A stretch of 48,747 bases of DNA, the filler included, from Bipalium vagum (Eukaryota), in the NCBI GenBank assembly GCA_037834085.1. It is 2 parts of 2 records of this genome, joined end to end, with 100 filler letters (N's around TTAATTAATTAA, not from the genome) between each part and the next. Parts side by side here need not be neighbours in the genome. Positions count along the whole stretch, not along the records: positions 1 to 19,426 come from JBBMKC010003327.1; 1 more part is not named here. One strand, 5' to 3'. The translations under genes and the position numbers were made by a program. This document shows, piece by piece, positions 1 through 48,747 of the stretch. Under the pieces are notes generated by a model, which was not told the origin of the DNA, did not search any database, and was given only the letters and a program-made list of their open reading frames with translations. Within the stretch, counting starts at the first letter, position 1, and each line of letters starts with the position of its first letter.

Positions 1-1515
1 TTGGATACGCTTCTGGCCACTTAGTAAAGTAGTCACATAAAACAATTATAAATTTGTTTCCCAATATCGTTTCTGGCTACGGCCCCACGACGTCCATTGC
101 CACCATTTCCATTGGGGCTGCAGGAGTTGTAATTGGCTTTAGTAGTACTTTAGATCTTTTTCCTGTTCCTCTCCAGGTTTGACAAATCTTACACGACTGA
201 CACCAATTTCTAATGTCGTGTTCCATTTTTAGCCAAAAATATTTTTTCGTAATTCTCGACAATGTTTTCCTACCCGACAGGTGTCCTATCTATCTATCTT
301 TGCACGGTACCACGTAGCACTGATCTTCACCTCTGATAAAATATAATATTCCCTTCTTCATTTTAAATTTATTTTTTAACTTTTCCCAGTTCTTCATCCA
401 ATCTTCCGGAACATTTCCTTTCATACATCCCTTGATTAACTCAATTTCGTCATCAGCCTTCTGATTGTCTTCTCGTGAATCAATCTTACTTACTCTTCTG
501 ACCACTGCCAATACAGTTTCATCTTCGTCAGTGAACTGCGCATCTTCATGTGATAATTCCTCTTGCCTCATTCTCGATAATGTATCTGCATTGGCATTAG
601 CCCTTCCCTTCTGATACCGAATCTCGATGTCATACTCTTGTAATATTAATGCCCATCGGATAAATCTACTAGCGGTATCTTTATTCTTTAGTAACCATTG
701 TAATGGACTGTGATCAGTGAATAAAATAGTTTTCCGTCCCCACAAGTAGTGCCTGAACTTCTTCACGCAAACACTATCGCCAATGCTTTTTTTTCTATCG
801 TCGAATAATTCATCTCGTGCTTTTTCAGTCCTCTACTAGCGTACGCTATTACGTGGTCTTTTTCCTCCTCCGCCTGTTGGGCCAATACTTCTCCAACCGC
901 ATATCCACTAGCGTCCGTCATTAATAGAAAAGGGTTTGTCATATCTGGGTATCTCAACACTAGTTTTCGAATTAACTGCTCCTTTAATTGTTCGAAAGCC
1001 TTTTGTTGCTCTTCTCCCTATACGAATTTATCTACTTGTTTTTTGATTATATTTACTCGCTTTTCTCGTTTGACTTTTCTCTTTAGCGCTTTACTTTCTC
1101 CTTTTAGCAAATTATTCAACAGTGTCGCTATCTTGGCATAATTTTTGATAAATCTTCTGTAATATCCTGCCAGTCCCAAAAATTCTCTTACCTCCCTTGT
1201 ATTACTGGGAATAGCGAAATTTTCAACTTTCCTCACATTTTCGGGATCTGGTCTAATTCCTGAACCTGATACTATGTGGCCCACATATTCACATTTAGTA
1301 GGTTTTACCTTCAGACCTGCCACTTTCAATCTTTGCAACACCGCTGCTATGTCCTTAATGTGTTCATCACCATTGATAGAAAATATTATGATATCATCCA
1401 AATAGACCATGACATGTTCCACATCAATTAATATCAGATTCATCAATCTCTGAAACGTTGCTGGAACTCCTGTTAACCCAAACGGCATTTTGTTGTAGTG
1501 ATACATTCCAAGACC
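1..1515 (-). mobile_element. Ty3/Gypsy LTR-retrotransposon pol remnant (RT, RNase H, integrase Zn-finger and start of the integrase core), broken by stops and frameshifts
   Basis: ORFs give RT motifs MPFGL..P.TFQR, VYLDDII and FLGLAGYYRRFI; RNase H motifs LMTDASGYAVG, NYSTIEK and FTDHSPL; integrase YFW..M..DI..W..SC..CQ and PMEMVAMDVVGP. The order RT-RH-INT is Gypsy-type. The RT N-terminus is missing beyond about 1515. Confidence 0.95.
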
Positions 1516-1996
1516 ACGTACTACTTTTCCTTTCATAATTAATTTTACAATTACTCTTTCAAGTTTTTCTCTTAGAGTTGGATTTTGAATATTATTCATT
1601 TCATTTCATAATTTTTTTAAACGTTAATCTATATGCGAGTCTGGTCCTGAAAAATTGTGCTCTAGATTTTGTATTTAAATGTTTTTATTTATTATATTTT
1701 GAAATATTTTTGTCACAAAATTCACTATATCCTTTTCAGTAATTTTTGAAAAAGAAAAAAAGATTTTCGTTTTTCATTTTTTAGGAAAAAATTGAATTTT
1801 TAGTTTTAAAAAAAAGTAATGAGAAAGAGAGTTGTGTGTAAAACCAGTCTTTGAGGAGAGGATTTCCAACTTTTTTGTGTCACAATTTACTTTTTTACAA
1901 GTTAATTGTACAATTTTGTTTCTAAATGCAATTTATATTTTTAAAAAAACTATATGAAATAAATAAAATGTTGTGTTTCTTACTTAATTTTCGCAG

Positions 1997-2127
1997 ATTT
2001 TATGTGTTTATATAAAAACCTACATGATTCAGATAATAGAAATCTATTTGATTTTGAAAAGTTTTCGAATAGTTTTTCCATAACTGAAGACACTGAAAAG
2101 AAATTATATTCGATAGTTAATAACAAC
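1997..2127 (+). other. Candidate orphan coding exon (DFMCLYKNLHDSDNRNLFDFEKFSNSFSITEDTEKKLYSIVNNN)
   Basis: Open frame bounded by ttttcgcag acceptor and gtatta donor. No recognisable family and no convincing partner exons. Confidence 0.3.
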
Positions 2128-2536
2128 GTATTAATGAATTTTTATTATCTCTTAATTTATGTATTTTTATCATTTAATGTTTTTTAAAAAAATTACTAAA
2201 TGATTTAATTCAAATTAGTAGAAAATAAAATTTTTTAAAAGTTAACTTTTTATAAATTTGTCATTTGACAACACTATTTTTAAATTTAAAAAGTCAGGTT
2301 TTCATCTTTAGTATTTCAAATTAACATTTATAAATGAATTAATGTTTAAGTATGTCCTTTGAGAAATTTTATAATTATTGATTTTAATTTAGAAATATAA
2401 AAATATTTGACATTAATTAAGAAAATCTTTAGGAATATTTATACATATATTACTGAAAATTTATTTTTTTTTAAATATAAAATTTGTTTAAATAAGGATA
2501 AAAGAATTGCATTTAAAAATAATTAGAATTATATAG

Positions 2537-2824
2537 GTCTGTGGTCCACTGAGTATATATTTTTATATGACTCAACTAAGACACAGAAAGATTATTAGAT
2601 TATTATATTTTTATTAATATTGTAAAATAATCTAACATTTGTAATTGGGACGATTTCACCACAAATATTCAATATATTTTCAATATTGATTTCATTATTT
2701 AACAATGTAAAAATTGAAATTCTAAAAATTCCTATGCTGTTTTCAAATATTTTATTTTCTGAATCTCTATTACTGTCTGTGGTCCACTGAGTATATATTC
2801 TTGTATGACTCAACTAAGACACAG
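2537..2824 (+). repeat. 50-bp direct repeat (2537-2586 and 2775-2824), 2 mismatches
   Basis: gtctgtggtccactgagtatatatt(t/c)tt(a/g)tatgactcaactaagacacag occurs twice. Confidence 0.9.
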
Positions 2825-5800
2825 GTATATTAATAGTTTATTTTCAATTTTTTATGAAAGCATTCTTACATAAAATGTTAACCCTATTACTTTAATAAAT
2901 TTAATTTAGCGAATAATTGGTAATTTTTTTAAATCATTAAATTTAAGTGGATGCATTTATTAAAAATGGGTAACACCTACAATTAGTTTTATAAAATAGT
3001 TTAAAACGTAAAAGCTCAACTGCTACATGGTTTGTCAATTTTCTATCTTTTTCAATCTATCTTTTTTAAAATTATCATTACTTACAAAAAAAAATACTGC
3101 ATGTTATACAGTTTTATAATATTTAAAATTTTTGAAATAAAGTATATATTTAATTTTAATCAATATAAAAGAAGTAAGTAAGTAAGAATATTTTTGAAAA
3201 TGTATTTGTTTTACAAAAATGAGTAAGTGCAGTGTAATGATAAGGACATAATTTTGTAAGAGGATTATGTTTTTGGTAGCTTAATCTTGTTTATTCAAAG
3301 ATTTTATTATTCAAAGTTTGATGATGTCAACTGAGTTTTTTCTTAACGCTTTTATATATTTTTATTTTAAAATATTTTTATTATACACTAATTTTACTGA
3401 AATATAATTTTTTTACTTTATAAAATTTATAACAAAAATAATGATAACAACGGTGGTAAAAACAATAATAATTATTATTTTTTTATCACACTTTATAAAA
3501 CTAAAGTGAAATGAAATTCAATAAATAAAATCAAAATCACCAAATTATAATTGTACAGTAGTGGCCATTAAATTAAGGCCACATAAAAAAATTTTTTTTA
3601 CTTATAATTGACAACTAAACCAAAATATTATACATAAATATTTATTATGCTTAAGTGATATTGATTATATATCGAAATTGTTCTGAAGATAGATTTATTG
3701 AGTTTTCCAAAGATACATAGCGTGAGGATTAATAATAATAATAATATTAATTAAAAAAAATAAAATTTTAGATTTGTAAAAAATTTCAAAAAACATTATA
3801 TCAAAATCTCATCATCTATACTATTATATAAAGAGACAGCTATTCCCAGAAATTTGCCCAGAAAAATTATTAAAGTATTCGTCCGAAGTGGAAGACGTTA
3901 TTAAATATTTTTGTCAAGAGGATGATTATTGTCAAGAAGACGTTATCGATATTTCTACCAAGAAGATTTTAACCACGAAGAGGATTATTTGACAGATTCA
4001 GATTTCAGTAATAATTTTTAGTTCATCAAATATGCAAGAGGATTTAACAAAAAGACCTACGGAGTTTGGGAATCCCTAGGTGACCTGAAAGGGTGAGAAT
4101 ATTTTCGATTCTTTTTGTGATTTTTCTTTACAGAACGATTAATTAATATTTCATTGGTGTTGAATTTTGCTTTTCATTATATATTTTTTGACGATTTTAT
4201 TGTGTTGATTAGTGCAGACATTGGATTGATTTTGTTATAGTGTTTGTTTTTCAGATATTTGATTCTTTGGTGTATCGATTGGGATTTCGTAGTGATTTGT
4301 AATAATGATTGAAATTTTTAAAAAAGAATTATTTTGATTGCTTTGATTCAATTAGGGTGCGTATAAAGTTTTATTTGTGGGAGTTTTGATTCACATAAGA
4401 TGCAAATTTGTGCTGCTGCAATAGTAATATGAACGCAACATTATTAAGTGAAGAGTTATTGATTTACGAGTGAAAGTTACTTTGATAGAGTATAATAGCA
4501 ACAGGTTGAAGTGATTGATAACAAGACTGGTTATTTTATTTTCGCTTTTTTACTGATTCCCACACAAATAAAGTTTTTTTCTTTGGAATAAATAACGTTT
4601 TCTCCTTTTCAGTTTTAGAGCAACAGAAAAGGAAGAAACTTAATTTGTACCGAGAATTGCCCTTCAATTATCATGAAAATTCTTAAATTTTTTTTATAAT
4701 TCTTTAAATTTCTTTAAATTAATATTAGCAGCCCTTATTATATTTGAAAAACTATATTCCTTAAAATAAATTATCTTAAAACATATTTACTTATTTTTGA
4801 GATATTCTTAAATTGATGTTTAATTTTATTATTCTAATATTAGTTATTTTTATTAAAATTTTTATTATTAGATTGACAAGTCTAAGCATGTTTGTTCAAC
4901 TTTTCCCGACATCCTATAACCTACTGATTTAATTTTTTTATTATTTGAAAAAAATTAATATTAAATATATTAATTTGTGTTTAAATTATATGTTTTAAAG
5001 TGCGACAATTTCTTCGTATACAAGCTTTATAAAAAATTCATTAGGAGAAAAACAAACAAGAAAATAAATTTTAGTATTTGTTAATTTAATTTTTCAAATA
5101 CCCATCATAAACTTATCAAGGGGTTCTGATCATTAATAAATAACTCAAATTACAGCTCTCAATTTGCAAAGATTTATCAGGATACGCGTTTTAATAATTA
5201 AAATAAAATAAGGGGTTCTTACTTTATGCGTTTGAGAATCATTTAACCTGGTCCAAACACAGAATCTTCATACTATTAAGTTGAGATTCGTAGCTTTCTT
5301 GATGACTTAACCAGACTATCATTTGTCATTTATCTATCTATCCTTTAATTAAAGATTAAAATAAAATAATAGTGAGTTTGGAAGAAACTCTAAGTTAATG
5401 AAAACATCATCAAATTATATACACCGACTGCAAATTATTCGTTTTATTGTTAATATAATAAATAACTTATTAAACCGCAAGCTAATTTCTTAGTCGATTT
5501 AAATATTAACCGGAGTCTTTGTTTTGAGTCAGTGAAAGGTTACTTGAGCCATTCTAACTGATATTCATTTGAGCAATAAAAATATATTTCATCTAAAATC
5601 ATGTAATTTCAACTTTATTAATTTATTTAATATTTTAATAATATTTCTCTGTATTTATTAAACCATAAATTTTTATCATCAACTATTCCAAAAAGGAAAT
5701 CAAGTGCACTCTTAAAGTCATGTGCAATATCAAACATTGAATAATTGGCAAAGATTTTGAAATTCCATGCAATTTGGTTAATTTTATATATGTTGATTGA

Positions 5801-6999
5801 AGAAAATCAATTTTTCCGCTGAATGAAATTTATCGTATACACATGCTTAATTGATTATATCTATGACACTTGTGCTTGATTATTTAATTTATGAGCCTAG
5901 TGTTTTTATAAATAAAATGTTGTCTACTGTTTGGTTGAAGTTTTGTTTAGAAACAAATTTAAATAATTATAATTGTTTTCCTCTAAGAAATATATATAAT
6001 AATTAATTAAGAGTATAATTATAAGTGGTGTAGAAAATCAAAAAGGCAAGCAATGAAGGCATGATAATAAAACAATACATGTAAAGATATTTTCATATAA
6101 CAATCTTGATAAATCCACTAGTAAAATGCGAAAAATTGGTTTCAATCAGCAATGATACAAAATAATAACAAACTTAAAAAATAATCAACAGTATCCCATT
6201 TTTATTATACAATAATATAAAATTAAATAAACATTTAACAACTGAATCACATTAGGATTGGTGAAGAAAATGCAAATGTTGAAAATCTTAAAATCATTCA
6301 AAACCGCAAAGTCCATATAACACGACATAAGAAGCAAAATGTTCTAAAATGGTTTTTGTTTTTAATAATAGTAACGTATATAATGCCTTTATAGTTGTAC
6401 TCGAAATTAAATAAAATAATCTCTAACTGCAAAATTATCAAATGAAATGCTAGCGGACTTTACCACAAATCCAAATGATTAAAATAATAATCAAAGTTAA
6501 TAATGAAGAATTATCAATTAAAATTAAAAAATAATTTTACTCAAATGCCATACAATCAATTGTTTTTTGGAATACTCATCAAATAAATGAAGATTAACGG
6601 TCTTGTGTGGAATTATCGATATCTGCGAAACGAAATAAAGAAAGATTTTTAAAAGAATAAATAAAAAAACAAGTTCTGATTTTATACGTATTGTAATAAA
6701 ATAAAAATAAAATATTTCAATTAAAAGTGATTGCACATTTTACAAAAATTACCTAAACGAATTAGAAAGCTCTAAAGACATTGAAACAAATATTAGTGCT
6801 ACAGCCATATATTAAACATTTAGGGGATGCATAAAAACTACGTAGCCAAATTTTCTTAATTTTTGACTGGTCATCAAAGATTTGCCTGACATTGTTTTGA
6901 GATAAAATCATCACAAATCATTTATTATAATAATAATAATAATTATTATTATTATTATTATTATCCGAATGTTCTTATTATATCAAATATCAATCACCA

Positions 7000-7779
7000 A
7001 TCAAAGTTATGAGACAGTTGAAAAAGAAAGGATTTTCCGATATACAATCTGGGACCACTATAAAAACAATTTATGGAGACGGGTTCTGTAAGCAATAAGT
7101 CCCGATCGTCCTTCCCTAAAAAATGAGATGATATGTGCCATTAAAGAGGAAGTGGACTCGCACCCATCACAATCTATCAGTGGCTATCCTTAATCAAATC
7201 CTATGTTCTCCTCAAGTGAATGCACAGTCTTCTGGGGTCAAGTTTTTGATGAAAATGTTAATGGATCCAATTATCTGCCCATGTTTAGCAGCAATGTGGT
7301 GCCATTTCTTAAAAGCAAACGTCGTTTCTGTAAAACTTATTTTCAGTAGGATGAAGCATCAGCCAATTACGTCAAAGCAGTCCGAAATTTTTAAAATAAG
7401 GAATGCCACTCTCACCGGATTGGTCTTATGTGACCTATTTCATGGCCGCCGCGTTCACCAGATTTAAGCCTCTTGACTTTTTCTTATGGGGACATCTCAA
7501 AACTAAGGTTTTTAGTAAGAAACCAAAAGATTTGGAACATATGAAAGCAATTATATCAGAAGAATGTTCTCAAATCTCTCCAGATATGTGTAAAAATGTC
7601 ATGCTGACTTTCGTTAAGCGTTTATTAAAATGTGTCGACATAAATGAACGTCAAAATAGATGTAAAAATAAAATTTTTAACATTTTGGTACTATTTGATA
7701 GTCATTTGAACTTTCTGTTGCTATTTTTCTGAGAATGCGGTGACATTTAAATATCAAGGGACTTTTTTTAAACCATGTA
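7000..7779 (+). mobile_element. Degenerate Tc1/mariner-superfamily transposase, rosa/DD41D-like C-terminus
   Basis: FKPLDFFLWGHLKTKVF..KPKDLEHMKAIISEEC..I...MC..V...F..RL..C. A frameshifted WP..SPD(L) motif lies upstream and a TIR-like end closes with TA near 7779. Confidence 0.8.
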
Positions 7780-7859
7780 TAAGCAATTTTTTTAGGACAT
7801 TTTATATTTTATCAGTGGCTTTTTTTCCTTTATTCTTATTCCAATACCATTAACTTTAA

Positions 7860-8156
7860 NNNNNNNNNNNNNNNNNNNNNNNNNNNNNNNNNNNNNNNNN
7901 NNNNNNNNNNNNNNNNNNNNNNNNNNNNNNNNNNNNNNNNNNNNNNNNNNNNNNNNNNNNNNNNNNNNNNNNNNNNNNNNNNNNNNNNNNNNNNNNNNNN
8001 NNNNNNNNNNNNNNNNNNNNNNNNNNNNNNNNNNNNNNNNNNNNNNNNNNNNNNNNNNNNNNNNNNNNNNNNNNNNNNNNNNNNNNNNNNNNNNNNNNNN
8101 NNNNNNNNNNNNNNNNNNNNNNNNNNNNNNNNNNNNNNNNNNNNNNNNNNNNNNNN
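7860..8156. other. Assembly gap (297 N)
   Basis: Run of N. Confidence 1.
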
Positions 8157-8165
8157 TAAATCCCA

Positions 8166-11100
8166 TTATTTTTTATTAGAATTAAAATGCTCCATTAATT
8201 GTTGATGGACGATATTTAATATTTTCCAAATTTCATAATTCTCTGTCTGAAATAAAAACGGAAAATGTTAAAAAGATAATAAAGTTAAAAATTATTATTA
8301 TGTACGAATACAAATTATTATGTACAAAATGTATGTAATTCTTGTAAAAAAATAAAAAAATAATGATATTTAAAAGGAAAACAAATATAATTTGAAAACG
8401 ATCTTTCAAAAAACGCTGCTGTTTTTACATAACAGTTCTAAACCATTTAAAACTTGGTTTTGAAGAATCATTATTCCTTTGAAAGTAGAAACTAATTAAC
8501 CATCGGTGGCCTCAAACTGGTATTCGAAAATATAACGTTCAAAAAGAACAAAAAGTTGAATTCTTCTGAAAAATATGAAAACGTAAGAGGTTTAATTCTA
8601 AGCCCGAGAAATCAGAACAATTTTGATCAAAGTTGTTTAAGGTAAGAAACGAGAGTCATTTAGTCAGACGAACAAGTTAAAATAGGTTCACTTTGACAAT
8701 GGAGATTTTGTGTTTTAAAAAAATACAGATTTTTTCTAATAGATTCTTCGGGACTTTAACTGATTTTATTGTAAATAATAAAGTAAAATAAAACTATTAA
8801 TTTAATCTGGAATAATTTATTTGATAACTCTAACCAATCATAAGTTTCATAATCAAGAATTTAATTGATATTTATTTTAGGTTCATAGACCTTTACAAAT
8901 TCTGATTAAAAATTTTTAAAGAATAGTTATTAGGATTTTTTGTTAGTATTTAGATATTTTTTAATCTATTATTACAGGTCGTCGAGATAAATCCGGAAAA
9001 TTTATAATCTTAATTTTAAGACTCAAATAGTAACCTTATTACAAAAAAGTAGCACATAACTGAATAAAAGTATTTAAATTTTAGGATTATTCGGTAAAAT
9101 TAGCGGTCACAACCGCCTCGAGTTGGAATCAGAATGTGCTGCATCCTTGACATCTTCTACGTTAAATTTAGTCGTTAACTCAACGATGAAATCCATTAAG
9201 GACTTGATTGTTTCATGAGGTTTTGAGTTTGTTTGTGACTCAACTACTTCCAAGAGATAATAATCGAAATGATTACAGTGAGGGCTCAAGGATGGTCATA
9301 AATCAAGGACCAATAGTATGCCAGATTTTGACAAAGACATGCTTGTTTTTCTATCATTAAGAGAAAGAGCAGAGTCTTATTGGACGACATATTTTCTCAC
9401 ACAAACTATGTTATCTACCGGCTATTTAACAATCATATCTAGAACGCATGTATAAGTGTTAGCATCCACTTTGATTAATGTTGGAAAAAATGAGATGGCA
9501 ATACCTGGCCTCTTTCGGTTCCTTAGCTGTTAGATAGTCTTTTTTGAGATTTTCTTTTGGTATTCAATATATCCGTGTGCTTGCTTCGAATACCTTTTCA
9601 CCAACTCATAAACTTGTGTCTTGTAATCAAACAATTCAAATATTTCTTTAGGGTTTTTTCCGGAGTGATTTCAACACTGCTGTTCTTTGATTATATCCAT
9701 GATTAATATTAAATTCCAATTTGATTATTCAATTTTATTGATAAATTAGTTTACTTAAACAAAAATAAATCTATCTTCTTTTAATCTTCTTTTAATATAA
9801 CTGAAAATGTTCCGGATTTAACTTGACAACCCTTTATATTATTTTTGATATCATATTAACCTAGTGTCCTAATTTTAGATCCATTTTTATAAAGGGATCT
9901 AAAGAACCCTTTATAAAAATATCAATTATCAAAATTTAAATTAAAATAAGATGTGTAAATAAATAAAATATTACCATTATTACATATTGGGGATTTTCAT
10001 TTATTTTACTGTTCATTTGTGGATTGTCATTAATAGACTCACACTGCAACGTTTTGCCTGCATTTCGAAGAGAATTAAAAAATAAATTATTATAACAACA
10101 AAATAACTATTCATATATAAATAATTAACTCAAATATAAATAATTATTTGACCAGAAATATTTTTATTAACTACACAACTTATTATATCTCAATTATCTT
10201 CCCAAACAGTGACTACAAAAATTATTATTTTGTAAATAATCAAATAACACATTTCTTCAAAGCTCATTGTCAAATAAAGAAATCACAAGGAACTAATTAA
10301 ATCTATAAATTTCTTTAATGATTATTATGAGAAATAAGCCAAAAATAATATTAGTTCTTTAAAAATACCAAAGAAGTTAATTTAATATTATATGAAAATT
10401 CAATACAAAGTCATTCATATTTTGTTGGTAATCCTTCACTGTGCATTATCATATGATTAGAATGATTTTGACTTCACTGTCACAGTAATTCATCTCAATT
10501 TGCTACTTTCTTATCTACAAATCTATGAAAAAATACAAGTTGTCTTTCTAGTTAGGTCTGCACTCCGACAAAGTCGTTGTCAAAGTACCTTGTCGAATGT
10601 TTATCAATATTTTTTGATTGAAATTATGCTGAGATATTCAATTATCAGAAAGACCACGGACATTTTTTGAATCAGTTTAATTTTATTAATATTAATAAAT
10701 CTTATAAAAGTAAAATTTATTTTTCTACATTAAAAAACAGAAATATATTTCAGAAAAATCACTAATCAATATAATTTAAAAAATGATGATTTCTTATTAG
10801 ATACGGTTCCTATTAATCTGTCAGCAAAATTAAATTTCTGGATGTTGGAATGCGAATAAATAAAGATCTATTTCTTAAAGTGGATTATCAGAGGGTATAA
10901 ATAATTTGGTCCAAAGGTCTTGGTCAAGCCAGATGAAACTCCATTAACAGCATAAGAATTCACCTACAAAAAGTATTATTGTTCGCTTTGTATTATTGGG
11001 ATTATATTACTGGGATTTGTAGTGTTATCAGATTATGAATTTTAAAAAATATCTCTCTCAGTTAGTAGATCTTAAGACCACCATCGATTTTAAGTGATCG

Positions 11101-14100
11101 GGTGGATAGAGCGGAGAGGTTTTGTCTTGCATCATTCAAACGAGAGATTTTCAATTGCCTAATCAATTACCTTATCTCAATTACATAAAAGATAATTAAA
11201 AAGAACGGATCGTATTTTGTTTAATAAGTATTTAAGGTTTTCGTACTCTTCATTTAAAATATGATTGTAAAAATCCACAAGACTTTCTGGATGATCATAA
11301 GGATATACATAATGCATAATACATTATATATATATTGTACATTATCAATTAAGAAGTTACGACTGAAGAAAAGATCAATTGTATTCATGATATAGTAATA
11401 GATAAAAAGCGATTGACCTTGTGTGAAATTTCTCTTGCTATGGACAGGCCATCTGGCAATGTTTTTCATCTTGAAAAAGGAATAGAAAGAAATAGGAATC
11501 TTGAGAAAGAGATAGGTAAGATGGGTGTTCCACTTCTTAATTGAAAAATAAAAAATTCACTGAAATAAAACTTTCTTAGTGATGTCTAGACTATTTGTTC
11601 ACAACTGAATATTGTTATTCTTCAAGGCTGTCACCTTGTTCAAAGCAGATGGAACCCTTACCGGTCCGTACTAATTTTCAAGAAATGTTTGTCTTCTATT
11701 TCACAAATTTCGGTAGTCGTAGCTGTTACTAAAAATCATTTTTTCCAATAATGAAGTAATATGATCCGATCAGTCAATTTTTTGTCTTTCATTTTACAGG
11801 GTTAAATATCGCATCAAAAATAAAACAATAAATTAGCAACTCAAAAAAGATTTATCTTTTCAAGAGTTTCAAAATGATATCAAATATTGCACCGAAAAGT
11901 TTTGAAATAATTAAGCACTGAAACAACTTTAATGTATCACAAAAACTGTAACTTTTGACTAAATCTAAAACAAAACAGATCAATAGTTTTCTTTAAGGAT
12001 AATAATAATTCTCCAAATTCATTTTTTAGATGAAAAATAAAATTTCTATCTTAAATCAGTGTCCCTCAGAACTATTAAAGTCCAAATGAATTTGAAAATT
12101 TGATTATATTGAATAATATTTTTTTTGATGAAATTAGAATATAATTAACGAGCACGAAGTTCAAATAAAGTGATTCTCCATTCAGTAGATTTTTTGTATA
12201 ATACAAAATGTATAATATGTACAACAATGTTATCAAAAAGAGTAAATAAAAACTTTTACTTACCATTATCGATTTTTAGTTTTTCTCTTTTCAATGGAAC
12301 TTTACATTTTGAAGATTTTGAATTGAACTTTTCTAAATGCCTTTTCAAATCCCTGTTTGGAGAAGTGCAACTCACTAACTGAAACTTCGTGGAAGCCAAA
12401 ATGCTGAATGAAATATTTATTTATTTTGATTATTAACCATTTAATTAATTCATTATTAACAGACCAATAAGAGATATTATTAATAATATATTATAATATT
12501 ATAATTATTATTATAATATAATATTATGATATTATTAGAATTATGATATTATAATAATAAAATGAAGTAAAATATCAAATTTAATTAAATTAAAAACGTT
12601 TCATGACATTGTCTTTTTCTAGAGCTCAACCTAAGGTTCGCTTGCTGATTTACATATTCATATTCTGAGACTCAACGTTTTAACTTCAGTCATTTACGAA
12701 AGGTATTTGTACCATGTATGGTTAAAATTAATAGGCTAAAATATATCATAAATTAATAATAATAATAAAAATAAACATAAAATTTGAAAAAAGAAAAATA
12801 AAACAATTTTCAATTACTTTTAAGTTTAAGTAATATCAACTTGTTAATTTTGTACAAAATGTTATCGGGTCCATGGACAATACTCAAATCTCAAAACATG
12901 TAATTAATAACATATCTTAGCTTATAACCGGTTAAAAAAGTATATATATATATTTGTTTCATAAGTAACTGACATTTTTTAAATGAATGATTTATTATTA
13001 AATTTTTAATTCTTGGAATCAATAATTTGTTTATATATTCATCATATCATAAAATATCAGCATGAAAAATTACACAATAAAAGAACGTGTGACAATTGTG
13101 AATTTTATTTTATTGTGAATTTTAAAAAATAAAATAGTCAGTTACTTATGAAACACCCTGTATATATATAAATATAAAATTTTTATCAGTTTCTTGACTT
13201 GAATTCAACACCTGTGCTGATTTTAAGAAACGACATAGTTTAAAATTTTTCTAAACTTTCATGACTCTCACTGATAAAATAATGTTTTAATCCAACTGTT
13301 CATGTATGGGTTGCTTAGTAAAATATCCTTGCATCTTCAGAATTTCCAATTCTAAATATCAACTTTTGAGTCCATAAAAGTCATATTATAAACTCAGTAT
13401 TAGACCAGACTGAATTTATAAAGTAATCATTCCATAATAAATACTAAGATTATCAATTGTTTCTTTATCATTTGTATTTTTTTGTTTTAATTCTCATATA
13501 AGAAATAAAAACTTATATACCTTGAACCACTGCAAACGGATATTCTGAGAAGTACAATTTTTTTTGATGCAGTGGAACACTTGAAGTTCAAAAAGGGGAA
13601 TACCACAGAGAAAATAAAAGGGTTGGATTTGAATGGTATCAACATGGAAATAAACGAATCTTCAGATTTGATATAAAAAACCGAATTCATTTTATCTTCA
13701 ACCGCTTGAATGAAACACAAATTCGAAGAGGAATTACATGGATTGCCGCTGCTATCTCTGTATAATTAATTATATAAATAATAATTAAATATTAAAGATT
13801 ACATTCATCACAAAAATTGATTTTATCCAAGTAAGAATTTCCAATCTTAATATTCAATTATTTTGTGACTATTAGCAACAGTCTCTCAACAGTCACTACT
13901 CAAAATATACCAATTGAGTGACCAACATCAATAAAAATGTGCTACTGCAACTTTAATATAGTGAGAAAGACTATAAAAGGTATCTATAAAGCTACCAAAG
14001 TGTTTAGAACAAAAATATCTTCAATCAATTCACTTTCCATTGGTATGAAAATATTAATATAAAAATATCGTTAAGTGGCAAGGGGTTATTAAATTCGATT

Positions 14101-17100
14101 TTTCTGTGATTTTGAAATATTTTATCTGAAAACCGATATTTTTATATTTCACTTTGATTTACATTGATTTATAAAATATAATATAAAATTTTCCAATAAT
14201 CAGTTAGTTTCTTCAAAAACCATAAATCAAAAAGTATATTATAACAAATATATCAACGTATGATGTATTTTAGCTTATCAAACTTAAGTTTTTATGAATA
14301 AGTTTAATATAAAAGTAAAATATTTAGGTATTATCAGTTAAGATATATATAAAATTCTGATCGGTCAAAGAAGTGATTTTTCAGCTGAAAATCGTTATTA
14401 AACCTTTTATTTTCGTTTTATGGATTGTCTGAGCGGTGTTTTACTTATCCGAATATTTTATATTTACAAACACTGGCTTAAATGAAAATGAAGTCATATC
14501 TGGACAATTAATAATCAATTTTGTATTATCAACCAGATTGGAGATTTATTGGCATTTTCTATTAATTTTGGACAAAACGGATTGCATATATATCATGTAT
14601 ATTATTATATATTAATATTATTGTTTGCACCCTTTTCATGAACATATATTATAATATACAAAATAATAAACATCATATAACTTAAGAATAAAAACTTTCG
14701 AAAATAATTAATACTTGAAAGATTTTAAAGAATAAAAGATAAAAGTACCCTATATAAAGAAAAGATTAATAAAATAACTTTTTAAAAATAAATAAATAAA
14801 AATAATAATTAAAAAAGTTTAAATAATACAGTAAAAAATATAATATTGAAAGCTTGTCAAATTAAGGTTAAAGTATAAATAAGAATCTAATTACAAATTT
14901 TAAACAAAAAATATCATACAAGCCTCTAATAATTTACAAACACATGAGAAATTAAATTATTCTTATTAATAATCTTTTCAAAGAGTATTTTCCTTCTTTT
15001 ATAAACATAAATTTATTGATTAAAAATATACCCATAAACTGGTTCTTCGTTCGTTCCTTTTAACGTGTAAGTATCAAATTTCAGTATTGAATTTGAAGGC
15101 AACATCAAATTTGTTTTAGCTGTTAACTCAATGACGCGACCCTTTTCCACGTAGAGTACGGCATAATTATGATTTGGTAAATGCGTTACCTGTAGATACA
15201 TAAAAATGAGAGAGTACTTTTATTTAATTAATACATGAATCAAGAAATGTTACAATTTTTATAAATTGTTTTAATTTTTGATTGAATAGGACCTCAATAT
15301 TAAAATGTTGTGGTGATTGAATGATGTCTATAGAATGATATCTCTAGTCTTTACCACGAAATATACATGATTTGCATGAAATAAGTATACCATTTTAGCA
15401 AAATAAATATCTTATTTAAATAATTCAATTTACGTTTTTCTAAGAAACATAATTTCCGAAAATTAATGTAAGTTTTTAATTGTTTTAATAAGTTGATTTG
15501 ATCGAATTTAATTTCAGTAAATTCAAATTTTAATAATATTCTCCAATAAAGAATGAGTGCAATTTTTTTTATTGATAGATAAATGGAATCTGTCATATTA
15601 GCCAGGCGGCATTTAGAACACTTGAAATGGAAAAGATACATAAATAAGACTGGGAGAGCACAATGAGGAAGATATTTGAAAAATTCAAAGAGACTGAGAG
15701 TGTTTGCGATTGCTGTTAGTCTGGAAGACCATCAATTGAAGATACAAAAATAGGCGAAATAAGTCAGGTTTATGAAGAAACACCTGAGACTTAACTTCTG
15801 ATAATGAAGTTTGATGTAATTTCAAAACCTGATTTTCACTGTTGATGGAACCTTTTTATTAAATGGATATGTCAAATTTGGGTCATTAAACCTCCTAGAG
15901 AAATTATACCACATTCTTTTTTTGTGTTTCTTTTTGGTGTTAGTCAGTTTTTTTTTCTTGCAATGAAGTTCATAAAATAAAACATATTTTCGTCACCAAT
16001 AGTAATTTGTTATAGGAAACGCTCTATTTTATCTAACAAGCTAAATTTCACCTCTGGGGTCTTGTCTCTCGGTTTTTGTTTATAAGGAACCTATCTCTCT
16101 TTCTTGGTCTTATATTTATTTATCAAAGCATATTGTAAGAAATATCAGAGAATCACTTACTGAATATTTTTGAGATATCCTTAAAATATAATTTTTGTTT
16201 ATTTATTTATTTTTGATTCTATGAATATATTTGGTTGGCAACTAAGTAATTGCATATTTTTGTAATTCAAATGAAAAATATAAATCATAAATTCAAAGTT
16301 TTATTGAATAAAATATTGTCCATTTACGTCGACGACCTTCTGCCATCTTTCAGGAAGCATCATAACTCTTTTTTGCGTTGCATTTTTCCCTTTCATAAAG
16401 TTGAAAAGCAAAATGTAACAAAAATGAATATTTTTGTCTTCACTCAGTTTAAATATTTGAGAAAAAATGCCTTTAAAATGATTGACTTAAACAATGCTTT
16501 ATTAATTATATATCATTAATGTAAAAAAGATAGACTATAAAGTTGTTTTTTTAAAAAGTAAATTTGACCCAAAATCGTTATAAAAAAGTACACAATTCCT
16601 TAGTTGTCAGCCCAATAAATTTTAATAAAAACGAGGGAAACCCGAGAAAATAATACTTACTTTAATGATGTAAAATAAAATTATATTTCGAATCAAAGTA
16701 ATTTAATTATTTTAAACAAATCAATGATAACTGAAAAATTATTATCATAATTTTCATTATTTTCATTATTCAAATTAAAATGTAATAATAAATAATATTA
16801 CATTATTTGTTTCTTTAACTAAATACAAACATAACTGGCAATAATAAATGAACCGGAAGAATATTATTATGTCATGATGCAAAATTATATATATGTAATA
16901 ATATTTAATAGAAATAGAATTTCTTTCAATAATTTTACTATAAAATAAAATTGGAATTGGAATTAATTACCGTGACTGCTTTGGATGGTCTGTCAGCACC
17001 TTTGTAGAAAAATGAATTAGGTGTAGCAAATCCGACATTTAGCCTATTTGAGTGACAAAATGAATGGTAATAATTTAAACAAAAAATCATTAATAATGAA

Positions 17101-19273
17101 TTCACATTTGATTCCATAATTTAATCCTTTTTTATTTATTGATTAACATTGTCCATTGATTAGCAGACATGATGAAATGAATATTTTTACACAAAAGTAT
17201 TTTTAATATTTTAAAATATTTAATAATAATTTTTTTTTATTTTTGTGGTTCAGTTTAATCTAAGGAAATTACATGTAGAAAACGTTGAAAAATGATTGAA
17301 AGATAAATTATTATTTTTTAATTTGGGATGTAACCTAATATGAATTTATAAGGAACAATAAATTCAATTAATAAATTTAAAATATTTATTCAAAGGAATT
17401 TCCGAACTGAATGATGTATTATTATGAAAAACAATTTGTATCAATTTAAACCGCTCTCTATCCCAATGAATTTGGAACATTATTAATATTAAAACAACTC
17501 TTGATGTTCATACATTATTCCTGTCTGAATATTCAATATTATATTGGAAAACAATATATATTTTGTAATATGGTGTTCGAAGTTTTTAAACGTATCTCAA
17601 ACATCTTCCTGGAAATGTATATAAGGACATCAAATTAGATTTTTAATAAATAATTTCATAAAAATAAGAGAAACTTAAAAGCTTTCAATAGTTGGCAAAT
17701 TATTTATCATACAATAATATATTGAGATCTTGTGAAAACTGTTGTCTGGTTTTCATTATCATAGTTCTCATTAATACACATTTTCCTGGAAAACACATTT
17801 TTAAAAAATAAAATACATATATTACTTGTCTTCATTATTATATTAAACTTTTGCCATTTGAAGGGTGGTGTATTAATTCCTCTACAAAACACTAGTGGTT
17901 TCCTGTTGATACATGTATCAATTGTAGCCTTTATTTAACTTTCGTTGACAAAGGTGTTACCAAGAAAGACGACATCAAAGAAGAAAATAAATAATAGTCA
18001 CATACAACAAGGAGGATGAAGTAAGACTGTATCATTCATTACATGAAGTTTAATCATTTTCCAAGAAATACGAGTATGATGTTGTAATGAAGAGGTTCTT
18101 GTCATCAATTTCATCAAGATATTTTCTACCTTTTGAAGCTAGATGAGTTTCAGATTGACACATTATTAAATAGCATTATAAATTTCCTTTACTAAACAAG
18201 TGACATACAAATTCTTTCGAATCTTCGAAAAATACCAATAGATTATGACACTTTTCATGGAATTTTAAAAAATCAATTCCAAACAGATCTTTTATTTAAG
18301 AAAATATCCCGTATACTTTACCCACTGTAATCAGTGTATTAAATATTACTAATTTCATATTTAAATGAGGAAATAATAAGTTTTAATCTGTAGTTGGTTG
18401 CTTATTAAGTGGTTCAAGTGAATGTTAAGCTGTTAACTGTCAAGAACAATGATTATTATTGAATCGTCACAAATTTTACATTATTCAACTTTTACGTTAA
18501 ACGTTTTGAGTGTAGAGAAACAAAACTAAATTGCTTGATTTATTAGATTCTTTCATTCAAAAGGTTTTGCGTGAAGCATTCATTTAAACAAAATTAAAAT
18601 TAAACATTTTTTGTAATCACAATTTATCTAAAATTGATATAAAAATATTCTTTTAGTCAATACTTCTACGATCAATAATTCGTATTTTATTGTAGCAAAC
18701 AAGTTAAAACGTATTATGGTTTTACTGCTCATCTATGAAAAATTAAACGCTTTGTATCTTTACTTTTTGATTCACCCACGTATGTTCGGTTACCATTTAT
18801 TTTATAAATTGCGCAATAAATTTTAAGAGCAATAATTATAAGAATTAAGTACTAATTTTAGTTATCATTGATAAAGGCCTGATATAACAATAATGTACTA
18901 GTATTAATATATCAATATTAACAAGGAATGTACATTCATTTCACAATACAATTTACAATGATAATTACCACGATTCACTGTGTTGATAAATGCTTTGTTC
19001 ACAATTGACATTTTCAGTTCTGTTAAAACAATGTTATAATTAAAAATTCAAACAAAATACCTTTTATTAGTTGGACATAAATGCTGCACCATATCAGGGG
19101 TGGAAATTGAAGAATTAGAAGGCAATGAACGCTGGATTCCTGAGTCCTCTTCATCAATTCTATTTAAATCCTTAATTACAATATATTAGATAGAACAACC
19201 ATTCCATTTAACTTTATGGTACATTTGGTAAATTAATTTTATAATCACAGATTAAGCAGATGATGTCTGCCAT
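8166..19273 (-). CDS. Divergent p53-family transcription factor, long model about 355 aa. Exons: 19273-19223, 19170-19061, 19019-18969, 17785-17713, 17524-17514, 17043-16971, 15189-15032, 13757-13521, 12403-12264, 10057-9975, 8246-8166
   Basis: All junctions are GT-AG and phase-compatible with no internal stops. Translation aligns by eye with p53: LNVGF~FRLGF; SKAVT|VT~AKSVTCT; FIQAVEDKMNSVFYIKSEDSFISMLIPF~[49 protein letters not shown]~DSS|[20 protein letters not shown]; basic PLKREKLK; QYVIM|TENYEIWKILNIVHQQL~YFTLQ|IRGRERFEMFRELNEAL. The six 3' exons are the most secure; the five 5' exons are less certain. Confidence 0.72.
8975..9834 (-). mobile_element. Internally deleted maT/DD37D-like transposon in the last p53 intron
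   Basis: Imperfect TIRs (caggtcgtcgagataaatccggaa / ttccggatttaacttgacaaccctt) flanked by TA. Remnants SPHCNHFDYYLLEVVESQTN and YVVQ*DSA resemble SPDCNPLDYY and FQQDSAP. Confidence 0.75.
11200..11570 (+). mobile_element. Mariner transposase N-terminal remnant
   Basis: EKINCIHDIVIDKKRLTLCEISLAM..SGNVFH and a frameshifted LRKR*VRWV resemble the mariner HTH2 and WVP motifs. Confidence 0.55.
12956..13162 (+). mobile_element. About 200-bp MITE-like deletion derivative of a Tc1/mariner (rosa-like) element
   Basis: Perfect 18-bp inverted repeat gtttcataagtaactgac (12956-12973) / gtcagttacttatgaaac (13137-13154), ending accctgTA. Retains a transposase start MKNYTIKERVTIV. Confidence 0.75.
15590..15960 (+). 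mobile_element. Heavily decayed Tc1/mariner (rosa-like) fragment
   Basis: Fragments MERY.., KFKETESV.D..SGRPS and a CRIWGSENP-like CQIWV.KPP. Confidence 0.4.
17148..17170 (-). CDS. Candidate alternative first exon (MSANQWT-M) of the p53-like gene, giving a 264-aa deltaN-like isoform
   Basis: ATG at 17170 and a 23-nt exon ending in phase 2 at a gttaat donor. It fits the phase-2 acceptor at 17043, and no AG acceptor lies just upstream. Confidence 0.45.
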
Positions 19274-19426
19274 AATTTGAATAGAATTTTTCCAATAGTT
19301 AATATTTTAAAAGATTATAAAAAATCTATTACAAAAATTTGAGCATTTTTTCAATATTTTATTTCGAATAATATATAACATTATACTAATTTAAATATAA
19401 AATATAAAATTATATTTATATTTGGA

Positions 19427-19526
19427 NNNNNNNNNNNNNNNNNNNNNNNNNNNNNNNNNNNNNNNNNNNNTTAATTAATTAANNNNNNNNNNNNNNNNNN
19501 NNNNNNNNNNNNNNNNNNNNNNNNNN
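19427..19526. other. 100-nt assembly gap: 44 N + TTAATTAATTAA + 44 N (artificial six-frame-stop linker)
   Basis: Symmetric N padding around a palindromic 12-mer that has stops in all six frames. Confidence 0.9.
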
Positions 19527-19840
19527 GAAAAGCAATTGATTGAGTGTCCAGGGATTCTTTAACCGTCTCAACAAAAGCTTCGATTTTGCTACTCTTCTTT
19601 GCCTGATAGCATTCGTCAGGAATTGGCCCTTTCTTAAAACATAGGACTTGTATCTAATGTCCTCATCTACTATCCGTTTGATCGTCTTGTCAAATACTTG
19701 CAACTCCCTGGCGATACTTCTCATTGACCGACCAGGATCATTATCGATGATAGCTTGCACTTTTGCTATGACATCACTCCCCAATCGGTCTGACCTTCTC
19801 TTATGTAATGCTCTATCAGGAGTAATATGCTTGATTCCTA
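19527..19840 (-). mobile_element. maT/DD37D-like transposase N-terminal part, running into the gap
   Basis: TPDRALHKRRSDR..., DPGRSMRSIARELQV..TIKRIV.EDIRYKSYVLRKGQFLT..IRQRRV.KSK.LL.RLK. Confidence 0.8.
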
Positions 19841-20207
19841 TTTAGGATTAATAGGAATTCCATGTTGTGGAAAATAGAGATATGGAAAATATCATTTTGG
19901 CTTGCAATAAAATTACTATATTATTGTATTAGTTTCTATTTGTTTTGACTTATTGAGTAAAATTATAGTTATCGAAGGAAATTATTGTGTAACTCTCTAA
20001 AACCGGTTATAAGAGAAACCCGGGTGTAAGAAAAAAAACTGCATTCTCTTAAATCCAGGTTTTACTGGATATAAATCTAAAATGGTTTTTTTATTGTGAC
20101 ACGATAATGCATTTTCAATACATTCACTACATTTTATTGACTGCTGATAAATTATTTATTTTATTAATAAATAAAATATTTACTATTTATCACGACAATT
20201 TTTTCAG

Positions 20208-23200
20208 ACTACACTTCGAGTGACTTGAGGTCAATATATAACAAAGTACCTATTGTCTTACTGAATGTAGAGCTGGATTACATAAGCTTCGTCATTTGTG
20301 AAAAGCAATTGGAAAACTGTAATTACATTTCTACCGACCATATGAAAGTATTGGCAGGTTATAATATGGTAATCATATAGTTAAAATTTTTTAAATTTTG
20401 CTTAAATTAATTTTAAGAATACTATTTATATTTTTGATATATTTCATATTTTAGAAGCTTTTTTCAAAAATCCTTATTTTTGATTTTATTTTTTTAATTA
20501 TTTAAATTTTTTGAAGCTATTGTTATTATCATAATAATAATTAATTTTTTAATATATATGTCATATGATTGTACATCTCAATTACATTTTAGATAAATAT
20601 AAATATTAATTTTTATTTTGAAATCATTTAATTATTTATTAACAAATCAAATTTGCAATCTTAAAATATTTTATTTTTCAAGGAAGCAAAATATTTAGTC
20701 TTTTAATTTTATTTGTTTAAAAGTAGATTTATTATAAATTTTTATTAATAATTTTATTTTTCAATGATCCAGAAATTTACATTTTTAAAATGAAAGCAGT
20801 CAAATTTGTTTACGAGATCCACATCTTGTTATTTTATTTCGTATTGGAAACATTTCCGTAAATGGATTTATAACATTATTTTTCTTAATTTATAGGTTGG
20901 GTGAAAAATATTTAGCCTATCACATTAATAATGATATTATTATTTGAAAATAAATTAATAAAATAGTCTATCTTTTAAATGTGACTTAAATTTTTAAAAA
21001 TCTATAAAATGAATGTTTAAATGTATGTTAACCTTACACTTAGAATGCAACATTTGAATAATACATCCTCCATTCCAAAAAAAACCGAACTTTAAAAAAA
21101 ATAGTACTACAAGTGCCATTTATTTTAACATTATGCCCATAGATAACGTAGTCATTCATTGACAACCGATAAAAATTTCATGACATTAGGATATAAACAA
21201 CGTGAGTGATTGCTACGTTTTTGTTAGTCTGTTTAATACTTCGGTTAGAAAATGAATTTCAAACAAAGAGCTGCAATTGACTTCTGTGTTAAACTTGGTA
21301 AATCTTTTACCGAAACATATCAAATGCTACAATCTGCGTATGGTGATGAATGTCTATCTCGTACGTAAGTATACGGGTGGTTCAAGCGATTCGAATTGGG
21401 TAGGAAGACCATGAATGACGACGAAAGACCAAGCCGTCCAGAAACTGGATTATCGGAAGAGAACATTGAAAAACTGCGTGAATTTATCAAAAATAATAAA
21501 AAAAATCATCAGTGAAATTGATTGAAATGGAATTAGGCATTCCTCAAACAACCACATACCGCATTTTGACCGAGGTATTTTGTTTTTCTAAGGTTAATTC
21601 GCGGTTTGTTTCTCACAAACTCACCGAAGACTAAAAAATGGCTCGAATTGATCATAGCAAAGACATTATTACAAGTGCTCGGAAGGACCCAAACTTCTTG
21701 AAAACGATTGTTACCGTTGACGAGACGTGATGTTTTAGGTATGAACCCGAAACAAAGCGGCAGAGTGCTGAATGGAGATCGCTGGATGAGGGAAAACCGA
21801 AAAGATCTCGTTTGGAAAAATCAAAAGTGAAGGTTATGCTGATTTGCTTTTACGATTCCAAAGGAATTATCCACAAACAGTTTGCTTAACCCGGCCAAAC
21901 AATCATAGGAGACTTTTACTTAGATGTCATGAAGTGGTTGCTTATATCGGTTGCTTAATATCGAGAATACGGCAGTTGGAATCTTTTTCAGGATAATGCA
22001 CTATCACATCGTTCAAGAGTTGTGAATGAATTTTTGGTCAAAAATCAGATTATTGCTTTACAACATTCACACTATTCACCTGATCTCGCTCCGTGCGACT
22101 ACTATCTGTTCCCCAAGCTTCATTTGACGATCAAAGAAAAGCTTCACGAGTCGGTTGAGGCCATCAAAAGTACAGTGATCGATGTCCTAAAGACCATTAC
22201 CAAAAAAGACATAGAGAAGTCGTTTGACAACTTGTTAGTGCGCTCAAATTTGTGTATCGATGCATGATATTGATTAATAAAAATTATTTTTTTCAAAATA
22301 AATATTGGTTGCCTTTTTGTTAAAGTTCGGTTATTTTTGAAAATGAGGGTGTATGTCACAATGAAAAATTTGACCCCTGAATTCAAATGTGTTCGTAAAT
22401 AATGGAGCATTATCTACGTATTGCTCGTGTCAAAATTGAACCAACAACCACTATTATTGAAGAGATCCGTGATATTGTTACACAAAAGGAAACTTGAAAG
22501 AACGTGCCATATCTTGGTACATGAGTTTTATAAGAAAATTAAACAGTACTACTATAATAATGTTCCTAAATAATTCAACAAAAACGCATTAGAGAAGAAT
22601 GTTTTGAGGTGTTTGAAACGTTTTATTCAGGATAAAAGTGATTACAAGCAACGTTTTATAAATATTGGTGAAATATTGACATATCATCATTATAATTAAA
22701 ACTGAAACTGTTACAGTCAATGAAAGTTGAATATTTTACCTCAAAGGGTTTAAGGGCGAACGATCAGTGGGAAGGGCTATGACAGCCGTCTTCTGAGATG
22801 CAAAAGGTATAAAATATTTAAGATAAATTACCTTAAAAAGATAAAATCAATGTTGGATCAATATAATGAAAATATTCGTATAAGAGGACCTGTGTTGAAA
22901 AAGATAAGAATCATTTTTAATCAAGACAACTCACCAGATCACAAAGGTGTATTGACAATATCAAAGCTAAACAAACTAAATTAGGAATCGATTAAGCATC
23001 CACGATATTCTCCAGATTTTTCCTCTCAACCACTCTAATCCTTCTGAAACCTTAAGCAATCCATTTGTGGAAGATATTTTTTATAATGAAGTTATAGTAA
23101 TTGGAGAACTTAACTTTAGTGATCCTTAGAGAAATGCGCCTTGATTTAAATTTATGGAGATGCATTGGAAGAAGTGTATTTTGTAGTCAAGAAATTATAC

Positions 23201-26200
23201 TCAATTTTTTGTTCTTTGTGCATTTTCAAATTCTGCCATTTCTAGAGTAAAAGGTTTTCATGCAATATACATTTTTGGCTTCTTAAGGGAAATGGATAGT
23301 TTCAATATATCTTATGTGAAGATTTAATGATATCAAATTGGTAATATCTCTTAAACGGTTTCCGAATTTTAGAAGGAAAACACGAAAAATAAAGAGATTC
23401 AATAACAATAATATTAGTTTCACTTTTATTTTTTATTTTCATTCATTTTCTTTCAGTATAAAGCCAGGTCAATCTTCAATACCTATTACACAGAAATAAT
23501 TATAAAATAATATATAATAATTTTGCAAATCTTTTAGTCTGAATATTCTGCTTGTAACGGCACAAATGGATGGGAGTCTTGTCTGACAATTGTGAATCTT
23601 ACTGATGAATTTTATGATGCCGACAGCAAAGCTGAAATTTTAGGAAATAAAATTATGATTGTTCCTTCCATGGTGAAACCAGTATGGGTGTCCAAATGTC
23701 GTAATGGTGGAATTCTTGAAAAAGATGCTGAAACAAACCAAATGATGTTAATTGTTTAAATTTTTGAAAAACTTTCTTATCAATTATATAGATGCAAATG
23801 TCCCAATACTTTAGCTTTCATTGAAAGGGGTCCTAACTGTGAAGCATTGCAACTGGCCATATCAACAGAGCGTCGTTTTTACTGTCTTCCTAACACTGAT
23901 CGTTTGAAAATTGAATTTTTTTTACATTCATCAGCATATGTGGGAAAAACTGAATTAATTCGCATAGAAAAAAATAATAAAACATTATTGAAATATGAAA
24001 TAACTGACAGACACCATGAATTTTTTTATTTCAACCAAACCATTCATATTGATTATGTACCAGATGATGACCATATACCTTTAGAAATCTCAATTGAACT
24101 TTCAAAATACGTAAGATTTATATATTTGTTAAATGTTATAGTCTTATGAAGGTTACTGCTCTATAAAATTTGAAATGAACTACATTTAATAGATTTTTAA
24201 AATTTTTGAATAACGTGGGGCTTGGAAAGCTTGAGGAATCGGGTAACTTAGGTGATATTTGGTCTTTATAAACTCGACTATAAATCATTTGATCTAAATC
24301 TAAATTAATGAATTTTTTTGGCAAGCATTTGAAATTTAAAAATAAAACACTGAAACTTTCACTGGAAAATTATCGTTTGATAATTTACTGTGATTTTAAA
24401 TGTGACCTGACTCAAAATTAATGTCTAAGTGGACTTTGTCTTTCGGAATGGAGCACCATCAAAGAGTTGCATTTATAAATGGATTGTAGAATTCAATGGT
24501 AGACACTCAAGCCTGGAGCACGAATTTCTTGAAAATTGTCGGTCAACGTCCGTTTCTGTCACATACCAGAATATATTAACGAAGAGCTTGAAATGATTTA
24601 AAGTAATCGACACATAACATGTGGAGTCAAAAGTTTTAGCCTTAAAGCAATTGAATTCATTTTGCTCAGCTCTCTAAAAATACGGAACTGCTGGATTATA
24701 TTTCGATGATTAATGTGATGTATTAAAAAGATTTTGAAAATAAAGTATTTGCTTAAAAACATGAATAAATTTTGATCCAACCTGATACTAAGTGATTGAG
24801 ACAACCGTAAGCACTAGCTTTATAGCAATTGAAGCCATTTTGCTCGACACTCCAAAGATACAGAAGTTTTGATTTTTTTGGAGTTCACACACTTTGATAT
24901 CTGAAAAAGAATATTGTTCTAAAAGCTGTCATAATGATAGAGATCGTTCAAACTTAATTTACAACATTGTCACTGGTGATAAAACGTTGATTTATTCATA
25001 CGATCATGAAGGAAAGCAACAAACCACTGTTTGAGTGTTTAAAGATGAGTCACAATCAACAAAAGTTATTTGGTCTCGTGATTCAAATAAAATGATTGAC
25101 TGTTTCTTTAGTTTAAAATAAAATGTTGCAACCAAAATTTTTAGAGAACTGTCAATGTTGAATGGTTTATAACATTTTAATTAAGATATAACACGCAACC
25201 GCAAGCATTTAACTGCCTCAAACTTGCCTTCTAAGAGATAAATTTTGAGGTTCTTATACGTTCTGTATATTCTTCGGATTTATCTCCAACGCAGTTTCAT
25301 TTTTTCCGCTCGATTTGCAATCAAATTTTGAGCCTTACAATGCATAATTAGGAGGACCTTAAAAAGTGTCAGAACAATTTTTGACAAATGGTTGCAGGTC
25401 GTTACTAATACCGGAGATAATGTCACTGACTAATATGTTACTATTATCTTAGAATGAATTTTGTTTACAAGTAGTGCTTTCTGCTTATAAATGAACATTA
25501 AAAAATCACTGGAATTTATGTTACAAACTAATATCAAAGTATTATCTAGTTTTACGGCTGATAATAACTTTTAAAAAAATATTATTATTAAAATTATTTA
25601 TTAACGTTAAGTATATTAAGAGGTTCATGTTACTAAAGAGTAACAAAAGCAATTTTTTAGATAAGATTAAATTATAATATTATAATAAATCAAAATCTGT
25701 GATGCGATTATTGTAGACCAATTTGTCGAGGTCTGCAAAATAGCCAGCCACAGAGGCAATTTAACCTCACTATTTGACGCAAATCTTTTTCAAGCAAGAA
25801 ATTTCTTTAGGTTCCTGAACAGAAAAAATCTAACGGGGCCAGATCTGAAGAAATTGGTGAATGTGCAACTAATTTAAAGTGCAAATTTTAAATATTTTCC
25901 ATTGAAAATTTTAATGTGTGAGAGTGTGAAAAAAACGTTTCTGGAACAGTTTATCAAGTAGATTTGTAAAATATAAACCAGTTATCGTTTTATCTTTTCA
26001 AGGCAGTCCATGAATATAATAACTCGTAATTCATGGAATAAAACCAAAAATATTTAACAAATACTGATATATAATGAAATAATAATTTTTATTATAATAA
26101 TACATTTATTTCCTTTTTACGTGTTTTAATTATAGATAGCAATTTTTAGAATAAACGAAAAACAGGATAATCGACTTTTTAACGTCGAAACGCTGTTATT

Positions 26201-29200
26201 AGATACCCTGCCTTTAATAATTGGAAAAATCATTGAGAAAAAAGAACAGTTATGCTTGAATAATTTAAGGATTAATTCTATGGTATATTTTTCTTCATTT
26301 TTTCATTGAAATTTGTAAATTTTGATTTTTATTCTATTCTATTCTAATTATTTATATATTTCATTCAATTTCTATTTATTTCATTGGTTGGTTAGTTAAC
26401 AAATGAATTTTAATATTTTCGACTTTTGATATGTTTACTTTCGAAAGAATGTTCATAGAAATTCTTATAATTATAATAATAAAATTTTTTTTTACTTCCA
26501 TTTTGCTACTTTACGGAAATGAAAAAAATTTCCAATATTTGAAAAATGGAATATTATAATTTTCAATAAATTTACACTTTAATTTTGAGATATTTTTAAA
26601 TTTTCTTTAAAATAATTTATTAATGCTAATTTAATAAAAAACAAAACTTTGAAATTAAAATGTTCTTAACTTTAGATAAAGTAAAATAAAAACATTAATT
26701 ATACAACTATTAAATTAAAATACTTAATATAAACAAATGATTATTTAAGATATAAAAAAAAGTTTTTCCATTTTTTATTTGATTTCCATATTAATCTTTG
26801 ATAAAATTAAATCAAAAAATAATAAAATGATAATTTCATTCAAAAATATTAAATTTACAAAAAATAATTTTAAAAGATTCACGTTGGAAATTCCAATGAT
26901 AACAAGATTAAAAAAGATATTAGACAAAGTTTGTGGTTATTTAATTTTAAGCTTGATGTCAATTTTAATAATAATTCGATTTTACAAAGAGCACGAAGAA
27001 ATTCTCAATAATTATATTTTTATTCATTAATTTAAATTTTTTTAAAAATATTTTTTTAAGCATTTTAAACATAAAATTTTAATTTTTAATCATCATTTAC
27101 TATGTTTATTAATTCATAACAATGTAATTGGAAATGTGTAACGTTCGTCTTTGATTTAATTATAAATCAAATTATTAATATTTATTTAACTATTATAATA
27201 GATAGTTGATTTGTATACTCCGACCGACTCATCATGTGCACCGAAATCTTGTGAAGAATGTTTAAACAACGAGAAATGCAAATTTTCGCCTTTTAGATCA
27301 TCCGGTTTTATGAAATGTATATGTAAAGTGGGTTATTCAAGAAATGCAAAAAATACCAATTGCTCTAAAGGTTTTCTTTTTTGCTAACCATTTTCTATTT
27401 TTGTTTTTTAGATCATAACATGGCAGGTGAAGTTAAAACCTCGGTAAATTTGACTGTCCCTGAAAATGTTAAAAATATAAGAGGATTTTCTTTTCTTTTT
27501 CGGACAATAATATCAAATGAAAATTTAATTTCAATAAAATTCGCTCCATACTACTTGAGTATTGAAGTAAGTGTAATTTAGATTATTATTGCGTATTATA
27601 TACATTTTGTTAAATAAGTAGCATTGCAACTTTATGGGTGAATACTAAAGACATATACACAACATTTATTTATTTTCAAAATATTCTTCGAAACTTTCTT
27701 ATAACAAAGCAAGCTTTTTAACAAAATTCAATTGACATATTGGTAAGTGCATCAATGATTCTTGGTTTCAAATTTCGTATAGGTTGTGAATAAAATGTCT
27801 GCTTAATATGCCCCCACACAAAACGTACATGAGCTTAAAGTCCGGTGACAACACTGGACAATCAATAGATCCTCTTTGCCAATTGAACTTTCCACAAAAA
27901 TTTTATAATAGACATTCTTGACCAATGATCAGGAGCGACATCTTAAATAAAGAGCATTGATTAAGTTCAGGGTAGTTTATTAATAACAGACGAAAATATA
28001 ATTATTCAACATATCCAAGTAATTTTTCTCTGTCATATTTTCGGAGAAGTTATATTTGCAAAAACACAAGCCTATACAATGACATCATGTATTGATAGCC
28101 ACTGGTCAGATGAAAATTTTTTAAGCATAAATAAATGAAGTTGTGTCTTTTGACACAGTCGTCGATATAGAATTTAGCCTGTTCACTTCTCAGAATAAGG
28201 GTACAAAGATTTAAATCTTTGATAATTCGAATGAGAAAATTCTCACAGAACTCCATTCGTCTGTCATAATCATTTTCTGTAAACGACTGATCCAATCTGA
28301 GAATGTACTGCTTAAAACTTAATATCTCTAATCGCTTTAAGAACTGTTTCGTAAGAAGCATTACATTCATAGAGCAGCCATCTAAGTGATATATTGATTA
28401 ATATTTTCATCCTAAAAAATTTTACCACTCTTACTTGATTGACATTTACCTTTTGTGCATTCAAACAACTACATTTTGATGAATTTTTTAAATATTGCGT
28501 CTTCATGGTGGATCATTATTTATTTCCCTTTTTCATATTTTTTGGAATGGGTGAGTTAAATTTATATTTCAATTCAATAATTTTGAATTGTTTTCCAAAG
28601 CTAAGGTTGTCACTGACCAACAATTGGTGCATAATCTTATAATAAAAAAATTCTATTACAAATTAAAATGTATCAATTTACACGTGAAATAGTTCAGATA
28701 AACAAAATTAAATATTTAATGATTTATTACACTTTTAAGTTGTAAATCTATTTATAATATTAATATATAATTATTTTAATACATTTTATATTACATTTGA
28801 TATTTTGTTTATTTCTTCAGTTTTTACAGTCTTTTATTTTACAGCTCAATGTATAATATTATAAATAAAATTTATATTTTTTAAAATATTCAATATTTCA
28901 TAATTTTTATGCAAAATCAGTTTGATAAAAAAAATAAAAATGATAGCAATATTAGGAATACATAATAATCGTAAAATACTAAAACCCTTGTTTAATTAAA
29001 AAATTTCTTGGCACTAAAATTTAAGGTATTTCTTTATAGAATATTTTTTTCTAACACATCAATTTATCAAACTACGTGAATTCTCTAATTTTTTTAATTT
29101 CGTTTATTTTTTTGAACTATTATACTTATTTTTAGCCTTCAAGTTTTCACTGGATTTTCTCATTTACTTTAAGTTATTATTCCATGTTCAAAGTCAAATT

Positions 29201-32200
29201 ATTATATTATATTATGCAATTAAATTGATATTTTTTGGCTCAATCACTATTTTAAAGATTTCAAATTAATTAATTTATTCTTAGGATATGATTTGCTAAG
29301 AACGTCTGTCCAAAATGCATTAATTTAACATCTTAATTTATATGTATAATCTTTTTAATCTATAATCATTTTAAATATTTTATAAGAGTTATGCTTTGAT
29401 TATATTTAAACTCTCCTAAATCTAGCTTCCATTTTAAATCATTTTGTGGTCTTTATAAAACTGTCATTTGCACACCTCAATCAGTCACTATATAAGGTCC
29501 ACTCTAAGTCCACCATCATTTGAGCAATCTGTCAACTCATCACATTAATTTCGTCTATAATTTCATATAACATTTTCGTTATTTATAACACTCAGAGGGT
29601 CTTACATTTCGAATTAACCTATTCGTTATATACTGCATTAGAATTTACTTCATAAAAATTTTTTCATTTCAAACTTTTTAAAAATAAAATCTGTGTACTT
29701 TCGGGGCCGCGTTTAATTTCTCTTTGTCATGTCAAACTTTGGAATAGCTTTAATGCTAGCGCAGACCTTTTTTCTGTACCGAAAGATTCTTAAAATGTGC
29801 CCATATCTTCTTCGACATCCTATCAGCATCTTTAGTCAGTCCACTAATTCTCCATCCGTTAACATTAATTCCTTAATTATTTTCATAAATAATTTCAACT
29901 TTTTTACGTTTGTATAACATTCCGAGGTTTGATGAGCATTTCTTCTTAGACATTTATTCTCTGGGCAATTCCTTTGCAGGGTGTCTGATTCTCAGTGATT
30001 TTCCTTTAATTGAATTTAATTTTCAAATGAAGGAATGATTAAAAATTATTTTAGATTTCAGGTGGAAAAATTATTGCTAGTTTCATGAATCAAAACAAAA
30101 GAAAATCAGAGTTACTCCACCTTGATTGCTGTAACTTTGCGAACGGCAATTGGCATGACTTTAATTGTGAATTTAATGACAAGTAAAGCGATATTTTATA
30201 TTACTGTATAAATTTTAATTCTAAACTCATTTCCCACATTTTACCTTTTTCTAAAAAACCTATTTTTCTTTAATAAACATAACTAATCTATTAACCTTTT
30301 AACCAAACATTTTAACAGAACAAGAATTTTTATAAAGACCCACCATTTGTTTTCAAAAATTCTATCTAAAATAGAAAAGATGGTGGTGTTAACGGTACTA
30401 TAAGAAATCTTTTCGTCTAAGAAATGTATCGTAAAACGGAACGAGTAATTTTCGGAAAATGTAATTTTTAGATTGTATATAGAATGATGTAAAAGTGCCA
30501 ACTTAAACTCTTCTTTGTGTGCTGTTGCACTATCTTAATCGAGAATGATTCTTTTTCGTCAAAAAAATAAAATCTTTTTAACTGCGTTTAGTCTTTCCAG
30601 TATACACGAGAGACACACTAAAAGTTCCACACAAAAGTTATAACTTAGAATTCGTAGCTATTAATAAAATCACTGCTAAATGGTTCAGGTTGTTTAGTTT
30701 GTGTGTTTTGAATGATTCCGTTCTCTATTGATTTATAGCGTGACTACAAGCATTGTGTGCAGAACTATTTGAGACTACTCGTAATTTTCAGTTGAAGTTA
30801 TTATTTTGTAAAATGTTAACAGCATGAAATAGTCGATACTTATAAATGACTACCAAAAAATGATTATTATACTTTTAGCCTTAAATTTTTGCAGAAACTG
30901 TAAAATGTTATTTATGGAAAATCATTTTCAAATATGACTGAACTTTTACATTGATTTAACTGTCTTTAATGCTATTATTTCATAAGAGAAATCTTATAGT
31001 AGAAATTTTCTCAAATTTTTGCATACCCATTGACAAATTTCAGATAATAATTACAAATGCCCAGAAAGTTTCTTAAATTTTTCAAGCATTTTGTCCTCCC
31101 GAAGATTTTGATTGCCTCAATTTTCGCTGGATCGGTCGTGATTCCGACCAACTGATTCAATTAAATGTCATAGAAAGTTGACTTCTGTTCTTAGTAGTTG
31201 GCATTTCCCTTTATTCACTTTAAGTCCTGCTTCTTTTATCCTCTTTAGCACTTCATTTAATACGGCGTAATGATGTTCTATATTCTTTCTGTGAATCATA
31301 ATATAATCATATAAAAATACTTCATTCAAGATAAAGAGCATCAATTATAAAAATAACCGCTAAATGTGCCACTATTCTTCTGATATCCTGAAGACAATGC
31401 AATATAAGGTTTTATTAGAAGTTCATTAATTTTTTAAAGTACAGAAATGGCTAAGTTAAAATACATAGTACCTCATGAGAATTAGAAAATAATGATTAAT
31501 GAGAGTAAAATTCTTCTCAAATGATATTTTTTAATTCATTAATGTATATCATATCACAATCACGTAGAATCCGTTGCCTTTCTCCAATTTATCCTGAATT
31601 TTTTTCACTGTCCAGAGAGCATTGAGAGCCAACCATAATCCTCTTATTTTGTTGGCCAGCTCGAATCATCATCATACAAGTTATTCTCTTCCATCATTTA
31701 GATTGGTTCCAGTCACCCACTGTTTTTGTCATCACGTATTTGAATTAAGAGATTAAACTTATATATGAAGCTTATTTTATGTAAACACCTATAATTAATA
31801 TTGGAAAAATTCTCCTTTTATTATGTCAAATTTTTCTCGACCACCCTTTATATGTATATATGGTGAGATAAAAATAATTAAGAATATAATAAACTATTAT
31901 TTCTTAATCATAAAGGATTTTTGAAAAGTAATAATGGGATATATAGTTAAAACATTTCACTTGCTATCAATTGTTTAGTTTCTGGAAAATATGGGTAGAT
32001 GAAAAAATATCCGATATCCAAAATCAGAAAAGCTACGAAGCAAACTTCAGAGATACTGAATTATCAAAAACGGCAGTTGAAACAATCACTGTTGGTTCAA
32101 TTGGTTCTGATCTTCGACCAGAGACCAGTCTCAGTAGTATGGAAATTATTTATTTAATAACTTAAAATAAAATGTAATTAGCCTGTTTAGATACTTTGAC

Positions 32201-35200
32201 ATTAAAGACACCATTATCCGATAGCGTCAGGGAATTTTACATACCAGTAAACAATATATTAACTGGTGGATGTAGCAGTGGCATCAATTGTTCCAGTCTC
32301 AGTTGTGCGAAGCTTCGGAAATGCCACGAGAGCTGGCAAAACACCTCATGCTTGTAAGCGTTATTCTGATCGCAAAATCCTTCATTATCTTATATGAATT
32401 TTCAGATGCTTAGAAGGTTTCCAGGATATTAATCAGTCGTGTGTTTTCCAAAAGTGTATCAACAATCCTTGCAAGAATAATGGGAGTTGTACATATAATT
32501 ACAATTTTACAAATTTTCAATGCATTTGTACCAATGCATTTACAGGAGAACTTTGTGAAAAACCAAACACAAGTGTAGCGTCTCAATATTGGATCATAAT
32601 CTTAATTCTCTTGATTTTGCTAATATTTATATTAAGTAAGTATTACTTAAGTAAGGTATAGCTTATCTGTAAAATTTATTTAAGATATTTTTTGTTATTT
32701 ATATGAAATTAATAATAATAATAATAATAATTTTTGCTGATAACCTCAAAGTGTAGTTAAATATATCCAACGAACAAATCTAAATTGTTTGGCTTGGCAA
32801 AAGTTAATTTTGTTATGAGGAAAGGCTGACGTATTCTCGGTGATAATTTAAAACATAACTTTGTTTTTTTTTGGAATAACACTATATGTAGGAACCCAAA
32901 TTTAGTCAGTTGCTCCAGCTAAAAAGTATTATAAGGTTTATGAAGTATACTAGGTTGGAGAGATTTATTTCGTAAATGTCGATTTATGATATGCTATAAT
33001 ATTATTCTTCATTATGGAGAGTGGTGGGGCCTCGAGTGAGATTAACAGCTATAGGTGACTGAAAGGACGATAGTATCGCTATTGATTTTTCTAAATTTTA
33101 GAAGTTGTTCGTGTGGAAATATTGCGTATTTGTAATTTCCAAAACCAACTAAAAGCATCCCAAATCATAACACTCCCCCCCCCCATCGTAATGTCATTTT
33201 GTCCTAATATTTTGGTTTGCTTCTAAATTATTCCAATACCATTCAGGGCCATTTAGGTTGAACTTTTTCTAATGAGAAAAAATTATCGATTGACATTTAT
33301 CTTTCCAATGCATGTATTTTTTTGCAGTCTAATTGCCTTTCAATATTTGCTGGGTTTAATCTTGGTTTTGTCTTCATTTTTTTCCATTTTATGGTACTTG
33401 GTGTCCTTAATATGTTAGCAACGTGTTGTTTTGTAACTGGGATGTTTAGTTTATGCATAATTTGGTTACTATTCAAATAGTTCTTCGTTGCTTCCAACTT
33501 TAATTGATTCTTTTGTCTTTCCGTTAACTTCATATTTCCCCGTGTTTTCTTTTTGATACCATATTGTTCACCTTTTTAAAAAAAATTCTAAGTAACATTT
33601 TCGGACCTTTCAATTTCAAGAGATATTTGTCTGTTGGTTATATCTTGTTCTTTTAAAAATCGAAATTTACTTTTTTCTTCGTCAGTGAGGTTAGGGATTA
33701 CTAAAAATATTTAAAGTAAAATAACTAACTATTCAAATAATACAAACATACTTATTTAGAATTACAAATTATTTGAAAAACTAGAAAAATTTTAATAGTT
33801 TTATCTGTTTTTACCTGACTGTGCTCAAGCGAATGTTTCGCAATTTTATAAATAAATTTCTTCTAATTAAATTATTTTATTCATATTTCAAAATATTATA
33901 GAAAAAACGTGTTATAGACTAATTTCAGCATATAATAATACAGACAATTTAGTTAACAACTATAAATTAATAAAAGAAATTATAGAAACATTGTATTTTC
34001 TTAGTGCGCTTAAACAAATGTTTACCAGTGTATATATAGTGCTTGACCACATTAAGTTACTTTTGCTATTTATTGAAATATTTAATATTTTGTCAAAGAT
34101 CGATCTGAACGATATGGTAATTAAACATGGGAAAAATGAGCAATTATTTGCTGTTTTATGCAGTAAGTTGTTGAAATTATTATTATTATTAATATTTTAA
34201 CATATTACTAATTTAAATGGCAATTTTGTCTCGTAATTGTGACATACAAATCAGCATTTATTATATGAGGATCTCTGATAGAATGGTTATGACTTGATAA
34301 ATTTTGGTAAACGTTAAATACCAGATTTTTGAAAATGCAAAACAAATTTTATTTGATTCATTTTCCTATGTAGATAATTCATCAGGACGATGTTGAAGAC
34401 AAATTTTGAGTCTCAACAAATAGTGTTTTTATCATTTCGTTGCGAGACCGGAAATATAGATGTATCACTAATAATTGTTTAAGCATAATGTGATCCAGAA
34501 AAAACTATCTTCTAGACAGATTAGTTTTGATTGATCACATCAAGACAATTGAAATTTTCTTAACCCATAGATAAACGTTTTTTGTTCAATGGTCTCATCA
34601 ACAAATAGCAATTTAAAACAAATCATCCAAAATTCACATTGAGAATAAAAAAAGGTTAAGCTCACATTTTTAGTTATATTCCTCCTTGGACCGTTTATCT
34701 TCAAATGATGATTAATTCAATAACAAACCCTTTTTAATCTAACAAAGTGTTTTTCTATAACAAATATTTACGATTATATAAAATTGTCTTAATAAATAAT
34801 TACTGGGAGGACAATGAATTTGTTAATTTCGTACTGTTTTTTCAATATATTTCATGAATATTTATTAAAGAAATAGCCCAAACATCCGAATTTGGTGTAT
34901 TCAGTCGGTGATATTTATATTATAATTCCAATTGTTCAAATATTCCTTCCATTATATCACTTGAAAAATTTTATATTAAAAGCCTAAGAACTTGTACATC
35001 AATTATATTTCATATTGAAAACTCACCATAAAAAGAAAATAATATTTAATAAATTTTTATACATATTTTTATAAGCAGAAAATATCAATTTTTAACAGGA
35101 CATTTATTCATTTGAGAATTTTATAAAGTATTGAAAATTTTCATCTTTAATAAAACAGATTGGTAAATTGTTTTTTCTTTTAGTAATACTTCTAATTTTC

Positions 35201-38085
35201 TGTTGTTGTAAAAATGAAGGAAAGCAAAATTATCTACCAGATATCAACAAGATATATGAAGATACTGTCACCTACAAAACAGCAGCAGGTTAACTAATAA
35301 TACTAAATTTTATATAAAATGATAACCTTTTGAAGACCTTGTCTTTATAACAATCTTAAGTCAAAACTTTTACAGATCAAGATTATTTATTTTTGTTGAA
35401 TAATTTAATATTTATTAATAAATAATTTTAAATAGCATAACATGTACGTGGTAAGGCTAAATATACTTAGACTCTACCAGAAATAATGAAGTAAACTCAA
35501 CAAAATTTTTAACAATACGTATACATTTATAGTTCTCATTTCTCGATGTAACAGCTGTCTATATTTTGACTTTTTTATCATTACATTGAAATATATATAT
35601 TTATAAAAATATATAAAAGAAATGTTAATCATTTTTCATCAGGAATATTGTTACTATCCTTCATACCATACTTTGAAGTAAATTTATTCGCATATCTTTC
35701 TTTAGATGATTAGGCAGCCAACAATCAATATGGAGAATTCTCCCTGTTTGGAGAATTCATCTGCACAAACCCAGCTTTGTTAACGTTCGTTGTGTTTACT
35801 AAGTTGTGTGAATAAGAGGAGTAAACTTGCAGCAATAAAAAGCTGATGACTGTTTGGCTTCGAGTTTCATGTATGTTATTACTGTACCAATCCAAATTTA
35901 AGATGTCTTCAATAAAATTTAACTTCAAGATGCTATTTCTATCTCAGAAGACGTAAGACATGGCACATTTGCGATGTAAAATTCCGAGAGGCATGGTCAT
36001 GGATGTTTTGTCATTTTCGAAAACTCATTCCTGTGATTCTATTTTAGAATAAAGGTAGAGACTCAATGACGTCTCTCGTCTGTAGTTATTATACAGTATC
36101 CTTCCAGAAGACAGAGTTTTAAATCTCGATACAAACGTACTCTAAAACTTTGTCTTTCATTTGTCTCAAATTTTTCAAGTAATTTCTTCACTAATTTCTA
36201 CTTCGGTTGCATCGAAAATACTTTTCGAACAAGACGAAAATAATTTCTTTCTTAACAGATTCCTTGAGAAGTAAAAATGCATTTCATTGCGAAATTAGAC
36301 ATTTTCGAACATTTTTTTAATTAATCTATTCTAATGCCAACAAAAATTGATTATTATTTTACATGCAAAATTTTATTTAAGGTTCTTCAATATTTTCAGT
36401 AGTCTAAATATTTTTTTACCTTACCAAGTACTTAAAAAAATTAGTAAAAAGGTTTTTTGTACTTTTAAACATAAAAGCTCAACTGTTATGGATTATTTCT
36501 CGGTATTTTTCAGAGCTTGATTTTAAATATATAAAAATCCAAAAACAAGAAATTGTCTTTTTCGTTATGAAAGACCTCTAAATCGAGAAAAAAACCAAAA
36601 TAATAATTACAATAATTTTCAAGAAAAAATCTTATTGTTCCAAAATTTTATTTTCTTCTCTTTCATAAAATAAGCTATTTAGGCGCAAAAATGAAACGAA
36701 GTGACATGTAAGAAAATGTTACTTGATTTTTAATTTGGAAAAAAATATATCTGATTCCTTATTTTTTGAAACCATGATTGTGAATTTCAATAATCATCAT
36801 TTTTATTAGGTGAAGAAGATTACGAGGGAGCTCCAATAAATTTTGAGCTTTTGTCGACAGCTCTCAAGTTCATGGGTATTTAATTAACATTTCATTCATA
36901 GTTATTAAAAATTTATTTATTTATTTATATTTGGCACATTAAATTATATTAATAACTTTAAAATTAGTTAATTTTAATTTTTAGATGAAAATGATTTCAA
37001 AGGATCTCAAAGAAATTCTGAAATATTGGACAGAAGTATGAATTTGAGATATTCTATGTTGGCATATACGAGAGGCGATCAAAAAATAACCCCATTCGCA
37101 AACTTGTTTTTATATTCAAAATACATTCAAAACAATTAATACCAAAAATTTTTATACCTTAACTTTCATAGAATTGTCCATCAGGATCAATATATTTCTT
37201 CCGTCTTTCGACCTACTTTTGAAATGGGAATAAATAGGATGTGGTAAGATTTGGATGTCAAGATTATTAATTGTTTCCATTGTAAGCCTCAAGATTTGTG
37301 CAGGTGCATTTTCTTAGTGAAATTATCAACTATCTACCTTTTTAAAATAACAAAATCGTATATAACACAGTAATGTTAAAAAAACCAAGTGCTTCACATT
37401 TCCAGCAGATTTGGTTGCATTGGCTTTCACAGGTCGTGGTTCACCTTTCCTTACCCTTTGCTTTGATTGTTGTTGTGTTTCAGGGTTCGTCACAAGTAAC
37501 AAATGAATTGAGAAAATGATCACCATGATGCCGATAAGGCCCCTTTCATTATTGACAAATGTTTACAAGATTTTGTCGATGCATGTCATTGAGCAGTATT
37601 GGTACCCAATTTGCACATACTTTTTTGTACCCCAGAATCTCAGTAGCAATAATATTGCAAACTGAACCATAGCTGATGCCAGCTCGCTTTGTATTTTTCT
37701 GATACTAACACTTCGATAATCAAGAGCCAATGCATCAACAATTCCTACATTATCGGGTTCCCTTGAAGAAGGTCTACCTGGTCTTTCAGTATCCTTGACA
37801 GAATCTAAACCTTTTGAAAATCACTTGAATGCTTGAATTCTTGATATAACATCATTATCATATATTTTAATGAGCATTTTATAACTTTTTGTAGCAAATA
37901 CCTAAGTTTAACAAAAATTTTGAAAGCATAAGGTATACTTCAAATGATAACACAAATACGTCTAAAAATATAACATAATATATAAAGCACATTTTTGTCA
38001 GCAGTTATATTATGGAATAAAAATAACAGTCAGATTATTTTTGACAGCCTCTCGTGTGTTTAATTTGAAAATAATAATATTAAAA

Positions 38086-38151
<66 letters not shown>

Positions 38152-38740
38152 TTCATTAATTATTTTTATTATCACTTTATCAATTTTCTTTTTTTTTTAA
38201 ATCTTTAAAATCTCAACCAAAAACCGTCTTTTTATTGTAATATTTCTATAAATCTTGCTATTCATCCATGAATGATTATAAAAATTATATCAGATTATTT
38301 CACCTCACATCCCCATATAAATAATAATAGAAGGGAAATACTGATCATATTGATAATTCAAAACTGATGTAAGGTTTTACCCGTCCTTTGATATATAACG
38401 AAAGAGTATTTACAGATTTTCTTTTGCAAATCTCATTCTAATTTTCCTTAATTCGATTATGATTTTGTATGGGTCGTTAGTACTCTGAAAATATGAAACA
38501 TTGTAGTTTAATTGAAACGTAAAGCAATAAAAAGTTACAATAATATATTTATGAGACTTTTTTGTATTAACTGGTTTCAATTTAGCTCCTTCTGTGCTTC
38601 CAGCCATACTTCTTGATAATAAAGAGCTTGCTGATAATAATAACCAAGATTTGATTCTGGATTTCCCCCTAGAATATGGGTATGAGGGCGGCAATAGTGA
38701 TTCAGAAGATCTATATTCTTCCGATTCAGATAGCCAGTGA
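20208..38740 (+). CDS. Divergent classical cadherin, type III/N-cadherin-like C-terminal architecture. Exons: 20208-20368, (23457-23492/23495), 23538-23746, 23792-24110, 26136-26282, 27202-27370, 27412-27566, 30055-30182, 31979-32136, 32182-32353, 32406-32635, 35184-35288, 36810-36875, 36985-37035, 38586-38740; possible first exon 19862-19925
   Basis: Phase-consistent GT-AG chain. EGF (KCRNGG...CKCP..RGPNCE); LamG1 (PLIIG..CLNNLRIN); EGF (CICKVGY); LamG2 (FSFLFRT, NGNWHD, ITVGS..TCLDTL); two EGFs (CLCLEGF; CINNPCKNNGSC..CICTNAFTGELCE); TM (WIIILILLILLIFILIILLIF-CCC); JMD-like DTVTYKTAAGEED; CBD-like LADNN..LDFPLEYGYEGGNSDSEDL. Confidence 0.88.
21064..22351 (+). mobile_element. Near full-length mariner (DD34D, irritans-like), inactivated; in a cadherin intron
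   Basis: 1288 bp with about 30-bp TIRs (catcctccattccaaaaaaaaccgaacttt / aaagttcggttatttttgaaaatgagggtg) and TA on both sides. Transposase 21252-22267: MNFKQRAAIDFCVKLGKS, IVTVDET, QDNA.SH, YSPDLAPCDYYLFPKL, with stops and frameshifts. Confidence 0.95.
22360..23270 (+). mobile_element. Second, older mariner remnant directly after the first
   Basis: Fragments MTAVF*DAKGI, IIFNQDNSPDHKG and HPRYSPDF. Confidence 0.7.
24400..25400 (+). mobile_element. Degenerate mariner
   Basis: YNIVTGDKTLIYSYDHEGKQQTTV*VFKDE and YSSDLSP. Confidence 0.7.
25690..26050 (-). mobile_element. Mariner C-terminal remnant
   Basis: AHSPISSDLAPLDFF on the minus strand. Confidence 0.5.
27630..28650 (-). mobile_element. 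Degenerate Tc1/mariner (rosa/DD41D-like) element
   Basis: ENDYDRRMEFCENFL..IKDLN..LILRSEQAKFYIDDCVKRHN and IDCPVLSPDF. Confidence 0.75.
31015..31325 (-). mobile_element. Second Ty3/Gypsy RT fragment
   Basis: VFLYDYIMIH..NIEHHYAVLNEVLKRIKEAGLKVNKGKCQ..EVNFL*H...TDPAKIEAI...LRNFLGICNYYLKFVNGYAKI. Confidence 0.8.
32740..34031 (-). mobile_element. Degenerate Tc3-like (Tc1 family) element
   Basis: IFSH*KKFNLNGPEWYW...GGG.VMIWDAF matches the Tc3-type FSDEKKFNLDGPDG..YW..GGGSVMVWGAF. The right end is cagtgTA, with a subterminal repeat near 33820. Confidence 0.8.
35690..36300 (-). mobile_element. Decayed mariner remnant
   Basis: MPLGILHRKCAMSYVF*DRNSI resembles KP.LHPKKVMLCVWWD.KGI. Confidence 0.4.
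37069..38054 (-). mobile_element. Internally deleted mariner with both TIRs, in the last cadherin intron
   Basis: TIRs cgagaggcgatcaaaaaataa / ttatttttgacagcctctcg. Remnants KDTERPGRPS, KVCANWVP and PETQQQSKQ. Confidence 0.85.
38087..38150 (+). repeat. (ATT)n microsatellite
   Basis: About 20 tandem ATT units. Confidence 0.95.
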
Positions 38741-41700
38741 AAATATTTTGAATTTTTAAGAAAACAAAAATAAATATTTTATAAAAACATTGTTCTTTGT
38801 TTTTTTTTAATTTGATAGTAAATAAAATATAAAATAAATATTTATATTTTTAATATACCTGGTGTATTAAAACAGAGGGAAAAGGTAAATGGATAAAATG
38901 GACAAAAATTATATTATTAATGACAAATAACATGTATAGTTAATGGAATACAATAGTTTCCCTTATATTATGTTTTCCAAATGATTTCCTTTACAAATAA
39001 CCTTAACTCAAGTCTTCATGGGAACACAATATTGCAGTTTGCATCTCTTAGATAAGTAAACAAGAACATTATTTGTTTATTCGTTTATCCATTTCAAATA
39101 GATTTTTCATATTTTAGTAATAGAAAATCCTTGCATTTACACCGGTTCTTACTTAAATTTCCTTAGCATTTGATTTGCCAAATTCCAGCTTTAGGGAAAT
39201 TTCTATCGCTTTAATGACATTGAATTAAATCAATTTTAAAATCTAAATTCATACCAAAATTTAAAATGTTTTAATCAGTTACTTATTTAAACAAAACCTA
39301 ATTTATGCTGTACCTAAAAATATACAGATGTAAATAAAATATAGTTTCATACGAAATTAACAGTTTTCGACTCAACTGGTATTAAAAAGTAAAAAATTGT
39401 TCTATTTTAACATTGATATAAAAAGATCTTTATATTAATGTATATATCAGCATGTATAACACTCTTATAATAATGTCCTAATGAGAAAAATATATTGATT
39501 GACTTTGTATTTACATGAATTGAAGATTGATGTAAGGTCATGATGATGTTTTAAATGTTTTACAAGAGAAAAAGTAATTGAAACTTACAAGAATGCTAAA
39601 GTTTGTTTTACTGAACGTTCAAAATTAAAATTGACTTTATGAATGTATTCTTGGTGAATTTCAATAAAAAATCTTCTTTTATAGATGATGATGATTAATC
39701 AAACCCCTTTATTTATTAATATCTCCAGATCAACATATTAATAGAAAAAACCTCAAAGCATTGGTTTTTGTTTTGAACATTAACTATTGTAAATATGCAC
39801 TCGATTATGTATTCGTTCAAAAAACAGTTGAAAATGTGTAATTTAATTATTGTTAGTCAAGAAATTAAAGAGCATGGTTAATAAAAAATTTTTTTTGAAA
39901 ACTGTGTGAGTACCAATTAGATCAATAACGTAAAAATTTTCGTATTATATTGACGTAAATACTAATTATTTGTTTAAGAAAATAATTTAATTATTGGAAT
40001 AATAAAATTATTTTTAATAAATGATTTGTTTATATAATTGATTTGTAATAAGATACACATTTTTGAAGTGTCTTGATTATTAATGGATATTAATTTAGAA
40101 ACAGTGTCAGCGGCTAACATATATGATAAAATATTTTTATGTCAATTACATAGCACTTCGTTTTATATTAATAATATTTGCATGATTTCATTATTTATTG
40201 TTTAAATTATTTAAAATTTTATTAAGAAATTAAATTGGTAATTTTTGGTTATATTTTCAAATCGTAACTGAAGTCAATTTTCAAATTAATAATGTGATTT
40301 TTTCTATTTCTTTGTTAATTTATATATTTAATTTCTATATATGCAATATAATATGATCATGAAACCTTTTGACTAAAACTCTTTTCTGTTGGTGAAGGAA
40401 GAGATCAAATGATTAAATATTGAACTACTTGTGACTTACAATTTCAAAATAAAAAGTTATTCATTGTACAGCCTGATAGCTAATCTTAAGGGGTTTCTTA
40501 TACTTTTGGAAACTGGCTTAAAACAGATTAATATAACAAATATTTAAAACGATTTTTATAACAAGTAAAAACAATAAATAAAATCCATCAATTTTTCAGG
40601 TTTATTGTATTATATCATAACATCTGTTATTTCTTACAATTTCTAGCCTCTCAGGAATGAATAACGACGGCGTTTTTCTTTTATTTCATCTAAATAAATT
40701 ATGCATTAAATTAAAATACTCTAAAATTTGGTTTTTTTAGCATTTTTAAAATTTATTTTTATGATTTCAACTTTTTAAAGACATTAATTAAAACAACTTT
40801 TAAATATTAAATTAATTTTTGGATATAAAATCATAGTATAATGAAATGATTACCTTCTGGATCTTTATAAATCAAAATAAAAATATTATTGTTAAGATTT
40901 TTACTAGAAATTATTAGTCTTATTTTACTATTGATAATAATAATATTATTATCACTATTACTAATAGTGATAATCATCACTAAAAGCTCAGGTGGTAATT
41001 TAGTGAAATTGTAAAAATTCTCCAATATTTTACTAATAACAGTTATTATTTACTGGATGTGAAAATCCATCTGAAATAAGCAGGAAGACCATTAATCTAA
41101 GATAATAATAATATACTATGAAACCTGTTTTTTATAATTTGAAATCATAACTTTAGTCATTGAAATTTTGGTTTAATGTAATTGAAAGAAAATATTAATA
41201 TAAAAATAATAAACTCCACAGAAAATAAGTTAAATACCTTGTTTTATAAATTAGGACTTTGTTACTTTAAGTAAAATAATATTAGGGTTTTCAAATTGAA
41301 AGATCTATTTTTTTAATAATATTAATTCCGTTGTTTTAATATTGTTTATGTCAATAAGCCAAAATTTTAAATTGTAGGCGAACTGATTTTTTTTATAATT
41401 CCTGACCATTAAAATTCCTCTTTAAAGATCATTTCTTTGAAATATTTTCAAAACGATGCGAATTTCAATTAGTAGTACGGTAGGCTCTGATTCAATTGGA
41501 TTATAGACATTATTCTATACATTACTGACAAAAACTTGCTTGTTTTAAGTAAATAATTTCCCAATATATTAATTGATTTTGAGATAAATAATACCATTAT
41601 TCCTGTACCATATTCATTTATTATGCAAATTGAAAATGACGATTTAATAAACGATATTTTCATTTATTAAAACACTAACATTTCATATAAATGTATATTT

Positions 41701-42579
41701 GTTTATACCTATATATACTTAGTACATATATATACTTAGTTAGTAAAATGCAATATATATATTTTTGTCAAGAAATGTCTCTTAATTTAAGGTATATAAA
41801 TAAATATTTGCGATATTTTAATTTGTGTACCTTCAAAAGAAAAATGCACTTGAGAGTTACTGTATTATTATGGAATCCTATGGTGACAAAGCTCTATCTG
41901 AGGAACACATGTGGACGTTGATTATTATTAATTTCATCTGAGTATTACTTGTTTAGATCGTCTCTTACACCGTTCTACCACAACTTGAAGGGTGTCAAAA
42001 ATTGAATTGATTTTTTATGATATTCACACGAAATTGTAGATAATAATAAAAATTGCTTAATAGAAAATTTTATTTATAATAAACGTTTTTGAACTTGTAA
42101 CAAATCGTCATTTTTGTACTTTAATTATTTTCTGAAAAACTATTTATAAAAATCTTTAAAAGTAAATTTGGTGAATTTCATTTTTTATATAAGTTTAATA
42201 TTTATTTAATGAAAGGATAATGTAAAATTTATGTCAATAATAATAATATTATTAAAAAAATATAAATGATCAAAAACAAATAAAATTATTTTCATTTTTA
42301 GCATCTATAAATTAATTTATTTTAATAAACGGAAAAGAATGGAAAATTAAAATATTTATTTTACATTTTCAGTTATTTTTCAAACCAAAAAATAAAGAAA
42401 TTCTTTATATTTTATTAGTTTATTAATAATTGTAATGAATTTCGTTTTGACTTAAAAATATTATAATATTCGAATGAATTGTAGAATATTATGTAAAATA
42501 TATTTTAATTTAATTATCATTTGGAATAATCATACATCTTTTTTGTTTTAATAAATGTTATATATAATAAAAAAAATAA

Positions 42580-42591
42580 ATAATAATAATA

Positions 42592-42630
<39 letters not shown>
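42580..42630. repeat. (AAT)n(ATT)n microsatellite; a similar tract lies at about 6928-6963
   Basis: Direct reading of the sequence. Confidence 0.9.
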
Positions 42631-43893
42631 TAATTTTTTATTATATCTTGTGCATTATGTATTTTTTCTAATTTACATATTTATAAGAAAATATACGAAC
42701 TTGAAAAAAATTTTTTCAAATCACTCTTGTCAATATTCACATGAGAATTTCTTTCTGGATTGTCAATAGCTGAGGGTTTCTAAATGTGATAAAATAAATT
42801 AATTATTTAGACTTTAAGATCGAATCATATATTTTCCAGTTTATTGTTTAAAATGATGATTCTGTCATATTTATTATTTAACTAAATTAAAATAAAATAA
42901 CAGATTTGGAAAAATATTTTTATTTTATTTTAGCGAATTAAAATATTAATAATAAAATCTATTTTTTTTCGTTAAATCAAATGTCATTATTTGATAAATT
43001 TTTAATTTCTACATATCACATTTATGAAGTAATCGAGTTCAGAGTGCGATTCCTCTTCTTTCCCCCTCTTTGATAAATAAGAAGCTTTGGAGTAGGAAAT
43101 TAATGCTTTTTATACAACATTAATCTGTCAGTTTTATCATAAAAGTCCTGGAATGTCTTAAATAACGATTTTGTGAACATTTATTTTCTGATAAAAATTT
43201 CTAAAAACTTTTAGAATTATTATTTATTCCAAATTACTTCATTAATGGCTTTGTAAACAAATGATTAAGATTGAAACATTTTTTTACAAGCATGTTTAAT
43301 TTTATAATAAATATTAATTAATTAAAAATTTATTTGATCTTTAAATTTTATTATTTTTATTATATTATAATATTTTAAATTATTTTTCTCAAATAATTAT
43401 ATTATATTAGTTCGTCATTAGGTAACCTAAAAAGTATGCACCGTTTTCTAAGTAAAAGACAAACTATTTCTCATATCAAAAATAAAAATTAATTAATTAA
43501 ATAAGCTTTGTTTTATTTGATAAGCTATGGCCTTTCATCTGGTAAATTCATAATGCTACCACTGTAGAATTTTAGATATATCATTAAGAAAACTTTATAA
43601 TGTACTAGTTACATTCTTCTGTTAAAACTATTTAAACTTCAATAAAAAAATTCTACAGAAACCGAAAGAGATAGAAGTGCGACGATGCTAGATATCTACT
43701 GTACACTGGATTTATCAGAACTTTTCAGCCAAGATTTTTCAATTTTTGACGATTCATTCAAGATGTGTGTGGTTTGGTGTGATAGTGATTTGAGCGTGAT
43801 GTGATAAAACCTTTTTATGTTGAGTAATTTAGCTCTTTTTTTCAAAGTTTAAGTTACTGTCAAAAAATTATTGAATATATTATTGAATAAATA

Positions 43894-44810
43894 CAGTATG
43901 TGGCCATTGAAATAGACTCAAACAAAAAATATCTTTTTTATGCATTAAGATATTTTTGAATTACCTTAGCTTTGTGATAAGATGCTCCATCATGCATGAA
44001 CTGAAGTCGTTCAAGACCAGGAAACCAAATTCGTAATTGAGGCCCTAATTCATTCTAGACCAATTGCGGGTACTGCTGCGAATTCATGTTGTCATATCAT
44101 TGTTTGTAAAAAAATACTTGGGTCTATTTGAATGGTCAGGTACTGTATAATTGAAAATAAGATCAATTGTATAAGATCAGTAGCTCATAATTCTCAAAAA
44201 ACAGATAAGATCTATCTTGAAGACAGTCTTTTAAGATTTCTTTGGATATTTATCAAGGTGTCATTCTTTAAATTTATTGGGAACGTTTCCTAACCCAGAT
44301 AATTGGCCGTGTAAAATTTTTGTCCTGGTATCTGAATAACTTTATCGTGTAATTTACGTGATCTGGTTTTTGCTAATTTATTCTGCTTTTCTGTGCAATT
44401 TAGTACACCATCACCGAAAGTCTTGAATTACGTTTAAAGGTGCAACAACTGCTTTTGATTTTTTTGGTTCCATGTATCCTTTTTTGGGCCACTTCCATTC
44501 TTTTTTTCTACAGAAAGAGTCTCCTTATATTTTTAAGAGCACTTGAGACAGTGGATTTTGCGACCTTTACCTTTCTGACAATATCTTCATGGGATATGTG
44601 GGGATTTTCTAGATATTTGATCAAAATTAATTTTCGAATATCACATTGCGACAAAACCATTGGCATAAATAAAATTGATTGTTATTTGAATTTTATTTAT
44701 ATTATAACTAAGACAACACTGATTAGTGGTATTTAAACAATTGGTATATTATTTAATATGTGAGTTTTAAGTGATTTTTTTTCGACCGAGGTATTTCGCA
44801 CACATGCTTT
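43894..44810 (-). mobile_element. Degenerate Tc1-superfamily element, DD37E/TRT-like
   Basis: End TAcagtatgtggccattgaaatagac. HTH ENPHISHEDIVRKVKVAKSTVSSALK. The segment QIPGQKFY is typical, from memory, of DD37E elements. Confidence 0.6.
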
Positions 44811-44885
44811 ATAAATAAATATTATTCCTATATAAAATTTTCATCTGCATTTTTATTAGATTTTGTTTTTAAGGAATATTCCTTT

Positions 44886-46670
44886 CTACCATAACTTTCC
44901 CATATCAACATGAGACAAAATTTTGAATATCTGAAAGAGACTCATTATTCTATTCTTTCTTTAACGAATTATATATCATCTTTTTCAATATGTTATAATC
45001 TGAAAAGGCTATTTTTCAAATCAATTTTCAAACTTTCTCCTTCTTTAGCATGATCATAACAATTAAATTAAAACGTGATACACATAGTTGAATATGTAGT
45101 TATTTTCATAATTATAGCTATCTACATTATGTTCTATTAAACTGTTTTACCGCATTAATTTTTAATATTTACAAACCATATTTATTACAAATCCTATGTT
45201 CTTTAAAAAACATCATTAGTTCTAACAATAAATTTATTTAAGTTTAAGATGTTACAGAAATGACATGAAAACCAAATGAAAAAACAATATTTGAAGACTC
45301 TATTCTTATTTTTCTTAAGAAGAAGTCTAAAAGTTAAAGTCATTCATTATGGTTATGCAGGTTGCAAGATGGTAAAAAATCTTGAGTCCTAGTATCAATT
45401 GCATGAAAGTTTCGAAATGATAGATTCAAATCACATTCGACCAATCAAATTCAAGAGTCCATATTTTGATTGAAAAGATTGATTAAAGAGTTATCGGTTA
45501 AATTTTTAAAGATTCTTGTTAAATTCTAAATAAATATTAAAGAATCACGGAAAATTATGTTATAACCCAATATATATTTCAAGATACGTCTCATGACTGA
45601 AATGGAATTTGTTTATTGATATCTGATTGGAATGTCCCGTTTGGAAAATTGTATTTTCTCATTGTCAAAAACCGATCACGATAGCGAAAATTGAATCGTA
45701 AAAATTCGCTATCTACTCTACTTTTAGCATTGGACTAATAGAATTTTATCTGCATTTGCGCTGGCTGTCACACGGACTCGCAATTCAATTATTATCAGCC
45801 TAATTCAATGGGCGCGGGTGATTAGTCGGCAGTCGTTTTGTTTAACTATTCCCAAAACATTTAAAACAATTCAGGTCTAGCTCAAAATAATTTCTTCTAA
45901 CATTTTAAAATTGAATTAACTGTAGTTAAAAAATTAAGAAAGTAAGTGACGTATTCAAAGGAAAAGGAATTTCTCTGTCGCTGTGAAACCTTTTCACGAG
46001 GTTTTTGCGATATTGATTTAAAGTAAAAATTTGTGGTCCCAGATGAACTCAAAGGTTTTGTTTTCACCAGAAAATCTTTATAGAATCTTTTCTTCATCAA
46101 AAGGCTGACTATAGAAAGGAATTACTAAGTAAAATCAGGTCTATTGTAGCTTTTTTGCAGAATGAGTGAATGTCTTAACTGAAGATCAGGGGATCTAACT
46201 AGTCTCCTCTGAACGTTGATTTTGAAAAGAAAATGGAAAATGTGATAGACAAAATCATAGAATAAATCAGAGTTCAATTTGTTCTCAAAAGTTACTTATT
46301 TAAAAACATTATCAATATTATTATATATATATAATAATATTTTTTAATATGATATGATAAATAAATATTTCGTACTAAGGCCTATGTCAGTTTTAAAAAT
46401 AATTAAATATGATGGTTAACTCAAAATCTTGCACTTTATTTGCTTATTATTTCATAAATATAAATAAATATAATAAAAAAAATGAATTATTTTATATTAG
46501 AATGAAACTCTTCTGTTAAAAAATATTATTCAAGCCTTATAACTTACATTAAGCATCCATAAATTTCTCCAAAGAAACCCACAGCATTGATCTTCATTTG
46601 AAAATGTGGGTTCAGTTGCAATTACCAGAATGAGGAGTAGGCAAAGCGAAAAACAAGAACAATTTTTCAT
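44886..46670 (-). CDS. Candidate 55-aa secreted peptide; exons 46670-46548 and 44930-44886
   Basis: Exon 1 MKNCSCFSLCLLLILVIATEPTFSNEDQCCGFLWRNLWMLN has a signal-peptide-like N-terminus and a perfect gtaagt donor. A phase-0 acceptor tctttcag gives IFKILSHVDMGKLW*. The choice of exon 2 is uncertain. Confidence 0.5.
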
Positions 46671-48747
46671 TCTACATATATTTTCAAAGAAATATATATT
46701 TTAATCATATTCATTATTAACGTAGCGGTAACAGTTGAAAATTAATAAATAACAAATTTCATAAAACGTTAGTTAAAATAATTAATTATTTTCAAAAAAA
46801 TTATAAACTTTAAAAATCCTTTTAATATTTGGTTTAAAAAGGGTCCGAGTGCTTTTAATAGTGAAATTTCTACACAATTTTGTTTGTTTTTTATATAATA
46901 TTATAGTTTAAAATATATTTAAATACTCTGAATACAAACACTACATTTTCATTACATTTTGCTGTATTTCTTTAAGTAACAATTATGCATTAAATTATAT
47001 AAAAACTGAAAATAATAAGAAATGTACATAAAGCATGCTCTTTGTCATCAAAGCAATTTTGCACCTGAAGAGTGTCATGCTTTCAGTTTTGTGGAATTTC
47101 AAAATCTTCATTTTTTACAACCTGTCACCAATGAATTAATTCTGATGCATTACTGATCGAAATCAGTTTGAACAATGCAATAAACGAAAAGCACCCAAAA
47201 TATCCAATTACCAATATATTATTTGTAAACACGATAATACTGTTCTCGTATATCATTGGATAATCAGAACACATTCCAAAAACACATCACATTACCACTT
47301 GATTCTGTTGGTTATAGCGTATGCAAACATTCAATAACAAAATAACTCCTTAGATATTTATGAAAATTGATAATATTTTATATCAAGTAAGATGAATTCA
47401 ATAATTTGTTTTTAACTACATATTTATAAAGAATCTTTTAAATTAAGATATAATCAAAATTACGATACAATATGAAAATTCCAATTAGTTAAATTTTATT
47501 TAAATAAATATTTTTTAATAAATTTTTTATTCTTGATTGTTGAATGAATAGGTTAAATGCGTTTATCTAATAAAATTAGATTTTCATCAATGTCATTTCG
47601 TCTGTTAAATCACAATGAAAGGCTTCTTTTCAGTTTCATTTTTATTTTTAACTTTAAAAAAATATTGGAAAGAATTTTATGGAATTTTGTTATTAATTTT
47701 AATTTTAAAATTATTTATCATTTTTTTATCATTATTATTTATTTTTATTAATATTATTACCATAACATATATTACGTCATTACTTATTAAGATTAGTATC
47801 TTAGAATATTGATACACCAATAAATGAATAACAGTCAAAAACAAAGTTCCACTTCAGCGGGTAATGTACAATGTAACCTTCTGATCAGTCAATGTTAACA
47901 TTATATATTCAGTTAGTTAGAAGAGAGTGGGAAAAAAATGTTTAGTAGATAAACTTTCTCTGGTAGACTCTTAATGCATTGTATACTTTCAGGCAACTTT
48001 TTTCTAAATTTTCAATTTATAAATAGATAAGTGAAATTTATTAAAAATAAATATTATTTAAAAATGCAAAAATTTATTTATTTATAAATGATAGAGCACA
48101 CATATCTCCTTTTATTTATTTTTAATAATATTGAATTAATCTAAAAAAGAATTCATTTCTTAATTACTCTTACATTAGAAAGGAAGTTTCCTAGTATTAT
48201 ATGATGGAGATTTTGTTAATAAAATTATATAAACTTTATTTCCACAAAGTTTCAAAGTCGCCAAATTTATTATTTATGGTAATGGTATTTCTGTTTTTAA
48301 ACAAATTCTCATTTTCTTTTATAAATAATAATTCTTGATTTAAATTAATCATAATAATGCTATGATTATATTTTAATTAATTATATAATAATAGTAATAT
48401 CATTAATATTGATATTAATAATATAAATATTAACTACCAAAATGATATTAAGTGAACTTATTTTCAAATATTAAAACTTCAAAAAAAAGATAAAATATGG
48501 TAGATTAAATGGATAAAAACCTCATTGCAGACCTTTAAGCATTCCAATAAGAACAATTTCTTACTACCTAAAAATGTTATAAATTGATCTAAATAAATGA
48601 TAATCGAGTGGGGATATGAAACATCTCAGTTCAGTTTTGATCTATTATTGTTTAGGAGGATTCTATTAAATGAAGCATTTTTAATCCTCTATTAGACGGT
48701 GAATAAATTTTTATTAAATACTTATAATGTTTTGTTTAAATTTATTT

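What the first reader, a model, noticed from the sequence alone, without database searches (positions are those of the whole stretch)
12264..17043. p53-family protein that appears to have lost its zinc site and several cancer-hotspot residues
Seen: four phase-compatible exons encode a complete DBD-sized domain with no stops. Established: p53 binds Zn via C176/H179/C238/C242 and uses R175, R248, R273, R280 and R282. By-eye alignment: VVRRCPHH becomes EPVYGDSS, losing R175/C176/H179. CNSSCMGGMNRR becomes FLNFKCSTASKK, with one Cys left and Lys at the R248/R249 positions. VRVCACPGRDR becomes LVSCTSPNRDL, so R273->V, C277->S and R282->L while P278/R280/D281 are kept. Inference: a zinc-independent (or re-wired, using the new Cys in NPCNSSSNLC) p53 with altered or lost DNA specificity that can still oligomerise, possibly a natural dominant-negative or neofunctionalised paralog. 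No ORF in the supplied track reveals it.
Basis: partly seen in the sequence, partly recalled or inferred. Interest (0 to 1): 0.85.

Follow-up and report, generated by a model that had tools for sequence, protein, structure and literature searches.

The report
Divergent zinc-site-less p53-like gene
The window holds a real four-exon gene for a very divergent p53-type DNA-binding domain that lacks the usual zinc-binding residues. It belongs to an unnamed gene family otherwise seen only in schistosome blood flukes, and the whole family shares this loss.

Summary
The four minus-strand exons exist as described. They have AG/GT borders, compatible phases, no stops and 202 codons. No exon matches Pfam P53 or any solved p53 by sequence. 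Against the genome's own canonical p53, only the SCxSPxRD motif beats shuffles (z 3.5).

The p53 reading is rescued indirectly:
- Exon C hits only three proteins among 1.8 billion (E 5e-5 to 5e-4), all unnamed schistosomatid proteins. Exon D follows collinearly.
- All four intron positions and phases match the Heterobilharzia americana gene.
- An AlphaFold model of that homologue matches p53 cores first: CEP-1 at Z 11.3, human p53 at Z 9.4-9.7, Foldseek E 4e-6.
- Its language-model neighbours are all PF00870 clusters.

The canonical C176/H179/C238/C242 site cannot be rebuilt. There is no CxxH, and a single Cys sits where p53 has CxxxC. R248/R249 are K/K, R273 is V and R282 is L. C275, P278, R280 and D281 are kept. 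The schistosome relatives show the same pattern, so this is a family trait and not private decay.

Still unsettled: oligomerisation, dominant-negative action, expression, and whether the family equals the published flatworm p53-2. The genome also has one canonical, zinc-ligand-bearing p53.

The parts
16971..17043 (-). Exon A (73 nt). It encodes the first strands and the L1-like KAVT segment. The first base completes a codon begun in an upstream exon that was not identified.
   Evidence: AG/GT borders. Entry phase 2, exit phase 0 and length match the 76-nt H. americana exon. Sequence similarity is not significant.
15032..15189 (-). Exon B (158 nt), from LYVEKGRVIE to EEPVYG. It ends with GG of a split Gly codon.
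   Evidence: Weak collinear similarity: z 2.3, 69 of 2000 shuffles. The split Gly codon GG|A is identical to that of H. americana.
13521..13757 (-). Exon C (237 nt). It covers the L2 remnant, the LCFIQAV strand, FPFLNFKC..KK (the L3 equivalent) and the S9 strand. It contains no His and four Cys.
   Evidence: E 4.9e-5 to 5.3e-4 against 1.8 billion representatives, all hits schistosomatid. z 21. It is the only locus of its kind in the genome.
12264..12403 (-). Exon D (140 nt). It holds the loop-sheet-helix equivalent FQLVSCTSPNRDLKR and a basic tail. The donor is G|GTAAGT in phase 1; if unspliced, translation would stop at 12258-12256.
   Evidence: BLASTP E 4e-7 to P0003 residues 495-518, collinear after exon C. 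z 11.6. z 3.5 against the canonical p53 exon of the same genome.
11177..11317 (-). Unverified candidate C-terminal ORF (HYVYPYD...ILNEEYENL...stop). From the AG at 11288-11287 it would join exon D in frame (exon 11286-11177), but that would leave out its strand-like start.
   Evidence: Phase compatibility read. No significant similarity to the schistosome C-terminus. Homotetramer prediction gave no verdict. It is listed only so that it can be tested.

Best explanation
The locus is a single-copy, apparently intact gene of a flatworm. It is the orthologue of a fast-evolving, so far unnamed gene family found in schistosomatid blood flukes (Heterobilharzia and Schistosoma; database name 'unnamed protein product').

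The family's roughly 200-residue core is a p53-type beta-sandwich DNA-binding domain. It keeps the loop-sheet-helix signature: F270, C275, P278, R280, D281 and a basic residue at 283. It also keeps a basic pair where p53 has R248/R249.

Its L2/L3 region is rebuilt. There is no CxxH, and a single Cys replaces CxxxC. R175, R273 and R282 are also absent.

Inferred, not shown: it is a nuclear, sequence-specific DNA-binding factor. It would read the major groove through the conserved helix Arg (R280 equivalent) and hold its L3 loop without the canonical zinc site. That could mean no metal at all, or the two family-conserved Cys (LCFIQAV and xKC) plus lineage-specific ligands.

The genome keeps a separate canonical p53 with all zinc ligands, so this gene is a neofunctionalised paralogue and not the organism's only p53. 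Whether the family is the published flatworm 'p53-2' or a third, unrecognised paralogue is not settled.
For: - The exon model and its conservation with the H. americana gene.
- The only relatives among 1.8 billion representatives are three schistosomatid proteins. A word-indexed search from the schistosome side also finds only schistosomatids.
- The AF2 model of the homologue has core strands and the terminal helix at pLDDT 60-86.
- Foldseek against PDB: the top 50 are all p53 or CEP-1 cores, E about 4e-6.
- The search independent of Foldseek (VIA-align 2): CEP-1 Z 11.3 over 171 residues, human p53 Z 9.4-9.7, then CP2c 7.9 and Grhl2 6.8.
- ESM Atlas by shape gives p73/p53/p63 clusters first.
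- Language-model features give all ten best family-bearing hits as PF00870, at 0.90-0.91 with 198-203 of 256 shared features.
- Residues conserved between the window and the schistosomes fall on the DNA-binding face: C288, FPFLN, K332, C333, K338, K339, F360, C365, P368, R370, D371 and R374 in P0001 numbering.
- The core is better conserved than the flanks in schistosomatids: 74% against about 55-57% overall.
- The gene is single copy.
- A canonical p53 exon with RCPKH, CYNSC and GGRK, followed by an exon with RSCACPSRD, lies elsewhere in the genome.
- Flatworm source: all five AAA codons in a COX1 contig of the assembly sit at conserved Asn sites.
Against: - No exon and no schistosome member reaches Pfam P53 even at E 10.
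- A profile of the family finds no p53 in the PDB.
- hhalign against the canonical exon finds nothing.
- The fold evidence comes from a homologue, from a shallow 10-row alignment and from a model with mean pLDDT 43.6. The L2 and L3 equivalents are below 50, so nothing can be said about their geometry.
- The joined window protein was not searched or folded.
- There is no RNA evidence: the only run holding the stretch covers the introns too, and its kind is not on record.
- The 5' end and the C-terminus of the gene are not defined.
- DNA binding, metal content and function are untested.
Confidence: 0.75

Rival explanations
1. It is simply the orthologue of the already published parasite-specific flatworm p53-2 (S. 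mansoni Smp_136160). That gene mediates the genotoxic stress response. If so, the gene is known and only the zinc-ligand observation is new.
For: - Wendt et al. 2022 (PMC9478680) describe a second, very divergent p53 paralogue. It was grouped apart from canonical p53 and found only in trematodes and cestodes.
- The PF00870 scan of this genome finds one canonical locus only. One canonical gene plus this gene would equal the two genes expected in a parasitic flatworm.
- In Mesocestoides, the second p53-like gene carries only superfamily-level InterPro entries.
Against: - The paper states that Smp_136160 has a Pfam PF00870 domain and InterPro IPR002117.
- None of seven schistosomatid members of this family gives any PF00870 hit, including one from S. 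rodhaini. All are named 'uncharacterized' or 'unnamed'.
- No trematode outside Schistosomatidae and no cestode was hit.
Confidence: 0.4
2. It is a decaying or silent paralogue, i.e. a pseudogene in the making. The loss of zinc ligands and hotspot arginines would then be neutral erosion.
For: - No RNA run holds it.
- The N-terminal and C-terminal exons could not be identified.
- The schistosome linker and C-terminal motif have no clear counterpart.
- The introns carry transposon debris.
Against: - There are 202 codons without a stop in DNA of about 25% G+C.
- All splice sites are canonical.
- Four intron positions and phases are conserved with a distant relative.
- The same 'losses' are fixed across schistosomatids, while the DNA-face residues stay conserved.
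Confidence: 0.1
3. It is not derived from p53. It would be another Ig-like DNA-binding domain (for example Grainyhead/CP2-like, which naturally lacks zinc), or an unrelated beta-sandwich that AlphaFold and the reader's eye pulled towards p53.
For: - No profile method links it to p53.
- CP2c and Grhl2 also appear in the fold search, at Z 7.9 and 6.8.
- The model confidence is low.
Against: - p53 cores stand above CP2/Grh in both fold searches.
- Language-model neighbours are P53 at 0.90-0.91, against CP2 at 0.80.
- No Pfam CP2 hit.
- The SCxSPxRD motif matches the genome's own p53 better than shuffles do.
- The C|D intron is in phase 2 just before the S10 strand, as TP53 intron 7 is. This comparison rests on established TP53 gene structure and was not tested here.
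Confidence: 0.07
4. One reading: a natural dominant-negative that hetero-oligomerises with the canonical p53 and poisons its DNA binding.
For: Schistosome members end in an EYVIKTKSRRIYRILSLLNRELSRHL stretch that resembles the strand-helix pattern of p53 oligomerisation domains. The window has an ORF with a similar pattern.
Against: - The window ORF is not significantly similar to that stretch.
- From the only usable acceptor it cannot be spliced so as to include its strand-like part.
- The homotetramer prediction gave no verdict.
- Conservation of R280, D281 and the basic pair argues for DNA binding of its own.
Confidence: 0.08

Closest known systems
Unnamed schistosomatid proteins (Heterobilharzia americana CAH8661623.1/CAH8639642.1; Schistosoma guineensis CAH8665746.1; S. 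bovis, S. rodhaini, S. mekongi, S. margrebowiei, S. mattheei members)
   Same: - Collinear similarity over exons B-D, with 38-45% identity in exon C and 50% in the LSH stretch.
- Four identical intron positions and phases.
- The same motifs: LCFIQAV, FPFLNxKC, KK, FxxVSCxSPxRD.
- The same absence of CxxH and CxxxC.
   Different: - The window gene lacks the long low-complexity insert in the core and the ~160-residue Ser/Asn-rich linker.
- It lacks the schistosome Cys of GGIC and carries a new Cys (NPC).
- Its C-terminus is undefined.
- It is far more A+T-rich.
Canonical p53/p63/p73 DNA-binding domain (Pfam PF00870; human p53, C. elegans CEP-1 1T4W)
   Same: - The fold, shown on the homologue.
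- F270, C275, P278, R280 and D281, a basic residue at 283, and a basic pair at 248/249.
- An intron in phase 2 just before strand S10.
   Different: - No Pfam match.
- Zinc ligands C176, H179 and one of C238/C242 are absent.
- R175 is absent, R273 is Val, R282 is Leu, C277 is Ser.
- L2 is shorter and unrelated in sequence.
- CEP-1, itself very divergent, still keeps the zinc site (established knowledge).
Flatworm p53-2 (Smp_136160; Wendt et al. 2022, PMC9478680)
   Same: A divergent second p53 paralogue of parasitic flatworms that coexists with a canonical p53-1. It has no Pfam tetramerisation, TAD or SAM domain.
   Different: p53-2 is reported to carry PF00870 and to occur in all trematodes and most cestodes. 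This family has no PF00870 hit and was found only in schistosomatids plus this genome. Identity was neither shown nor excluded.
Grainyhead/CP2 DNA-binding domain (PF04516)
   Same: A p53-like beta-sandwich DNA-binding fold that works without zinc.
   Different: Lower structural scores (Z 7.9 and 6.8 against 9.4-11.3), no Pfam hit, and no SCxSPxRD-type motif.

Membership tests
p53 family DNA-binding domain (PF00870) | Significant match to the Pfam P53 profile | tested here: not met
   There was no hit for any exon. The window locus was not found in the six-frame PF00870 scan of the genome. None of seven schistosomatid homologues hit at E up to 10.
p53 family DNA-binding domain (PF00870) | p53-core fold: Ig-like beta-sandwich with loop-sheet-helix | tested here: met
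   Tested on the H. americana homologue only. Foldseek's top 50 are all p53 or CEP-1, E about 4e-6. VIA-align 2 gives CEP-1 Z 11.3 and p53 Z 9.4-9.7, above everything else. The atlas shape search agrees. The model is of low to moderate confidence. The joined window protein was not folded.
p53 family DNA-binding domain (PF00870) | Tetrahedral zinc site C176/H179/C238/C242 | tested here: not met
   Exon C has no His and no CxxH. One Cys (FKC) stands where p53 has CxxxC. Depending on the alignment it falls at 238, 242 or 243. The schistosomatids show the same.
p53 family DNA-binding domain (PF00870) | DNA-contact residues R248, R273, R280 (listed in PMC8901663) | tested here: inconclusive
   R280 and D281 are kept. 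R248 is Lys (charge kept). R273 is Val. A possible K120 equivalent in SKAVT depends on an uncertain alignment.
p53 family DNA-binding domain (PF00870) | Loop-sheet-helix signature CxCPxRD | tested here: met
   The window has SCTSPNRD where the genome's own p53 has SCACPSRD. z 3.5, 42 of 5000 shuffles.
p53 family (whole protein) | C-terminal oligomerisation domain | tested here: inconclusive
   There is no Pfam P53_tetramer hit in the homologues. The candidate window ORF is not significantly similar. The complex prediction gave no verdict.
Flatworm p53-2 (Smp_136160) | Reciprocal best hit to Smp_136160 | not testable with these tools
   The sequence is not on hand and the paper's supplements are not held.
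Flatworm p53-2 (Smp_136160) | Carries PF00870 / IPR002117, as stated by Wendt et al. | tested here: not met
   There are no PF00870 hits in the Schistosoma members of this family.
Unnamed schistosomatid p53-fold family (P0001/P0003 group) | Significant collinear sequence similarity and shared gene structure | tested here: met
   E 4.9e-5 in 1.8 billion representatives. Exon D E 4e-7. z 21 and 11.6. Four intron positions and phases shared.
Grainyhead/CP2 DNA-binding domain (PF04516) | Pfam CP2 match or closest structural neighbour | tested here: not met
   No Pfam hit. Z 7.9 and 6.8, below p53. Language-model score 0.80 against 0.90-0.91 for P53.

The most novel reading that the evidence does not exclude
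Blood flukes and this flatworm carry a third p53-fold transcription factor lineage. It would be distinct from p53-1 and p53-2 and invisible to Pfam and InterPro. It would have dispensed with the zinc site that every characterised p53, p63, p73 and CEP-1 domain needs for folding and DNA binding, yet would still bind DNA through the conserved R280-type helix.
Probability: 0.4. Interest if true: 0.72.

Novelty: new variant of a known kind. Interest (0 to 1): 0.55.

Why it matters
Zinc loss is the classic way human p53 misfolds, and several rescue strategies target it. A natural p53-type domain that has been stable for a long evolutionary time without the C-H-C-C site would show how the L2/L3 DNA-binding surface can be held together otherwise.

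For flatworm biology, it would add an unannotated p53-like regulator to schistosomes, which are human pathogens. There, p53-1 controls tegument stem cells and p53-2 controls the radiation response. It would also bear on when these paralogues arose.

If the family turns out to be p53-2 itself, the finding shrinks to two points: a new orthologue outside the sampled schistosomatids, and the observation that p53-2 lacks the zinc ligands.

Tried and rejected
- **Pfam on single exons** and **phmmer of exons B, C and D against the PDB** gave only chance hits: designed repeat proteins, a metallo-beta-lactamase and Radical_SAM_2 at E 0.02.
- **ESM Atlas with exon C** gave nothing usable.
- **Word-indexed protein search with exon C** found no candidates.
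- **Family profile against the PDB** and **hhalign against the canonical exon** found nothing.
- **MAFFT with exon fragments** scattered exons A and B, so exon-wise pairwise tests were used instead.
- **KSRRIY match at 8756-8739** is followed at once by a stop and is taken as chance.
- **Homotetramer prediction of the ORF at 11180-11317** scored 0.06 against a mark of 0.32. It gave no verdict and counts neither for nor against.
- **N-terminal exon** was not identifiable. The ORF at 17934-17710 has a weak collinear hit (E 0.93) but no good phase-2 donor.
- **Sequencing runs:** the only run holding the stretch covers its introns as well; its kind is not on record, and no holder is on record as RNA.
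- **Trematode eggshell family PF08034** was not found in the genome, which is uninformative.
- **SRR33002330** appears in no paper.
- **Supplements for Smp_136160** are not held.
- **Joined spliced protein:** All searches were exon by exon, by reference.


Full report
**Observation.**
- exon A, 17043-16971
- exon B, 15189-15032
- exon C, 13757-13521
- exon D, 12403-12264

The phases fit. Exon A exits in phase 0. B|C splits a Gly codon as GG|A. C|D splits a Ser codon as AG|C. Exon D exits in phase 1 at a strong G|GTAAGT donor. Together they give 608 nt, or 202 whole codons, about the size of a p53 core. The surrounding DNA is about 20-30% G+C, so long open frames are not rare by themselves and needed outside support.

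**Is it p53 by sequence?** Not demonstrably.
- No exon hits Pfam P53 even at E 10.
- A six-frame PF00870 scan of the whole 440-Mb assembly misses this contig. It finds a single other locus, contig C103718.
- That locus is a canonical p53. One exon carries RCPKH, CYNSC and GGRK and aligns to human p53 over its L2-L3 region at E 9e-8. The next exon carries RSCACPSRD.
- phmmer of exons B, C and D against all PDB sequences gives only chance hits.
- Against the genome's own canonical p53 exons, exon C is indistinguishable from shuffles (z 0.4). Only the SCTSPNRD stretch of exon D stands out (z 3.5, 42 of 5000).

**Relatives.** HMMER of exon C against 1.84 billion representative proteins returns just three hits (E 4.9e-5 to 5.3e-4). 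All are 'unnamed protein products' of schistosomatid blood flukes: Heterobilharzia americana, Schistosoma mattheei and S. guineensis, with S. bovis among the cluster members. Further support:
- Exon D matches the same proteins immediately downstream (E 4e-7). Exon B matches weakly upstream.
- Exon-wise shuffle tests against the corresponding H. americana exons give z 21 (C), 11.6 (D) and 2.3 (B). Exon A is not significant.
- Mapping the H. americana protein on its 34-kb gene shows that all four junctions coincide in position and phase. These are entry into exon A (phase 2), A|B (phase 0), B|C (phase 2, the same GG|A Gly codon) and C|D (phase 2). Exon A is 73 nt here and 76 nt there.

No exon is missing between 15032 and 13757, and the relatives have no CxxH there either. 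A profile of the family finds only this locus in the genome, so the gene is single copy.

**Is the family p53-like?**
- None of seven schistosomatid members has any Pfam hit to P53, CEP-1 or CP2. The family profile finds no p53 in the PDB.
- An AlphaFold2 model of the H. americana member was built from a 10-row alignment that included window exons C and D. It is poor overall (mean pLDDT 43.6; long disordered tails). Most core strands and the terminal helix reach pLDDT 60-86.
- Foldseek places p53 cores and CEP-1 in all top 50 ranks (E about 4e-6, TM by target 0.36-0.55).
- The exhaustive aligner, which does not depend on Foldseek, gives CEP-1 Z 11.3 (171 residues, 4.5 A) and human p53 Z 9.4-9.7. 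Next come the p53-like CP2c (7.9) and Grhl2 (6.8), then generic Ig folds.
- The ESM Atlas shape search again lists p73, p53 and p63 clusters first.
- Independently of any structure, the language-model features of residues 170-395 are nearest to PF00870 clusters. Scores are 0.90-0.91 with 198-203 of 256 shared features, and all ten best family-bearing hits are P53. CP2 scores 0.80.
- From established knowledge of TP53 gene structure (not tested here): intron 7 is in phase 2, 14 codons before C275; exon 8 is 137 nt and ends in phase 1; intron 4 is in phase 0 next to T125. The window gene has a phase-2 intron 12 codons before the equivalent Cys, a 140-nt exon D ending in phase 1, and a phase-0 intron after KAVT.

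I take the family to be a genuine but extremely divergent p53-family branch (about 85-90%).

**Zinc site and hotspot residues.** PMC8901663 lists the conserved set: C176, H179, C238 and C242; R248, R273 and R280; R175 and R249.

In the window gene, the loop-sheet-helix aligns without gaps. Here and below, the residue before each arrow is human p53 (position number as given); the residue after it is the window gene.

| p53 position | Change |
|---|---|
| 270 | F kept |
| 273 | R→V |
| 275 | C kept |
| 276 | A→T |
| 277 | C→S |
| 278 | P kept |
| 280 | R kept |
| 281 | D kept |
| 282 | R→L |
| 283 | R→K |

Anchored on strand S9, the KK pair falls on R248/R249. The single L3 Cys (FLNFKC) can be placed in three ways:
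- at 242, with one deletion, which gives N-x-x-C like N239-S-S-C242;
- at 238, ungapped from the LIPF/VVPY anchor (MAFFT's choice).

In every case only one of the two L3 ligands survives. The L2 equivalent is about 23 residues here and 28 in schistosomes. It has no His in the window gene and no CxxH in either.

Only three Cys are conserved between the window and the schistosomes: those in LCFIQAV, xKC and VSC, the last being the C275 equivalent. The window adds one Cys (NPC), and the schistosomes add another (GGIC).

So the canonical site is gone family-wide. A rewired site built on the two conserved L2-end and L3 Cys cannot be excluded. It cannot be assessed here either, because the model is below pLDDT 50 in exactly these loops.

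**What it most likely does.** The residues shared across this deep divergence cluster on the p53 DNA-binding face: the L3 motif, the basic pair, and the helix Arg/Asp. In schistosomatids the core is better conserved (74%) than the protein overall (about 55-57%). That pattern points to a functional DNA-binding factor under constraint, not to erosion.

I infer a transcription factor that reads DNA through the R280-type helix, with an L2/L3 scaffold that no longer depends on the C-H-C-C zinc site. This is inference; nothing here measures binding, metal or expression.

**Oligomerisation is open.**
- Schistosome members end in a strand-helix-like EYVIKTKSRRIYRILSLLNRELSRHL.
- The window has an ORF at 11317-11177 with a comparable pattern. 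An acceptor at 11288-11287 would join exon D in frame, but would drop the strand-like part.
- That ORF is not significantly similar to the schistosome tail, and the tetramer prediction gave no verdict.
- If exon D is not spliced, the protein would end KIDNGK.
- The 5' exon(s) were not found and may lie beyond the contig end.

**Source organism.** The assembly holds a COX1 contig in which all five AAA codons sit at conserved Asn positions (GNW, PRxNNxSFW, DRNFNTSFFD, GVNxTFFP) while AAG sits elsewhere, including the conserved Lys of TGIKVFSW. That is the flatworm/echinoderm mitochondrial code. Together with the schistosomatid-only relatives, it points to a rhabditophoran flatworm outside the sampled schistosomatids. 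Supporting figures are 38-45% identity in exon C, against 60-74% over the core within that family, and a much lower G+C. A second, ordinary-looking COX1 type suggests host or other animal DNA in the sample.

**Relation to the literature.** Wendt et al. 2022 (PMC9478680) describe two schistosome p53 genes, both said to carry PF00870. They are the canonical p53-1 (Smp_139530) and the parasite-specific p53-2 (Smp_136160), which is needed for the genotoxic stress response.
- *Against identity with p53-2:* the present family has no PF00870 hit in any Schistosoma member and is named 'uncharacterized' throughout.
- *For identity:* this genome shows only one PF00870 locus plus this gene, and p53-2 is known to be so divergent that orthology pipelines separate it from canonical p53.

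I could not obtain the Smp_136160 sequence. I put identity with p53-2 at about 40% and a third, unrecognised paralogue at about 40-45%. I found no paper reporting a p53-family domain without the zinc ligands.

**Limits.** The fold evidence is therefore indirect, through a homologue. No RNA data exist for this organism in the index.

**Verdict.** The p53-family reading and the loss of the canonical zinc site are supported, as a conserved family trait. Oligomerisation and dominant-negative action are unsupported. I rate it a new variant of a known kind, of moderate to good interest.

Noticed in passing
G000:C103718:6916-7400 (L001 1307-1824, minus strand): This is the genome's canonical p53-family gene. 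One exon carries RCPKH, CYNSC and GGRK, so all four zinc ligands are present. The next exon carries RSCACPSRD. A 93% identical exon occurs in a Logan contig of run SRR33002330 (P0017), so a close relative has been sequenced.
   Followed up: partly
window 77-1599 (-): A fragment of an LTR-retrotransposon pol gene. It matches RVT_1 (E 8e-17), RT_RNaseH (5e-14) and Integrase_H2C2 (8e-9), and is split over several ORFs.
   Followed up: yes
window 12955-13155: A 201-bp element with 25-nt terminal inverted repeats (92% complementary), flanked by TA-rich sequence. It lies inside the intron between exons C and D and looks like a miniature inverted-repeat transposon.
   Followed up: partly
window 7135-7732 (+) and 9110-9289 (-): Overlapping ORFs of 110, 109 and 60 residues that look transposase-like by eye but have no Pfam match. 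An assembly gap (N run 7860-8156) lies beside them.
   Followed up: partly
G000 contigs C253947, C246471, C253320, C38971, C246095 and others: The assembly gave 19 COX1 matches. At least two are intact flatworm-like types. One is of a different, ordinary invertebrate type (MPRRYSDYPD). Several copies are riddled with TAA and TAG stops, like nuclear mitochondrial insertions. The sample is probably mixed, for example parasite plus host.
   Followed up: partly
P0002, P0012, P0015 (schistosome database proteins): Several public gene models of this family look wrong. The S. mattheei model P0002 has its C-terminal part before the core. P0012 is named CRAL-TRIO domain-containing by UniRef, possibly fused to a neighbouring gene, and has an inserted stretch that looks like retained intron. 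P0015 is chimeric. H. americana has a short model (468 aa) and a long one (739 aa).
   Followed up: no
window 12264-12360 and P0003 678-711: The basic tail of exon D (…KFNSKSSKCKVPLKREKLKIDNG) resembles the schistosome segment just before their C-terminal motif (E 0.1), not the segment just after their core. The window gene may therefore lack the ~160-residue low-complexity linker. The exon border there is not conserved with H. americana.
   Followed up: partly
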